Below, piece after piece: positions 1-64,000 of a stretch of 64,000 bases of DNA. Position 1 is the stretch's first letter. Each line of letters starts with the position of its first letter. This stretch comes from Torpedo marmorata (lineage: Eukaryota). Location of the stretch: contig OZ360225.1 of NCBI GenBank assembly GCA_977017645.1, forward strand, positions 62,434,001-62,498,000, in the 5' to 3' direction. Below the pieces are notes generated by a model. That model saw only the letters and a program-made list of their open reading frames with translations, searched no databases and was not told the DNA's origin. The position numbers were made by a program, and so were the translations under genes.

Positions 1-3000
1 TCTATCATGCAGTTGTGCCTCGCCTTTTACACCTACGATAGATAGTTTTAACATGACTTCAGTTTCTGATATGTTATACATGGTTGGTATAAGATGCATT
101 TTTATCCTGTTTGTTTAGTTTGTTTCTCCAAAAAAAGATATTCCACAATGAAAGAGTGAAGTCTTTCTAAAATGCAACAAATCCAAAATATGTAGTTTGA
201 CCTGCATTTCAAATAGTCCACTGTCAATCAGTGGTAGGAACATTTATGTAAATCATTATATCGCAACCTTGAATCCTACAGCAAAATGCGCAACGATCAG
301 AATCAGAATTTATTGTCATGAACAAGTCATGAAATTCGGTGTTTTGCAGCAGCATCATAGTGCAAACATTCATATTATAACCATCTTACAACATTACTAT
401 ATAAAAAAAAATAATAGTGCACGAAAAGTAAGGCAGTGTCTTTGATTCATTGATTATTCAGGAATCTGATGGCAGCGGGGAAGAAGCTGTCCTTGTGCCG
501 TTGAGTGCTCGTCTTTAGGCTCCTGTACCTTTTTTTGATGGTAGAAGAGTGAAGAGGGCATGGCCTGGGTGGTGGGGGTCTTTGAGGCTGGGGCTGCTTT
601 TTTAAGACACCGCCTCACGTAGATGTCCTCGATGGAGTGAAGTCTAGTGCCTGTGATGTCGCAGGCTGAGTTAACAACCCTCTGGAGTTTATTCTTGTCC
701 TGAGAGTTGGCGCCTCCATACCAGGCAGTGATGTAACCAGCCAGAATGCTCTCCATGGTACACCTGTAGAGTCTTCGATGACATATCGAATCTCAGAATC
801 AGAATCAGAATTTATTGTCATGAACAAGTCATGAAATTCGGTGTTTTGCGGCAGCATACTCACAAAGTATAGCCGCTGGCAAGCCTTCTTTGTGATTGCA
901 TCAACATGGAGGCTCCAGGACAGATCTTCGGAGATGTTGACACCCAGGAATTTGAAGTGCTTGACCCTCTCCACTACTGAGCCCTCGATGAGGACTGGGT
1001 CGTGTTCCCCTGACTTCCTCCTGAAGTCCACAATCATCTCCTTGGTTTTGCTAACGTTGAGTGCAAGGTTGTTGTCATTACACCATTCAACGAGCTGATC
1101 TATCTCCCTCCTGTACGCTTCCTCATGGCAGAGTGAGTTAGAAAGCTGTAACTGCAAAGAATTTTTCTGATATTCTTTAAGCATATTAATGATTTTCTTG
1201 AATCTTCCAAATAATTAAAGTAACAAGCAAATGATTCAAATCACTACAGAATCTGTTCTCAAATAATGAGCACAGATTCTGTACTGTACAAGAATATTGA
1301 GGGTTTAGTAGGTCCATTGACTGACTTAATTTGCAAGCTCTTCAAATCAATCTGTGCATCTTGACTTTTCTGGCATATTAGAGACAGTTATCCATCAATG
1401 GTTATTGAAACCCATGACAATATTACAATGGTCCTTTTGAAATACTTAATCTTTGCATTGGCAATCCCAATTCAGAACTTCCACCTATACTTTACAACCA
1501 ACCGATTACTTTGGATATTCTTCCCAATATAGATAAATAAATTTAACAGTATATTATAAAAATGTTATGTATCAAAATGAACAATTTATCATTCCTGAAA
1601 CAACTTTTCATTTAAAATATCTTGTGGAGAGTGGGCCTGGTTTGGTCAAATGCTTATTTACAGAACAATTTAATAAATTATAACTATTTCATTCTACTGT
1701 TATGGCACATCACAGAAACCTAATCGGCAAATGGTTTTGCAAGTATACAGCAGTAATAAACAAAACTTAACAAAAACAATTGCTGCAAGTTAGATTTTTA
1801 AAAATCCCTCTCTGATTATGCATAAAACTGAGAAAAGTAGAATCACAGAGGGCATTAGGAGGTGTAATTCAATCTTTGCATTCTGAAACATTCATTAAAG
1901 ACTCGAGCCTCTCTTATGTGATTTATGCCGACATAACCCCCAAGTTAAATAAAATCCATTAGCTTCCTGCCTAGCATTTATTATTCCCCATTCTAAAAAT
2001 CTATCCAAAAAATAGAGGTTTTCTCCACAAACACAAAAATTTTTATCTTAAATTCGAGTATCAGAAATGAGCCCATTTTCCTTTGTTAATGTTACCATTT
2101 TGTATTGCCCAATAACATATCCGAACAATAGCCATTGTCTTCAAGAAGGCAAAGCAGAGCACAAATATTCAACACAACTAATAACCATCATCATCCATCA
2201 CTTTCATAATCTGTAATCCTCCATTGGCAAAAGCATATTTGCATATCTGGAAATTGTATTAACTTATTGATCTGCAAATTTTTTTAAAATGAAGTTCAAT
2301 ATATATCAGAAACTTTGGCAAACCTTTGTATTTCAAGGTTTGTTTTGATGCTCATTTTCCAAAAATAAATATTTTAATTATGCAGTACAACAACTAATTC
2401 AGTTAAAAACAGTTTAATCATAACTTTTGTAAAAAAAATGTTATGATTTGCTTTACACTGGCTGCACTGTTGGACATTTCTTGTTCTCCCATCCATGACT
2501 ACTTCTGCCAAAATTTCCTGGCGACAAAATAAAAATTGGTTTGTTCCTTCTTATTTACAGTCATTAAGTAAGTAAAACGCTAAAAATTCTGGCACCCTAA
2601 TGCACAATCTTAAATGCAAGGCACTTGCTTGCAGTCCCTACCAATGTTGTTCCTATTTAAGGTACAGTTGAACCCGATTTAGTGTATTGGGTCAGTGTGG
2701 GCAAGGAAGTTGTTTCTGCCCAAAACACTTTACTGCAATTCCAATTCTTCAGTATTTTGCTTCAGAAATTTACCTGCAGTTTGCTCAGGTCATGTCTGCA
2801 TTTGACTGAACTTATGCAAATACAACAAAAATAAGAAAATGCCAGGCAAGTAAAATTAAATAATTTTTCAAAGCTATTTCAGACATTTACTGATCATTGA
2901 GCCCCAACGAAAGAAACTCCATATTAACAAGCCAAGCAATTTTTTTAAAAATGCATAATTCAAGGCGTTTTTTAATATAAAAACCACACTGAACTTTTTC

Positions 3001-6000
3001 CAGAAGACTGGTGCCAGTCGTAAATAACTGCTCAACTTAAATAGCAGAAGAAAGGGACTAATGTCTGTGTTACTTGGAATTGGAGTTTATCAGAATGTTT
3101 CCTTGCGGTATATTTTCACTGAAAATTTGTGATGAAGCGATCTCTGCTAGTTGAATAAAATTAATTGTTTTTTTTAACTCTTTATGATGCTAAGAATGCT
3201 GTGAAAAGAAGGATGAATCATCACAGACAGAACTCATGCTGGGAGACAGGAGGAGATAAATAGGGATTTCCCACAGAGTTTAACAATGCGGGAAAAATTC
3301 CAGAATGAATGGCAGATTCTCCCACCGTGGTCTTGCAATCCAAAAGACTGCCAGCAAGAGGCTGAACAGAGGAGGGCACTCTCGCTATGCTAAACCCTAT
3401 CACTGACCTGGCACATTCATTAAAATCTATTCAGTGGCCCAAGTCTCAGAATCTGTAGCATGGAACCACCTGTGGTACGGCCTGCCATAGTGTTCTATTG
3501 GAACAGTTGCATTTTCTAAGTATTACAGCATTGCATTACTCAGAGAAAACAATCAGCTCATTGTACACAAAGCACAGATGTGAATAGGGTTAAAACATTC
3601 CTGATATGATGTATTACTCTATCTTGAAAGAGTACTGTGATTTCCTTGGTCTTGAGTGAACAAAATTTCCTTTAAAGTTTAAAACGTTGATGTTACTTCC
3701 AGAATTGCTGATGAGCAGATGAGTGTTATTTTGCATAAAATACTGATTGCATAGGACATGAACTTTTAACAAGTCTAATTGACACACCTAGTGGGTGGTC
3801 TTAAAGAACTCTACCAAACGGTTGACTAAGGAACAGAGAACAAACAGGAGATTAAAAGAAGAAAACGCAGAGCCTTCTCTCACTGTGCTAATGTCTGCAA
3901 GCCAGGAACAAAACATTGAATTTAGGAAAACAACACTGTAAAATTGAAGGTTGAAGCTGACACACATCAAATTAAAAATTTTCGGTGTTCCTTTTGCAAA
4001 AGTGGCCTGATGTTAATGTGCCAACAAATGGTTTTACTTCTGCACTCAAAAATCGGAGATGGTTGACTTGCAATTGAATGAATCTGTCAAGAATCAGGTT
4101 ATTACAAAGGCAATCTTCAGCTTTCAACCATCAGCCCTGGATTGCTGCTTCCCCCAAGAAATGATCTCCAGTGGCCAACTGCCACAGAAGATTTGAGAGC
4201 TGTTCCATGCATCAGTGCAATATATCATAGTAAAAAGGAATAATCAAATGTTACATTTTAATTATTAAAAAACGAGTGACATTTAAAATTGGAGCTGTAC
4301 CTGCCTGCTTTGAGATGGTATCTGAAAAGTCCTCCTCTAAGACACAGCAAACTCAACAATGTGTTAACGTTCGTGCTGGTTTGAAGGTTCTGTCTCAATG
4401 ACGTCATGGATGGGCAACTGATAAATCTGAGACAGACACATATTCAACTTTTTCAGTGCTCTGAATCAGACCCAACAGTTCCCATTTTACAGCTTCCACA
4501 CACACAGCCATATTTCCCTTCCTTTACTGTCATGGCAAGGACCTCAACATTTGGCAGCAGGTGTGGCTTATGACACAATCTGCAACCATGACATCACATC
4601 CAGGTCATGCAGTTTGTGATACAGATTGCTCCATTGCCAGGAGGAAAGTTAATAAACAAAACAAGCAACAAAAAGAGGAAAGCCATCGATTTTGAAACTA
4701 GAGAGAGGCCTCAACAATAACACTAAAGTTTCCCTGAAGCAAACACATTTCCATGTTAAAATTGTGAAAACCAAGCAAAACAGAAATAAAGAATGTGATG
4801 TTCCATCATCACATTCATTTGAAAACTAAAGAATGGCAATCATTTCAATTTTGCTTACAACATGACAACATTTGCTTTTGGAAGGTTAAGAAACCAACCC
4901 CAGAAAAAGCATTCTCCCTACTTAAATAAAAACATTTCTCTTTATCTAGATGGGGCTGTGATAAGCTGCCACATGTAACAAACTCACTGTGATCCCTGTT
5001 TAACACTCAAATTCTGTGTTAACACTTAACAGAACAGTGGTAAGCTGTGCTGCCAAGGTCAACGGCACAGATGTACTAATTGTATTATGAGCTTGACATC
5101 TAGTGGCCACCTAAGGCAGGGCAAACCAGGCAAAGGTTAAATCAGCAAGCTCTGTCAAAGCACTTCTAACTACCCACCCTCAGGGATAACCCATCAGATG
5201 CTTGTTGGCACACCATGCAATCCCACCTTTTCAGTGAAGCCAAACAAAAGGAACTAATGTATTACACTAGACAACAATGTCGTGCTAATATAGAAAGGAA
5301 GCACAAAAGGGTCAAAACAACTCCATGGCTTTTGTTAGCGACCACAAATAAACCCAGCAACAATTTCTAACCATAATTACACCAAAATGTTTCAGTCACA
5401 ATCAGGAAATTACACAGCACAATTTTCCTCAGCAGGAACGCTCACCGCTAGTTAGACTGTCCCCTAATATTGAGGCTTGAAATATATATAAAATGGAAGA
5501 ACCATTCCAACTACAAGTTACAATATCTTTGCTTTGAAAATAATATAACATGCTTTGCACAAATGAGCCCCACCTTGGAGAATATTTTCATAATGCTGTC
5601 ATCCACATAAAACGTTCACTTCACAAGTAGCAGAATTACCAAATTCTGGTTAACATATATTGCCATCAACCAGCGCTGCTCTGATCAATGCCTAAGAAAA
5701 GGAAGATATGATCAAACCTATTTCTTGTAACAGCAACCAAGAAAATGAATAAAACTAAATCACTCAAAACAACCTCAAAATAAATGAGAAATGAATAATT
5801 TATCCTAAATACAGCATGTTATCATAAACTAGTTATTACTTAAAACCTTTTGCAGCTACCCAAATGTGGTCCAAAAAATGAAACAAAATGGCAATTACAA
5901 AATAATCTCTAAAAATATTTTACCAAAGACTTTGGAATAATAAAATCTAAAAATTGTGAAATTAACATTGTCCTTTGCATTTTATACATGTTCACTCAGA

Positions 6001-9000
6001 AACCAGAATAAACAAGTGAAATTTAGACTACCTGCATTCAAACCATTTTCTGATCAGCAGCTTAAGACGACCATGGACATTTTTACTTTTGTTTTCTCTA
6101 TCAAGTTAAGTTTTCTTTAAAAAACTGCACTAGCAAAGCAAGAGCTTGGTCTAAAACAGATTTTAGAATGGGACTAAATAAATTTATCAAACAAAAATTT
6201 CAATTTTTAATCCAAGGAGAAAATTGTATTATAATAATATTTAATTTCCTTGGCCTACAAGTTCTAAATTTTAATTCCCGAAAATCTATGGAATTGTCTT
6301 CAAAGGCCACAGACACATTTAAAAAATCAGAGTACAAAATGCTTTTGCAAAGTATTTAATTTGATTATTTTTAAGTGAAGAGAGAACAATCACTGCAGCG
6401 TTTAACTACTTTTTAGTTGTGAAAAAATGACACCGCATTATGCTGCGTAAGCATATGTTAAAAAGTACAATGTGCAGCCACAAATATAGTAACACTGACA
6501 GAGTTGGCTGTGTTCACTGGAGAAGATTTTTTTTCAGTAGGTAAAGTTCCAAGCAGTTGCTATTTATTGCTCTGTTACTCTTACTACGCAAGGAGACGAA
6601 TGTTTGTTAACGGTGCAACTGAGGGGGTTTTTTTTATTTGAAGTTGCAATTTCAAAAGGTAAGGCCTTACAAAAAAAACAGTTTATACTTTCTCTACCGA
6701 CTTCTTTTGAGGGAGAATTCATTTCAACAGGCGCTAGCAAAAATGAATGATCCACAAACATCATTGTTTTATGTTGGCAACATAATACTCTGGTACAAAT
6801 TTACCACAGTGTTTAACAAAATAAATCAAGGGTCATCCTTTACTGAAGCAAATTATTTCACTAACCATACCACCATCTGTCACAATTTAAAACTAAATTA
6901 TCTTTTCTGTTCTTTCCTCTGTAATGACAACTTAAAATTCCTGTTATATTTTCATTAATCAGTCGTTAATGTGACATAAAAAAGCACAAGGCAGTTCTAT
7001 CTGTGCGTATAAAATTTATTTACGGTTGTTGCAAACTCAACCTGCTATGAGTGAACAGTTTTAATTTAGCAGAGCAGCTAGAAGCAGAAGCAGAGATTTG
7101 GTACTGTCCATTGATGCCTCTTTCCAAGCATATCAGCTATTGTACTAAATAGATTACTATCATTACAAATGACAGGTCATAATACTTCCCACAGAGCTTT
7201 TTTTCTACAGTATTATCATTCAATTCTGCAAATATTAACACAAAACTGCACCCTGAGAGGAGTGTTTTGTCTTTATTAAAGATGGTTTTTGAAGCATAAA
7301 TCATTGAGCACACTCAGCCATGCAATGTATCGGGATGGGAAATTTAACTGACTCAATGGCATTAGAAACTCTTATTTACAGTATACCTATCCTAGTATTC
7401 AAGTTGTCCACTGTGTCATCTAACTTTAAGCTTGAGCTCTGCTATTTCAGTTCAAAAATGCGTGCATTTTCCATATTAATTCATGCAGGATTTACAGTAA
7501 GTGAAATCAATATAATCATCTTTAATTCTGCAGGATTACACGTACCTTTAGTGGAAATTAGCAAAGGCAATTCCATTCTCTATTTCATTATACCATCTCC
7601 AAAGTATGTCACAATAAGAATTATTGCACCGTCAATGCCAAGGAATTCAACACTTCACACACTGAAAAATAATGCATACTTGATTCACCAAAGGAAGGGG
7701 GAAATTACAACCCAGAGACTCTCTTACCCAATTAAATAATAACATGTAAACTTGCTTGATAACGCTCGTCATCGCGGTGGGTTTAAAAAAAACAGCCATT
7801 CATTCCTCTTCCTCTGAACTTCAATCAGTTTCTCTGTTGACTGCCAGATTGATGATGCGATGATCTGATTAAACCACCGCATTATATCGCAATCCCAATC
7901 TTAATGTGCGAAAACTAAACTTCAAACTTTTCCAGCAACCAATTGCCTCGTACATAGGCGTCCTGGTTAAAAAAAAACTCCCGAATAAATGCGGATGCTA
8001 AATACAATGGATAAATCTATTTTCCTTCCAATACTACTGCAGGTTACAATTTCCCTACCCAGGAATTCTGCAGCAGATGTTTTCGTGTATGGAAGTTTGT
8101 GGGTAAATATTGAACTAACATTACGAATTTTTTTTTGCACAAAACAGCAAAAATATATGGATTATTTCTGAAGGCCTCTCTCCCATTTACTTTTTAATGG
8201 CCTGAAATCGTTACATTGTTGAACTGATCTCTTGTGAGAGCCGATTTACAGCTATTCACACGTTACAATAATAAAGCTAAAAATTCCACACTGGGGTGCA
8301 GTGCAGTCCTTTTGATTGTAAAGCTGATCCATTCTCTACCCCCGCAGAAATAAATCCATTCATTTGGTCATGTAGTCTTGAGAGTGATAAAAACAAGCCC
8401 AAGTGTGAGAAATTCTACGTGATGAAGTAAACAAAAAACATTTCCATAACAAAAAAATACTTTGCAGTTCTACTCCTGCCTTATGCAAGCGTATGGTTCA
8501 ATTTGTTGATTTTATTTAAACCGGGCCCGCCTGAAATTGACCAGATGAAAACCATGCTCCCAATCGGTATTTTCTTACAAATTTAAATTCCAGTTATAAT
8601 TTTCATGTAATATAATTTTCCACGAAAAAGTCATATCAGGAAGGTAACTGTTTATTTGCCTGCGCGACTTCACAGATAAACTTTGAGCTTTAATTTGCCA
8701 CACACAAAAAAATATATATTTATAAAGTGAGAGGAAAGCAGTAAAATAGTAGTGTAACGCGAAGAACAATCTGGGAATCACTTTTGTAAATCAGATATAA
8801 CATGGTTCTTGTCTTACTTTCTCGCAATGTGATTTTCTCTGTCGTGACTCTGGGGAAAAGATTCAGTCCTTGAGCATGATGAAACAAATAGCATCTAAAC
8901 AGTGGCAAGCGGTTTTGGGAGCGTGAACTCTGACCACGATGCGTCTATTTTCACCCCGCTATGGCCTTCACAATAGGTGCAAACACGTTTTGACAGTTTA

Positions 9001-10513
9001 ATGCCGTCACCTTTTTTTTTACTAAGGAGGTTCTTTCTCTCCTTCGCCTCCTGGCTGCTTGCATTTTTGAAACTGAATTTCGCTTCCCCAAAATAAAATT
9101 GAATGACCTAACCTGCAACAGCGAGTTGAATAAAGATGCTAGTCAGTAAATGGACAGTTACATTTAATCCTCAGTAATGCAGCTAAAAAAAAACAAGGAC
9201 AGCAATAAAACCCTGTGCCCGTGTTAGAAGAGCGAATTCTTATTTTAGCTTAACGTTGAATATTTGTTTATTTTTTAGTTTTATGCTATTGTTGAATGGT
9301 GGTGATGGTGACGAATTTCGTGGGCGCTGTATTTCCAAGAGCAAGTACACTTCACTTAAGCAGGGCAAGTCTAAAATTCGATGCCTTTAACGTAACCAGC
9401 TTTGGGGGTCAAGCCCTGGAGTGGGAGATCAAAGATGGCTGGAAACTCAAAGTGGAGGTGGACTTTTTACACACACACACACACACACATAAACTGCATA
9501 CCCCCAAACTCCTTAGAATTATATAAATTCCCAGGCACAACGTAAATGTATATATTCTTCTAACAATCAAGCTAAATTTCTCCCCACCATCTCACACCAA
9601 ACTGAAAACTTCTGGCAAGCCCCAAACAAACCAGGATGTCCTTTCACGATCACACTGTTTATTTCTAAAAGCACGCGCGCGCACACACACACACACACAC
9701 GTACTCGCTCTCTTGCCTATCAATTGAAAGTTACAAGGTCCGGTATTAGGCGAATTAATAGCCCGGGGAGTAAAGGATTTAGCGACCAACGTAGTGTTCG
9801 CTCACATCTGTTACTTAAAACACTTCAACTGAAAGGTCTCTTGGAAACAACTCAGCTGGGAATGAGAGTGAGGGGAGGGGTGTTTGTATTTGTAGTTTGG
9901 TTTCCGGGGACCGAATCCCCGACTCCATCTGCCTCCAGTTCCCGTCTGTAGAGAGAGAGAGAGAGTGGGGGAAGAGACAGAGCTGGAATTAACCTCACTC
10001 TCTCCTCCTCCACGTCCACTGCTCCTATCCCACACACCCCCTCCAAAACATCTCCACGTCTTCTTGCAACAAACAAACACGGCAACACAGGGGAAATAAA
10101 AGTGAAAGATAATGCACTAATCCGGCTATATCACTTTCTCAAACTAACCGAACTCATGAAACTACTGGCGGCTTGCGCCGCTCACTCACAAGCAACCTAA
10201 AAACGGGTAAAAAAAACTGCTGCATTCCCCCTAATTCGTGTTCCGAAGTCCATATGAAAGGTAGGAGAGGGTGGAAGAGGGGGTGGACATCTGTACAAAC
10301 ATTGCACAGAGTTGCAATCTCGCACTAAAATATGATGTAAGCCCCCTTTCCCCTTAAAAAAATAAATGCATGAAAAAAATCTCCCTCCCGTCAACTTCAC
10401 CCTTGCCCTTTTCGGGACACGAACAATTTTGCAGGAAATTTGTAAATGTATATATAAAACCCCGGGGAAACAAACACAATCAAATAATAAGGATATTAGA
10501 AATGCATACTTAC
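1..10513 (-). other. SALL3: SALL3-like intron 1 (continues beyond window start)
   Basis: GTAAGT donor at 10513-10508 (minus); no zinc-finger exon 2 ORF anywhere in 1-10513. Confidence 0.75.
296..1126 (-). mobile_element. 5'-truncated Rex1/Babar-type LINE (RT C-terminal part, 3' UTR, (TCTGAT)n tail)
   Basis: ORFs 615-1184 and 454-756 read EEAYRREIDQLVEWCNDNNLALNVSKTKEMIVDFR...FKFLGVNISEDLSW and ESILAGYITAWYG...LQRVVNSA, typical of Rex1/Babar RT; 3' end ATGACAATAAATTCTGATTCTGAT on minus strand at ~296-320. Confidence 0.85.
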
Positions 10514-10589
10514 AATTTTGCGAAACTATTGCCACCGCTTCCTCGTCCGACTTGAGATGCTGGGGTTTAGCTTGCTTGCGGCGCGACAT
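10514..10589 (-). CDS. SALL3: Spalt-like transcription factor, coding exon 1 (NuRD-recruiting motif MSRRKQAKPQHL); most likely SALL3
   Basis: ATG at 10589-10587 in perfect Kozak GCCACCATG; 76 nt (MSRRKQAKPQHLKSDEEAVAIVSQN + 1 nt) then phase-1 GTAAGT donor; LKSDEE after the motif matches my recollection of SALL3 rather than SALL1 (HFQSD). Confidence 0.85.
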
Positions 10590-10900
10590 GGTGGCAGATA
10601 CATCAGCGAGGCATATAAAATTTTTTCACAAATACCGACTTGCAAAATTACGGAAATTAGCCGGGTAGGAGCGGCGCAAGTGCGCATGTCAGTATATAAT
10701 TATGATTATCAATAATGCATTGCGATTAATCATCGCCGCATCTGACAGACGATTGGATCCTTTCCAGAGGGGGGAGACACTTTGAGATTATTCAAATTAG
10801 AAGCAAGAAGGAGAGAGAGAGAGAGAGAGAGAGGTGAGAGAGGAATAGAGCCAGTAATCAATTAGCTGTGGCCCCAGTTACTTGCAAGGCTCAGCGTATA
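10590..10900 (-). promoter_or_regulatory. SALL3 5' UTR / proximal promoter
   Basis: Directly upstream of ATG; NRF1-like GCGCAAGTGCGCATG at ~10674-10688, CCAAT box (GATTGG 10751-10756), GA repeat ~10812-10840; lies in a visibly CpG-enriched, transposon-free zone (~7.7-15.9 kb). Confidence 0.55.
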
Positions 10901-13900
10901 CTGCTTTCAGTTCTTTCCCGAGTGCAGCGAACGGAAAGACAACCCAATAAGCAGCAAGCCTTGGCAGAGTTTGCAGAAATTCAGGAAAGGTCTCTTCGGA
11001 ATGATTGTTCTCTTCTTTCTTGTTGTGAAAAGTCTTCTTCACTGCCAGTGCTGAGGTGCAAACAGTCGCACACACAGACAAACGCGCGCACGCACACACA
11101 TATCTCTGTACCATGCACTGTTTAGAAATATGTTTATGATTGATTGTCACTTCGATTTGGACTGCTTTTAAAAACAAACTTTTCTCTGAAGTGTGTGCTT
11201 TATATACTTGTGTATATAGGTGTGTGTGTGCGCGCGTTCAGAGAGAGAGGTAATAGAAGGGAGCGAGGAGGAGCGGAGTGAATATCACATCTTCATGTCG
11301 GTCTCCATGCACTCGGCATGCGAGGCGTCGCTGAAAGGTTGCTGGTCGAGACCAAGACTTGGATGATGCGGAGTGTCACCGAACCAAAAATAAACAAAGT
11401 CCACCACCATATATATATGTAAAAAACAACCACATCATATACCGATTGCTTCTAATGTCCTTGGTAAAGTTGTCCGCGGTGTCCGCGCCGTCCTCTCGGT
11501 AACGTTTTGAGCACAGAGTTTGCAGGTGTACGGTGTTGGATGCAAGAAGAACCCTTGCGTGTTTCCCAGCCTGAGCCAACAAGTTGTTGGCTTTCCGCTA
11601 ACAGCATCAGCGCAACCAACACTACGAAATGCCGCCGCTAGGATGTACCAGATAGTTACTTTAACCCAACTCTTAAACATCGGCACCGATCGTCTCTCTC
11701 CCCCCACCCCCACCCCCCCCCCCCCCACACGCATATTTTATTTCTTTTTCCACAATCCATAGGCGCACAGTTTTATTAAAGATTTCTTGTCTTTTGACAA
11801 ATGTTCTTTCAATTTTTCATTTATTGAAACAATTGCGGATCACAGACCGCGTGTTCGGGTAGTTCTGGGGGCCTCGGTTACACACGTCGTTTGGTCCTCA
11901 CCAGTAACAGTTGGAACTGAGTATTTTTTTGCTTGCACTGACCATAAAAGCCATTAAAATCCTGTTATAACGATAAACACTTGTTGATCGCTGTGTCGCT
12001 AGCGAAAGTGTGGCACGGAATGCGCGATATTACCATAAACTTGTGGAAACTACAACGAAAGATTGCATCTCGGTCACCTGCCCCTTTAATAATTTACCAC
12101 CTAAAAATGTTAGATTTAAGAGGAAAACTGATTATTTTTTGATATGACATTGCATTCAAAATACTTTTAAAACACGTGGGTTATGCATTAAAATGCTTCC
12201 TTGAACGCAATTTCTGATTTCAAATAAGCCAATTAATGTCTAACCGCTTTAATGAATGCAGAACGCGCCTTTTCTCACTTTACATACTTTTTGCAACTTA
12301 ATAATGCAAGCTAAGGGATGAAGATATGTTTACACCGCAGCGATCGAAATGTTCACGGTGATTATCCAAGCGCGGCTCCACACGAAGCCAACATCTCTCC
12401 GCGCAGTAAGGCAGAATCATTTGAATATATGTTAAATAAATTTGACCCATTCGTTAACCCGAAACACCGATCGTGGCTCACCCCCACCCCGTCGTCTCCC
12501 CAAACTCCTTGGAAACTCACATTTACAAGCCGCTGCTGAATGCGAAACGGATCTCGCAATACTTGGATTCAATTAACACTTAAAATCCGTGATTTGTAAA
12601 TTCGCGGAACTTATAGAAATGTTAAGATTGTTTTAGACAACATCTCACTATTAAAGATGAAATAAAACGAATTCACAGCTTAAATATACATTTCAACCCT
12701 GCCGGTAATGTCTTCCATAGTTTTGAGAATCTTTAAAATAACATGCTAAATCTTAAAGTAATACAACGCCCAGATATTATTAACAATAAGGTATTTCAAT
12801 GATTATTTAGTTTAAAAATACGAATAAGTGGTCTCCTGGGGGAATAGCAGAGTTGGGGACGGGGAAATGTGAGAATTTATTAGATCTCAGCGAAGTTGCA
12901 TCAATAAAACTTGGAAAAACACAATCTACCTGTTTTCCTTTTTTGAAGTAACTATTTCTTAATTCTTGGTATCTGCGTCCTAGTAGTTTTAATTATAATA
13001 ATTTTTCAGAAGTCGCGATTGAACATATTTATCATTTAGATCGAGCGATAAGTATTTGAAGGCGAGTTTGAAAATATGTTTTTTGTTTTGTATGGGAAAT
13101 GACAAATGTTGGTAAATACTTTAAAGTATTAAAGAGGAAAATTTGCAACGTCTTTTTATCTTGGAACAATACTGCGTTCTGACTTCTTGACGCGTCAGCG
13201 AAATAAGGTTGGCAAAGTATTAGCCAGGTTAAATTATCAGCCATTGTATTTTCTTTTCTTGTACCTTACAGACAACGACAAACGAACAGTTTTTTTGGTC
13301 AGTTAACGCTTAGCTGAGCGAAGTCAAATGCTGACATTGAAAAGAATAATGAAAAAAAAATCCAAAAGATCAAGTTGGAATAAGATTGTAAAGCGGAATC
13401 CTTTGCTATGCATTCGGTTTGCTCTGGTGTTTTATTGGGCATTCTGACGATTTTGTCGATACGAGCGCTGATGTTATAGCTTCAGAACTTGATTTTTGCA
13501 CAGAGATGTCAAACAGTTTCCAAATATTCGCCCAACAGTCCACCATGATTCGGGAGAAGGGTAATAAATCCTGGATTTTTGTGCCGACATGCCTCGTTCT
13601 CAAATGAAACCAGAAATCATAAACGGGGTAAAAAAAAACCCTTTATGTGTGAAATGTGCGCTAAGTAAGCGACAATTAATTACACATCTGCTCACGTTCC
13701 CGTTGCACGGGACAGAGGTTAACATACCGATATTATATATTGTTATTACACCGACTGATAATTGATAATACAGCCTGTCATTCTGCAGCAATCACCGTGA
13801 TATATGTTACCATCAAATGGAAATCTCAGTTTCCTCCACCACGGCTAAACCCAAACAGCCTGTCAAACATCAATTGTAATCATTTTGTTTTTGGTTGTCG

Positions 13901-16900
13901 ATTTGGACTCTTTTTCATAGCTCCTCTCTTGCATTCCCCTACGGACAAATTTCTTGTTGGACAGATACGCGTCGTCCCATCCAGAAGGTTGCTATTAACC
14001 AACATTATAGAACCCAGCCCGGGATGAGTAAAGCCAGCTATTGATAATTGCAAGCACCATACAGCAGCTACTGTATCGATCGGTTTGTCCCTTATTCCCC
14101 TGGTATAGGCGAGATAAGAAGACACACTATTTAGTGGAATATAATTTCTTTCGACCTATCTGCTTCGTACAGACTTATGATGAATAGCCAGAGTGGCTCG
14201 AGTGCTTTATCAAGAAACTTACTGCTATTCTACGTACGTCCCCTCCCCCCAAAAAACTGTCTACCATCCTATCATCGTCAATATCATTACAAAGGCGCCA
14301 GAATAAAGATCTACTCGAGATTAAAGTACGGCTGTGTTATCTGATCAACTGAGGGGGACGGGGACGGGGGATGGACTGTCATTTAAACTTTTTACCGAAA
14401 AAAAAGAAAAAAATAAAGGGCGCAAATGAAACCATTCAGATACCCGGCGCAGAATGAAACAGTTATCAAAGCCATTGATTGATCAGCTTCTGAAACAATC
14501 TGAGCGGAGAGACACTGGGTACAGAAGGAGCAACCCGGGTGCGCTGCTGCTGAGTTGCCCCCTTCGCCTTACTGTTATAAATCTTCCTTTCCGCTTTACT
14601 TAAATTGGAATAGGCACCTCAACCATAAACGAGTTTTGGTTTCTTTCAAGTCTTCGGCTGCGAAAATATATCAAAATATCACGTTTAGGATAACAGAAAA
14701 CAAACAAGCGAGCGATTTCAACGTGCATGTGAAAAATGTGTGCATCGAAATCTGGTCGCGTATTCATAAGGCAGCGTGATTTTAAGAGGGAGGCATTATT
14801 GAACCCCTTTCCAATTAAGGCATCGTGTGAGATTAGGAACGGAGGGTGGAGTGGGAAACGGGATTGGAAATACAATTCCTCAATGAAGCAAGGCTGGCGG
14901 ACGGAGGTTTAATTTCAATGAACACGCCAAGTTACACTCTGGTGTGGGGATGCCTTTGCAAGTAGACGGCTCACCATGTAATTTTACCGCGAGTTCACTT
15001 GTGGACAAACATTTTTCTCCCCTCGCAAGTAAAATCGTAAAATGATCCGTAACATTTCACGTGCATTGAATTTAAAAAAGCAACAAAAAAAAACAACAAA
15101 AAATGACACCCCTCCAATAACAAAATGTATTGATTCCATACTATGGGCAACTTTTAAAAATATTGCACCTGGATGAAGGTTTGCTTGCTGACTCCTATTC
15201 GTGCAGCTGCGATTTTAATTGTCGTTTAAAATTCAGCAGCTCGTCATTTTAATGCTGTGAATAGTCTCCAACAATTGTATGATAACAAACTTCTAACTTC
15301 CACTGAGAAACAAAGAATTTCCTTTGTGTTGTGGAACTTTATAATGCTTTTAGGAATCTGCCAGTCGAGTTTACCTAAAATGTTCTCAGAAAAGAGAACT
15401 CTCAAAATGAACCGTAATTCTAAAGTAAACACACCTAAACCAATGGGAAAAATTACACACGCATTTATTTTTACAACTTTTCTTGTTAATAATTCTCCAA
15501 GCCAAAAGAAAACGAGTTGCAAAAAATATTACACATTTGTGCATTAGCAGACAGCGAACATTGATTAAAATGGACACGTTAGAATGCCTGAAGAATTTCA
15601 TTGATTTCAGGATATATTTGCCTCGTATTTTTCATTCACTTCCTTGGGACCTTTTTTTTTTACCCTAAGAGTTCTGGATAACCAAGACCACCCTAATTAC
15701 GTTTGTTTCATGATGTTCGTTACTAGGAGGCGAAGCTCAGAATGATACAGCTGGAACCGCGAGGACACTCTGTTTGTGGAAGGTTCTCTAAACTGCTATG
15801 GCAGGAGCAACGCTTCCATGTTCAGGAGTATTCCAAGTGATGCATCAAACAGGGTTCGTATACACTAGGTAACCGGATCTAATGTGCTAACAGTAGAAAT
15901 AAAATAAGGCGATAATAGGTCGTATAAGCAGCCTGAACTATTGTTGAGCAGATAGAAAAGTACAGCAGTAACTGATAACTTAAAATACAAAAAAAGTGAT
16001 GATACTCTTTGTCAAGAAAGGTCACATTTGGAACACCCATCAATCTCCTACAATTTATTCAGTGGACAATCCAAACACTTACCACTCCAATTCTGCAAAC
16101 ATGATAGATCTCACTTCAGAGTAAGATTAAAACTTTGTATCATTGTGGTTATTTAAGTAAAGAAAGTTTAAAAAATTATGGACTGTTTGGGCAGGCTGGC
16201 TGCATTTGGAGCCAATTACATTTTTATATTAATTGAACTGGAACTGACTTGTAAACTATTTAAATGCATCCGGATTAGGCATAAATTATATTGGCCTTTT
16301 CCCTGTGGTGGCTCGACAATTTAAAATCTGTTCCTGATTCATGAACATTCCCAGATTGATAAGAATTTAGCCATAAAATGTTTGAATTGTTTGATGACAG
16401 GTACGTTTTGAATAATCTCTAAATATGCAAGTACTTTAGATTTAATACAGATAGTGAAATTAGATATTTGCTAGGCTTTAGTGTTGCAAATTATATTGAA
16501 TTGCAGGCAATTAAGAGTGATGAAAATAGGACTTGAGTTAACCAAGGCTTTTTCTTTGCATATGAAAATGCACATGTAATTTAAACCTATTAAGTAGCTG
16601 CCGGTTGTCTCCCTTCAGTCATTTTTTTGCAGTTGCCTGTTATCTTTCTAGTCCCCTGAAGAAAAAAGTTATCATACAACTGAGATTTTGAGGGGAAAAT
16701 GTAGACCAAAAGTCCAAAAGACATGAACATATTCTCAATGTTTAATGGTTGACTTTGAAAACAATCAATTTAATTAAAAATATTATCTCTCTGGAAATAA
16801 GCAAATGTTTGTTACCTTTGTGTAACTGATAAGGACACAAATGTGTTTTTAAACTTAAAGCATGATTGTGTGATATTTTGTCAATATCAATTATTAAAAT

Positions 16901-19077
16901 GGTAACACGACAACCATTAATATGAACCCAGTTCAATAATTAAGTGGGCTTCTTGATTGTTTTCCTTAAGTTATGTCTCAGACTGTGTTTTAGCATTTTG
17001 GATTGTCCTTGCCATTTTTGATAATGTTTGACTGTAATTTTATATGAAAGACTTTATGAAAGTGTCACCTTTGCAAACATGAAATTCCGGTTTGATGTGA
17101 ACAAAACCATAAATGTTGTGAAATTAAGGAGAAAACTCATAGTGAAAGTGGACCAAAAATAGAAAATGCATATGCAATGATTTTTTTTTGGCGTTTGCTT
17201 TGGTTGACTGCTACTGAAGTCCATTTGTTGTCAATTTTTTGAATTGCTATAACACCTTGATTTGAAATGTTATTGTTTTGGCTGAAATTTAAATAAATAC
17301 TGGGCATTTGATAAATAATTTAAAATATTTAACAAGCTCCTTCCCTTCTTTGTATGCCTGTCTGTGTTAGCATTGAGAGAGCTGCCTAGCAGTGGCAAAG
17401 AGCCTGTCACACTTAGTTGCCACTCAGTGAAGTTTCACAGACATTCCTTCATTATTTATGCATGCTGTACTTTATTACATACACCAGGTGTGAGCCCTGA
17501 ACACTCCACTACACACAGGCAGTTAAAAAAGGTCAAATGTCATTGTTGGAGTAATAACAATAAAAGCCTCAAGAGCAGAGGTGTGTTGTCATGTGACTGA
17601 CCATGTTTGTCACACAAATATTATCAAACAGTGCTCATGTTTTTGGTGAAATGACCACTTCATCTAGCACCTTACAACAGCAAGTTTAATTCCTTCAGCA
17701 AGGCCAGAATTCTGGCAACTTATAAACAGGTCAACGTTAAACCACCTTCCTATTGTTACTTAATCTGCAGTAATTTTGGATTCTTAACATGGCACTGAAA
17801 ATGAATAATTTCCTATTAAAGGCCAAGTAAATTAATCACTCCATTACAGACCAGCATTTGTATTACGTAAGTCAAATATACTGATACTGACCAGAAAATA
17901 ATTTAACTTGTATTTAACAGTCATAGAAAAGAATTCAAATTTTATTGATTGAAATACAGTGCATATTTTGTTTCAACAAATCAACATGGGTTTCTGTCAT
18001 TTCACCCACCCCCACGCCCCCGTCTGATTTCTCTCAAAGCCACTGAGTGATCATCCATATTAATTTTTTATTTAATAATTGCGTTATATTTTCTGATGTG
18101 TCGTGTTTATCCATTAAGCATGCTAAGCTGGTGCATTTTACTTTTAAATATCCTTGTGGCACCCTCCATAATCTTGACAGATACTGTTTTTTTAAAAGAT
18201 TGTCATGAAGAACCCATATATTTTTAAGAAGAACATTTTATTTGATATAACACTCCTGAGCCATTTTGTTCCAACTCTGCAGAACTTAGCCCACTTTCAA
18301 AATCCTCATTCAGAATGAATAAGCTCATTCATAACTGTTCAGTTGTCCTTTCACTTGTGACAATTTGTAATTATTACTGTTATCCCCTTTAAGTCTTTGT
18401 TTTAAAGGTAGTAGACCACAAGATTGATAAAATGAGATCTGCATGCCTTTAGATTATTCAATTTTTTTAACAGTGTTTTGTGTTTAATTATAATTCTCCA
18501 AACATCTAACATTCTCCTTAATTTTTACAATAAGTAGGGGTTGCTTGCAGTTATAGAAATGGGTTTCTAAATAGCTCTGTATCGGGGTGATACTGAAAAC
18601 AAACAAAACCTTACAGGGACATACATACACACACAAATACATAAACGCAAACCCACACTCATGAACACACAAAAACAGACACAAACACATCATACTAACA
18701 AACATATTCACACCTATGTTTACCCAATTTGTTCGACTCCAATATCATTTTAGAATTCGAAGGAATTTCAAATCGATGGAGACAGTCAAGAGTTAAATAT
18801 TAATGGGAGACTTAGGATATTTTATCTCTACCAAACACATTTCTTTGAGACATTAGTTTATCAAGAATGACAAAATATGACAGTGTAGACAAAACGTCCC
18901 TCTGGAGTTATGTGGGGAAAAGACTGGTTCATTTTGAAAAGGGAAAGGGAAGACACAATCAAAGTTTCAGGCAGTGTTGACATAACTGACTGCAATGGAA
19001 TGGGCATAGGAATGGAATACTACCATCAGCCCAAAGAAGGGATAGAAGCACTCAGGATCCAGTGATCTCTGCTGTAT

Positions 19078-19235
19078 GGAGCAAACAATGAGATGCTGGA
19101 GGAACTCAACAGGTCAGGCACCATCCATGGGTAAAAATGGTCAGTCCATTCCTGCCCATGGATGCTGTCTGACCCTCCAGCATCTCATTTTTTTGCTCAA
19201 AATTTCAGCATCTGCAGTTTTTTGTGTTTCTGTGC
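19078..19235. repeat. Short palindromic Penelope-derived/MITE-like repeat
   Basis: GAGATGCTGGAGG...CCTCCAGCATCTC inverted arms and TTCAGCATCTGCAG end; related copies at ~23940-24995, 34715-34885, 47330-47728. Confidence 0.5.
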
Positions 19236-19579
19236 TACAGGATGCCCGCTGTGTTCATCAGACAGAGGGGACTGGAATTGCTTTGGTTGTGACGTTGTCT
19301 TGGTAGAGTGATTTTCTGATACTCACCACTTGGCCTTATGTAAATACAATATTCATTGAGGCATTATAAGATAATCAGAAGAAGTCATCCCTTGGCTGGT
19401 TCAATATCTTTCGGACAAAAAGGAGAATCTGACCAAAAGAATGACTTAGCATCTTGTATTTCTTCCATGCAAAGTACTTCTGTGGTTTTTTTGGTCAACT
19501 ACTCTAGATCTGTTTTAATATATTTACTTTAAAGTCTGCTTCGACTCTTATAACATCAGTGTATCCTGACCCAGTTCGG

Positions 19580-19950
19580 CTTCCGAAACCCTCATCCGTG
19601 GTCTCACTGCCTCTAAACTGCACTATTTCATTTCTCTCCCACATTACCTATCCTTTGTTAACTCTTTCAAAAGTATAACCTCATTCACCAGGTGTTCCAT
19701 TCACTGTTCATCATCTGCGCTCACTGACCTACTTGACTCCTGGTTTGGAAATGGCTCCATTTACATGTTCCATCTGAAGTTTTTAAATCTCTTTACAAAC
19801 TCACCTCTCTCAACCTCTGTAACCATCTCCAACTTCACTCTCTTCCAATTCTGGCCTGTTGTACACTCTTTTGACAGTATTTCTGTGAAGTGCCTCAAGA
19901 CGTTTTGATAATTTAAAGGTGTGATATTAATGCCAGTTATTAATTGATAA
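19580..19950 (+). mobile_element. Old L2-like LINE 3' remnant
   Basis: CTCATCCGTGGTCTCACTGCCTCTAAACTGCACTAT resembles the LIH...TSRLDY region of L2; heavily decayed. Confidence 0.35.
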
Positions 19951-22900
19951 AGAATAATCAATGGAACAGCTTTTCCACTCAAATTAGGGATTTCTAGTAG
20001 ACTAATGAAAAGTTTTCAATTTGAATTTTGAAATGTTTCAAGTTCCTTTTGTATTTATAGTTCAATTTACCAGGTTTGAGATGAAGGGTTGGAACTTGGG
20101 TTTTAGCCAGATAGTGTGCCTTTTGCATAGATTACTTATACCCAGATGAAATGCAACCTGTCCTCTCCTCAGAAAACGCCACATGTGCATAAATTCATGC
20201 GCTGAGCACTATCACTCCACTGAATTACTCGTTAAAATACTGTTTTTAGGAACCATCATATTCTGCGAGCATTTTGTCAACTAAATCTGAAGCCACATGG
20301 AGTTTATACATTATGCAATGCAAAGGAACTACAAAGAAAGTATAATCTGCACAAGGCCATCCAGCCCACTGGTTTATGCCAGCCTCTGTCATACTCCTTT
20401 ATCGAATCATTTAGTCTACTCCTTTCACACACTTATCCAGACTTCCCTTAAAAAGCTTTATAGATTCCCTGTGGGAGTGAGTTCCACATTCTCAGCACAC
20501 TCTGTGTAAAGTTCTGAATGAGGAATTTGAAAATGGAAGGATACCCTGGCTTTGCTATTGACCTAGTGTAAGACTGGATTTAGACCTTGTCTGTAGAATA
20601 AGTGCAGAGCAGAAATTAACCCTGAATCTGCAAATACAAATCATATTCCATTCAGTGAAAAGTTGCAGCAGTTTGAAGTGACCTCTTTGTGGTTGCCGCA
20701 CTTTTAGTATAAATACATATCATACTGTTAATTTGTGGAGTAGCTATCTGCCATCTAGAATAAAAAGGTTCTTTACATCTTTTGAAAAATATCCTGTTAC
20801 TTTTTCAATGTATACATTATTTGTGGGAGGTGAGTGTTGCTGGCAACGACAGCACTTACCACTCAGTCTTGGTTAGGTCTGAACTGTTTGCTTGCAGGGT
20901 AAATTACATTGTCGTGGAGTCACATATAGATCAGACTGGCAGATACCATCCCCAAAGGTGATGGGCAAACCAAAAGGAGTTTTATATCAATCTGGCGGTT
21001 ATATGATCACCATTACCAAAACTCACTTTTTAATTCCAAAATTTACATTATTAAACTGAAGTTAACATTCCACTTTTGCCATGGAGGATTTGAACACAAA
21101 TCAGTAAACTACGTTTAGATTGCTGGCTCACTAACTTAACCATTGGGCTACCATACTCAGCAAGATAAGGTGAATTGTTCTTATCTATTGTCCTGGATAT
21201 TGCTGTGACTTACCCAAAGTAGCACTTGGAATTTTCAGAGCTCCTGCACAGAGGCAGGAACCCTGGTCTTGCATGTTGGATTCTACTGATGATTTTCCAG
21301 TTTTCACTGGAATGCAAAACTAGAGCAGGAGTGATGGAAATTCCTGTGGATTGGCTGGTCCATTAGTTTGAAGGGAAATTTTATGCCCATGAAGTATAAA
21401 GATAAGAATAAGGCATACCACATTTTTATTAGCATTTACTTCAATGTTCTGGATTGTTTTTAAGTGCTTTTGTGTAAGCTAACTTTTGTATACGTTGAGG
21501 AATGTGATTTAATGTGCAAGCAATGCAGTTCAGGGACAACTAAGACTGGGCAGTAAGTGCTGGCCTTGCTCGTAACACTCACATCCCACGAATAAGTTCA
21601 ACCTACATTGAAAAATTAATGAGCACATCTTCTGCTGTCATTCGACTGCTGGCTGTCTGCCCTTGTCCACAGCTGTGATTCCACTGTGATCTTGTAGCAC
21701 AGTTATCTAGTGGGGAACTCAGCTCCCCATTCATTGGCCTGATCCTGGTCAACACAAGGCTTCTGCCAGCACAAGCAGCTGGCTGCACTCACAGAAGGGC
21801 TTTGACTGCCAGTGAGGCTGTCCAAACTCTCAGTGCTGTCGAATGAATTAAACTGTTCGTTGTCACATATACTGAGATACAGTGAAAAACTTTGGTGTGC
21901 TATCCAACATGATACAGTAGGTAGTGCAAGAATAAAAGCAGAGTGTTAAATTAAAACAAAAGTGCAGGGGATAGTGTTACACTTGACAAAATTGCAAGGT
22001 GTAGTGTTAAAGAAAAGTACAGTTAAACAGTGCAAGATGTCATCTTTAGTGAATGAGAGGTTTGATAAAGAGTAAATCACTCTGTAATTGTATCACAAAA
22101 TTAAAAAGTAAGTTTAAAAAATGAAACATTTACACAAACTTAATGAAATCAAATAGAAATCTTTACTGACCTTCCTGCTAGCAGCTAATTTTTTCAATTT
22201 ATTGTAATGCATGAAGAGCCCAACAATTTCTCTATTTGCATACATCTATCTGAAAACCAGTGCCCTGAAATTCCATACATCAGGTTCCCCTGATGTGCTA
22301 AGGTAAAATAGACAAGTGTTTGGTTGTGTCCAGGGCTCACATTATGGTGCCATGTGTGTTGGTATGTGTGTCTATGTGTGAGTGTGCGTGCATATATGTG
22401 CCTGTGCCTTTGTGTGTGCACGTGTATCAGTGAGGAGATCCCCAAATTAAATGGAACATCTGTCGTGGTTGGTGGAATCCACTGGTGCAGTGTTGGTGTC
22501 TGATGACTGGCTCTCTGCAGAGTGGAAGGTTGTGCTGCAGATTGGGGTTTATATTACAGCAAATCTCAACGGATTAGAATTTGACCACATGGGCACCAAG
22601 AAATGTCGTTGCTGTCTTTCTGCAATGTTCACATTACAAGTGGCTGGGCCTCAGAGTCTCTCCTGCTGTTAACTAAAATGAGATTTTATCACAACAATGT
22701 GAGAAGCAAAATAAAACTGATTTACTGTGGGGCTCCTGGCTGCTAACCTGGGCATACTTTGCATGAGATTAACGGGGGTCTCGATCTGTTGCTGAGTGCA
22801 ACATAGCCAATGTCGCACCAGCATCTTCAGTGACATTTCTTAGCTCCATCCAGTCATACAGCACAGGAACAGGCCCTTCAGCCCAGTAGGTCCATACTAT

Positions 22901-23197
22901 TATCAAGAACTGATCTGTACTAATCCCATTTTCTAGCACTTGTTCCACAGCCTCCTTGGCTATACAAATGCTCCTCTGGATAATTCTTATATGTTATGAG
23001 CATCCCTGCCTCCACCACCTCCTAAAATAATGCATTCCATTGTGGAAACCTCCAAGAGCTCTACTCTCCTTCAGTTCACGTCTCTTGTCTTGCTCTATGT
23101 TAATTATCTGACCACTGTTGACTATGGTTTTATCTGCCCTTGCCCAAAGCTCCAGGTCCTGGAATTTCCTCCTCATTCCCTCATATCTCTCTCTCCA

Positions 23198-23228
<31 letters not shown>

Positions 23229-23321
23229 GTCTCTTGCATGCTCTCTCTCTATCCCCCTCTCCTTCATTTCTTTTTAAGTCTTACTTAAATCACATATCTT
23301 TTGGTTGCCTATTGATGTCTT

Positions 23322-23587
23322 TTTAAATTTAAATTTTTAAATTTTAAATTTCAATAAAATTTTATTTACAGCACGGTAGAAGACGATTCTGGTCATTTAA
23401 ACACGTGCCGTCTAATTAGACCCAAATGAACCTACAACCCCGTATGTTTTGGAGGGTGGGAGGAAACTGTACCACCCAGGGAAATCCCATGCAGGCACGG
23501 GGAGAACGTACAAACTCCTTACAGACAGCGCCAGATTCGAACCCGGGTTGCTGGCTCTGTAATAGCGTTATGCTAACTGTGCTGCCC
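23322..23587 (-). mobile_element. tRNA-derived V-SINE/HE1-like SINE
   Basis: Minus strand: GGCAGCACAGTTAGCATAACGCTATTACAG head, GGGTTCGAATC B-box, GTAAGGAGTTTGTACGTTCTCCCCGTG core, AT-rich (AAATTT)n tail. Confidence 0.75.
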
Positions 23588-24299
23588 TGGTACGGTTCTG
23601 TGACGTTGAGGCAGATTCATTATACAGCTGTGTTGCATCTTGGGATGAGGTTAAAGGCCTCAGAAATGCAAATTGTAGTTAGTGTTTAGCCTGTTTGAAC
23701 TCAAAGATTGTTTTTAGTTCTGATTACTCCCCTGCATCCAAGGTTAAGATTAGTTTGTGTTCTTCACAGCACTCCAGAGATTCAGGATAGCCCTTTCAAA
23801 GAATTTGGTGAAAACCACTTTGAGTTTGATGAAAATCATCAATTCAGTAGGAAAACCCCAACATAGAACATTAATGTTTGAAGTTATAGGTATGCGGTAG
23901 GTTTGAAACAAAAACTGCATATGGTGGATAACCAAAACAAAAACAGAAGATACCAAAACACTCAGCAGATCAGCCAGCATTTGTGGAGAGAGTAGAGTCA
24001 ATATTTCAGATGACACATGAGAGCCTGCAGACGTTGCAACCTGGAGCAGAAATCGATCTGCTGGAGGGACCCAGTGGGTTGAGCAGCTTGATGAAGGCCC
24101 AAAATCAGTGGCGTATCTAAGGTATGGCAGGTATGGCACGTGCCCTGGGCGCCACTTGAAGGGGGGTGCCACTGAGCAGTTTCTATTAAAGTCAGACAAG
24201 CCATCCTCTGAGGAGCAGAATTTTTGGGCACTTGTGCCTGTGCATTGACGTTGCTGTCGCTAAATGGTTCAAACTCTGGACCATTTCTGGAGAAGTGAC

Positions 24300-24350
24300 G
24301 TGTCGGTTACCATGGGAATGGGAGTAAACACCGTGATCTCCATGGAGATG
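24300..24350 (+). promoter_or_regulatory. Motile-cilia-type promoter motifs: two X-box (RFX)-like sites flanking a forkhead site
   Basis: GTTACCATGGGAAT (24306-24319), GTAAACA (24324-24330), palindromic ATCTCCATGGAGAT (24336-24349), ~85-125 bp upstream of the DNAH10-like ATG. Confidence 0.6.
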
Positions 24351-24431
24351 GGACTCTGGCTCGTGCCGAGGGGCCGAGGCCGCCAGCTCAGCCGTTAGAG
24401 CGCGGATCCGGCGGTGAGGCCCGGTCCGGCC

Positions 24432-24632
24432 ATGTTGATCGACGACCCCCGCCTTGAGTGGCTCCGGGACCGCGTTTATGAGGTGTTTGGCCTGAGTGAG
24501 CCCGATTGTTTCGAGGAGCTGCTGAACCGCGGCGACGGGCTGCAGGAGCTTATCGTCCTGCGCTTCCTCAATGACACGCACGTCGAAGACTGCCCGTCTG
24601 TCCTGCTGGTCTTCAGGAGCAGCCGCACCGAG
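24432..24632 (+). pseudogene. DNAH10: Captured first coding exon fragment of axonemal dynein heavy chain 10 (DNAH10-like)
   Basis: GCC-ATG then MLIDDPRLEWLRDRVYEVFGLSEPDCFEELLNRGDGLQELIVLRFLNDTHVEDCPSVLLVFR aligns without gaps to the DNAH10 N-terminus as I recall it (MDDLRVLWMRDRVYAAFGITDPQLFEDLLNRDDGQGEDLILHFLNQ...PSALFIYR); no downstream dynein exons in window. Confidence 0.78.
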
Positions 24633-24759
24633 CCTCCATGGGTCAAGGCAGACTCTGTGATCTTGCTCTTCTGAGTGTAGAAAGAGAAGAAACTGAAAAA
24701 ACGGACTTTACATCATAGACCAATTTGCATCAGTGAAAGCAAGATAGGTGCAGTTATAA
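24629..24759 (+). pseudogene. hAT transposase C-terminal (dimerization-domain region) remnant
   Basis: Reads RASMGQGRLCDLALLSVEREETEKTDF/IIDQFASVKAR*VQL*, matching the (L)RSTM.Q.RL..LALLSIE...IID.FA..K.R C-terminus of hAT transposases; one frameshift and one stop. Confidence 0.8.
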
Positions 24760-26892
24760 TTATCATGTAGTGCCATAATTTGTTAATTAAAAGATTAATA
24801 AGCTTAACTTGTATTTTTGAGCTGATATTAGTTATCTAAAAGATGGGTGTCAGGTGTTTGGACAGGGGCGCAATTTCAGTGCTTGCCATAGGCGCTATTT
24901 TCCGTAGATACGCCCCTGCCCAAAATGTTGACCTTCCTTTTTCTCCCGGTGATGCTGCTCACCCACTGAATTCCTCTAACAGATTTGTTTTTTTGCGCAT
25001 TATTTCAAGTCATTGTGAGATTTGGCATGAAGATTCATGTTGTATGCTCGACACATTTTAATTCATTTGGCCTGTATAATTCAGAGGAGCAGATTTACCA
25101 AAATCATTGACTCTTGTTTAAAAACCATGTTTCTTGACTTCTGCCCTATCTTGTTTGATCTTAGATGAATGTTACTGAGACTGTGTATATATGTGAGCAT
25201 AGTTCTATGTGTGCACGTTTATGTGCACAGTTGTGTGTGTGTGTATCTTCATGTGTACAAATGTGTGCGTGCGTGTTGGTGTATGTATGTGTGTGTCTCT
25301 TTGTCTGCATGCGCGCACACACTCATGCATGCGTACATATGTTCTTACCGTAATTGACTCTGAAATACTTTGGGCATCCTGAAATACAGGCCTTTGACAT
25401 TACTTCTTTGCATTACAGTTCTATATCTGCTCAAAAGTCAGTTGTGGCAAATTACATCTTATCAGAAGGTGGATATTCCCTCAATTCATCTTAAAAATAA
25501 CTTGCTAATATTTCCTATTTTATATAACAAATGCAATATACCCGCAGGTGTTGCTTTTCAAATTCATTGCTCCTTTGGAGTCAACATTATTAAATTGATA
25601 TTCTGTCAGTCCCTATGGCAGTTGACACCTTAGACACAGCAACAGTAAGAAATCGCAAACAAAATTTGCTGCCTTAAACCTTAATAGAGGTAAAACAAAA
25701 CCACCAAGCATTTCTTGATGAATTTTGTTCAGATATTTCATTTGGAAAACATAGTGTACTGGAGTCTGAGTCTCCTGCTTTCCTGTGCTCAGAATCCGAG
25801 ATGGATTAACTGTCTTGTGACCAGGCAAAAAGCATCTATACTTTCTCCATGCTTTTCACTGAAGCAGAAGTGAAATATATTTACTCCAAAAGTAACTGCC
25901 CTTTCCCAGTGAAGCATGTCATCAGTGGAAATGTTAGTTTTGCTCCTATCAATGTTTATTTCCACATTTAATCTGATCAGTGCCCAAAATGACTGAATTC
26001 AGTACATTATGACATTCATTCAGTTCTGCTTTGTGATTAACCTGGTCAAACAATTTAATTGTCTTCTTGTTTTGTATACATTATGGACACAGCAGGCCAC
26101 AATATGGCATATATTAGGAGTGAGTTCATTTCACACCTGTAGTGCACTGTGTGCTATATTGGTATGCAGCCCGATGCAAGTGTGAGCCAGCCTCCATACT
26201 CACATCCCTCTTCTCTTTCTCCCTGATGCATTAGGCACATGGCATAGTGCAAACTCCAGGAAGTTCCTAGCCACACAGCCAACAGCCTCAGATGATACCT
26301 CTGTGGGAGGTGAAATTACAGCACTGGGCACTTGTTTGCTCTAGGTGCGTAGTCTTGTATCATAGATGTGGTGGTCACACTATTTCTTTTCTCTTTCCTT
26401 CCTTCAATCTCTCTCCCCTCACCTCAAATGTAACTCTACTGTCATTTATAAGGATACTCACTTTGGTTTCCAAAGTGAAGGAAAATACAGCAACCTGGCT
26501 TGGAAAGTTGCATAGTCTGGGTAGCAGGAAGTTTCCATTTCTGATTTAAGCCCAAAATAGTTGACTCATCCCCTCATCAATTTCAGGGGGCCGACTGCAG
26601 CCTTTGTTGATATCGTGGTGGTGGATCCTGGAACAGAAGTGGCGAGCTTCCTGTGCTTTTTCAAACAACAAATATCCAATTTGAACAGGAACATATATTG
26701 CCTGAGATCATGAAGCATCCTTTTCCTTTCATGTTCAACCATAGTCCACTGTGCGGGAAGGTCTTTATGCTGGTGTTCGCTGCTGTACAGGGATTAGCAC
26801 ATTTTTCTTCGATGCAGAGCTGAAGAATTCAAGCTCCACTCTAGAGACATAAAAAGATAAATCTAGCCTCTCACTCTGGTGCGCACAGTATG

Positions 26893-27240
26893 GGGGCAGC
26901 ACAGTGGTGCAGCTAGTAGAGCTGTTGCCTCACAGCACCAGAGACCTGGGTTCAATCCTGACTTCGGATGGTGTCAGTGTGGAGTTTGCATGTTCTCCCT
27001 GTGACCATGAGGGTTTCTTCTGAGGGCTCCAGTTTCCTCCCACATCCCAAAGATTTGCAGCTTGAAAGGTTAATTGGATGTTGCAAATTTGCTCCTGGTG
27101 TCTAGGTGACAGCTAGTAAACTGGAGAGGGATGTGATAGAATGTAGGGAGAATGGGATTAATGGAGGACAAGTGTAAAAGGGTGGTTGTTGGTTGGTGTT
27201 GACCTGGTAAATTTGTTTTTGTGCTTTATCAGTCTATTTC
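26893..27240 (+). mobile_element. tRNA-derived V-SINE/HE1-like SINE
   Basis: A-box TGGTGCAGCTAG, B-box GGTTCAATCC, core GTGTGGAGTTTGCATGTTCTCCCTGTG...CCTCCCACATCCCAAAGA. Confidence 0.8.
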
Positions 27241-27511
27241 TAACAATTCTTCCTTTGAATGGGTTCAATGTCTGAGCCTCTGCCCCACTCCAGAGTAGAA
27301 AATTCCAAAGATTCATAATCTACTTCATTCTCTGACTGCTCTTGGATCTCGGCTCCTCAGCCGGGGAAACATTTTTCCTGCATCCAGCCTGTTGAGCCCT
27401 GTAGAATTTTGTATGTTTCGGTGAGATCTTCTTTCATTCTTCCAAATTCCATGGAACATTGGCCTAGTCTAGTCAATCAGCCATCGCTGGAATCAGTACA
27501 GTGTATTTTTA

Positions 27512-28245
27512 TTGCACTCCCTTGAGAGCAAGCATAAGGCATATCCCGATGCCTTCTCAGTCAACGCTGGGGACTTCAATCAGGCTAGCTTAAAGAAGGT
27601 ACTTCCAAACTACCACCCGCATGTCTCCTGCAACATTAGGGGATGGAACACTCTTGATCACTGCTACACTACCATCAAGAAGGCTCACCACTCCACTTCC
27701 TGCCTGCACATGGGAAAAGCAAACCACCTGGCTGTGCTTCTCCTTCCTGCGCACAGGCAGAAGCTGAAGATCTCTGCACCGGTAGTGAAGACTGTATAGA
27801 GCTGCTCTGGGGAGGCCAAAGAACAGCTGTGTGACTGTCTTGAGTCATAGACTGGGCCATGATCAAGGACTTGCTGGCGAACCGAAACGACTATCAGTCG
27901 TCATCGAAAATGCGTGGATGATTGTGTTCCTACTAAGACTATCTGAGTGTATCCTAACCAGAAGTCACAGACAAACCAAAAGATCCGCAACCTTTTGAAG
28001 AGCAAATCTGTGGCGTTCAGATCAGGTGACTCCAAGTACAATTCCGAATCAAGCTGGGGTCTCAGACAGATGCTTGGCAGCTATGGCTGAGCTTGCATGA
28101 CATCACATCCTGCAGTGTAAAATGAGGTAGTACCACTAACTACAAAACATCTCTTCTGGATGAGCTCAATGCCTTCTATGCTCGCTTTGAAAGAAAAAAT
28201 AATGATGCACCCACGCGAGCTCCATACACCCTGGTGACTCTGCAC
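27512..28245 (+). mobile_element. Rex1/Babar LINE fragment (APE endonuclease C-terminal part and linker), degenerate
   Basis: AGDFNQASLKKVLPNYHPHV...TLDHCYTTIK...HMGKANHLAV = APE motifs GDFN, LDH and degenerate SDH; later DELNAFYARFE-type motif near 28160-28195. Confidence 0.75.
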
Positions 28246-28249
28246 AAAG

Positions 28250-28838
28250 GCTGGGACCTCATGACACAATTGTACAAGGTATTGGTGAGACCACACTTGG
28301 GGTACTATGTGCAGTTCTGGTTGTCTAGCGATAGGAAGGATATCAATAAGTTGGAAGGGGTGCAAAAGTGATTCGCCAGGTTGTTGCTATGATTGGAGAG
28401 CTTGAGTTCCAGTGAAAGGTTAGGCAGGCTGAGTTTTTATTCCTGAGAGTGTAGGAAGCTGGTTTTATAGAGGATTATATAATCATGAGGGGCATGGATA
28501 AAGTGAATGGTCATAGTCTTTTTCCCCAGTGTAGATGGTTCTAGAACTGGAGGGCTTAACTTTAAGATAAGAGGAGAGAGATTTAAGAGAGACCTGAGGG
28601 GCAACTCAGAGTATATCTGGAATCTGTATCTGGAACAAGCCGCCACAGGAAGCTAATGGAGCTTTACGAAGCTTTACAAAGTTCAAAAGACATTTGAAAA
28701 GATGTCTGGATAGGAAGGGTTCAGAAAGATATGGATTAAATGCAGGCAAATGGGACTAGTCCAGAATGCCAACGTGCTTAGCCTAGTTGAGCTTGGCCAA
28801 AGGGCTGTACCTCGTTGTATGAATCTATGACTCAATGT
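28250..28838 (+). mobile_element. CR1-type LINE 3' fragment
   Basis: LYKVLVRPHLGYYVQFW...RKDINKLEGVQK motif, CR1-like 3' UTR and (CTATGACT)-like tail. Confidence 0.8.
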
Positions 28839-29304
28839 AAGAAAACAACGTCCCTTCAGAGACAACGAGTAGGGAAGGATCACACCATCTCCTCAGATGT
28901 AGCTACCTCTGCCCCCATTGTTCACATGTTGTCCAGAGGAGAGAGGGGTTTAGAGAAGCCCAGCTCCAGCTCAAACCCCTGTACCAAGGCAGCTGGATTC
29001 TTCACCTAATTCGGTTTCTGTCCCTTGGTCATTGAAGCCTCTGCAAGGGAAGTGGCTCCTTTCTGCCCATCAGGTCTAGGCCTCCTTTAACTGTGTGAAC
29101 TTAGGTTACATCGACCCTCAGTGACATTTTTCTAGTCAGTCTACATTCATAGCTATACTTCCCCAAACCTGGCAACATCATTGTACATCCCCCTGTTTAC
29201 CAGTGCCACCACATCCTGTATCGCAGTGACCAGAGCCACACACAATACTCCAGCTGTGTCGTAGGACCTCAAAAATTATTTCATTATCATCTATATTTTC
29301 CTTA

Positions 29305-29620
29305 TGACATTGAAGGAAGCCATTCAGTCCACATCTATGCTGGCTCTCGGAGAAATCTTATTAGTCCTATTCTCCCATGAATTTTCCCTGTATCCTATTT
29401 TCTCTCTGATATCCAATAATTCCCCTCTGATTCTTCTACTTACCCCTAACTACACAGGCCAATTAACCTACCAATTAAAACCTCTTTAGGACGTGGGAGT
29501 AAACCAGACCACTCAGCGGAAAACCCATATGCTCACAGGGAGAAGGTGCAAACTCCACACGGTCAGCAGCTGAGGTCAGGAGCAAGCCCAGGTCTCCAGA
29601 GACGCGAGACAGCTCTGTAA
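29305..29620 (-). mobile_element. V-SINE/HE1-like SINE
   Basis: CACAGGGAGAAGGTGCAAACTCCACAC is the reverse complement of the V-SINE core. Confidence 0.65.
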
Positions 29621-32600
29621 TGCCTTGGTCCCAAGAAAGGTGCTCTGCAAATGGAACTATTTTTAACTATAGTTATTCAGTTGTCTCCAGAATCATGAAA
29701 TCACTATAAATCATGGCAAAAAGCAGGGATAAGATTTCTGTTTTGGCATCAGTATGCAAAGTAATTATTCCACAATGTTCTGGACCTGTAACACACAGCA
29801 CAGTAAGACTTATCAATGTCTAATTAGTCCAACCAAAAGTGATAGTGAAAGCTCCTGACTTGCCTGAAATTAGTTCTGCAGCTGGGATGGAATTTTCAGA
29901 CTTCCATAGAAGTGATAGAATACAATCTGAGGGACAGTGATTTCATTGTTGTTTGAACCTCAGGTAAGTAACATTCCTACTCATGGCCAGGGATTCCTGT
30001 GATGGGGAAACGAACATTCTGAGTGTACAGTAGGACTGGAGGTTAGTTGAGGGACTCTTATTAGCTTCATAACCATTCGGCTTGTCAGTGGGGAGTTAGG
30101 GGGTGGGTGGTGTGGATCAACAGCCTTGGTTCTGCTGATGATAACTGTTCAAAGCACCAGCTTTGATTGAGGAAAAGGTTGGGCTCATTTACAAACTTCT
30201 CCACACACATGCGCGCACGCACACAAACTGAATGATGAAGGTTCCACACCAGTGATCCAGCAGCAAAGAATTAGAGTCTTTAGAAAGCTTGGAGCAGAGT
30301 TTCCACATTAAAAAAAAACAGGGAAGAGATGATCAAAAACCAATAGGGTATTGTTTTATCTTCACCTGATTGAGTTAATTTGGAGGGTATGACAATCATC
30401 CTCCTACATAACAGAGCCTGGAGAATCAAAGTTGAACAAATTCCCTTGTGTGAGTGAAGTGCTGAGACAGCTATTTGTCCTTGCAGTGTACACATGCATT
30501 TACTCCAGTTCATTTTTCTGGGAGTCTGCACTTACTGGTCTAATTGCAAATGTGACATACCATACTTATGATATAAAAGATTATTGTTTAAAACAATTTA
30601 AACTATAATAATTTGAAAACTCCTTGAAAAATATCAAACACAACAGGCAATGAATTTCTACAAGCGCGATCATATGATCTTCGCTGAGTTTGTGAGCTTT
30701 ACATGCAGATATAATCAATAAACAGCAGGTGATTTGATCCAATTTAAACTTACTGGACCTGTGGATTTGCTTGCTTTCCCTCAAATTATTTTGTCTTCTA
30801 TTTTATATATTTATTGGATTCACTGTTGAACAAGTAATCTTGTTAAAGAAAGGATGTCTTGCAATAATGTTCACTTGCCTTTTCAGAGGTCCAAGATCTT
30901 TTATAACAAATATCTTTACCAGAGGCTTATACCACAATGCAGTACCTGCAAAGAAGCAATGATTAGATAAAGTTTGAGCAACAATAAATCTTGGACAGAG
31001 CAAATCAGTCTCAGGTCCTGTTTTAAAGTAGCGTCATGTGATTTTTGGAAATCGTTGAAGAGAAATGATGTGTAATGTCTTAATTAAAGCATGAATCAGC
31101 ACTTGAACTGCAAGGCTTTAAAAAGTAGGCTTTAAACCAAGTGCTGGTAAACGGAAAGAGTACAGACAGGTATTTGATTGTCAGCATTGATATGGTGGGC
31201 TGAATGGCCTATTTCTGTTGGATGACTGTGACTCTGGCATCTCTGACAGTGCAACATCCATCCTTCAACCCCATTACTTCAAAGTGCATGCCTCAATTTT
31301 TATGCTTAAGTCACGTGAAGAAGTCTTGAGCCTATACACCTCAGACTCTGAGGGAAAAATTATTATCTGCTGAACCACAGCTGCCATTTAATCTTCATTT
31401 GCCTTTTCCACTCATCTGTATTTTTGATAATACTGACAGCTATATTCAGTGGCAAATTAGGAATTGTCCTAACAGCTGACTAGAATGTGTAAACTTTTCT
31501 TTATGAAATGTGCTACTTACTTCTGTCAATGACGTTGACTGTGCTTAACTGCAATGTAAAGTACAATCAATAGTCTGCAGAAGTCTGTATTTGTGGTTAC
31601 ACAATGTCAATAGTGCTTCATATCCTACAAAAGGCATTGGACCTTCTATGTCAAGTCACTATTAACAATATCCATTCTTAAATTAGATGCTAAATTTATA
31701 TTTGGATCAATAGACTCCAATTTGCCTCCTTATTGGTGCCTACATGATAGAACTGAGGGAGGGGATCATTTTAGTCCATTCTTGCAGTGTAAAATTTACA
31801 CATCTTTTCCTCTGAGAAAATATGATGTGCTTGCCGTCTTTCTCTGAAGCCAGTTGGATGAATGAGAAAAAAGAAGTGATGGTCCCAGGCCAAGTCTTGG
31901 CAGATGTGTGGCAACCTTTCCAAAGGCATTTGCTCATTCTCAGACTTAACTCTGTGCACTTAAAGTGTTTTGGTTGCTGAAGGTTCGAGCTAGTAATGGC
32001 ACAGTGAGGGAATGTATTACCAAATGGCCAGGAGTTCTGCAGTCTGATGTTGCTTTCCATTTAATATCTGCTGTCTGTGCCAGATTAAAGAAGCAACGGC
32101 CTTATGTGTATCTCAGGACATCATGATGGCCCTTCCAGACAGTTAGCACTTGCTAAGCATATCCACTCTTTAACGCAGGAGAGGTAACTGCCAAGCTTTC
32201 ATGACAGAGGCGAGATGACAACCAGATAACAATTACTTTAGAAGGGTTGTAATAAATGTTGGCCAATAGACTGGGATGTCTCTCCTGCCTTTCTTCAAAA
32301 TCCCTGGGTTCACTTGCAATTGGCTGAGAGCAGGATAAGCGGTCAATTTAAAATTTCATCCCAAGGATCCCATCCCCAAAAGTTTCAGAAGTGGAGCGTG
32401 AACCCCAAGCCTTCCAACTCAGTGCTGAGGGTACAACAAAGGAAGGCATCAGTGGTATTTAATAGCACTGGCTGGGTTCAAACTGAGTCTTGGAGTAAAT
32501 GTCCAATGCAAAAAAAAAATCAGAGGAATATAATACAAAAAAATGGCAGTTCGGCATGTCTGAATTCCTTGCTCTGGGGGTTCACCATTCTGTGGAATTT

Positions 32601-32988
32601 CTGCAGTGCAAATTAAGTATCTTGTTTACAATGGTAGATGTAATTATTCTGCTTACTCCAAGTGCCAGCTCTGATCCTTGGGTCTGGTTCACTTGGCACT
32701 ATCAACGACTCTTTTATACTCTGTGAATATGCTGTGTTTACGTAAGTACCTGGAATTACTACAACAAGCTCACTGCAGGTGGCAGTCATAAGTCTGCAGT
32801 ACTTGCACAGCCACAGACTTTAAAATCTCTTAAATTCAACAACATAGATTCATACAAGAAGACACCAGCATTATTATGTTTAGCTATCACACTGACATCC
32901 TTCAGTACTATGAGATTTAGAGAAATAAAATGCTGACTGTAATGCGTATTATGTGTAGAGTAGTTACTTGACATCAGAATCAAATTAG

Positions 32989-33228
32989 TTGCATGGTTAG
33001 CGTAGTGGTTAGTGTAACGCTATTACAGCGCTAGTGACCATGTTCAAATCTGCCACTGTCTGCAAGAAGCTTGTACATTTTTCCTGTAACCTTGTGGGTT
33101 TCCTCTGGGTGCTTCCATTTCCTCCCACATTTAAAAGACATATGGGTTGGTAGGTTAATTGGTCACATGGGTGTATTTGGGTGGTGCGGGCTCATAGGCT
33201 GGAAGGGCCTGTTACTGTACTGTATCTC
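32989..33228 (+). mobile_element. tRNA-derived SINE (same family as 23322-23587)
   Basis: GGTTAGCGTAGTGGTTAGTGTAACGCTATTACAGCG head, V-core, GGAAGGGCCTGTTACTGTACTGTATCTC tail. Confidence 0.7.
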
Positions 33229-34134
33229 AAAATAATTATGGGCGCTTAATATTACATAATTAATTGGTGTACCATTGCTCACACTTGCTCAATTCTTTCT
33301 CAATAACTTCATTGCTGCTAAGCTCCCTCATCCCATCCAATTCATCCAAACATTGCAATCCTAAATTAAACCCTTTACCCATGTCATCCACATTCTCTGT
33401 TACTTTTTGTTGGCTTCTGGTCCAACAGCGCATCAAGTACCAAACTCAAGTCCATTTTTCATGGTCCCCGCAGCACCTTTTCTCTCTTGACCAACATTTT
33501 TCCCTTAAAACCTACCTAAAATTGTGCAATAAAAATAGAAACTTCTGGGGGTACTCAGCAGGTTAGGCAGTGGGCATGGAGAGAGGAATAAGCTTGATGA
33601 CATTTCATCAATGCCAACCTTCTCTTCATTTAAATGCTCCTTTTCCACATTAACCACATTCTATGTGTAGATGAGAGAGTCACCAGCCCCTTAGCTTTTT
33701 AGAAGCTCAATGGGACCTTTCTTATAATGGTTATGCATTCTCTCTGTGCTGGGATACATCTTACCTCCCCCACTACTGTTGTATTTTTGGAGGTCTCATT
33801 CTTTAGGTGGGGTGGGGGGAATGTTTTTTTAAAAATTTCCTTACTGTTTCATGTAGTAGAACTACAGACTTGAAGATAAAACCCAAACCACCCACTTGTA
33901 CTGATGAGGCTGCACTACAACTCCAGCCAGCCTTTCAGCTGTGGAAGTTGGGTCTCTGCCCCAGACTCACTACTGAGTGGTAGACTGGGAATTTGAATGA
34001 GCTGGTACCTCCCATTCATTCATGACCTCTGTGTTTCCTTGTCAGATGGGGGAGTCAGGACTGAACCCTCCCGCACACTGTTGCTTGCTGACACTCTCTA
34101 TGGACAGCAAAACATTTCATTATTATAATTTTTC

Positions 34135-34455
34135 ATGACATAGAAAGAGGCCCTAAGGCCCAACAAGTCTATACCAGCTCTCCGATTTTCCCCATCGGTC
34201 ACATTCCCCAATCTGTAACCTATTCTCTCTCACATGCCCATCAATTCCCCCTTGATTCTCCTGCCACTCACCTACACCAGGGATAATCTACACCATCTAA
34301 TTAACCTGCCAACTCGCACATCTTTGGAATGTGGGAGGGAACCAAAGCTCCCAGGGGAAAACCATACATTCACAGGGACAAACTCCACACAGTCAGCACT
34401 GGAAATCAGGATTGAATTTGGGTTGCTGTAGCTATGAGACAGCAGCACCATCTGC
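34135..34455 (-). mobile_element. V-SINE/HE1-like SINE
   Basis: TCTTTGGAATGTGGGAGG...CAAACTCCACAC (reverse complement of core). Confidence 0.65.
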
Positions 34456-35693
34456 AGATGATGGCAATCTGAAATGAAAAAAGGGTATTGGAAGCAGACA
34501 GGTTTAGGCAGCATTCAGAGAGAGAGAGAGAGAGAAACAGAGAGAAACAGAGTAAATATCCAAAGTAGATGATCTATCATCAGAATTCCATGGAATTCCT
34601 GAGTAAAAATCATCAGGTTCTAATCCATTAAATTTGACTAAAGACAAGTTGGCACTGAGCTAATGGAACCATATGCAGTTTTTAATGTAGCCCCATGAAA
34701 ATTAGAACATGGCAAAAAAACAATCTGCTGGAGGAACTCATCAGATTGAGTCAGTCTTGGTGAAGGAGACCAGCCCAAAATGTTGACCACTCTTTTTCTC
34801 CCACTGATGCTGCTCGACCCGCTGACCTCCTTCAGCTGATTGCTTTTTGCTCCAGATTTCAACATCTGCAGTCTCTCATGTGCTGCCTTAAAACTTGGCA
34901 ATTTGATTAATGAACACACCTATTCAGTTAATTCATTGACCTAGAACCTGGCTAAAGGACTGGTGACCATGAGATCATCAACTGTCATAAAAAAATTTGG
35001 TTCCTTTATATTCTTTGGGAACGAAAGCTATCATAGGTTGGCACAACACCATGGGTTGAAGGGCCTGTACTGGGCTGTAATGTTCCATGTTCTATCTTTA
35101 ACCTGTCTGGCCTGTACATGAATGTGCCAGTCTTAACTGTATTGTGATATGGACTAGAAAATCAGTCACTTACACCAAACCATTTGGTATTTACAATATA
35201 GACTCAAGCAGTTTTAAAAAAGTAACTCAAGGAATTAGGGGATGGGCAATAAACATCGGCTTTGACAGTGACATTCACTTCTCAAGAGAGTTGAAAGGAA
35301 AACCCTTGTGGAAAGTAATGGCCAAATAACATTATTGGCTGGCTGCAACTTGACTTTAATTTTCTATGAACAGTTCATCTCTGTGTGTACAGGATTTTGC
35401 ATATTCTGAAAATGTTGTTCCAACATTGTAGCATGTACCACTATTGATTTTTACAAAAAATATTTCTAACATTATTTTAAAACATGTAACAATGCTCTTG
35501 GCTGTTTGCATTGGTAGAGGGGGAACAACTAAAGCCCTCTGTAGAGCCCACATGTAGCGCATAAAATCTATTGCAGGGCCAAATTGATTGAGCTTGTTTA
35601 TTTTAAGCATATTAAAGGTGCTGCTAAATTAGTGAACAAGGAATATATTCCCAATGCAGAGGAATTTGTCACTGTAACAGCATGCTATGACTA

Positions 35694-36169
35694 CAAGTTC
35701 AAGTTTGTTTATTATCATCCGGTTGTACAAGTACAAGCCGACGAAACAGCGTTCTCTGGTCCTCAGTGCAAGAACATGCAAACACACATCCAGACATAAC
35801 ACACATACAAACGATACATATGCAGTATCTATATACATATATATATAAAAAATAAATATTTTAAAATAAAATAGTAGAGTGTCGGAGGGTTTGTATGAGC
35901 AGTTCATTTTGCCATTCAGCAGTCTCACTGCCCGTGGGAGGAAGTTGTTTCTCAGCCTGATACTCCTATATCTCTTTCCAGATGGGAGCAGCTGAAAGAT
36001 GGTGTGTGCGGGGTGGAAGGGGTACTCAATGATTTTATGCGCCCTCTTCAGACAACGATCCCAGTAGATCACATCAATGGGGGAGAAGGAGATCCCAGTG
36101 ATCCTGTCTGCCACTCTTATGATCCTGTGGATTGATCTCCACACTGCGATGCAGCCGGCCAGGATGCTC
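35694..36169 (-). mobile_element. Rex1/Babar LINE 3' fragment
   Basis: RCLKRAHKIIEYPFHPAHTIFQLLPSGKRYRSI...NNFLPRAVRLLN C-terminus; (ACTTGA)n tail at ~35694. Confidence 0.85.
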
Positions 36170-37443
36170 TCAAGTCAAGTTATTGTCATCTGATTGTACA
36201 AGTACAACCCAACAAAACAGCGTTCTCCGGTCCTCGGTGCAAAACACACAGACACGCACCCAGACATAACACACATACTGCCAAACAAAACATATGCAGG
36301 ACAAGTATTCATATACACATATATATATAGACAGACAGACACACACACACACACACACACAAATAAATAAATGTTGTTTCATGAATACGAGAGTCTCAAA
36401 TGTTTAGTGTGCGCAGTTCCTTTGGGCGTTCAGCATTCTCACTGCCCGAGGCAAGAAGCTGTTCCTCAGGCTGGTGGTGCTGGCTCTGATACTCCTGTAT
36501 CTCTTTCCCGATGGGAGCATCTGAAATGTGCTGTGTGTGGGGTGGAAGGGGTCCTCAATGATTTTGCGCACCCTCTTTGACAACGATCCCGTTAGATCAC
36601 GTCGATGGGGGGGAGGGAGATTCCAGTGATCCTCTCTGCCACTCTTATGGTTCTGTGGATTGATCTCTGGTCCATTTCTCAGCAGCAACCGTACCACACT
36701 GTGATGCAGCCAGCCAGGACACTCTCGATAGAGCTCCTGTAGAAGGTTGACATAATGGTGGCCGGTAGCCTTGCCCGCTTCAGTCTTCTCAGGAAGTGCA
36801 GTCACTGTTGCGCCTTCCTGACAAGTGAGGAGATGTTGTGTGTCCACGATAGGTCACTAGTTAAGTGAACTCCAAGGAACTTGGTGCTCTCCACTCTCTC
36901 CACTACAGAGTTGTTGATGTGTAGTGGAGGGTGGTCGTTCCTGGTCCTCCTGAAGTCCATGATCATCTCCTTCGTCTTGTCCACGTTGAGACTCAGATTG
37001 TTACTCTCGCACCATATCACAAGATTTTCTACCTCTTCTCTGTAGTGCGACTCATCGTTGTTGCTGGTGAGGCCAACTACTGTTGTGTCATCTGCAAACT
37101 TGATGACATTGTTGGAGCTGGATCTGGCAATGCAGTCGTGGGTCAGTCGTGTGAACAGGAGCGGGCTGAGCACACAGCCCTGAGGTGCACCAATGCTCAG
37201 CGTGACGGTGCTCAAATTTCTGCTACCAGCCCAGACAGACTGTGGACGTTCCATTAGGAAGTCCAGAATCCAGTTACAGAGAGGGGTGTTGAGTCCCAGC
37301 AAGGACAACTTCTCCACCAGCCTCTGGGAAATGATTGTATTAAACGCCGAGCTGAAGTCAATGAACAGCAGCCTGGTGTATGAGGCATCGTTCTCCAGGT
37401 TGGCGAAGACGGAGTGAAGGGACAAGGCATTGCCTATGGAACG
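36170..37443 (-). mobile_element. Rex1/Babar LINE, 5'-truncated RT, frameshifted
   Basis: [14 protein letters not shown]...[13 protein letters not shown]...[11 protein letters not shown]...KFLGVHL RT motifs (36802-37443); C-terminus in another frame (36404-36847); 3' UTR with (CA)n and CAAGT tail. Confidence 0.9.
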
Positions 37444-38002
37444 TATGTGGACTTCAATCCCAAAGAAACAGTTGTAACAATGTCCTGATATAAGTTGGAG
37501 ACTCATGGGGGCCAACAAACCAAACATTAATCATTTAATATATTTCCAACAAAATATGTTTGTGAGACATTAAAATATGGAATAATTATAAGCTTTAATA
37601 ACAGGAGATTAGAAAAGAACAAGTTAAAAATAAGCAGGTCAAAGCTCAAACAGACATCAAGATGAGCATGAATAACCTAGGCATAAAAGGGTTTGGCTCA
37701 AGTACTGGATTAGCACAGATCTGCCCAATGGTTGGCATTGACCTGGAGGGCTGATTAGCCTCTTTCTGTGCTGTATGACTCTAAGCCTCCGTGACATCAT
37801 CTGTGGTCAGGTGATTGTGGAATCATATGGACACATGACCACTGTGAATATGCAGTGAGTAACTTAGTCAAGGATACTTGCGTTTGATGAATTCTACCAT
37901 AGCTACAATGGCTAGGATACCCATAGCAAACAATAGGGGTCAATATTTGAAGAAGGGACCTGGAATTCTGGAAGCCTGAGGAAATTTGGCATGTCACATG
38001 CG

Positions 38003-38117
38003 TCACTCAATAACTTCTACTGGTCCACCATTGAAAGTATCTTATCAGGGTGTGTCACTGCATGGTACGGGAACTCTCCGCCCAAGACTGCAAGAAAATG
38101 CAGAGTTGTGAATGCAT
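38003..38117 (+). mobile_element. Short Rex1/Babar RT C-terminal fragment
   Basis: NNFYWSTIESILSGCVTAWYGNS / AQDCKKMQRVVN-like motif. Confidence 0.7.
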
Positions 38118-38118
38118 T

Positions 38119-39381
38119 TGTCAATACACAAAGACCCAGCCACAAAAATTTGAGCCAACGACCAGGCGATTTGACCACATACACGTAGACCTGGTAGGCC
38201 CCCTACCCATCTCCAGAGGAGTGCGATACCTCCTCACCATGGTGGACCGTTTCACTTGCTGGCCCGAGGCAGTCCCTCTCGCGGACATCACCACCGAAGC
38301 CTGTGCCAGAGCCCTTATCACCACGTGGGTCGCACGCTTTGGGGTGCCAGCCCACATTACCTCGGACAGGGGGGCCCAATTTACATCAGCCCTGTGGACA
38401 GTCATGGCCAACTTGCTGGGCACGCAGCTCCACAAAACGACGGCTTACCACCCAGAATCCAATGGTTTATTAGAACGCTTCCACCGCCACCTAAAAGCCG
38501 CTCTAATGGCCTGCCTAGACGGTCCGAATTGGGTGGACGAGCTGCCGTGGGACCTCCTGGGGATCCGCACAGCGCCTAAAGAAGAGCTCAGTACCTCGTC
38601 GGCAGAATTGGTCTACGGAACCCTTCTGGTGGTACCAGGGGAATTCCTACCCGCCCCAAGCGGGCAAGATGCCAGCACAGCAGAGATGCTCAACAGACTC
38701 AGCGAGCAACTCGGCAACCTAGCACCGATCCCCACGTTGGAACATGGACAGTGGCCCGAGCGCATCCCCAATAACCTGCGGAGCTGTGAGTATGTGTTCA
38801 TCAGAAGAGGACCACACAGGGCACCACTACAACGGCCTTATGAAGGCCCTTTCCGGGTAGTTAAAAATAACGGCTCCACCTTCATATTGGACATTGGGGG
38901 TAAAGAAGAATGTTTCACAACAGACCGTTTAAAACCAGCACACATGGACTTAACTCAACCTATTGAACTACAGGCACCCAGACGCAGGGGCCGGCCTCCT
39001 AAACAACCGAGAGACTCTAACACCGGTTCTGGGGGGGGGGGGTTGTGTAGCGGTACCCGCTCTGGGAAAGCGAACCGGTGCCCGCAATGGTGGCAGCGCA
39101 AGTACACGTGGCAACAGCAGGGGCCGGCGCAAAATGGCACCGACCCCCCCTACTTCTTCAACCAGGAGAAGGACAGGAGACCCGGGAAAGTTCCCATTGT
39201 AATGTACAGCTCCCATTGTCATGTAGATGACAGCGATTAAGTGGCAATGGTCATGTAAACGACAGCAATTAAGCTCGCAGCCCTGCTTAAAAGCCAGGGC
39301 TGCGAGACCTGATTAAACAGTCTTGCTTGCAACCCACCGACTGTGTGTTGTTCTTCAGAATTCTGTGTAGCTCACGCTACA
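38119..39381 (+). mobile_element. Truncated Gypsy (CsRN1-like) LTR retrotransposon: integrase, PPT and 3' LTR
   Basis: Open integrase core HIHVDLVGP...TSDRGAQF...NGLLERFHR plus GPY/F module (YEGPFRVV); poly-G PPT 39031-39042; LTR 39046-39381 bounded by TGTAGCG...CGCTACA. Confidence 0.9.
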
Positions 39382-40109
39382 GTTTGATGTATTGGGGCTC
39401 AGCATAGTTTTGATGGGCTGAATACTCTGCTCCTGTCCAACAACAGTTCTATAATTTTATGATCAAAAGGCATGTTTTATGGAATGCTGAAAGGAAGAAG
39501 GGAAGGAAAGCAAGCTGTAGCAACCCAGTGCCATTTTAAAAATGAATTCCTTCATGTGAAACGTAAATCACTGAAATTTACTGTACATCGCTCATTGCCT
39601 CAAAAATGTGGACGCAGTTAAGAAACAACTGCATTGATAGGCCAACAATCATATTCAGGCTATGATGGGTAGGGATAACAGATCTCTTCCTCTGAAACTG
39701 ATGGATTTTTCCAACAGTCTGGTATCTTTGTGATTATCGTTCCAAAAAACAGGTTTAAAAAAAAATGTTCAGATTTATTTAATTACTTTAATTTAAATTC
39801 CCCAGTTGCCTTGGTGGGCTTTGAACTCTCATCTTTGGATCAATGGTCCTGAACTCTAGCTACTAATCCAGTAAAATTAACCCTCATGCTGCCATACTTT
39901 CATGTGCTGTGCCAAAAGACAGGGGAAGAGTGAAGTGAACATTTTTTTCCCCTGGTTTTCTCTCCATCCTCTTTTTGGAAGGTGCAATTTCCAAATCATG
40001 AGGTTTCCACCAGGGCCTGATCAAAGAAAGTCTAACCCCCATGTTGTCAGCACACCCTTAGTATAGCGCATTGAATTTTTTTTCACATGAAACACAGAGG
40101 CACGAAGGG

Positions 40110-40840
40110 ACTTTGACATTTACAATCCCGTTACGGTACCAAATATTCAAAAACTGATTATCACTTGAAAAAGCTATAAGTGGATTTTGAATTAATGGCA
40201 TTTTAGGCGATCTAGATCCTCTCATTCCAATCTCATCATTTATTTTATTCCAAATATTAAGTAGATGTTTCAGTAATGGTGTGTCCTTACCAGCAGTTAT
40301 CAATTTTGGTTCCCATTTATATATAAATCCTTCTGCTTTCTTCTCTCCTATCTTATTCATTTCTATATTAACCCACGCTGGTTTTTCACTTTCGAAAAAA
40401 GAAGCAAGAAATCTCATTTGGGCGGCTCGATAATAATTTTTAATATTAGGAAGTTGTAAACCAATTCATATTTCCATGTTAATCTTTCCATAGAGACTCT
40501 TGACATTTTGCCTTTTCAAAGAAATTTCCTTACATATTTATTTAATTCTTGACATTTCTTTTGAGGTATTAAGATAGGTAATGTTTGGAAAAGGTATTGT
40601 ATTCTTGGAAATATATCCATCTTTATACAATTGACTCTTCCAACTAAAGTTATAGGTAAATTAATCCATTTTTAAAAATCTTCATCAATCTTTTTAAGTA
40701 ATGGTAAATAATTCAATTTATATAAATTTTTCAAATTACTGTCTGTACGTATACCTAAGTATTTAATACCTTCTTTTGGCCATTTAAACTGAGTACCTCT
40801 CTGACAATGTGTATAATCACCTTCCGTTAATGACACAAAG
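40110..40840 (-). mobile_element. L1-clade LINE ORF2 fragment, degenerate
   Basis: FKWPKEGIKYLGIRTDSNLKNLYKLNYLPLL...GRVNCIKMDIFPRIQYLFQ...LQLPN; multiple frameshifts. Confidence 0.8.
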
Positions 40841-42739
40841 GGACTTTGGTTGACATACAGGAATGTGCTTGATCTGACCAGTCGCTTGCACTCAGCCTCC
40901 ACCCTAACCCTTTACTAACCTCTTATGGGATCAGAATACAGGAGGGCTCTATTCCGCAGCCCCACTGCCAGGTGGAGCTGCTTGAGAGCGATGACCAGTC
41001 CTCAGGTGTTGGAGCACAAGCCTTCCCACAAGGTCCTTCTCACAGCACTTTCCCTGTTTTTAAAAAGCTCTGATGCATGAAAAAAACATTTTAAAATAGT
41101 TTAACTGGATTAAAATAATTAAAAAGATAAAATACAGTAGATTTAGCTAAAATATATTAAATTACTGCATATTAATTAAAGATATAGATGTAAAGTGAAA
41201 TAAATAAAATGAGACAGAAAATGTTCACCTGAAACACCAATAATTGGGATTGGTGATCCCAATTAAAAATGATTGGGGTCAGTATTTGTAGCCTGGCAGA
41301 AAGCAGTGAAGGATTGAAACAGGAAGATCCATCCCATCCCTGACATCTACACTCTAGTGCAGAGAATGTGAAATTCAAAAGTCAAAGACGATGAACAGTG
41401 GGCAGAAGTATCTGCTGTACCAACTGGTGCTGGATTTGACCCAAAGCTCTAACCTGATATGAAGTGTCTCCAGCTTTCCCTTGGCATTGCATTGAAGGGA
41501 ATTCTTGCCTACAAGCTTGTCTTTCAGTTGAGAGTTGGACTCAAACTACTTAATGCCCATGTACAAAGCTGACAAAAGTTAGGAAAAAAAACTTTTAAAA
41601 ATGCCAAGGTTATGGAAAAGAGGTCAGAATGAAGTGGAAGGAAATGCAGGAGGAATATAATTGTCAGTGCAGTCTTAACCACTTGTGCTAAGTTGGTTTC
41701 ACCCATGAGAATCATTTCCAAAAACATTCTGCCTTCCATAAGACAGTTGAAAATAATACCTAAATTTCCTACAAAGAGTAAAAGGGGAAAGTAATAGGTT
41801 GATCAAGCTTCTAAAGTGCTGACTTATGCTTCTGACAATTAAAACTCCACATTTCGAATGCAGATTCAAGTTATAAAACTGAAATAGGAAGTAGTTTTTT
41901 TTTAAAAATGTAGTAGTTTTTTCCATATGCATTTTATTGAATGCTTACATTTCCACTGGAAGTGGTGATTGGAGTATCTTCTCTAGGTCTCTCCCCAATC
42001 ATTCAGCTGTAGTTGAGGAGGATAAACTCTCTATGTGGAGTTACCCCTGAGGGAATGGAGTGTCAGTATGAGCCTCTTCTTAAGTGAGGATACAATATTT
42101 CTCTGTGCTGTTGGTACAACCAGATGGCACAGGAAGTTGGGAAAATTGTACTGAGCAGTTGGACCTCAAATGAGGCAGTTGCCTACCTGATTTTTTCAAA
42201 TACCCCTGCTGTCAGTCATGTGGACGGGGACAATTAGAGGCTCAAATTGCCACCCTATCCAGTAGAAATGGGGAAGCATGCCTAAATTCAATGAACTAAA
42301 AATAAGGCAGTAAGTACTTTGTTAAGACTATGAGAAGAAATGTGCAATTGTAGCCGACTGCTACGAAGAAACACACAACCGCAGTGTGGAAGGTTAAGCT
42401 CTCTTCTTTATTGAGGTTGGAAATGCTTCTTTTATACAGTTGGAGTTCCCGCCGTTTGGTTGATTGGTTGACATCAGCCGCATGAATAACAATAGCGGGC
42501 GGGAACGTTCTTGCATATGAATACCCTTCTTCCCCAGCCTGGTATTGATCTGTTAGCTGGGCAGCTTGGCCAGCACCATTTTAGCGCTGCTGGTCTTGTA
42601 CTGCTCCAGCTTTCAACCGCGCCGGTTCACTATGCTAAGGGTCGCGTTACATTGTGTTATGCCGCTGTTTATTACCGCGCACGCCGAGCGATGTGCCGGC
42701 TCGATCTCCGCGGTGGCGGACTGCCACATGACCCCCACC

Positions 42740-45700
42740 CCTCCCAGAACTGGCGCTACAGTTCATAGTGTCCGTGGATGCAGTCCCCAATGTCTTTGGT
42801 GGTCTGCCTCTGCGCCGAGGTGCTGGCGTCTCCATGGGTTGTGTCAGGTACGTGTGTGCCGGCTTGAGCCTGTCTGCAGTGAAGACCTCTGGTTTGCCAC
42901 CGATGTCCAGTTCGAAGGTGGCCCCGTTGTTCCGGATGACATGGAATGGGCCTTCGTAGGGCTTCTGTAGCGGTGGTTGGCGTGGCCCTCTGCGTACGAA
43001 CACATACTCACAGTTTTGGAGTTCTTTAGGGATGTTGAACTTGGCTTGCCCGTGTCTGGAGGGTGGGATCGGAGCCAGGTTACTGACCTTTTCCTGCAAC
43101 CTGTCCAGGAAGGTGGTTGTATCCTCCTGTTGACCTCTGGCCAGTGGGACGAAATCCCTGGAGATCATGAGTGGAGCTCCGTAGACGAGCTCGGCGGAGG
43201 ATGTGTGGAGGTCTTCCTTCGGGGCTGTACGAATCCCCAGCAGTGCCCATGGCAGTTTGTCAACCCAGTTGGGGCCCTTGAGTCTGGTCATAAGGGCGGC
43301 CTTGAGGTGCCTGTGGAAGCGCTCAACCAGCCCATTAGACTGCGGGTGGTATGCTGTCGTGTGGTGTAGCTGAGCGCCCCACAGGTTGGCAACGTAGGTC
43401 CACAGGCTGGAGGTAAATTGTGCGCCTCTGTCGGAGGTTATGTGGCGCGGTAGCCCGAACCTTGCTACCCAGGACGAGACGAGTGCCTTGGCGCAGGACC
43501 TGCTGGATGTGTCGGCCAGGGGGATTGCTTCTGGCCACCGGGTGAAACGGTCGACCACTGTGAACAGGTAGCGGAAACCCTGTGAAACTGGTAAGGGTCC
43601 CACTCTGTCCACGTGAATGTGGTCAAACCTTCGCTCCGTTGGCTCGAAAGGCTGTGGGGGGACCTTGGTGTGCCGCTGTACCTTGCCTGTTTGGCACTGT
43701 GTGCATGCCTTGGCCCACCTGCTGACTTGTTTCTGCAATCCATGCCATGCGTACTTGCTGGCCACCAACCGGACCGTGGTCCTGATTGATGGATGTGCCA
43801 GCCCGTGGATGGAGTCGAAAACTCGTCGCCTCCATGCCGACGAGTCGAACCTGCCTGGTGGCCACGTCGCACAGGAGGGTAGTGTTACCTGTGCCGACTG
43901 GTATGCCCTGAAGCTGCAGCCCCGTGACGGCGGTCCTGTACTGAGGCATCTCGTCGTCCTCCTGCTGTGCCTCCGCCAGTGCCACGAAATCCAGTCCGTT
44001 AGCCAGAGAGTGGATGCTCTGTCTCGACAAGGCATCCGCGACCATGTTGTCTTTTCCCGAGATGTGCCTTACGTCGGTGGTGTACTCCAAGACGTAAGAC
44101 AAGTGTCTCTGCTGGCGGGCTGACCAGGGATCGGAGATCTTGGCCAGGGCGAACGTCAGTGGCTTGTGGTCCGTGATAGCCGTGAAAGCCCTTCCCTCTA
44201 GGAAGTACCGGAAGTGGCGGATGGCTAAGTACAGTGCCAGTAGCTCTCTGTCGAAAACACTCTACTTTAGCTCAGGGGGCCGCAGATGTTTGCTGAAGAA
44301 AGCTAGTGGACGCCAACTTCCTTCTATCTGCTGCTCCAGAACTCCACCAATCGCTGTTCCTGAGGCATCGACCGTGAGAGCTGTGGGTGCGTCTGACCTG
44401 GGGTGGGCCAGGAGTGCGGCATTAGCCAGGGCTTCCTTCGCTTCCACGAACGCTCGTGCGGAGTCATCGTCCCAGGTCAAGTCCTTCGCCTTGCCGGTCA
44501 TCAGGGTGAAGAGTGGGCGCATGGTTCGAGCAGCTGCGGGGATGAATCTGCGATAAATGTTGACCATCCCCATGAACTCCTGCAGTCCTTTGGTCGTACT
44601 GGGCCTCGGGAAGTTGCGAATAGCCTCCACCTTGCTGGGTAGTGGCGTGGCCCCGCATTTGGTAATCCTGTGGTCCAGGAAGTCAATTGTGCTCAGCCCG
44701 AACTGGCATTTAGCCAGGTTGATTGTAAGGCCGAACTCATGTAGGCGACTGTACAGGCTTCGGAGGTGTTGTAGATGTTCCTGCCGGGTACTGCTCGCCA
44801 CCAGGATATCATCTAAGTAGACGAAGGTGCTGTCCAGGTCTCGGCCCACCGCGTCCATCAGTCGCTGGAAGGTCTGTGCCACATTCTTGAGCCCGAATGG
44901 CATCCTCAGGAACTCAAACAGCCCGAATGGAGTGATGATGGCCGTCTTGGGGATGTCGTCAGGGTGCACCGCGATTTGGTGGTACCTTCGCACCAAGTCC
45001 ACTTTGGAGAAGATCGTCGCTCCGTGCAGGTTTGCCGCAAAGTCCTGGATATGCGGCATGGGGTAACGATCTGGAGTGGTGGCCTCGTTAAGCCGGCGGT
45101 AGTCGCCGCATGGTCTCCAGCCCCCAGATGCTTTGGGCACCATGTGCAGAGGAGAAGCCCATGGACTGTCCGACCACCGAATGATGCCTAACTCCTCGAG
45201 CTTGTGGAACTCCTCCTTGGCCAGTTGAAGCTTCTCCGGGGGAAGTCGTCTTGCCCTTGCGTGGAGAGGTGGACCCTTGGTAAGGATGTGATGCCTGAAG
45301 CCGTGTCGGGGCACCTCCACCATGAACTGAGGGGCAAGGATTGCTGGGAACTCAGCCAGCACTTTGGAGAACTCATCGTCCAAGCTGTGAACGGAGTCCA
45401 GGTGCAGTGCCGGGAGCCTGGTGCCCCTCAGTGCGACGGTTTGGAACGTTTCGGCGTGCACAAGTCTCTTGCCCTTGAGGTCCACTAGGAGGCTGTGGGC
45501 CCGCAGGAAGTCCGCTCCGAGGAGTGGCTGTTCCACTGCGGCCAGCGTGAACTCCCACAAGAAGTAACTGCCTCCGAACTGCAGCTCGGCCCTACGTTTG
45601 CCATAGGTCCGTATGCTGCTGTTGTTGGCAGCCCTCAACGTGGGGCCCACTTGCCTGCATCTGGTGTCCAAACCTGTCGGGGGCATCACGCTGACCTCCG

Positions 45701-45810
45701 CTACTGTATCCACCAAGAATCGTCTACTGGAAAGGCGATCCCATACATACAGGAGGCTCTCTCGATGGCCAGCCGCCGTGGCCATCAGTGACGGCTGGCC
45801 TTGTCGTTTC
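42740..45810 (-). pseudogene. pol: Gypsy pol (PR, RT, RNase H, IN), with a stop at ~44262 and a frameshift near 43850
   Basis: [10 protein letters not shown] protease, [17 protein letters not shown] RNase H, HGLAHP...CTQCQ zinc finger, D-D-E core and GPF module. Confidence 0.9.
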
Positions 45811-46472
45811 CCTGGAACTTGCAGGGCGACCACCATCGGTGGGCCTCGGAGCCCCATCTTTGGTGGTAGAAGCACCATCTCTCTTTGGACTCGTCCCTGC
45901 CTCTTGCCTGCCACTCCTTTCCAGGGCCTGCCTTGGTCTGGTTGCGAGACTTCGTGACGAGCCCCACGGTAGCCGAGCACTTCTGTTTGTGCTTCCACAG
46001 AATATCTGCCCGTGCTGCGACTATCCGGGGGCTGCTGAAATCCGCGTCAGCTAGGAGCAGTTGGATGTCCTCGGGCAGCTGCTCCAAGAACGCCTGTTCG
46101 AACGGAGGGCTTGTGGTTTCGCAGGAGGGCTAGCATCTCGTTCATGAGCGCTGACGGGAATCTGTCCCCTAGCCCATTCAGGTGGAGCAGCCGTGCCCCT
46201 CTTTCTCGCCGCGAGAGCCCGAAGGTCTCAGTCAATAGCTCTTTGAAGGCAGTGTAAGTGCCTTCCGATGGTGGCCTCTGGGTGAAGTTGACCACCCTGT
46301 CTGCAGTCTCTGGATCCAGGGCGCTGACCACATGGTAGTACCGTGTGGTCTCAGCTGTGATGCCCTGAATCTGGAACTGAGCCTCAGCCTGGTCGAACCA
46401 CACGCCAGGTCGAACTGTCCAGAAGGTCGGGAGCTTGAGGCCGACTGCGCTGATCGCTGCTTCGCTATCCAT
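45785..46472 (-). pseudogene. gag: Gypsy gag (frameshifted near 46100)
   Basis: MDSEAAISAVGLKLPTFWTVRPGVWFDQAEAQF...; continues in ORF 45785-46087 with degenerate CHCC-type knuckle [18 protein letters not shown]. Confidence 0.85.
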
Positions 46473-46497
46473 CGCTGGGTTTAGATGCCGTCTAAAC

Positions 46498-46511
46498 CGT
46501 CGGGGTCACCA
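46498..46511 (-). promoter_or_regulatory. Primer-binding site complementary to tRNA-Trp
   Basis: Minus strand TGGTGACCCCGACG, 2 nt after the 5' LTR; complementary to the tRNA-Trp 3' end. Confidence 0.85.
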
Positions 46512-47329
46512 ATTGTAGCCGACTGCTATGATGAAACACACACACGGAGTGTGGAAGGTTAAGCTCTCTTCTTTATTGAGGCTGGAAATGCTTCTTTTAT
46601 ACAGTTGGAGTTCCCGCCATTTGGTTGATTGGTTGACATCAGCCGCATGAATAACAATAGCGGGCGGGAACGTTCTTGCATCTGAATACCCTTCTTCCCC
46701 AGCCTGGTATTGATCTGTTAGCTGGGCAGCTTGGCCAGCGCCATTTTAGGGCTGCTGGTCTTGTACTGCTCCAGCTTTCAACCGCGCCGGTTCGCTATGC
46801 TAAGGGTCGCGTTACAGTGTGTTATGCCGCTGTTTACTACCGCGCGCGCCGCGCGATGTGCCGGCTCGATCTCCGTGGTGGCGGGCCGCCACACAATGTT
46901 CCTTTATTAACATATGTATTCACGCAGCACTTAAATAGAAGGACTGGCCAGACCTGTGATTTCTGGTTTTCCGTTAGCCCCCTCCCCCAGATCCTTCTGT
47001 TTACTTCAAAATGATTAAGATTAATGAGTAGATTAGAGTAGAGGAGGCCTTGTCAAATACAATAATACTAAAATGTAAAAATAGGACAAGCTTAAGAATA
47101 AGATAATGTCTGCTGACCATTTGGCCCATCAGCTGCCTGCTGGTGCTTGTGGTCCCTGCCATCCTCCAGCACAGCACTGAATCTGCAGATTTCAGGTAGA
47201 GAATGTAACATGACAATGCATCTTGATTGGTCATAAATGGAGGAGAAACAAAAGGATACATTTACACTCTTGAAATGGGGCATGGAGATGGATTAAACAG
47301 AAATCCAACCTGCCTCAAAAGCCACCCAT

Positions 47330-47728
47330 TCCCTCCATTTCTGGTTTTCCATTAGCCCCCTCCCACAGTCTCTCTCTTTCCCTACCCCACCGTCTCCTTT
47401 CCTCTAGCTCCCCACCCCTTCCCTTCCCTATCACAGAACTACCTTGCTAGCCCTAGGCCCTCTCCCCCATCATTTCTCAGCTTCTACCCTCCCACCTGTA
47501 TCCACCTATTACTTCTTACATGTTAGCCTGTGCCCCTTCCCCTTCCCCTCCACCTCCCCACCTTTTTATTCGGGCATCTGCCTGATTTTCGATATTGCTG
47601 AAGAAAGGCTCAGGCCCGAAATATTGACCGCTCTTTGCTTCCTGTGGATGCTGAATGACCTGCTGAGGTTCTCCAGCACTTTAGTGTACTACTCCAGATC
47701 CCAGCATCTGCAGATTTTATTGTTTACT
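47330..47728 (+). mobile_element. Penelope-like element terminal fragment with degenerate minimal hammerhead motif
   Basis: C/T-rich tract, then CTGAAGA-AAGGCTCAGGCCC-GAAATATTG (47598-47626), then GATGCTG...GACCTGCTGAG...CCAGCATCTGCAG end typical of chondrichthyan Penelope-like repeats. Confidence 0.55.
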
Positions 47729-50700
47729 ATCATTGAAACCTTTGATGGAGGCCTTGCCTTCAATTTAATGTTTTTATTTTGTTTTTGGCACATTTTGGAG
47801 GTAAGAACAGTGCAGAAGTATTTCTTGCATTAATAATAATAAAAGCTTCTGTTACCTCCATAATTAGCCATGATGTCCTATCATTGACTTTCCTCCCTGG
47901 GATTTTGTTACCGTTGAGATCAACAGCACTAATCATATAGGTTACAGGGATATAGGCCAAGTGCAGGTGAATGGGACTAGCTCAGGTGGGCATCTGTTGG
48001 CATGGATGAGTTCTTTTTCTGGTTCCATGCTATAGTTCTATGACTCTATGTCTCCAACCTGTCTCCCTCAACCAGTCCAATCCTTATGATTCTGACACCC
48101 CTATCTCCAATCCAGTCTTCAACCCCCAACATAATTCATCAATTTCCACATCTCTGTCCTGAACAACCAACAAAAGTATTCGCTTCTGGGTTGAGGCCTT
48201 TTTTTTTTTTTTGAGAGATTGATACTCAAGGTGATTTTAAACCACAATGGATTTGCATTTGTATCTCTTCAAGACTTCTGGTTTCCACAAGATCCTCTCC
48301 ACCAAAGACCTTTCCTTGTGTTTAGTCATCAATGTAATGCAGGGAAACAGCTAAGTTGCACCATGTCAAGAGAGTATGAGAGTGATAATCTGTTTTAGTC
48401 ACAATGGTAAGGATAAGGGGCCAACTTCCTGGACTTTCTCAATAAAATATCATGAGATATCTTCACGCACCTGAGAAAATTTGAATATTTTGAAGATTCA
48501 TTTGTTTGTAAAAGATATTTACCGAACATGTATCATTGGATTGATAGGACAGATACACTGCCACCCATGTCACTCCCACTGGTATCTCTTTGAATGATGC
48601 ATCTTCGACAGTGCTGCACTCCTTCCTCCATCATCTCCCCTACCCTCCGTTGCCGAGGGTGCATCAGTGTAGATTCACTTCCTGAATCGTAGGAGACTGG
48701 GATGCAACATGCTGAGTCAGAGACGAGGTGTGATCCCACCCGACATGCTTCTCCCATTAGAAACTTGAGGACATGTAGTGTGTTAAAGATACATTGCCTT
48801 GTTAGAGCTGGGAGTTGTTGGGAAGGAAAGAGGAACCCAAGTTTAAGGCAGCAGCTTTAGAGGAAGTGTGCGAGTTCCATGATGTGTAATGACAGAGTGA
48901 TGCAAGATTTCACAGAGTAACAAGGCCGAAAAGTAGAATGAAATGAGAGATCAGAGCTTTGGCTATAATTATGACAGAGCAATGAAGGCTGTGTCCCTAA
49001 GGAATGGAAAAATATATACTGTACTTCTTAAACAGATTGAAGAAGTATCAGTGGTATCTGTAGAAATGCCTGGAGTAGTCAGCATAACATCAGGAAGCTA
49101 ACAAGGCAACGAGGGCAGTGAAGGGACAGGGAAATATAATCCATAACGGCAACTGTAATAGTTCATCGATGCCTGGTTCCTGTCCTACAATTCTGGGAGA
49201 GAATAGAATCTTGGTGTCTGACCAACGTTTATTGTGACATCCAGATTCCTGTCCTGTTAAGCGCACAGCCAATGGACATAAAAACCATGTTCACCTCTCC
49301 ATCAAAGAAATCTGCCAGAAATTCATTTATGGCTTTGAGATAAAATTTCAATTTCACATGCACATGCATGCATATGTATGTTACATATATGTTATTGTGT
49401 GTGCATCAACACACCATGGAGACCGTGCAGTGGAATGTCAGCTGCCTATGGATTAAGCTCAGAGATTTAGCTGGAAAGATTTGTCACTTTCATAATGCTA
49501 TTTCTCCCCTCCAGAACAATGAGCAAAATGGACTAAAACCCCAGCAATGAGACTTAATCTCATTAGAATTCCTTGTCTGAGCTGACCTTGGAAAGATACT
49601 AACCACTGTGAGTGACATTGTGCGCTGGAACGTGGGTGCCAAGGGACCTGTCCTATCAATGCGATGGTGATACTTACTGTGTATTGGGTACAAAGGTATT
49701 TTCTACAAATAAATGCACTGAGAAAATACACAAAGGTAAAATGTTTCTTATTTTGGGACGAGGTTTAATTACAATATTAAAGCTTTTTTTTTACACTGGT
49801 CAACAATATTTTTACACAATCACTTAAATTACTTTATGTATACATAGCAGATTTTTATAATTCATTTTGTCAGCCTTATCAGACTTTTCACTGCTGCTTA
49901 TTTGCTGCCGCTCCTTTACATCCTCCTTGCTTCAATGTTTTTCTGTGATACTAAGGATCGACTAGTTCCCCTTCTCTGTGGGGGGACGTGAAGGGAAGGT
50001 CTGAAGGGCCATATGACCATAGCACGCTCACTGCAAAGTTCCCAGGTGAAAGCTGCTTGTGGGCTGTGAGTCTGGCAGGAAATGGCTGCTGAAACCAACA
50101 GCTGAACCTTAGTCGCGGATTCTGGCTGGGGTGTAGTAACTGGTAAGAAGGTGGGAGTGTGTGGAGTAGGAGAAAGATGAGGCTTTAATTTTCCAGAAGT
50201 GTAGTCCACTTATGTCATCTTGCAGTAAAATATTGTCGTCTCCTGCACCAATTCACCTGGTGGGACAGGAACGCTGGCTATTATGTTAAAATTGTGCTTG
50301 TGACCCAGCAAGCTCATCAGACCCCTCCCTGCAGGTTACCTAAGGGAGACCTGCCAACTTCAAACAGCTGCACGCATGGCCTGACCTGGTGACCAAAGTC
50401 ATGAGACGCACCAGACACAACTCAGGTGATTTTGAATCTTCTCTTACTCATATACTTTCTGCCAGGTCAAGACACTGAGTGTTTTGACAGTGTGCAAGTG
50501 AAGAACACATGAGAGATTCTATAACTTGGGTTCATTGTTTAATAAGGTTAGCCATTATCTCTCAAAGACTTGTGAGTGTTTGGAGCTCTCGTCCTCAAAG
50601 TTTGATGGAAGCTGAAAACTTTAAAGGCAGAGGGAGACAGATTTTTGAAAAGCAAGAGGGCGAAAGGCTACCCTGCTGGGCTGAGATTGAGAAATTGAGG

Positions 50701-50829
50701 TTGTAACCAGCTCTGCTGAGAATTTATTACTGAGGGCTGTGCTTAAGGGGGCTGAGGGATCCACTTCTGCTCCCAATTTGTATATTCAAAGTTCATATAA
50801 CAAAGGGACCTACTTGATTAACAAACCAT

Positions 50830-51180
50830 CTACCATCATAAATGTTCAGACATCCCTCCCCAGCATGCGCCATGACTGCAAAAATGTACTGCAGTTCCAC
50901 ACTTAGGATACTCTGACAGTACCACCCAAACCTGTGACTCCTAGCACAAGAAAGATAGAAGCATTAGGTGCATGACCAACCTGTCTCTTGCAGGGACACA
51001 TCATCCTGGCGTTTTAATTGGTCACTGTTCCTTTATCCTCAATGGGTCTAAACCCTGAAATTCCCTCCCAACAGTACTGTTGGGGGTATCTTTACTAGAA
51101 GGACTGCAGTGGTTCAAGAAGGTGGCTCAACACCATCTTCTCAAGGGTAATTAAGGACTGGCAATATATGCTGATCCTGC
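50830..51180 (+). mobile_element. Old LINE/SINE 3' remnant
   Basis: GGACTGCAGTGGTTCAAGAAGGTGGCTCAACACCATCTTCTCAAGGG...GGCAATA tail; a similar tail occurs at ~35190-35290. Confidence 0.4.
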
Positions 51181-53490
51181 ATTTAGGAATTAAATATAAA
51201 TTTCTTTCTGAGCTACAAGGTGTAATGACTGAAGCCTCCTTCTACCTTAGCTCAGATTGAACAGCCATAACATGAACGGGAAACACTCTGGATAAACTCA
51301 CTGGAACATCCAAGAATTGGAAAACAGGAAACTTGAAACCTGAAATTAAAACAGTATATGCTAGAAACACTTAGCAGGTCAGGAGGCATCTGTGGCGAGA
51401 AAAATAGCCAATGTTTCAATATCAGCTAGAAATGAATATTACAGTTATTTGTTCTTTTAATATAATTTATTGCCCAAAGGTGGCTTTGCTTCACAGGATC
51501 TAAGATAGCATTTCAAACCTGCGATATTTCTAGTTCTCTCTTTCTATTTCAAGATATTTATAATAATATTAGTCTTAATAACAAAGGATTAATGAATAAC
51601 AAATGACATTCTGTACATGAATGTAAGCTGGACATTATAAAAAATGCAGGCGCTCAAACGATCAAAAGAGATTACACCCATTAAAACAATTAATGTCTCT
51701 TGTTCAGTTTAAAAATGTGAATTAAAATGAAATGTACACAATTTACTTGATGCTCAAAGTCTTTTCAGGAAGCTGAGCAGATCTTAATATACAAAGTCAC
51801 ATGGAAACATCATGGAGGCTGTGTTTTTCAATTTAGTAAAAGTGCTTGAATTCCCGACAGAACCACTTATACCCATATGTAATGTAACACTGATGCAATA
51901 CAAGTCTGGGAGTAGTAGCTACTGAAACAATCCATAGCCAGCCATGCCCTGTTTGTACTGCTAGGACATTTTGTTTGACCTTATGATATTGTTCAAAGCA
52001 ATATTTTTTCCAATAACTTCAGTGATTTTGTTTTATATATAAGGTGTTGGGGTCATACCATTTGCTAATCCATGTTCTGATTAAAAGAAGGAATCTCCAA
52101 GCCCATTATTCCTAATGACAAGAGCATGATCTTTTGTGCAGGCTTAAACATTAGCTGTCGAAAGCAAAGGAGAAGAAATGTTCATAGATATCAGTGATCT
52201 CAGCCTCAATTGAGAAATTGGCCCTTCTAGCGCACAACAAAAGTGATACAAAAGAATTACACCCTCCCTAAAGTCTATTTCCTCTGTATAATCACACAAA
52301 ATGATTTTTCTTAAATATGATAATAAATCACGGGAAAAATCAATGTGACATAGTCCAACTGCTATGGTCTGATAACGCATCAATCAATATTTAGTATTTA
52401 GATTTTAATTAATACATAGCAGTGAGGATGCCTTTTAAGAGAGAAATATTATCTCAGATAGAAAATCCGGCAGCAGTGGTATACAAAAGTTGTTGCCTGT
52501 ATCTGTCATTGATCAATAAGCTAGCACTCTGATTAAAAACCCCTTTGAAAATACCAGGCAGGAGTATAAACAGATTGAACTGGTGTGTGCCTCCAACACT
52601 GCTGTCTGACTGGGATACTGCCTTTATTCAGGTCCAGCAAACAAGCACAGGAAACTCTCAAAACCAAAATCCATCTGGTTTAAAGTGCTTGGCATTTATC
52701 CAGCCCAAAGAAATCATGAATTTTCATATTTTCCACAGTAAAAGATATATATTTTTTGTTTTTAAAAAGAGCAAGAAACTGTTGACTGCATTTATGTAAC
52801 AGGCTTATGGAAAAATAAAATAAAAAATGGTTTGCTGTTAGATTTCTGCAGAAATAAAGATAATTGCATTCAACAGAGCTGCAACAGATGATCAAACCTC
52901 CCTAATCATTAAAGTAATATAGTCAAAGTAGAAGAATCGACGCAGCTAAATATCCAGAAGTTATGTAATTTGCAACTAAACTGTACAATTTATTTGGCTG
53001 TATGAAATTATTTATTTTAAAACATTGTTTTAACTTGAGAGAAAGATTGTGTCAAATGAGGAGAGCAGCTTTAGTGAAGTCTTCAGCAATCACCCTATTA
53101 ATCAGATTTTCTTCCCTGCTTGACATAATGAATACTGCAGGTTAAATATATTTATGGATCTCATAAAAGAAAGGATAAATGTGCATAAGAGCAGAAAGAG
53201 AGGAACTCTTCAAATCCTAGAGTAAACTGACATTCTTTTTTATATCTGTTGTCTAAGGCACAGATCAGGTTGATTGGTGTTTATTGGAACTATAAGTTTT
53301 AACATAAATTTACAATGCCTGCAATTTATGTGGTGTTGGATCTACCTTCAAATGCCATTAGTACTTTGTTTACAGATAAAAGAAAATTCTATGGTTAAGT
53401 CTAATTCATAATATTTTCAAATAGGCTTTAATAAATATCAGTATTCATTTTCATTTTAAACTTTTTAAAGGTTTTTCACAGATATATTTT

Positions 53491-55167
53491 ATTTTCTTTC
53501 TTTTTAAAATATTTTTATTGATTTTAATAAAGAACACACAAAAAATACAATTCAATAAAATGATATGGATAGTTACACAAACTTAATAAAACATTCAGTA
53601 TATCAAAAACATACATAAATCGTAAATCATATCCATAATTCATATTTCAAATGGTATATATTTTTAACAAAAAAAAACTAATAACAAAAAAATAGAAAGA
53701 AGAAAAAAGGAGAAAAGCTCAAAACCCCTGCCTAACAGTGTTGCCAGACGTTATATATGATTAATATTAAAAGAAAAATGAAGGTAGAAAAAATATATAA
53801 AAAGAACGTGGAAAAGATATGAGTCAGACAATTTAATTACATTGAAATGAAATTATAAAGTAAGATAGTGAGTCATAAATGACCCCCATAATTATATTTT
53901 CCATATTCAAACAGGACATGATGTCACGCAACCATTGATCATGAGTGGGCGGGGCAGCATCCTTCCATTTAAGTAAAATCGCACGCCTCGCCAAAGGAGA
54001 GGCAAAAGAAATAACGCGACTCTGAACCAGAGACAAAGAAGAATCATTCCCTCCCATTGTAACGAAGAGGGCCACCAGAGGATTCGGTATTAAATCTATA
54101 TTAAAATTTTTTGACAGAGTATGGAAAACCTCTCTCCAGTATTTTTCTAAACTAGGACAAGTCCAGAACATATGAATTAATGACGCTTCTTAGCTCTTAC
54201 ACCTGTCACAACAAGGGCTCATATCAGAATAAAAACGAGACAATTCAGCCTTAGACTAATGTGCTCTGTGAACCACTTTGAATTGTAATAAACAATGGCA
54301 AGCACATAACGAAGAGCCATTAACCAACTTAAGAAATGTGTCCCAATCCACATCCGATATAGTTAAATTTAAATCCTGTTCCCAAGCATTTTTGATTTTA
54401 ACTAACAAAGTCTGATTTAAACATAACAATTTCTTGTAAATAATAGATATTAAACCTTTACGAGAAGGCATTAAACTAAAAAACTCATCTACAAAATTTG
54501 ATTCAGACTCTCTTGGAAAATCAGATAATTGTGATTCAAGAAAATGCCAGACTTGCTGCAAATATCTAAAAAATTGAGATTTGGGCAAGTTAAATTTAGC
54601 AGAAAGCTGCTCAAATGACGCAAAATATCCATCAATGAACAGATCCTTAAAACTTTGAATACCCTCTCTATACCATCTCTGAAAAATAACATCATGTAAA
54701 GAAGGTTGAAAAAAGTGATTGAATACGATAGGGCTTGAAAGAGAGAAATTATGAAATGCAAAATGTTTTCTAAACTGTGCCCAAATTCTCATAGAATATT
54801 TAACAATTGGATTATCTATTAACTTAGTTGAAAATGGAAGTGAAGAGCCAAGAAGCGCTAAATTAGAAAAATTTTGGGGGGAATTCAGCTCCATTGATAC
54901 CCATAATGGGCAGTCAGAATATAAATTCTATTAAAATGAATATTTTGCCTAAATTTTTAGATCTTTTTCAATCTGTTCCAATTTTTGTTCTTAAATCGTT
55001 TTTTGACTTACTTGACTCGGCTATATTGTCTTACATATGGAAGGGTAAGCATCCTCACCTTAATAAAGTTCTTCTATAGAGATCTAAGAAAGATGGTGGA
55101 ATGGCTCTACCTAACTTTAGATTTTACTATTGGGCAGACAATATACGAAGTCTTAAGTTTTGGTCCT
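53491..55167 (-). mobile_element. L1-clade LINE, 5'-truncated with 5' inversion
   Basis: Minus-strand ORF2 C-terminus (LQFKVVHRAH; CDRC...HMFWTC knuckle) 53833-54894; plus-strand upstream ORF2 piece 54900-55167 (INSIKMNILPKFL...GGMALPNFRFYYWA); ~19-bp TSD TTTTTCACAGATRTATTTT at 53472-53490 and 55168-55186. Confidence 0.88.
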
Positions 55168-57829
55168 TTTTTCACAGATGTATTTTTAAACATAATACTC
55201 TGTCCATGAAGAAATTATTCTGTTAATATCGTGCAAGTAATTTTTGTGATAGTAAAAAAACTTAAATTTGGCAAAATTATCTGCAGCTTTTTGCTAAGGT
55301 AAAGCCAGACCTCAGATTTTAACCTTGTTCTGTTTCCTCCTTGTAAGGAAGAATTCACTGACGCGTGGACATATCCTTGAAAAGATTTCTATTTTTTCAT
55401 CGGCGGGGTGCTATTCCTATTAAAGTCTTTAAATAAAAAAATGCCTATTTAAAAAATATAGGTCAATGTTAATTTTTAAGACAACTGTCAAAATTCAGTA
55501 TTTAGAGATACTGTATATGACATCTCCAGAGATCCAGAGTAAATTTCTAACTTTATTTGCTAAAGCTAAAAAAATGTATAAGAAATAGAAGGCTAATCTA
55601 CTTACATTCGCAAAGGCAAATAGCATTTAGAAGCATCTGGAGAAACACAGACCAAGCAATACATCTGTTTGTAATATTTTCTTTCAAAGAGTGGCTATAT
55701 AATAAAATTTCTGTTAACTCCTTAATATATCTTGCACTTTATTATATTTTAATAAAGGGAGCATTTTACTGAGAAGAAAATGACTTTACGAATCCCACGT
55801 ACAGTTTAGGGTCGATAACAAGAGATTTGTGTCTTGAAATGTGAGGGACCATCGAACAATTGCTCACGAAATTTGAGATAAGTTTGCCTTTGTAACTCTC
55901 TAAAGCGAAAAAAAAATGTTTTTTTGTCGGCTGCATTTTCCACTGGAAATTTTATCCTTTGTTTACCATTTCTTCCCCACCGAGGAAAAAGTCTGTGACC
56001 TCTCTTCCCATTTAAATAACTTTCCAAAGCACAAACTGCGCAATGATTTATTTTTTGTTTGCAAAATGCAGCAAATAAGGTGGACTCACTGATGTACCTG
56101 ATTGTTTTATTTTTAGACATCATGAAATCAGAATGAAGGATCCAAACCTAGATTAAAAAGAAAGCTCCTGACATGACAGGCAGCGGGTTGACAGGGTTGT
56201 TAGTTTATGTAGGCTGTAGGCTGAATCAACTGGAAAATTTTGATCACTTTAATTTACTATATCCAGCATGCCTGCTTGACTTGTCCACCACTTTTATCAA
56301 GGCTTGTGAGGCAGTATTGATTTTTTTATTTTCTATGTAGGATAAGAAGACAGAGAGTTAGCAGCAACAGTGAATGTAGAACTTTCCTCAGATTACTGCT
56401 ATTCTCTAGTTTATTGCATTCTGTCGTTTGCAGTTTCAGATGATGTTCAGTGTGTCAGGATTACTTCAAGCAGGAAATAAGGTGAATAACAATAGAAGAT
56501 GCTGGAAGAAAAGGATTGAAAAAATTGGCAAAGTAAAAAAAAAGAGATGGGGTTGTAAAGAAGAGAAACAGATGCAGGCATGAGAAACTGAAAATGCTGC
56601 TAAATTATCATCATAAGTGTCCAGAATCTGAACATGTAAAGAAAAATGTTTTGTGGCAATATTGTTATATTTTGCCTCTTTTTTTTGTCTTTGAAGCAGA
56701 CAATCAGACAAAAGTCTTTAAATACTTAAAAGGCAATTAGTCAAAGCATTGCATATGCCTGTTCTGACACAGTGGATTAGATTAAACTGCTTAAATGGCA
56801 AGAATGTTCCTAGGTGTACATTTGTTAAAGCTTGTAACAATGCACTTCACTCAAGGTAATCAGCTGTGCTTAATACTAAGATTTACAAATAAAAGAAAAA
56901 CAAAATAAGACCAAGCCTAGGGGGTAGATGAGTTTTAAATAAATGTTATTACAAGATAAAGCATGAAATGTGTGCAAATGCAATCAACTGTGTAACAAGC
57001 AAACAAGAATAAAATTGAATCTGGCTCATAAGGAAACACAATTTAAACTTAATATTTAAAGAACTGGATATTATAATTTCACCTCCCACAGAAAAGTACT
57101 GTGCCAATCACATCCTTAGCATGTGAAAGTCACTTGATTAGATATACAATCTTTCACAATCAAAGGTTTGGATTTGTATTTTTGTTCTTCTGAATAGACG
57201 TATTAATTTGCAGATTAATACTTCAAAGTAAGAGAAATGTGCTTTTATCTCATTATTATAAACCTCAAGCAATTGCAAGTAACAACAACTAATTTTAAAG
57301 TTGCTCTTCTTTTATATTTTCAGAGTATCAATGACCTTAACATACTAAATTGGTTTGGGTTTTCTTCTACATTCAATAAAGTGATAAGCTGAAATTAATA
57401 AAAATTATTGAATTGAGAAGAACATTAAAGAACACAACTTATGACATTACTGGACAATTTTAGTATTAAGCTCACACATCAAACATAAAATAAGAAACAA
57501 GTTATGAATGAACGAACAATGTTAATGATTAAGTTTCTATTTGCCACTATAAACTTAGTTGAAGCAAAACCAGTCACATTTAATTAAATGGGTGATTGTG
57601 ATTGAAAAATTGACTTTGTTTTCCTCTTGCTTTAAACTTGGGTCACTAGTCTTTGAGCAGCGTAACCATGCTGCCTCACATCACACACGATCTCATAACC
57701 ATCACATATACCTCTTTAGTTGAGCTTGTCAGCGACCATGCTAACATTGTATGTCCATCAGTAGCAGGTTGCAAACTCAACTGCTGGGTGTTTCCAATTT
57801 TCAATTGTTTTTTTTTCAAAACCAAGTTT

Positions 57830-58080
57830 TCTCCACGCATCACCAGATTGAAGGACAATTTCTTCCCTGCTGTTATTAGTCAATTGAATGAACCTCCCAT
57901 CAGTAAAATTATGTTGTCCTTGCAACGTTTTTAACTGATTTTTTTTTCTCAGCAACACTACACTCTGCATTTTTGTTTTATTTTGCATTCACTATTGAAC
58001 TCAAGGACAGGTTAACTTGTCTGGATAGCACACAAAACAAAGTTTTTCACTGCATCATGTGTCAATAAACAATTTAATTC
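57830..58080 (+). mobile_element. Rex1/Babar-like 3' end remnant
   Basis: TRLKDNFFPAVISQLN followed by a 3' UTR ending CAATAAAC. Confidence 0.55.
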
Positions 58081-58577
58081 ATTTTGCAGGTACTGAATCC
58101 TGCTGTGCTAAGATTCGGTATATGCATCGGTTCTCTTCATTCTGGTCAGTGGCTATTCTTTGGTAAATTGAGTAGGGTGCTTCACATTTTGGCCACAGCA
58201 CACACCATAGTCAAGCTTGTGTTCTGTCCAAAATTCATGGAATTGTGAAGATGGCAGGGACAGGCTGGTTTCTTTGACCAATGGGGCTGTTTACTGACTG
58301 TTCCTGTGAAAATGCTTTAACTCAGCCCAATGACTAATTGAATTTTGGATCTTCTTGGTCCCTGAAGCTGAGTCCCTTACTGATTGGTTCATGGCCATTG
58401 TTTAGATAATAATCGTTTGAATCTTCTGTTGCGTTTTGCTTGCTGTTTACCTAAACTTGAACCTGGCTGCTTCATCTGGTATAGTCCCTGGATGCAGTCC
58501 TCCATGGGAATCCCAACTCTTTATCCAAGCACAGGGCAATGGAGAAGCTCTGAGCTCATGGTTGACTGCACTCATGG

Positions 58578-58578
<1 letters not shown>

Positions 58579-58634
<56 letters not shown>
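58579..58634. repeat. (CA)n microsatellite
   Basis: About 28 uninterrupted CA units. Confidence 0.95.
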
Positions 58635-58636
<2 letters not shown>

Positions 58637-58839
58637 AATTAAAAACATTTAAACTAACTTAAATTAGATACAAAGTTCCACCCATCATTCTCCCAGCAGC
58701 TGATTTCTCTCACCATGGATCTCTGTCCTTATCACAGGTTTAGCCCAATGTTGGCTCAGTGAGAATTCTCCTACAAGGTTGGTGCTGCTCCAGTGGCCTC
58801 ACCTGTTGACTGATCTGGTGCCATTTTAGAGGAAGATCT

Positions 58840-59596
58840 GCTTTATTATTCAACAACCGTACCTACTCAAAATATTCAACACGATAAACACAAATTAATC
58901 AAATTTGGAAAGTCATTCCAAAGTCAGTCTTAGAAATCCAGTGTTGAAACATAGACTTTTAAACTGATGTACTGAAGTAATCACGAAGGAGGTGGGAGAG
59001 ACTGAGAGTCCAGACTGTTGAAAACTCACGAATCCTTGTTGAGTTGCTTCCAGAGAAATGTCCTTTCTCACGAACAATTCCCCTTTTCCTTGGTGAGGGG
59101 AAACGAAACGTGTGACTTCCACAATACTTCCAAAACCCCGGCACGGGTCAGTTCGAAATGACCATCGCAATGGTCATGATCCAAATGCAGTAATTTTCCT
59201 GCTTCCTTTACCCAGATATGGGTCAATCAAAGTGACCTTTTCTTTGATCACGGTGTGGTTCAATAATTCCCCTTCAAAATGACCTTTCTTTTGGTCACGG
59301 TGGGGTTCAATAATTATTCCCCTGACACGGAGAATCAGACGAATTGTCCAGTACCACACAGAGTCTCTCCTATTCAGTGTTCATGAGAGAGCTGCTTATC
59401 CCAAAGTGAGCTGTTCCTTTAAGTTTTGGTCACATGACTCTCTCCACCTGTGTCCCTGGAAAAGCAGCACATTTCCTCTCTTCTCTTCAAAGTATCAACT
59501 TTGGGCACAGTCCGTAACTGATTGTTGCCACCCCAGTCTCTCCACAGCTGTGCATGTTTGCAGCTTGATTTGTTAACCCTTAAAGTGACAGTCACA
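58840..59596 (-). mobile_element. Possible LTR-like repeat
   Basis: Minus strand begins TGTGAC at 59596, has an internal ~47-bp tandem duplication (59233-59322) and AATAAA near 58845; no TSD found. Confidence 0.3.
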
Positions 59597-59615
59597 CTAA
59601 AATGAAATGGGAGCT

Positions 59616-59926
59616 TGTAGCGCCTGCTTAACGGCAGTGCTGCAAGATCAGAGACACATCTACACACAGAGTAGGAGAACTAGTAACTAACTTTATTCAA
59701 ACACTGCACGCACTTATATGGGTACAACCCACTTCCTGTCCTCGCACGCTCGGTCACGGAAGTGACGTCAGCGCGCTACATAGGAACAAGGTGTCACCCC
59801 CTAGCAACGCGTTCTTGAATCCTGGTGCTTCTCCTCAACAGGGAGAAAGTCCCTGCGCCATCTTGCACCGTCTGCATGTCGCGGCGATTCGGCCCATTGT
59901 GTGTGGAGCTGGACAGGACCGCTACA
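59616..59926 (-). mobile_element. Solo LTR (Gypsy-type)
   Basis: TGTAGCG...CGCTACA termini, 4-bp TSD AGCT (59612-59615, 59927-59930), AATAAA on minus strand ~59692, CpG-rich body. Confidence 0.88.
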
Positions 59927-60032
59927 AGCTCGTAATAAAATGGATACATTTAATTAATACACAACACTGACAAGTAGTTAAGAAACATTAAAAGAAATAC
60001 AATGATGTAAAGTAAGGACTTACAAGTTTCCA

Positions 60033-60310
60033 TTGGCACAGTGGTATGGCGTTGACCTTGGATGTTCTCTGCGTGGCGTTTGCAGGTCTTTATGTCCAAC
60101 CAGGTTTTCACCTGATGCTCCAGTTTCCTCCCACAACCAAAATAAATTCTGCTTGGTTTGTTTTGTTAGCCCCAGCAAGGTGGGTGGAAGATGAATCAAG
60201 GTGCGAGCTGATAGGGATAAGAGAGAGAATAGGGAATTGGGGAATGAGATCACCCTATGACCTAGCATGGCCTTGATGGGCTGATTGACCTCCTTCTATG
60301 CTGTGAGATG
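60033..60310 (+). mobile_element. V-SINE/HE1-like SINE, degenerate
   Basis: TGGCACAGTGG head, GCGTGGCGTTTGCAGG...CAGTTTCCTCCCACA core, CR1-like tail. Confidence 0.6.
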
Positions 60311-60539
60311 AAGGAAATGAATGGGGCTACGGCTCCAAGCATAAGGCTGAGAGCCTGATAGGAAGAGCAGCATCCTCTCCCACGCTCCTCTGCTGGATTC
60401 ACTGCTGACTGAACCTTGAGTGTGTGAGCCTTCCAGACAAATTGCATTCACCCATTCAGCACACTACTCAAAATATATTTAACCAAACATCTTTGTGGAT
60501 GGGATCAAAGATCCTCTTGTTTCCATTCAGCAGGTGGAA

Positions 60540-61089
60540 ACTTTGGTAAGGCCATACTTGGTAAACTGTGCGCAGTTCTGGTCACCCTGCTGGAGAAAGG
60601 ATGTCATTGAACTGGAAAGGGTGTAAAAAAGATTCACAGGATGTGACGAGCAGAGGCTGAACTTTTCTGTGGAGCAGAGAAGGCTGAGGAGTGATCTTAT
60701 AGCATTTTATAAAATCATGAGGAGGTATAGATAAGGTGAATGGTGACTGTCTTCTCCCCAGGGTAGGAGAGTCTAAAGCTAGAGGGCATAACTTTAAGTT
60801 GCAGGGTAAAGAGTTAAAAGCGGCCTGAGGGGCAACTTTTTCACTCACATGGTGGTGCATACATGGAATGAGCTGTCAGAAGAAGTGGTAGAAGGTACAA
60901 TTATGACATTTAAAAGATGTTTGAACAGGTACACAGAGAGGAAGGGATTAGAAGGATATGGACCAAGTGCTGGCAGATGGGTCTAATTTAGGCGGGCAAA
61001 CTGATCACCTTGGATGTGTTGGCTCTGATCACCATGGAAGCTGGCCAAAGGGCCAGCTCTCATGCTCTATGGCTCTGTGACTCCATGAC
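60540..61089 (+). mobile_element. CR1-type LINE 3' fragment
   Basis: TLVRP.L...AQFWSPCWRKDVIELERV motif; RRLRSDLI.FYKIM; tail CTCTATGGCTCTGTGACTC. Confidence 0.8.
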
Positions 61090-61264
61090 ACCACAGTTCT
61101 GTGTGTTTAGGGATAGCTGAAGAGATCAACATGGGATCCACAGACTCTTCCACAGCTGGGGCAGGAAATGCCTGTTGGGATCGATGGTTGGGTGTTTTGT
61201 GAGGTGCTGCACTCTTTCTGCCATGTATGTGTGCCCCTGATGCCTGAGCATCAGGTTCTCAGTA

Positions 61265-62670
61265 TCACCCCAAATGGTCCTTCTCTACTTCCAGCAGGTG
61301 CATGAATCTTTTTCTCGATTTGCCTGCTAAGCACTTCCATTGACAAAACTGAGGATAGAAGGTTTTTCTTCTGGAGACGGGTATCAGGTGCGATTTGCTC
61401 AGTGGTGCTGACTCAGTGTAATAAAGGCTGCAGTTTTGGGGGTGTTGGCCTGGGAAAGGAGACTGGCATTGGTTCACTTATCCTGCTTGTGGATTTGGAG
61501 GATTTTGCAAGGCAATCATTGGTGGAATCTTTCCAATGCCTTGAGGTACCTGTTGTAGGCAGTCCAGGTCTCAGAAGAATGGAGGAGGACAAAGTTCTCT
61601 GTAGCCCAGTAGACCATGAGTTTTGTGTCAGGTTTGAGGACTTGCGCGCTGGCGGTGCTGGCTCACGGTGCGATCGCGCTTCTCCTGCTCGGCTGTCCGG
61701 GCTTGGGCTTCCGCCGGTGGTGGGCTGCGAGGTGCGGCCTAATGGCTCGCACCGAGAAGCCGCTCTTCAGGATCGCAAAATGGCAGCGCTGCCGGAGCCA
61801 CTGCTGCCGCTACTGCAGACCCGCGGGGAGCAAGGGAGCGGAGATGCAGCGCTCCCGCGGGTATCAGCTGCCCAGTCGACTGCCGTCGGCTCTGCACGGG
61901 CTTTGAACGGCCCGTTGAGGGAGCCGACAGTGGTTTTATTTGAGATCCCGCGACCACGGGGTCTGCACACAAGATGGCAGCGCCTATTAATCGGCAGCAG
62001 CCACGAGGGGCTGCAGACTCCGGGGAAGCGGAGAACTGGAGCAGGGCACCAGAGGACGGAAAGATCACCCCCCGTCTGAGAAGGAGAAGCGGAGGAGATG
62101 AGCCACGGGACGGTGACCACGGCGGCGGACCAGTGAGGGGCTCTGAGGCTGAAGGACCAGTGCATGCAGCGGGCTGCTGGCGACTCGAAGCGAGGAACCT
62201 GCGGAGGCTGTGGGCTGCTGGAGACTGCTGTCGGGAGACTCGTGCCAGGCTGCGGACTGCTGGAGACTGGCTCGAACTGGCTGGAGGAGTACCAGGTATC
62301 GGAACCGGGATGCGAGGGGGTGCCGAGGGCGCCGAAGGGTTCCTGACCGTGTGGGAGGTTCGGATCTGGAGCTCAGGTTGCCGATGGTCTGGACTGGACT
62401 CTGTGTGGCTGCGGAGGCTGCGGAAGCGCTGGAGGCGAATCTACGGATACTGGGTGACTCTGGGGGGACTCGCTTTTGCTTCTCTTTCTCTGACTGTAAG
62501 GAATGTAAGAGGCGCTTAGGCAATTTCTGCCGGTGGCGAATCTGTCTGCCTTGCAGCAGGCAAAAAGTAATTTCATGTAATATGATACTGTTTTATTACT
62601 ATGACAATAAATTGAATCATGAATCTTGATCTTCAAACACACTTTTCCACAATCAAACAATGACCAGTAA
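61265..62670 (-). mobile_element. RTE (BovB-like) LINE remnant interrupted by a later insertion
   Basis: Minus strand reads KSVFEDQD (62625-62650), then LKPDTKLMVY...SETWTAYNRYLKALERFHQ...KILQI (61480-61640). Confidence 0.7.
61640..62630 (+). mobile_element. GC/CpG-rich non-autonomous retroelement with Rex1/Babar-like 3' tail
   Basis: ~1 kb CpG-rich body with no recognisable domain; ends AATTTCATG...ATGACAATAAATTGAATCATGAATCTTGA, like the tail at 296-345; splits the RTE reading frame. Confidence 0.65.
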
Positions 62671-63079
62671 AAGATGGTGCACAGAACAGTGCCAACAATT
62701 GACAAGTGAAGCAGAGCACGCATTGCAACTATACAGAAAGGTTCAGGAAAGGTAAATGCATTGGGAGGTGACTTGTGTAAATCTTAAGACCATACCTTCA
62801 TTCAATACAAATTACATTCATCCATTTGGCCCACACAAGCTCCTGTTATTAACAGTCTTAAAATACTCATATTTATTTTCAAATTCCTCCAACCTCTTGC
62901 AAGCTTTTCCAGATTACTTTGCTTCTTCTGTTCTTGACTCCCATGTTCTCTCTACTTTAATCACATAAACACTGACAGCCATATCGTCAGCTACCTGGTC
63001 CCAAGATCTGGAAATCTCTGTGTCTCTCTACCTACCCAATGTTGTGGTGACGAGCTTCCGCTTAGTAACAAGTTGCTGA

Positions 63080-63143
63080 AGGGCCTTGACCATGACTTTA
63101 GGGCCTTGACCATGACTTTAGGGCCTTGACCATGACTTTAGGG
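63080..63143. repeat. Perfect 20-bp tandem repeat x3 (GGGCCTTGACCATGACTTTA)
   Basis: Units at 63081, 63101 and 63121. Confidence 0.95.
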
Positions 63144-63844
63144 AGAAATATAAATTCAAGTCACTGTTGCAATAGAGTCACAGATTAATTGAGTTTTACA
63201 GCATGGAAACAGACTCTTCAGCCTAAACCATCAATGGAAAACCAATTGTCTACCGAAGCAAGTCTCATTTACCTGCGTTTGCCCCATATTCTTCTACACC
63301 ATTCCTATCCATGTACAAGTTTCAGAAACTGTTGGGAGGAGAAGGGCTGAATGGCCTGTATTATCTGTGGCATTATTATGCAAGAGATCGCACTGATGAG
63401 TGAAGTTGTAAATAGGGTTCATGCAAGTTCTTAGGAATCACGAGCTCCTTGGTTTATATTATTGGATTAACTGGTGTATTTTTCCCTGAGTTAATAAGAG
63501 GGGAGCATCATTGGCAATCTTGAAGCCACCACAGCATCCAACAGCTGGATGGAGCCAGAGAAGAGATGTCAAGGTCACTCTGTTTGTGGGCAAAGGGTGT
63601 TTCAGTGCAACCAGTATACGTATATTGCCCCCCCTGAATCATTCAGTAAAAGTTGACAGAGGCTGAGGGGAGGCCAGATAGAAATTTATAAAATGATGAG
63701 AGGCATAGATAAGGTGGACAGTCAGATTTTTGTCTTTCTACCAGGGTACAAATGTCAGTTGTGGATTTGGGACATGCTGTTAAGGTATCCCAGGCAAGTA
63801 ATTACACTATCTGGACCCACTACAATTCGCCTATCGTCACAATC

Positions 63845-64000
63845 ACTCCACAGCAGATGCAATATCGCTGGCTCTCCACGCAGCTCTGGATCACCTCGAA
63901 AACAGCAATTCATACATACGGCTGCTCTTCATTGACTAAAGCTCGGCCTTCAATACCATTATTCCCTCAGTGCTGGTCAAGAAGCTACAAACTCTAGGCC
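63845..64000 (+). mobile_element. Rex1/Babar RT fragment running off the window end
   Basis: [50 protein letters not shown]. Confidence 0.8.

Follow-up and report, generated by a model that had tools for sequence, protein, structure and literature searches.

A multicopy Pack-type hAT element carrying promoter and first-exon DNA of DNAH10 in Torpedo marmorata

The window, that is, the whole 64,000-nucleotide stretch of Torpedo marmorata DNA analysed here, contains a hAT-type element of 813 bp at positions 24106-24918, with CCCAAAAT flanking it on either side (Table 1). An earlier note on this DNA had described it as a Pack-type hAT, and the length, the perfect 8-bp target site duplication (TSD; CCCAAAAT at 24098-24105 and 24919-24926), the non-hAT interior and a hAT partner with the same arms all bear this out; the terminal inverted repeats (TIRs), however, measure 17 bp at 88% complementarity, the 14 bp given in the note being a one-mismatch stretch. 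In a hAT transposon of 3.2 kb, a cargo of 415-421 bp takes the place of approximately 2.8 kb; this cargo consists of 216 bp located 5' of an ATG, followed by 66 codons from exon 1 of the ciliary motor gene DNAH10. From this ATG (24432), 67 stop-free codons reach 24632, as had been counted, but just 66 of them are derived from DNAH10; the frame then continues to a TGA at 24672-24674 (80 aa). The GA directly after the junction base at 24209 is assignable to either the hAT or the donor side. The tail of some 43 hAT transposase codons recognized in the note is unbroken in some copies (L002 among them), and the window copy carries a 4-bp deletion there. The retention of CpGs remarked upon in the note is real (31 of 46 cargo CpGs in the window copy), yet falls short of that of the parent, which keeps 39 of 46.

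Table 1. Features of the Pack-type hAT element (positions are those of the window).
Feature	Position	Strand	Comment
Left TSD, 8 bp, CCCAAAAT	24098..24105	.	
hAT left arm, including 17-bp TIR at 24106-24122	24106..24208	+	Matches first ~103 bp of full-length L154/L155/L157
Junction base T; hAT reads G, donor reads A	24209..24209	+	
Cargo, initial 32 bp	24210..24241	+	Within 130 kb around the DNAH10 5' end, in upstream exon-1 copy A only
DNAH10 proximal promoter / 5' UTR	24242..24431	+	Common to functional exon 1 (copy B) and copy A
Putative X-box-like site	24306..24319	+	GTTACCATGGGAAC in parent; window copy with additional C>T
DNAH10 exon-1 coding portion, 66 codons + 1 base	24432..24630	+	End is 26 bp short of the parent's splice donor
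Chimeric 80-aa ORF: 66 aa DNAH10 + 14 aa out-of-frame hAT arm	24432..24674	+	
hAT right arm: last ~43 transposase codons, 3' UTR, right TIR 24902-24918	24630..24918	+	
Right TSD, 8 bp, CCCAAAAT	24919..24926	.	

Residues 3-63 of the cargo peptide match DNAH10 chains in the PDB (E=1.7e-14), in agreement with the assignment made in the note. The parental locus, which the note had proposed to look for, was reached via a DHC_N1 search: its exon (copy B; contig C11:255,977,740-255,978,115) is without hAT arms, matches DNAH10 along 73 residues (E=8.6e-17) and terminates at a GT splice donor, downstream of which DNAH10 exons follow in order across 58 kb of the contig. A DNA search with the cargo alone gave 166 first-look candidates, and the parent was absent among the 40 matches scored. 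Pfam found no family in three proteins representing the cargo peptide and the short tail of the transposase, and a word-indexed protein search yielded 28 candidates, none of them significant. The full HMMER protein search produced 91 matches at E≤0.001, of which only the 4540-aa P0028 was used; P0003, a repeat protein, was dropped as a spurious match. The majority sequence of the cargo-bearing (Pack) copies differs from the parent at 17 of 321 columns, and single copies are 82-88% identical to it in gapped BLAST, thus falling under the 90% cut-off for 'young' cases given in the accessible part of Tan et al. 2021 (PMC8277862). The cargo holds neither an intron nor an exon-exon junction, being confined to exon 1 and upstream DNA, and is likely to stem from genomic, non-processed DNA.

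The cargo is missing from the full-length members of the hAT family, two of which measure 3236 bp and 2961 bp; the shorter of these is flanked by a perfect TSD. L154, L155 and L157 have the same arms as the Pack element; Pfam identifies DUF4371 in L154 and Dimer_Tnp_hAT in L157 (E=4.5e-11), and this L157 frame ends in the same tail as the window element. Furthermore, the right arms of 61 Pack copies and of 12 copies lacking the cargo give column majorities that are identical in all 288 columns. The partner sought by the note is therefore present in the form of full-length relatives, but with decayed frames: an unbroken transposase frame was found in none of the five long hAT copies read (L154, L155, L157, L238 and L239). 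With its short TIRs, TSDs of 8 bp that differ between copies and a partner encoding hAT transposase, the element has the make-up of a non-autonomous hAT derivative. It also has two of the traits by which Pack-TIRs are delimited in the accessible part of Tan et al. 2021, namely a non-TE interior of between 100 and 5000 bp and a parent that is not flanked by the same TE.

The chimeric left junction has at least 133 matches genome-wide and the right junction at least 112, both counts being lower bounds, while reversed controls gave 0. Of 169 exact matches to the left arm, the first 30 were inspected, and 9 of these contained the DNAH10 cargo. Each junction is kept (within 3 mismatches) in 64 of the 66 copies examined, which were taken from best-match searches and are consequently skewed to less decayed ones; this points to a single capture that was amplified by transposition. 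Both TIRs (again within 3 mismatches) were found in 48 of these copies, with 8-bp TSDs that are perfect in 32 and have one mismatch in seven, and the 39 duplications represent 38 distinct sequences. The multiple copies with distinct TSDs that the note had proposed to look for are thus present, and so is recurrent transposition, one of the marks of a multicopy Pack-TIR arising by FoSTeST (a template switch followed by transposition). A clean empty site was not seen among the fetched loci. Sequencing run X1 contains a joint that skips 24087-24935; the flank is itself a repeat, and other copies may be its source.

At the right junction the parent reads ACC-GGG and the full-length hAT reads TTG-AGA-GCC (four of the five copies shown, the fifth having a point change), so that 1 bp (G) is common to both, and codon 67 (GAG) consists of this shared G and hAT bases. 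The CGAG microhomology suggested in the note is refuted by these sequences, and a microhomology of one base is at chance level. The 130 kb fetched at the donor locus (with BLAST over 120 kb of it) revealed no hAT that was empty or broken, and the capture step is unobserved, so that gap filling and fork-switching are indistinguishable.

The 66 copies lie 2.4-5.8% from the column majority (mean 4.05%), and the median pairwise distance of 7.4% is about twice this mean, which points to one burst. The closest independent pair is 4.3% apart; the only near-identical pairs have flanks or a TSD in common and so look like segmental duplicates. The note had proposed a young insertion and an active family. 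Neither proposal survives: no copy is nearer than 2.4% to the majority, near-identical independent copies are absent among the 66, and there is no intact transposase in the five long copies read. Moreover, both chimeric junctions are spanned by contigs of another organism (organism C, run X3), and a contig from organism A (run X1) crosses the flank-TIR border of the window insertion, from which it deviates by 9 differences and a gap of 21 bp. The captured frame has an omega of about 0.92, its 432 nonsynonymous, 256 synonymous and 3 nonsense changes standing against an expected 442, 242 and 6.7. Only 4 of 19 ORF indels preserve the frame, and the 80-aa ORF is intact in 38 of the 66 copies. The captured ORF evolves neutrally, and the copies are likely to be inert relics.

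The observed anatomy, parent locus, cargo-less hAT with the same arms, single junction pair, distinct TSDs and neutral decay fit well with a non-autonomous hAT whose interior was, very probably, replaced once by the DNAH10 promoter and first exon, with subsequent transposition having carried it to 133 or more sites, where it is now decaying with no selection detected. Template switching during the repair or replication of a broken hAT likely put the cargo in. The donor would have been genomic DNA, an unmethylated CpG-island promoter in its ancestral state, captured before or around a local duplication that left a second exon-1 copy (copy A). The switch would have used almost no homology, with 1 bp on the right and at most 2 bp behind one extra base on the left. 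Transposase was presumably supplied in trans by full-length partners, in one burst that would now be over and would be older than the divergence from one or more other organisms sampled in the sequencing archive.

The suggestion that the segment is normal hAT interior or an assembly chimera, against which the note had cautioned, can practically be dismissed, as full-length hAT copies are without the segment, the segment aligns with the first exon of a DNAH10 gene, and both junctions recur more than 100 times and occur in contigs of an independent run. More serious is the question of which exon was the donor. Copy A is a decayed second exon-1 copy located 3.1 kb upstream of DNAH10 (C11:255,974,585), and, within the 130 kb retrieved on both sides of the 5' end of DNAH10, this copy alone contains the first 32 bp of the cargo. 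The donor locus was therefore rearranged within the captured stretch, and either copy may have been the exact donor, these bases matching copy A rather than the functional exon. It is possible, though we consider it doubtful, that copy A itself, a local duplicate that was already redundant, was captured soon after it arose, in place of the promoter of the functional DNAH10 gene. In a comparison of 328 columns, the Pack majority sides with A against B at 12 sites; however, present-day A stops 22 bp before the 3' end of the cargo, just 7 sites set the Pack majority apart from A and B together, and the non-CpG distances fit a near-simultaneous (unrooted) three-way split of Pack, A and B. Copy A also has 25 private changes, 16 of them at CpG, and keeps 26 of the 44 CpGs present in the Pack majority, from which it follows that capture preceded most of its decay. 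Copy A is not a stripped Pack copy, since it is without hAT arms and agrees with the parent at each of the 7 sites that set Pack apart. It continues straight into a decayed, intronless ORF resembling a retrocopy. This neighbour, together with a cargo that is sense-oriented, intronless and stops inside exon 1, would suit a route via RNA, in which either the break was repaired from a DNAH10 5' transcript or cDNA, or a chimeric retrocopy made by a LINE was captured. Such a route is very unlikely: the cargo is without poly(A), an internal TSD or an exon-exon junction, approximately 2.8 kb of hAT is missing and not merely interrupted, the cargo extends 216 bp 5' of the ATG with the X-box-like site included, and retrocopies as a rule preserve 3' ends rather than 5' ends.

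We also consider it highly improbable that the copies spread or persist by function, whether by acting in ciliated or germ cells as promoters under RFX control, through a short DNAH10 peptide, or through small RNAs that regulate the parent. In the putative X-box, the parent and the majority each depart from the published RFX consensus GTNRCC(N0-3)RGYAAC at one position, and the window copy does so at two. The exact GTTACCATGGGAAC is found in 35 of 66 copies and might, with the 38 intact ORFs, be taken to favour function; however, one-mismatch X-boxes arise by chance at about 4.75 per 64 kb, and the omega value of the ORF agrees with neutrality. The non-CpG change in the X-box (14/844, 1.66%) is below the 2.3-3.0% seen elsewhere, a small difference based on few counts, and no selection on the ORF or the X-box was detected in the 66 copies. 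Run X15, guessed to be RNA but maybe DNA, has a contig over the left junction; among its listed pieces none spans the right junction, and run X16 (also guessed RNA) contains hAT arms alone. A further point in favour of function is that promoter-bearing bat Helitrons attain higher copy numbers, according to the accessible part of PMC4224331. A search of the literature on RFX or the X-box with dynein or DNAH10 found nothing.

A broader and unlikely, if somewhat less remote, proposal is that DNA transposons of this lineage repeatedly capture and amplify CpG-island promoter modules, the examples being the DNAH10 hAT (~140 copies of a ciliary-gene promoter together with its start codon and an RFX-type site) and a second GC-rich module that would have passed through at least four TIR frames into the same hAT. 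The parent of this second, promoter-like insert was searched for and not found. Cargo-bearing subfamilies account for 20 of 30 sampled family members and outnumber the cargo-less ones; if the proposal were true, germline-active cargo would account for this excess. Should some copies still be active as promoters in testis or in ciliated cells, Pack-hATs would give vertebrates a way of bringing new genes under the RFX programme.

The preferred reading, a single capture followed by transposition, implies that in vertebrates, too, a cut-and-paste element is able to multiply a promoter and coding exon that it has captured to more than 100 copies, as plant Packs and bat Helitrons do. The copy number is far above the few reported for vertebrate gene-carrying transposons of the same type. 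With the parent, its sibling duplicate, the hAT partner and both junctions known, the family provides a clean test case for capture models, as well as ~140 natural replicates of one ciliary promoter across chromatin settings. In practical terms, the copies will give rise to spurious gene models for the 5' end of DNAH10 and to reads mapped to the wrong place.

Plant Pack-TYPE elements are non-autonomous TIR elements that carry GC-rich 5' gene fragments and continue transposing. The DNAH10 family resembles them as a non-autonomous TIR element with a GC-rich 5' gene fragment that transposed onward, but it has an animal host and one cargo from one gene, with no multi-gene shuffling in the DNAH10 subfamily. 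The plant elements include Pack-MULE, Pack-CACTA and Pack-hAT, as named in the accessible part of PMC8903248. Our literature search gave no report of a DNAH10-carrying hAT family (Repbase, Dfam and most subscription journals lay outside its scope, and an unlabelled library entry is possible) and nothing relevant on elasmobranch non-autonomous hATs with a captured exon.

In the main animal survey, in so far as its accessible part describes them, Pack-TIRs are almost all single-copy repair accidents (PMC8277862). Four multicopy vertebrate families (1.4% of cases) are given there, with two worked frog examples of 3 and 5 copies; Pack-hAT-N8_XT of Xenopus tropicalis carries the CAPSL 5' UTR. The elephant shark, the only cartilaginous fish found in the accessible supplement, has 0 Pack-TIRs. 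The pipeline required a unique best parent match and annotated TE flanks, and high-copy cases may for this reason be under-reported. Like the multicopy animal Pack-TIRs of that survey, the DNAH10 family has hAT ends around a captured, GC-rich piece of the 5' end of a gene, a few hundred bp in length; as in those elements, the parent lies on another chromosome, TSDs are distinct and microhomology is short or absent. Unlike the two frog examples, it comprises at least 133 copies, and its cargo includes 66 coding codons. The Drosophila Ssk-FB4 element, as presented in the same source, is likewise a multicopy Pack-TIR with coding cargo, explained by a template switch and then transposition (FoSTeST); it holds nearly a whole gene, and is polymorphic, translated and under positive selection, whereas the DNAH10 cargo is a neutral 66-codon fragment. 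Finally, HelibatN3 and other bat Helitrons, as described in the accessible part of Thomas et al. 2014 (PMC4224331), similarly combine a host promoter, 5' UTR and first exon with high copy number and a bias to 5' gene ends. These Helitrons, present in ~1000 copies, move by a rolling-circle mechanism and have neither TIRs nor TSDs, whereas the DNAH10 family is an intronless cut-and-paste hAT of ~140 copies.

The cargo of the Pack-hAT element in the window (Pack-DNAH10) corresponds to the 5' end of DNAH10, as the earlier note had proposed. An 80-codon frame begins at the ATG at 24432, and its first 67 codons match Dynein axonemal heavy chain 10 in a PDB search (E=1.7e-14, residues 3-63), while a Pfam search with the same N-terminal peptide returned no family. 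The element terminates in 17-bp inverted repeats with 88% complementarity. The last 43 residues of a hAT transposase, also claimed in that note, are indeed encoded by the 3' part of the element in copies such as that at locus L002, but the window copy has suffered a 4-bp deletion within this tail. The element landed midway in an older short repeat whose arms are inverted (24056-24079 and 24961-24984) and which reaches high depth in the contigs of sequencing-archive runs.

Dynein genes were located through DHC_N1 matches, and the exon at position 256,034,474 of contig C11 was identified as DNAH10 (E=7e-29). Within the 120 kb upstream of this exon the cargo matches two stretches, termed copies A and B (see table). 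Copy B, with a GT donor behind the exon and later DNAH10 exons in order, is the anticipated parental locus, and the cargo ends 26 bp short of its splice donor. Copy A ends 22 bp before the 3' end of the cargo. The first 32 bp of the cargo find an exact match, within 130 kb, only in copy A; at the equivalent position copy B presents a GC-rich minisatellite, the same one as behind exon 1. This minisatellite lies on both sides of the functional exon (L086:2200-2740 and 3160-3940), so that of the original upstream sequence only some 180 bp are left before the ATG. The simplest reading is a tandem duplication with one end 32 bp into the captured stretch and the other at the intron-1 minisatellite; it would have left the old upstream flank in A and the function in B. 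Over 328 columns, 25 differences are private to copy A, 12 to copy B and seven to the Pack majority (the column majority of 66 copies), and the non-CpG distances to that majority are 11/224 and 10/229 for A and B, respectively, against an average of 2.5% for the copies. In this unrooted comparison the distances fit a near-simultaneous three-way split, and capture and duplication may therefore be linked.

Coordinates of features in the window and of related loci in the same genome
Feature	Location	Strand	Details
Pack-hAT element	window 24106-24918		813 bp; one copy of CCCAAAAT (TSD) on each side
Copy B, functional DNAH10 exon 1	C11:255,977,740-255,978,115		open frame; E=8.6e-17 to DNAH10 residues 1-71
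Copy A, decayed exon-1 copy	C11:255,974,585-255,974,962		3.1 kb upstream of copy B
Long hAT with the same ends	L154		3236 bp; DUF4371 match, E=3.7e-18
Long hAT with the same ends	L155		2961 bp; TSD AGCCTAAA
Long hAT with the same ends	L157		2368 bp; Dimer_Tnp_hAT match, E=4.5e-11
GC-rich module loci	L120, L121, L159-L178, L199-L227 (11 of 30 sampled); L181, L184, L188; L241, L243, L253, L259
LTR retroelement (presumably Gypsy-like)	window 42647-46505	-	Gag-, protease/RT- and integrase-like frames, split over several frames
Second integrase fragment	window 38035-39240	+

Further features were observed around dynein sequences. Copy A continues into a broken, intronless coiled-coil ORF resembling a retrocopy (C11:255,974,585-255,976,200; L087:9585-10000, L086:1-1200), which may be MIPOL1-like. 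Between copy A and the functional exon, L086:1800-2040 is CpG-rich and promoter-like, with GCGCATGCGC repeats, AACATGGCGGCGG and a possible GT donor. Contig C53 holds at least five nearly identical copies of one set of DHC_N1 exons from an axonemal dynein heavy chain (17.69 Mb and 57.35-57.66 Mb; L036-L040), which points to a multi-copy segmental duplication.

Using each arm of the element as a query revealed cargo-less relatives, among them the long hATs of the table and two further extended copies (L238 and L239). The autonomous partner sought after the earlier note is thus represented by full-length relatives with the same ends, but the transposase frames of all five long copies are broken. 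Bases 1-103 and 2936-3236 of L154 are retained in the Pack element, and therefore about 2.83 kb of the hAT were replaced. Majority sequences of the right arm, taken over 61 Pack copies and over 12 cargo-less ones, are identical at 288/288 columns; right-arm divergence is 1.8% for the cargo-less set versus 2.7% for Pack copies, a figure biased by the selection of the former by similarity. The left arm has 169 exact matches; of the first 30, nine carry DNAH10, 11 another GC-rich insert, and ten are plain hATs or deletion derivatives.

At the right junction (hAT TATTTGA-G-AGCCTCC, parent CCGCACC-G-GGGTGG, element CCGCACC-G-AGCCTCC) a single G is common to both sides, and the CGAG microhomology suggested previously is absent. 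The left junction (hAT CATCCTC-G-GATAG, donor A AGGA-A-GAGGAGC, element CATCCTC-T-GAGGAGC) contains a single T from neither side, and the shared bases are at most GA. In the survey of Tan et al. (2021; PMC8277862), 67.6% of Pack-TIRs show microhomology at one or both breakpoints, 1-36 bp long with a median of 2. The Pack-DNAH10 junctions are thus typical of Pack-TIRs, which alone is no proof of template switching.

A whole-element DNA search of the 6.2-Gb genome yielded, among the 40 of 2630 candidates that were scored, 39 near full-length copies besides that of the window, 88-91% identical to it, and a cargo-only search returned 166 candidates. The left chimeric junction has 133 matches (20-mer, at most one mismatch) and the right 112 (26-mer, CpG sites degenerate, at most one mismatch), against none for either reversed control. 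Since 61 of the 66 copies examined pass the left-junction test, a total of some 140-150 copies is a fair estimate. These 66 distinct, near-full copies come from the loci of the whole-element, cargo and arm searches; in each, the match starts at query position 60 or earlier and reaches 700 or beyond, which excludes truncated copies. Each junction is kept in 64 of the 66 (at most three mismatches). Both TIRs are present in 48, of which 32 have a perfect TSD, seven one mismatch, one two mismatches and eight three or more. Among the 39 TSDs that are perfect or have one mismatch, there are 38 different sequences. The expectation of many copies sharing the cargo at distinct target sites is thereby confirmed, and the conserved junctions and distinct TSDs indicate one founder that transposed many times. 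In one copy, a 240-bp GC-rich element bounded by terminal repeats of its own is inserted into the right arm (L106:2234-2474).

The proposal of a young, active family did not hold. The 66 copies lie 2.4-5.8% from the column majority (mean 4.05%; non-CpG sites 2.4%, CpG sites 13.3%), with the window copy unremarkable at 4.1%, and the hAT frames are broken, as described. Between copies, the pairwise distance has a median of 7.4%. Two pairs, at 0.9% and 1.9%, have a flank or TSD in common and look like segmental duplicates; the next closest pair stands at 4.3%. Across 66 codons there are 432 amino-acid-changing, 256 silent and three nonsense changes, where the mutation classes predict 442, 242 and 6.7 (omega about 0.92). 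Of 19 indels, four keep the frame, and the 80-aa ORF is intact in 38 of the 66 copies. The family has thus decayed neutrally following a single burst.

Of 21 runs listed, 20 contain part of a typical copy; these bear seven organism labels and a metagenome label, though shared hAT arms alone can produce such shares. Four runs were compared in detail. In X1 (organism A), a contig over 23600-24155 crosses the flank-TIR border with nine differences and a 21-bp gap; the window insertion is therefore common to a diverged individual or species. Contigs of X3 (organism C) span both chimeric junctions and the unique flank is absent, so the family is older than the split from organism C. A contig of X15 (organism F) crosses the left junction and X16 (organism D) shows hAT arms only, both being RNA by guess only.

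The cargo extends 216 bp upstream of the ATG. GTTACCATGGGAAC, located 131 bp upstream of it, occurs in the parent and in 35/66 copies, with 13 more differing solely by a final CpG-type C>T. It departs from the RFX consensus GTNRCC(N0-3)RGYAAC, as given in PMC5752003, at one position, and X-boxes are described in PMC5838959 as clustering within 500 bp of start sites. One-mismatch matches are expected by chance 4.75 times per 64 kb, and the site has no clear excess conservation over its surroundings among the 66 copies. It is best viewed as a candidate X-box, a lead rather than a result.

In the other large hAT subfamily, a GC-rich insert sits between 130 bp of the left hAT arm and 34 bp of the right; 2004 first-look candidates for this insert, in any frame, exist in the genome. 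The TIR of another hAT forms the end of the insert; short copies of that hAT contain it, whereas a long copy of 2653 bp does not. Longer versions of the insert occur in a third frame that is hAT-like and in one that is Tigger-like. This promoter-like module, with motifs presumably resembling YY1 and BANP sites, is found in at least four TIR frames, including the DNAH10-carrying hAT. The searches turned up no single-copy parent, and the module may therefore be a serially re-captured host promoter, or it may derive from the 5' part of an autonomous element not encountered here.

Pack-DNAH10 is a real, well-resolved, high-copy Pack-hAT with the 5' end of DNAH10, the product of one capture and one finished burst. 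A search of published papers, as distinct from repeat databases, found no description of the family. It satisfies the Pack-TIR definition of Tan et al. (2021; PMC8277862), whose survey of 100 animals counts 370 Pack-TIRs, 208 being hAT; four families are multicopy, elephant shark has no Pack-TIR, and the frog CAPSL case has three copies and another case five. The copy number of Pack-DNAH10 is about 25-45 times that of these two examples; the element is of a known kind, and among vertebrate TIR transposons its scale is unusual. In vertebrates, the closest match in scale is a bat Helitron with the NUBPL promoter and first exon, described in PMC4224331 at about a thousand copies, whose mechanism differs from that of Pack-DNAH10.
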